Shown: positions 1 through 7,214 of the stretch, piece by piece
Position numbering within the stretch: the first letter of the stretch is position 1
Layout: each line of letters opens with the position of its first letter
Assembly (NCBI RefSeq): GCF_006345805.1
Contig: NW_021828931.1
Location: 1 to 7,214, forward strand
DNA: 7,214 nt
Source of the DNA: Octopus sinensis
Taxonomy: Eukaryota
Reading direction: 5' to 3'
Made by a program: the position numbers and the translations under genes
The notes under the pieces: generated by a model
What the model was told of the DNA's origin: nothing
What the model saw: only the letters and a program-made list of their open reading frames with translations
Database searches by the model: none

Positions 1-350
1 CCACCAGCATCGGTAAACCTCGTAACTGCCTCGTTGGTTATAGGTGAGGCGGCAAAGAAGTCCGCCGGTTCGTTCATTTGTCTGTGTTCCAACGGGGTGG
101 TAGAGACACTTTTGAACTGGTCATTCAGTACCTCACTGATCATGGTTGGGCTATGTGTGAGGGAGCCATCCTTTAGGAAGAAGGATCCTATCTTGCAGCA
201 TAATGAGGCTGTTCCTTTCGCATAATGAGGGATGGTCATTTGGGATTGACTTAATGCTTTTTATAAGCCAGGCTTTGTCTGCACTTTTCATCACTTAGAA
301 TCGTTGCGGTCTTTTTTCAATCTCCATCAGTGTTGTTTATAGCAGGGACC
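1..350 (-). mobile_element. Decayed non-LTR retrotransposon (CR1/L2-like LINE) ORF2 fragment, linker between endonuclease and RT; continues beyond the window start
   Basis: The minus frame from 224 to 3 reads YAKGTASLCCKIGSFFLKDGSLTHSPTMISEVLNDQFKSVSTTPLEH... After a frameshift it is preceded by LMEIEKR...IKSIKSIPN. This fits the CR1-type IKxNPKxFxxYAK...IGPL..dG.L......aEiLN.qF.SVFT motif, with stops and a frameshift. Confidence 0.65.
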
Positions 351-386
351 TTTCGCTACTTTGGGAATACACATGCATAGATACAG

Positions 387-410
387 ACACACACACACAC
401 ACACACACAC
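387..410. repeat. (AC)12 microsatellite
   Basis: Perfect AC run between the LINE fragment and the MITE. Confidence 0.95.
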
Positions 411-631
411 GAGATTGTGCTAAAAGGTTCCAGGGATTCAGTAAAAGAAAATCAAGGAGGATCAGTTAATTATGATTTTATTCAACACATTCCCCTCTCA
501 GATTCCCACACTTATTGCAGCGGTCCTACAGCTTTTCTAAGTTCTGTAAAAGAACACGAAAGGTTGGGCCCTCGAGCAAGCTTTCACGATACCCTTAAAA
601 ACAGGATTGTTTCAGCACCCGCCACCTCATA
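409..631 (-). mobile_element. Non-autonomous mariner-derived MITE (~220 bp)
   Basis: The minus strand at 540-478 encodes LEKL*DRCNKCGNLRGECVE*, the mariner transposase C-terminus (KLxxRWxKCixxxGxYvE*). Degenerate terminal inverted repeats: acgagattGTGCTaAAAggttCCagg (409-434) versus the reverse complement of 602-631, tatgaggtggcggGTGCTgAAAcaatCCtg. TA at the right end (630-631). Confidence 0.72.
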
Positions 632-739
632 AATATATATATGCATATATAAATATATGTACGTATGCAATGGTTTTTATGTGTATATGTACAAACATGC
701 ACACACACACACACACACACACCACACACACCACACACA

Positions 740-770
<31 letters not shown>

Positions 771-796
771 CACAGATATAATTACGTATTTATATA
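632..796. repeat. Compound TA / CA microsatellite (CA core ~699-774 with CCA interruptions)
   Basis: Directly visible. Confidence 0.92.
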
Positions 797-1190
797 TTCT
801 TTTATTCCTTTACTTGTTTCAGTTATTTGACTGTGGCCATGCTGGAGCACCACCTTTAGTCGAACAAATCAACGCTAAGACTTATTCTTTGTAAGCCTAG
901 TATTCATTCTATCGGTCACTTTTGCCGAACCTCCAACTTACGGAGAGGTAAACACACCAACATCGGTTGTCAAGCAATCGTGGGGTACAAACACAGACAC
1001 ATTTATATATAAATATATGCATACATATTTACGACGGGTTTCTTTCAGTTTCCGTCTACCAAATCCACTCACGAGGATTATGTCGGCCCGAGGCTAAAGT
1101 AGAAGATACTTGCCGAAGGTGTCACGCAGCGGGACCGAACCTGGAACCTTGTGATTGGAAAGCAATCTACTTACCAATCCTTCGCCTATA
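797..1190 (-). mobile_element. Near full-length tRNA-derived SINE (octopus-type)
   Basis: The minus strand begins tataggcgaagga-ttggtaagtag (partly deleted A box) and has a B box GGTTCGGTCCC at 1131-1141. A central region is followed by an internal TA/TG microsatellite, a 3' half ending ...gtgctccagcatggccacagtcaaataactgaaacaa, and an A-rich tail (gtaaaggaataaaagaa). Homologous 3' halves occur twice more in this window. Confidence 0.85.
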
Positions 1191-1202
1191 ACATGTGTGC
1201 GT

Positions 1203-1302
1203 GTATGTATGTATGTATGTATGTATGTATGTATGTATGTATGTATGTATGTATGTATGTATGTTGTGTGTGTATGTATGTATGTATGTATGTGTGTGTG
1301 TG
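1203..1302. repeat. (GTAT)15 plus (GTAT)5 / GT microsatellite between the two divergent SINEs
   Basis: Perfect GTAT run at 1203-1262 and a second run at 1272-1291. Confidence 0.95.
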
Positions 1303-1515
1303 TTTGTGTTTTGTCCCGCAACACCTCTTGGCAACCGGTGGTGGTAGGTTTCCGTCCTGTAACCTAACGGTCCGGCGAAAGAACCCGATAGAAGTTCCTG
1401 GCTTAAATAGAAAAATAAGTACCGAGGTCGATTCACTCGATTAAAACAAAAAAATTTCAAGGCCGTGCTCCAGCCTGGCCGGAGATTAATGACTGTAACA
1501 CGTACAAGATAAAAC
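1293..1515 (+). mobile_element. SINE 3' half (5'-truncated, more diverged variant), opposite orientation to its neighbours
   Basis: tgtgtttgtgttttgtccc...ccgatagaa...aataagtaccgaggtcgattcactcgat...ggccgtgctccagcctggccg...aatgactgtaacacgtacaagataaaa is homologous to the reverse complement of 797-990. Confidence 0.75.
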
Positions 1516-1650
1516 ATGTTATTAGTAGATACAAAAGTGTCACCCCCTCAAACATACTTGAGGCTGATTCGAACCCGTAACGAAGACATTCAGTACATTT
1601 TATCATTAAGAAACTTACCCACGGAAAATTTTCTGCATGACAATGAATGC

Positions 1651-1713
1651 CCTCCTCTTGACCTTCGTCCGTGAGGTATATTCGAACCCTCATGGACGAT
1701 GGTCAACAGAAGG
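1651..1713. other. Long imperfect DNA/RNA hairpin with a B-box-like loop
   Basis: TTGACCTTCGTCCGTGAGG (1658-1676) versus CCTCATGGACGATGGTCAA (1688-1706): 17/19 Watson-Crick pairs around an 11 nt loop. The stem extends outward with mismatches to about 1651/1713. Confidence 0.8.
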
Positions 1714-1943
1714 TCGCCTAAATAAGCTGAATTTTTTCTATTTTGACGGGCCTTTGCAAATTTCTTCTTTTTCTTTTCTTTTCACTTCATGATGATAGGC
1801 GAAAGATTTTTATAAAAAAGAAAATGCAATTTTTAATTTATAAACTTTTTAACTCCCCCACCACTTCCACCTTTCCCCAGGGCCGGGTATTTTCAATTTC
1901 TTTTCTTTTTTTCTTCTCCTACCCACTTAAAAACGATGAGCCA

Positions 1944-2178
1944 TGTTTCATTCATTTGACTACGGCCATGCTGGAGTACCAAAATTAGTCGAACAAATCG
2001 ATCCAAGGACTTATTCTTTGTAGGTCTTGTACTTATTCTATCGGTCACTTTTGCCGAACCGCTACGTCTCGGGGATGTAAACACATAAGCAGCTGTTGGC
2101 AACCGATGTTGGGGGGACAAGCACAGACACACACGCACATACACACACACATGCACACACATACGCACACACACACAA
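1944..2178 (-). mobile_element. SINE 3' half (5'-truncated at the internal CA microsatellite)
   Basis: tgtttcattcatttgactacggccatgctggag...ttagtcgaacaaatc...gacttattctttgta...ttctatcggtcacttttgccgaacc...gtaaacaca aligns directly with 815-1000 (roughly 75-80% by eye). Confidence 0.85.
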
Positions 2179-2194
2179 ATGTATTACAGACAAG

Positions 2195-2702
2195 ATAGAT
2201 TTGTGACCTTTCGGCGGTACAGAAGTATTTGTTTCACTCCTATCATTGGCGATATAAGTACTCATGTGTACATATCTAATAGTGTATGTATATATTTTAT
2301 TAATTTGCCTGTACGGCTAATAATTCGCTTACCACTTGTGATGGTATTTTAATAATACCATCCCTATATTTATTTATAAATGATTTTACGCATTTCATTT
2401 GTTCGTGCGCTGCTTGGTCACTTCAAACGAACTTTCGCAGGCATGAGGGGGTAGGGGTTAGTAGTTATTTAGCTGGCGGAGTTTGGCTGAATGAGAAATC
2501 ACGCACCTAGGTGACGCTAAATTTCGAAACCGGTACCGAGTTGGCTAGCATTTACGTGTTTTGACCCATTTGAGGTAAGACATTATTATTGTTCACTGAT
2601 ATTTTTTCCCATCTTGTCTGTAATAGATTTGTGACCTTTCGGTGGTACAGAAGTATCTTTTGACTTCTATCATTGGCAATATAGGTACCCTTGTGTATAT
2701 AT
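2195..2702 (+). repeat. 80 bp dispersed direct repeat (2195-2275 and 2623-2702, ~88%), probably the 3' end of an interspersed repeat occupying ~2280-2700
   Basis: atagatttgtgacctttcgg(c/t)ggtacagaagtat...ctatcattggc(g/a)atata(a/g)gtac...tgtgta is present twice, 428 bp apart. I count 9 mismatches and 1 gap in 81 columns. Confidence 0.9.
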
Positions 2703-2715
2703 GTATATTTTATAT

Positions 2716-2747
<32 letters not shown>

Positions 2748-2757
2748 CTATAATATA

Positions 2758-2797
<40 letters not shown>

Positions 2798-2808
2798 TAT
2801 ATATAATA
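2695..2808. repeat. Imperfect (TA)n microsatellite
   Basis: Directly visible. Confidence 0.95.
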
Positions 2809-3403
2809 CAAATAAGAAATGGAGAACAACTTAGTTGGTTCATCAGATTTCGGATATTAGAATGTTGACTTATTTATTTATTTAACAAAAACGAGAACCT
2901 TAATAACATACAAATATGTATTATAATTCAATACATATAAGATATAAGATAAGAATACAATTATAAGAATCTTGATATAAATTATTGAAATCATTAAAAT
3001 CATTCTTACAGCTGTTTCAGCCTATGGAAAAAAGTAATCTTTCAGTGCCTATAGTTGTCAATTATATTAAGGTTGTAGGCATTTATATATATATATAAAG
3101 TTAATCCAAACAAGAAAACCAAAAACAACAACGCAAGGATGTGGAACAAATAAAATATTATTGGACGCTCAGGAAAGAAGGGAAGAAGGAGGGTTAGACG
3201 TTTCGAGCGGAGCTCTTCGTCGGAAATATAGGAGAAAGAAACATCCCGAGATGGGAAGGAGAGAGGAAAAAAAATTTCAGGTAGTCTACACGAGGTCACA
3301 TACTAAAAGGACGGAAGTGGTCAAAAGGAAGGAAAATTGTTTTTTAATTACAAAAGAGCGGGTCAGAGACTGAACGGTAAAAAAGGTGTGCGAGATGACA
3401 AGG

Positions 3404-3444
3404 GTGTGTGTGTGTGAGTGTGTGCGCGTGTGTATGTGTGTGTA
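3404..3444. repeat. Imperfect (GT)n microsatellite
   Basis: Directly visible. Confidence 0.9.
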
Positions 3445-3613
3445 TAGTAGACGAGGCTACTAGCAGCAGTGGCGGAATGTTGGATGATGGCTGGTAGCAA
3501 GCAGTAGGGAATTAAGGAGTGGGTGGGGGTACCCTAGCAAGTCAGAGGATGTCATACATTGTACTTTCTTTCATCTGTTAAAATGACTTATTATGAACAA
3601 GGTTGTTTATATC

Positions 3614-3739
3614 CTTCTTCTTCTTCTTCTTCTTCTTCTTCTTCTTCTTCTTCTTCTTCTTCTTCTTCTTCTTCTTCTTCTTCTTCTTCTTCTTCTTCTT
3701 CTTCTTCTTCTTCTTCTTCTTCCTCCTCCTCCTCCTCCT
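3614..3739. repeat. (CTT)36 followed by (CCT)6; reads (AGG)6(AAG)36 on the coding strand, 27 nt after the stop codon
   Basis: Perfect CTT run at 3614-3721 and CCT run at 3722-3739. Confidence 0.97.
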
Positions 3740-3766
3740 ACCCTCCCCTTCTTCTTCGTTGAATGC

Positions 3767-5671
3767 TTAGACTGACGGTGGCTTTGGGGCCGTGAGCCTA
3801 ATCTTGTCTTTACGATAAGAGAAAAACTTTTGGTAGCTCATTAAATCGCTGGCCACCACCAGAACTAACGGTATTATAATCACGGTTATCCCCAAGTAAC
3901 CAATGGCTGTTGCAGAGTAACGATTATCTACAGCACTTGATTTGGTTCTTTTGTATTTACTGAGACCTTTTTTGTCAACTGTCAGCTCTTTGGAAATATT
4001 CATGAGTCTTTCCTGCAAGGGTAAGATTACTGATTGGTCAATGCTGTCTCGCTTACCACCGTCCTGGTTGAAAAACGAACTTAAAAGTGCAGAATGTTGC
4101 CCGCAAGAAGAATAAACACATGACATCATTTGTTCGGTGGGCAACAAAGACAATGCATCACGGGAAGAGGAATAAGTTGTAGCGGGAGCAAAAGAAGAAA
4201 GATGAGATGAGGGTGATGAGAAAGATGATGTTGAGAAGAAACTTGGAAACGAGGATAAATTCACAAAATGCTGGGTTTCCGTTTGAGACGGTTCTTGGCT
4301 GGTGTTCGGTTCAAAATCTGTGGTCGTTATTTCTTTTGACGTTTCAATATTTAGAGTTTTCGAATTAGAGAACAGCATCGCCGAAGAATTGGTTGGAGAG
4401 GTTCCACTTGCGTTCAGTTTTGATTTATGATTCGAGAACGTCGATAAAAGCTGGAAACTTCCGGAATTTATTTTTGATGGAAGAAAATATGGCGAGGAAG
4501 TCAACAGAAATTCATCGGGAAAAGAAGTTGTTTGCATATTAGTACTGACAAAAGTGCGAGAAGTTTCTAAAACCGAGGACGGCAAAGAAGAGGTTAGAGA
4601 AGATAAATGGTCGTAAATGGTGCTGTCGCTGTTCTGGTTGGAAATCGTAGAAAGAGTACCAGTTGTGAAGGCGGTGTTGATGTTATTGTTGCCACCATGA
4701 TTTGGATGGTTTGGCGGATAACTTGAAGAAGTTTGATAATCATTGACCTTGCTAACGGAGGCAGATTGCTGATCCGTAGCAGAGACATTTTGAATGCTTG
4801 CGTTTAGAGAATGACTCACCGAACCGTGAACATTGGAGAACGTAGAATATTCTGATTGGTGAACGGAAGATGACGGGCTGAGTGAATTTAAGTTGGACAA
4901 TTTCACCATCTTTGTTACTGTGGTGGACATCATCGTCGCCATGGTTGTGGGTTCAGTGAGATTAACTTTAAGTTCGAAATCCGGGACAAGGATGACTTCT
5001 CCGTAATGGAACTGGTTCTCTGGTATGTAACCATTAAATTTAAACCAATATTCTACGGCAGCAGACTTATCCAATAACATCATCGATTCAAGCCACCAGC
5101 TTTGGTAAAGATGTACGTCGAATTCTACGTGGATAAGTTCCACTTCTTTCAAGACACCGATGTCCGGCATCGACCATGAGAACACGTCGACTTGGTTCCT
5201 CTGGAATAATTCGTCGCCCGCCGTAATATCCAAGTTCCACACACCTTTGGTACCGTTCAGCTCCAAGTAAATAGTACCATTGGTGCCAGCATCTGTAGAA
5301 TTTCCCGTAGTTATGGTTAATTGCCATTCTGTGATTGTAGTGTCAGAAACGGTATGATGGTTGTTAGTGCTGTTGAGGTTGGTGGTTGTGGTAGTAGTGT
5401 TGGTGGTGCTAGTTGTGTTGAAAGCGGTGGGGATATTGTTGTTGTTGATGGCGGGGAGGACAGAGGCGGTGGTCATTTTAGAGTTGTTGTTGGTGATGGT
5501 AGTGTTGGCTACGGAAGAAGTGGTGTTGGCGGTGTGGACGGTGCTGGTGGTGGCAGTGGGGATGATGGTCATATTAGAGTCAGCGCTGTTATTGGTATTT
5601 GCCGGGTTCGAATGACACACAAGAAACATCCAGAAAAATGGGAACAGAAACCATGTGACACCCACTGCCAT
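3767..5671 (-). CDS. Single-pass (type I) membrane glycoprotein with a PLAT/LH2 domain and mucin-like Ser/Thr stalk, 634 aa, CDS without introns
   Basis: 1905 nt open frame in DNA otherwise full of stops. The ATG is in strong Kozak context (aagATGg) and the stop is TAA at 3767-3769. The translation has a coherent order: hydrophobic N-terminus, PLAT motifs, S/T stalk, TM helix, short basic tail. About 19 N-X-S/T sequons by my manual count, all N-terminal to the TM. Confidence 0.9.
   Translation of the reverse strand: MAVGVTWFLFPFFWMFLVCHSNPANTNNSADSNMTIIPTATTSTVHTANTTSSVANTTITNNNSKMTTASVLPAINNNNIPTAFNTTSTTNTTTTTTNLNSTNNHHTVSDTTITEWQLTITTGNSTDAGTNGTIYLELNGTKGVWNLDITAGDELFQRNQVDVFSWSMPDIGVLKEVELIHVEFDVHLYQSWWLESMMLLDKSAAVEYWFKFNGYIPENQFHYGEVILVPDFELKVNLTEPTTMATMMSTTVTKMVKLSNLNSLSPSSSVHQSEYSTFSNVHGSVSHSLNASIQNVSATDQQSASVSKVNDYQTSSSYPPNHPNHGGNNNINTAFTTGTLSTISNQNSDSTIYDHLSSLTSSLPSSVLETSRTFVSTNMQTTSFPDEFLLTSSPYFLPSKINSGSFQLLSTFSNHKSKLNASGTSPTNSSAMLFSNSKTLNIETSKEITTTDFEPNTSQEPSQTETQHFVNLSSFPSFFSTSSFSSPSSHLSSFAPATTYSSSRDALSLLPTEQMMSCVYSSCGQHSALLSSFFNQDGGKRDSIDQSVILPLQERLMNISKELTVDKKGLSKYKRTKSSAVDNRYSATAIGYLGITVIIIPLVLVVASDLMSYQKFFSYRKDKIRLTAPKPPSV
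3842..4018 (-). other. Juxtamembrane helix/basic motif plus transmembrane helix (aa 552-610; TM ~aa 589-608, nt 3848-3907)
   Basis: LQERLMNISKELTVDKKGLSKYKRTKSSAVDNRYSATAIGYLGITVIIIPLVLVVASDL. The uncharged stretch AIGYLGITVIIIPLVLVVAS is followed by a basic cytoplasmic tail (positive-inside rule). Confidence 0.8.
4136..4960 (-). other. Ser/Thr-rich mucin-like stalk (aa ~238-512)
   Basis: About 275 aa dominated by S/T with P, N and F, containing no Cys and with several sequons. Typical of a disordered, O-glycosylated spacer. Confidence 0.8.
4982..5329 (-). other. PLAT/LH2 domain (aa ~115-230)
   Basis: Hallmark motifs in the correct order and spacing: WQLTITTG..DAGT.GTIYLELNG..G, LFQRNQVDVF, DIGVLKEVELIH, SWWLESMML.D, EYWFKFNGYI. 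These match the PLAT pattern Y.v.v.TG...AGT...V.i.l.G..G / FerG..d.F / lG.l..i.i.h / W.l..v.v / y.F.c..W. Confidence 0.88.
5330..5608 (-). other. N-terminal Thr/Asn-rich low-complexity (glycosylated) segment, aa 22-114
   Basis: Runs such as TTSTTNTTTTTTN and INNNNI are encoded by ACC/AAC-type triplet repeats (GGT/GTT on the + strand). Eight N-X-S/T sequons (N27, 33, 49, 56, 62, 85, 91, 100). Confidence 0.85.
5609..5671 (-). other. Predicted signal peptide (aa 1 to ~21, MAVGVTWFLFPFFWMFLVCHS)
   Basis: Hydrophobic/aromatic core ending in a small-residue site (VCHS|NP or CHSNPA|N), followed by polar, sequon-rich sequence. The exact cleavage site is not determined. Confidence 0.75.
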
Positions 5672-5725
5672 CTTCTTTCTCTTTTCTTTCTCTCTTTTCT
5701 TCTTTCTTTCTTGCTTCCTTCCTTC

Positions 5726-5785
<60 letters not shown>

Positions 5786-5786
5786 T
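5672..5786. repeat. Polypyrimidine/polypurine tract including (CTTT)15 (5727-5786), directly abutting the start codon
   Basis: 115 nt of C/T with a single G (5713), so the coding strand is essentially all purine up to the ATG. Confidence 0.97.
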
Positions 5787-5817
5787 GATCGCCTTTTTGT
5801 TATTTTCCCTCTACGTG

Positions 5818-5923
5818 CTATCTATCTCTCCGTTCGTCCGACTCTCTATCTCTCTCTCTCTATCTATCTATCTATCCGTTCAATTTGAGAGATGTATATA
5901 TTTATATGTGTATATTATATATG

Positions 5924-5967
<44 letters not shown>

Positions 5968-6031
5968 ATATATATGTATGAATTTATATGTATGTATATA
6001 CGTATATGTGCATGTATATATTCATGCATAT
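5818..6031. repeat. (TC)/(TATC) repeats followed by an imperfect (TA)n/(TATG) microsatellite
   Basis: Directly visible. Confidence 0.9.
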
Positions 6032-6246
6032 AGTTACGTGTTTACTATGAATGTGAAACAAGTTCTACAAAAACCAACAAAAAACAGAAACAAAGAAGGG
6101 CTTGCTCCCCTTCCCCTCCAACACCCCCTAATATTGCTCTCCTTTCCTTCTTGCTCCTCTTCCTCTTTCTCTCACAAAATCTTAAAGTCTGTTAGTGAAT
6201 GTCTTGAAGTCAAAGTTTTGTTTTGTTGGAGAGTTTTTCGGTGGAC

Positions 6247-6277
6247 CTGAAATAAAACGAGAGAAACAAGAAAAATT
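6247..6277 (-). promoter_or_regulatory. Candidate 3' splice acceptor (same strand as the PLAT gene)
   Basis: The minus strand reads aatttttcttgtttctctcgttttatttcag|gtccac, a long polypyrimidine tract plus CAG|G. A possible branch motif TTCTGAC lies at 6309-6303. Confidence 0.45.
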
Positions 6278-6333
6278 GATAATTTTACCCCAATTTAAAC
6301 AAGTCAGAACAGTTATAAGTGTTATCATTACTA

Positions 6334-6344
6334 ACACACACTCG

Positions 6345-6401
<57 letters not shown>

Positions 6402-6446
6402 CCACACCACATACACCACAACCACACAATTACACACACAACATAC
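6334..6446. repeat. Imperfect (CA)n microsatellite
   Basis: Directly visible. Confidence 0.93.
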
Positions 6447-6534
6447 AAGCTAGAACAAAATTTGTTTCAACACGAGTTCATAGTTCACTTCAAGAATCTG
6501 TCAAGTGAAATGCAAAATCGATGTTTTGTGTGTG

Positions 6535-6536
<2 letters not shown>

Positions 6537-6570
<34 letters not shown>
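6537..6570. repeat. (TA)17 microsatellite
   Basis: Perfect TA run. Confidence 0.95.
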
Positions 6571-6573
<3 letters not shown>

Positions 6574-6659
6574 GAAGAAGGTTTTGAAAATGCAATTTAA
6601 AAGATGTTTATTTACTTAACCGGTTTCACTCTTTGGAAAAAGATTGTCAAATGTACATA

Positions 6660-6746
6660 GAATATTATGAATTCAAAAAGTTTTTTTACATAATTGCCAC
6701 AGTTGAATATTATGGAATTCAAAAAATTTTTTTACATAATGCCACA
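6660..6746 (+). repeat. Tandem duplication of a 42 bp unit (6660-6701, 6705-6746)
   Basis: gaatattatg(g)aattcaaaaa(g/a)tttttttacataat(t)gccaca occurs twice, with 1 substitution and 2 single-base indels. Confidence 0.92.
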
Positions 6747-6776
6747 TGTATAAATATAGTCTTTGGTAACAGGGAT

Positions 6777-7214
6777 ATGTTAAGGGTATAAAGAAGTTCC
6801 ACAGTGTGATGAGAATAGTTGGAAAAATGGGCAGAAAAGAATAAAACAAATATATTATTGGAAATTTGTTGCGTTAATTATTGGTTGTTTGCAAAATTGT
6901 CACATTACATGTATATATATACAGTACTTTTGGTAAAAAGGACATGTTAAAGACATAAGGAAGTACCATTAATGGTGAGAATATTTGAAAAATTGGCAGA
7001 AAAAATTTAATGGATATATTATACATCTCAGGTCCGTACAGATATTATGAATTGAAGGCGAGTTTGTTTACTGACCTGTCTGTTTTAGCAGAAATGTTGA
7101 ATTGAGAAAATGTACGCAACACAAATTTCCAATAATATATTTGTTTTATTCTTTTCTGCCCATTTTCCCCAAATATTCTCATCACACTGTTGAACTTCTT
7201 TATACCCTTAACAT
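6777..7214. mobile_element. Long inverted repeat (arms 6777-6874 and 7114-7214), probably part of a foldback/MITE-like DNA element truncated by the window end
   Basis: The arms are reverse complements over ~100 bp (3 substitutions and 3 gap bases by my alignment, ~94%) with a 239 bp spacer. The inverted repeat itself is certain; the element class is inference. Confidence 0.6.

What the first reader, a model, noticed from the sequence alone, without database searches (positions are those of the whole stretch)
3767..5671. Orphan receptor-like architecture: an extracellular, enzyme-free PLAT domain displayed on a mucin stalk
The sequence shows signal peptide, T/N-rich cap, PLAT, ~275 aa S/T stalk, TM and a 25 aa tail. 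In established families PLAT is cytosolic (lipoxygenases, polycystin-1 loop, LOXHD1, RAB6IP1/DENND5) or is the accessory domain of a secreted enzyme (pancreatic/lipoprotein lipase, clostridial alpha-toxin). Here a lone PLAT, with no catalytic domain and no REJ/GPS/multi-TM polycystin parts, is held away from the membrane on the outside. I do not recognise a named family with this layout. My inference is a surface or lumenal tether that binds lipid interfaces or partner proteins, such as a lipase or lipoprotein dock, a membrane-contact adhesin, or a mucus or glycocalyx component. This is the strongest novelty candidate in the window.
Basis: partly seen in the sequence, partly recalled or inferred. 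Interest (0 to 1): 0.7.

Follow-up and report, generated by a model that had tools for sequence, protein, structure and literature searches.

The report
Cephalopod membrane protein displaying lone PLAT
The window holds a real, intron-less gene found so far only in octopuses and cuttlefish; it encodes a membrane-anchored protein that most likely shows a single enzyme-free PLAT (lipid/protein-binding) domain on the outer or lumenal side of the membrane, an uncharacterised variant of a known theme whose function is still untested.

Summary
The 634-codon ORF (3767-5671, minus strand) is real. It has one stop in frame against 26-44 in the other five frames. Intact single-exon orthologues exist in O. 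vulgaris, a third octopod and three sepiid cuttlefish. PLAT passes Pfam's threshold (35.1 bits, cut-off 23) and a confident model matches lipoxygenase and lipase PLAT domains. Exactly two hydrophobic segments exist (aa 1-20 and 587-610). dN/dS is lowest in the N-terminal segment, PLAT and TM (0.18-0.32) and highest in the low-complexity parts.

New here: the last ~75 residues (juxtamembrane helix "KELTVDKK…SA-D-R-S", TM, basic tail) form a conserved cassette. It also ends a protein with MAM and TSP1 domains, which are obligately extracellular. This supports PLAT lying outside or in a lumen.

- The "stalk" is S/T-rich and probably disordered, but it is not a classical mucin domain.
- The T/N cap is octopus-only.
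- Signal-peptide cleavage is unverified.
- The O. vulgaris annotation splices away the signal segment.
- Enzyme-free PLAT proteins in the secretory pathway are already known (plant PLAT1/PLAFP, spider-mite TuPLAT10).

Verdict: a new variant of a known kind. Function and transcription are untested. Interest is moderate.

The parts
3767..5671 (-). Complete single-exon ORF, 634 aa plus stop
   Evidence: One stop in frame against 26-44 in the other frames. The identical protein is already in NCBI/UniRef for this scaffold. Intact orthologous ORFs: O. vulgaris L002 54260-56143, L001 30-1991, A. esculentum L003 92-1360, A. pharaonis L009 9194-10468.
5609..5671 (-). N-terminal hydrophobic segment (aa 1-21, MAVGVTWFLFPFFWMFLVCHS): signal peptide or signal anchor
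   Evidence: KD above 1.6 at aa 1-20. Helix 4-21 in the full-length model. dN/dS 0.18 against the third octopod. A hydrophobic N-terminus is also present in all three cuttlefish proteins. Cleavage was not tested.
5336..5608 (-). T/N-rich low-complexity cap (aa 22-112), octopus-specific
   Evidence: T 32%, N 21%. dN/dS about 1.4, with in-frame indels among octopods. Absent from the cuttlefish orthologues. pLDDT below 30.
4964..5335 (-). PLAT/LH2 beta-sandwich (aa 113-236; Pfam match 117-226)
   Evidence: dN/dS 0.32 in octopods and 0.26 in cuttlefish. The nearest sequences are repeats of multi-PLAT, LOXHD1-like proteins at 25-30% identity.
4142..4963 (-). S/T-rich, probably disordered linker (aa 237-510)
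   Evidence: S+T 38%, Pro 5.5%, hydrophobic 25%. No tandem repeat. pLDDT 22-30. dN/dS 0.54 in octopods and 0.84 in cuttlefish. About 150 aa in cuttlefish, with a few shared short motifs.
3917..4141 (-). Conserved membrane-proximal region (aa 511-585): Cys518/Cys523, two predicted helices, motif KELTVDKK-LS-YKR-KSSA-D-R-SA
   Evidence: Invariant columns. Helices 546-563 and 567-578 at low confidence. The motif is shared with the MAM/TSP1 protein P0157. No Pfam or PDB match.
3839..3916 (-). Transmembrane helix (aa 586-611) with invariant Pro601 and Asp609-Leu610
   Evidence: KD up to 2.6. Helix 586-615. dN/dS 0.28. Invariant columns.
3770..3838 (-). Short basic tail (aa 612-634) with a YQKF (YxxPhi-like) motif next to the membrane and a -PSV end
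   Evidence: 6 K/R in 23 aa. Y-x-K-F is conserved in octopods and cuttlefish. Reading it as a sorting motif is inference.
5369..5371 (-). Internal AG (caacAG|c, codon of Ser101) where the O. vulgaris gene model joins upstream exons to this ORF
   Evidence: The N-terminus of P0001 diverges exactly before 'STNNHH'. DNA. The model's first exon is at L002 10001, 44 kb upstream.
5673..5786 (.). (TTCT/AAAG)n microsatellite that abuts the start codon
   Evidence: Also present directly 5' of the ATG in O. vulgaris and in L001.
3614..3722 (.). (CTT/AAG)36 microsatellite 45 nt past the stop codon
   Evidence: L001 also ends in (GAA)n right after its stop.

Best explanation
This is a genuine, intron-less, fast-evolving protein-coding gene, found so far only in coleoid cephalopods (octopuses and sepiid cuttlefish).

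Shown: the product has an N-terminal hydrophobic segment, one non-catalytic PLAT beta-sandwich, a long low-complexity S/T-rich linker, a conserved membrane-proximal helix motif, one TM helix and a short basic tail. The last ~75 residues form a modular anchor cassette that also ends a MAM+TSP1 protein.

Inferred:
- The N-terminal segment targets the protein to the ER.
- PLAT, linker and juxtamembrane helices then face the outside of the cell or the lumen of a secretory or endolysosomal organelle, and the basic tail faces the cytosol. The topology is type I if the signal is cleaved, or a two-span hairpin if it is not.
- PLAT acts as a binding module for a lipid interface or a protein partner, held at a distance from the membrane by a probably glycosylated, flexible linker.
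- The conserved YxxPhi-like motif next to the membrane would let adaptor complexes sort or recycle the protein.
- The conserved dibasic YKR-K site about 12 residues outside the membrane could allow the ectodomain to be shed.
For: Real coding gene:
- One in-frame stop against 26-44 in the other frames.
- All nine indels among three octopod sequences are multiples of three.
- Intact single-exon ORFs in six taxa, including genomic DNA of O. vulgaris, A. pharaonis and A. esculentum.
- Region-specific purifying selection. Octopods: N-terminal segment 0.18, PLAT 0.32, TM 0.28, against cap 1.4 and linker 0.54. Cuttlefish: PLAT 0.26 against linker 0.84.

PLAT.

Topology:
- Only two hydrophobic segments, both conserved.
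- The C-terminal cassette matches the end of P0157 (43% identity over 74 aa, pairwise E 2e-11, profile E 6e-7 against 5.8 billion proteins). In P0157 the cassette follows MAM (E 4.9e-9) and TSP1 (E 2.4e-11) domains. From established knowledge these are disulfide-rich extracellular domains.
- The sequon GN[S/A]T in the first PLAT loop is invariant in all family members.

Precedent for a non-catalytic, membrane-tethered PLAT in the secretory pathway: AtPLAT1/PLAFP and TuPLAT10.
Against: - No transcript evidence could be obtained. The Logan contigs end in microsatellites, and the one run I could identify is used as genomic short reads in the paper that cites it.
- The O. vulgaris annotation (CAI9739220.1) uses two upstream exons and an internal acceptor, giving a protein without the signal segment. 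That product would be tail-anchored with PLAT in the cytosol.
- Both flanks of the TM helix are basic (7 K/R before, 6 after), so the positive-inside rule does not settle orientation.
- Small residues at -3/-1 are not conserved across species, and the cuttlefish segment is long (about 24 aa). Cleavage is therefore doubtful (sequence inspection).
- Sequons are not enriched overall.
- The cassette link to extracellular domains rests on one partial protein from an unidentified sample.
- No binding partner, lipid specificity, tissue or compartment is known. The canonical PLAT 'GTD' and 'FERG' acidic residues are N and Q here, so Ca-dependent membrane binding of the lipoxygenase type may not apply.
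Confidence: 0.6

Rival explanations
1. Cytosolic PLAT on a tail anchor. The true mRNA starts at upstream exons, as in the O. vulgaris model, or at an internal Met. The product has no signal, the C-terminal TM (23 residues from the end) inserts post-translationally, and PLAT and the S/T-rich region face the cytosol, as in LOXHD1 or polycystin-1.
For: The O. vulgaris model P0001 lacks the hydrophobic N-terminus and joins at Ser101. The TM lies within about 25 residues of the C-terminus. The nearest PLAT sequences are LOXHD1-like repeats; that such proteins are cytosolic is from my own knowledge.
Against: The hydrophobic N-terminus is kept at the very start of the ORF in all six taxa, with dN/dS 0.18-0.30. 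Cuttlefish have no T/N cap, so they lack the acceptor site used in the octopus model. The window's own organism has the 634-aa single-exon protein on record. The same anchor cassette follows MAM and TSP1 domains in P0157. The two upstream exons encode 73 residues with no domain.
Confidence: 0.12
2. Shed or secreted product. The membrane form is only a precursor. Cleavage at the conserved dibasic YKR-K site just outside the membrane releases a soluble PLAT-linker glycoprotein into mucus, a gland secretion or an extracellular coat.
For: A conserved basic cluster (K572, K574, R575, K577) lies 10-14 residues before the TM in octopods, cuttlefish and P0157. A long S/T-rich linker is typical of secreted glycoproteins (inference).
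Against: The site is not a canonical furin R-x-K/R-R motif. It lies in a predicted helix. The TM and tail are themselves under constraint (dN/dS 0.28 and 0.61; invariant Pro, Asp-Leu and Lys), which suggests the anchored form matters. There are no proteomic data.
Confidence: 0.15
3. Not a functional gene: a chance or decaying ORF in A/C-rich, microsatellite-rich DNA, or a retroposed fragment of a LOXHD1-like gene drifting neutrally.
For: Overall dN/dS is high (0.50-0.55). O. sinensis against O. vulgaris shows 11 non-synonymous to 1 synonymous difference plus a 7-aa indel. The ORF is intron-less and bracketed by microsatellites. No transcript evidence was obtained.
Against: The ORF is intact in both octopods and sepiids, two deeply separated coleoid lineages. 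All indels are in frame. PLAT, TM and the N-terminal segment have dN/dS 0.18-0.32. One stop against 26-44 in the other frames. By my binomial estimate the 11:1 ratio does not differ significantly from neutrality (p about 0.19).
Confidence: 0.03

Closest known systems
Single-PLAT non-catalytic proteins (plant PLAT-plant-stress family, AtPLAT1/PLAFP; spider-mite TuPLAT10)
   Same: One PLAT domain and no catalytic domain. A predicted signal peptide and one TM helix, hence secretory-pathway or membrane-tethered. Proposed to be non-enzymatic lipid (phosphatidic acid) binders.
   Different: Those proteins are under 200 aa, with no cap, no long linker and no conserved C-terminal cassette. None of the 149 nearest PLAT representatives listed is a short single-PLAT protein, so the cephalopod PLAT is not a close sequence relative of that family.
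LOXHD1-like multi-PLAT proteins
   Same: Nearest PLAT sequences: 25-30% identity per repeat and summed E down to 5.5e-81.
   Different: Those have 8-17 tandem PLAT repeats, and most lack both a signal-like N-terminus and a C-terminal TM by hydropathy. The window protein has one PLAT between a signal-like segment and a TM anchor.
Polycystin-1 / PKD1-like / REJ proteins
   Same: Membrane proteins that contain one PLAT. Weak sequence match to polycystin-1 PLAT (E 1.4).
   Different: No REJ, GPS/GAIN or 11-TM region. PLAT is the only Pfam hit and there are only two hydrophobic segments. In polycystin-1 the PLAT sits in a cytosolic loop after the first TM (established knowledge).
Pancreatic and lipoprotein lipase C-terminal domain; lipoxygenase N-terminal domain
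   Same: Same fold: Foldseek E about 1e-6, TMq 0.56-0.63, rmsd 2-3 A. The lipase PLAT is extracellular.
   Different: No alpha/beta-hydrolase or lipoxygenase catalytic domain. In the alignment the stretch of engineered Stable-5-LOX that, by my knowledge, replaces membrane-inserting Trp13/Phe14 aligns with the conserved sequon N-S-T-D. The 'GTD' and 'FER' acidic residues are N and Q.
Membrane glycoproteins with a glycosylated exoplasmic region, one TM and a short YxxPhi tail (membrane mucins, LAMP/CD68 type)
   Same: Overall plan: S/T-rich region, single TM, short basic tail with a Y-x-x-hydrophobic motif near the membrane. This is a resemblance only.
   Different: No SEA, LAMP or EGF domain. 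No tandem PTS repeats and low Pro. The distal domain is PLAT.
Apicomplexan LCCL/LAP (CCp) adhesive proteins
   Same: Described as predicted secreted, extracellular adhesive proteins. The three papers listed contain the terms LH2 and PLAT, but I read only titles and abstracts; that an LH2/PLAT domain is part of these proteins is from my own knowledge.
   Different: Large multidomain proteins (LCCL, SRCR, lectin and other domains) without a TM anchor. Unrelated lineage. No sequence comparison was made here.

Membership tests
PLAT/LH2 domain superfamily (PF01477) | Sequence match above Pfam's gathering score | tested here: met
   35.1 bits against 23, E 2.5e-8, aa 117-226. Also met in P0056 and P0001.
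PLAT/LH2 domain superfamily (PF01477) | Eight-stranded beta-sandwich fold | tested here: met
   Model pLDDT 74.9 with 8-9 strands. 69 PDB matches at E <= 0.001. Every row among the 50 listed that I could identify is a lipoxygenase, lipase or Rab6IP1 entry, all PLAT-containing proteins.
Polycystin-1 / PKD1-like | REJ and GPS/GAIN domains plus a multi-pass TM region, with PLAT in the first cytosolic loop | tested here: not met
   PLAT is the only Pfam family, even at E <= 10. There are only two hydrophobic segments. The orthologues are single-exon ORFs of 422-653 aa.
LOXHD1-like | Tandem array of many PLAT repeats, no signal and no TM | tested here: not met
   One PLAT stretch. Hydrophobic segments at both ends.
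Lipase or lipoxygenase with accessory PLAT | Catalytic domain adjoining PLAT | tested here: not met
   No lipase or lipoxygenase Pfam hit. PDB sequence hits cover only the PLAT part.
PLAT-plant-stress / single-PLAT proteins | Small protein (under 200 aa) made of a signal and one PLAT only | tested here: not met
   634 aa (422-424 in cuttlefish), with linker and cassette.
PLAT-plant-stress / single-PLAT proteins | Closest sequence relationship of the PLAT domain to that family | tested here: inconclusive
   No short single-PLAT protein appears among the best 150 of 419 hits. No direct comparison with AtPLAT1 or TuPLAT10 was made.
Type I membrane glycoprotein (topology class) | Cleavable N-terminal signal peptide | not testable with these tools
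   A hydrophobic segment at aa 1-20 is present and conserved. No signal-peptide predictor was available, and the -3/-1 positions are not conserved between species.
Type I membrane glycoprotein (topology class) | Single stop-transfer TM near the C-terminus, with the ectodomain on its N-terminal side | tested here: inconclusive
   The TM at 587-610 is present. Orientation is supported only indirectly, by the homologous cassette after the MAM/TSP1 domains of P0157. Both flanks are basic.
Membrane mucin | Pro/Thr/Ser-rich tandem-repeat domain | tested here: not met
   Pro 5.5%, S+T 38%, hydrophobic 25%. No tandem repeat in aa 237-510.

The most novel reading that the evidence does not exclude
Coleoid cephalopods may have a lineage-specific, modular 'anchor cassette' (juxtamembrane KELTVDKK...SA-D-R-S helix, TM and basic tail) that has been joined to different extracellular domains (PLAT here, MAM+TSP1 in P0157) to build new surface receptors. 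Under this reading the PLAT member is an intron-less, fast-evolving invention in which a normally intracellular, LOXHD1-type PLAT repeat was moved to the cell surface. There it would act as a lipid- or partner-sensing receptor, for example in contact chemosensation, gamete recognition or secretory-granule biology.
Probability: 0.15. Interest if true: 0.7.

Novelty: new variant of a known kind. Interest (0 to 1): 0.42.

Why it matters
PLAT is best known as an intracellular membrane-docking module or as a helper of secreted lipases. A conserved animal protein that presents a lone PLAT on the exoplasmic side through a long flexible linker would add a receptor-like use of the fold in animals. It would sit beside the small PLAT-only proteins of plants and mites. 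The shared C-terminal cassette hints at domain shuffling onto a common anchor in cephalopods, a group known for lineage-specific genes.

There is also a practical point. All three public annotations of this gene family outside the window's own organism are wrong or incomplete:
- The O. vulgaris model loses the signal segment and carries a spurious 'histidine kinase L-like' name.
- A. pharaonis has only the last 155 aa annotated.
- The automatic gene calls on the third-octopod contigs L001 and L014 start at an internal Met.

Homology-based surveys would therefore miss the family.

Tried and rejected
1. A word-index search with the PLAT domain alone found nothing, not even the 98%-identical O. 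vulgaris protein. I treat this as a failure of that search mode, not as absence. The exhaustive search found 419 PLAT relatives.
2. Scans of the C-terminal cassette against Pfam and a profile search against PDB sequences gave only chance-level hits (E at or above 0.18).
3. Literature searches for PLAT with cephalopod or octopus found nothing relevant. One search was malformed.
4. Run accessions: only ERR12945500 could be tied to a species, Acanthosepion esculentum short reads. SRR11869394/85, SRR19746223 and ERR1237xxxx remain unidentified.
5. Transcript evidence from Logan contigs was rejected. The contigs end in microsatellites like genomic unitigs.
6. Overall N-glycosylation sequon enrichment as topology evidence is not significant.
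7. The positive-inside rule is uninformative because both flanks are basic.
8. The upstream exons of the O. vulgaris model are not within the 7.2-kb window.
9. The full-length AlphaFold model is too poor (pLDDT 36) to say anything beyond 'PLAT plus helices plus disorder'.
10. L002 was not available to scripts, so its CDS was brought in through DNA alignment.
Full report
**1. The observation**

The window is the whole 7,214-bp scaffold VCDQ01006368.1 of assembly GCA_006345805.1. From memory, not tested, this is the Octopus sinensis assembly. It is AT-rich and full of microsatellites.

An ATG-initiated ORF of 634 codons runs on the minus strand from 5671 to 3767, exactly as reported. The reading frame has only its terminal stop, while the other five frames of the same stretch contain 26-44 stops. 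The open frame is therefore not a by-product of A/C-rich composition. The identical 634-aa protein is already on record in NCBI/UniRef for this scaffold.

**2. Domain content**

Pfam finds one family only, PLAT/LH2 (aa 117-226, E 2.5e-8, 35.1 bits against a cut-off of 23). PDB sequence matches are weak and confined to PLAT (5-LOX E 0.24, polycystin-1 E 1.4).

An AlphaFold model of aa 100-255, built with five family sequences, has mean pLDDT 74.9 (core blocks 83-94) and 8-9 strands. Foldseek matches it to the PLAT domains of coral 8R-lipoxygenase, pancreatic lipase, lipoprotein lipase, 5-, 12- and 15-lipoxygenases and Rab6IP1 (E about 1e-6, TMq 0.56-0.63).

Hydropathy gives exactly two hydrophobic segments, aa 1-20 and 587-610. 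The other regions are:
- Cap (aa 23-112): 32% T and 21% N.
- aa 237-510: 38% S+T, but only 5.5% Pro, 25% hydrophobic residues and no tandem repeats.
- Tail: 23 residues with six K/R.

The full-length model is poor (pLDDT 36). It shows only PLAT, an N-terminal helix (4-21), two membrane-proximal helices (546-563, 567-578) and a TM helix (586-615). The cap and linker have pLDDT 22-30, consistent with disorder.

The layout is therefore confirmed. 'Mucin stalk' should be softened to 'S/T-rich, probably disordered linker'.

**3. Relatives**

The full-length word-index search found only two proteins:
- O. vulgaris CAI9739220.1 (P0001), named 'hybrid signal transduction histidine kinase L-like'. The only Pfam domain in it is PLAT, so in my judgement the name comes from a low-complexity match.
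- An unnamed Logan protein (P0002, 68% identical).

The exhaustive PLAT search gave 419 hits. The best are long proteins with 8-17 PLAT repeats (LOXHD1-like) at 25-30% identity. Only two are close single-PLAT proteins: P0002 and P0056 (47% identity, 422 aa).

A profile of PLAT plus the C-terminal region added three more:
- P0155 (423 aa).
- P0156, from the cuttlefish Acanthosepion pharaonis.
- P0157, discussed in section 6.

P0056 comes from runs that include ERR12945500, which a cuttlefish genome paper identifies as A. esculentum short reads. The A. pharaonis genome holds an intact 424-aa single-exon ORF, of which the annotators called only the last 155 aa.

The family is therefore present in octopods (three taxa) and sepiids (three taxa). 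No squid, nautilus or non-cephalopod member surfaced. With these tools, that absence is weak evidence.

**4. Is it a constrained coding gene?**

All nine indels among the three octopod sequences are multiples of three.

Nei-Gojobori dN/dS, window against the third octopod (dS 0.345):

| Region | dN/dS |
|---|---|
| N-terminal segment | 0.18 |
| Cap | 1.4 |
| PLAT | 0.32 |
| Linker | 0.54 |
| Membrane-proximal region | 0.52 |
| TM | 0.28 |
| Tail | 0.61 |
| Overall | 0.55 |

The cuttlefish pair gives 0.30, 0.26, 0.84 and 0.62 for the N-terminus, PLAT, linker and C-terminal part. The structured parts are under purifying selection and the low-complexity parts are nearly free.

Window against O. 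vulgaris shows 11 non-synonymous to 1 synonymous difference plus a 7-aa indel in the cap. By my binomial estimate this does not differ significantly from neutrality (p about 0.19).

**5. The gene-model conflict**

The O. vulgaris model spans 46 kb. Its first 73 residues come from two small upstream exons and join the ORF at an AG inside the Ser101 codon (window about 5370). This removes the hydrophobic N-terminus and the cap.

Four points argue against that model:
- The O. vulgaris genome itself keeps the full single-exon ORF, including MAVGVTWFLFPFLWMFLVCHS.
- The third octopod keeps it too. The automatic gene call there starts at an internal Met.
- The cuttlefish ORFs begin directly with a hydrophobic segment and have no cap, so they lack that acceptor.
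- The upstream exons add no domain.

I therefore take the single-exon CDS as the main product. An alternative 5' exon is a minority possibility that only transcript data can settle.

**6. Topology**

No signal-peptide or topology predictor was available. The conserved N-terminal hydrophobic segment could be a cleaved signal. In O. sinensis, C-H-S|N or A-N-T|N fit the -3/-1 rule by inspection. It could also be an uncleaved anchor: the cuttlefish segment is about 24 residues and no good cleavage site is apparent. In either case PLAT and the linker would be exoplasmic.

The positive-inside rule is uninformative, with seven K/R before the TM and six after. Sequons are not enriched overall, at 19 against 15 +/- 3.1. 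One sequon, GN[S/A]T in the first PLAT loop, is invariant.

The best new evidence is P0157. This is a partial protein from an unidentified sample with the end of a MAM domain (E 4.9e-9) and two TSP1 repeats (E 2.4e-11). It ends in the same cassette: KELTVDKK...RKK-SAPDDR-S, a TM with the same Pro, then DL-N and a basic tail. Identity is 43% over 74 aa, with pairwise E 2e-11 and profile E 6e-7 against 5.8 billion proteins.

MAM and TSP1 are extracellular, disulfide-rich domains (established knowledge). In that protein the cassette is therefore a type I anchor with the N-terminal side outside. By homology the same holds here. This rests on a single relative.

**7. Likely mechanism**

Shown:
- A non-catalytic PLAT.
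- A flexible low-complexity spacer.
- A conserved membrane-proximal helix motif.
- One TM with invariant Pro601 and Asp609-Leu610.
- A short basic tail.

Inferred:
- ER targeting, glycosylation of the linker and display of PLAT in exoplasmic space.
- PLAT as a binding module for a lipid surface or a protein partner. Precedents are colipase and lipoprotein binding by lipase PLAT domains (my own knowledge) and phosphatidic-acid binding by plant PLAFP (as reported in the paper read).
- A conserved Y-Q/R-K-F next to the membrane, which looks like a YxxPhi sorting signal. The protein may therefore cycle between the surface and endosomal, lysosomal or granule membranes.
- A conserved basic cluster (YKR-K) about 12 residues outside the membrane, which could be a shedding site.

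One cautionary detail comes from the alignment to Stable-5-LOX. The stretch that, from my knowledge of that engineered construct, replaces the membrane-inserting Trp13/Phe14 of wild-type 5-LOX aligns with the conserved sequon N-S-T-D. The usual acidic residues of the 'AGTD' and 'FERG' motifs are N and Q. In a motif count over the nearest PLAT representatives, D is the commonest residue at the first position (542 matches against 58 for N) and E at the second (331 against 43 for Q). Lipoxygenase-style Ca-dependent membrane insertion should not be assumed.

**8. Comparison with known families**

The protein works most like the small non-catalytic, secretory-pathway PLAT proteins:
- AtPLAT1/PLAFP: predicted signal and one TM, co-localised with the ER.
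- TuPLAT10: 180 aa, with a predicted signal peptide and one TM, proposed to be a membrane-tethered PA carrier.

It is not a member of that family by size or architecture, and no such protein appears among its nearest sequence relatives. By sequence its PLAT is nearest to LOXHD1-like repeats, but it fails that family's defining repeat architecture. It lacks every polycystin feature except PLAT, and it lacks any catalytic domain.

Among the 149 nearest representatives, several multi-PLAT proteins have signal-like N-termini. One (P0123) looks like signal + 8 PLAT + C-terminal TM + KKRKK tail. Exoplasmic, anchored, enzyme-free PLAT is therefore not unique in sequence space, although it is unannotated.

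**9. Verdict**

- The gene defines an unnamed, coleoid-restricted family (as far as sampled) with a new architecture built from a known domain: a new variant of a known kind.
- The added findings are the conserved anchor cassette shared with a MAM/TSP1 protein, the octopus-only cap, the intron-less structure in six taxa and the faulty public annotations.
- Function, compartment, tissue and even transcription remain untested, so interest is moderate (0.42).

Noticed in passing
L002 10001-56143 (O. vulgaris OX597836.1) against window 5369-5671: The public O. vulgaris gene model CAI9739220.1 replaces the first 100 codons, including the signal-like segment, with two small exons 44 kb upstream. It carries the name 'hybrid signal transduction histidine kinase L-like'. 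PLAT is its only Pfam domain, so the name is most likely a low-complexity artefact. The genome itself keeps the full single-exon ORF at L002 54260-56143.
   Followed up: yes
L009 9194-10468 (A. pharaonis CAHIKZ030000286.1): The cuttlefish genome has an intact 424-aa ORF with the full architecture, but the public annotation calls only the last 155 aa (P0156, 'unnamed protein product').
   Followed up: yes
L010 218-1165 (Logan SRR19746223, P0157): A partial protein with MAM and two TSP1 domains ends in the same juxtamembrane/TM/tail cassette as the PLAT protein. The reading frame continues upstream to a stop that looks like an intron end, so the last exon is large. The organism is unknown.
   Followed up: partly
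window 5673-5786 and 3614-3722: The ORF is bracketed tightly by microsatellites. (AAAG)n on the coding strand runs right up to the ATG, and (AAG)36 starts 45 nt after the stop. Repeats are also seen at the corresponding positions in O. vulgaris (5' side) and the third octopod (both sides). The only poly(A)-signal-like hexamer (ATTAAA) within about 860 nt downstream is 418 nt past the stop (window 3348).
   Followed up: partly
window aa 128-132 and 157-160 of the ORF (about nt 5276-5290 and 5192-5203): The canonical PLAT motifs 'AGTD' and 'FERG' read AGTN and FQRN/G in every family member. Both acidic residues are amides. In a motif count over the nearest PLAT representatives, D (542 matches against 58 for N) and E (331 against 43 for Q) are the commonest residues at these positions.
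   Followed up: partly
window 3770-3838 (tail, aa 612-634): The tail carries a conserved Y-x-K-F (YxxPhi-like) motif next to the membrane. In octopods the C-terminus is -PSV or -LSI, which resembles a class I PDZ ligand. Cuttlefish end in -ENV or -ENI.
   Followed up: no
window ORF against L002 54260-56143: O. sinensis and O. vulgaris differ by 11 non-synonymous and only 1 synonymous substitution, plus a 21-bp indel in the cap. This suggests relaxed or diversifying selection, but the ratio is not significant on its own.
   Followed up: partly
P0123, P0004, P0008, P0059, P0069, P0084, P0088, P0104 (one search hits): Several unannotated multi-PLAT proteins have signal-like N-termini. P0123 looks like signal + 8 PLAT + C-terminal TM + KKRKK tail. 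Exoplasmic PLAT arrays without enzymes may be commoner than textbook lists suggest.
   Followed up: partly
window 700-774, 1202-1301, 2122-2177, 2696-2808, 3404-3443, 5895-6000, 6334-6440, 6537-6570, 6660-6757: Outside the gene, the scaffold consists largely of (CA)n, (TGTA)n and (TA)n microsatellites plus a 46-bp unit in two copies. No other convincing ORF was seen. The remaining listed ORFs are translations of repeats.
   Followed up: no
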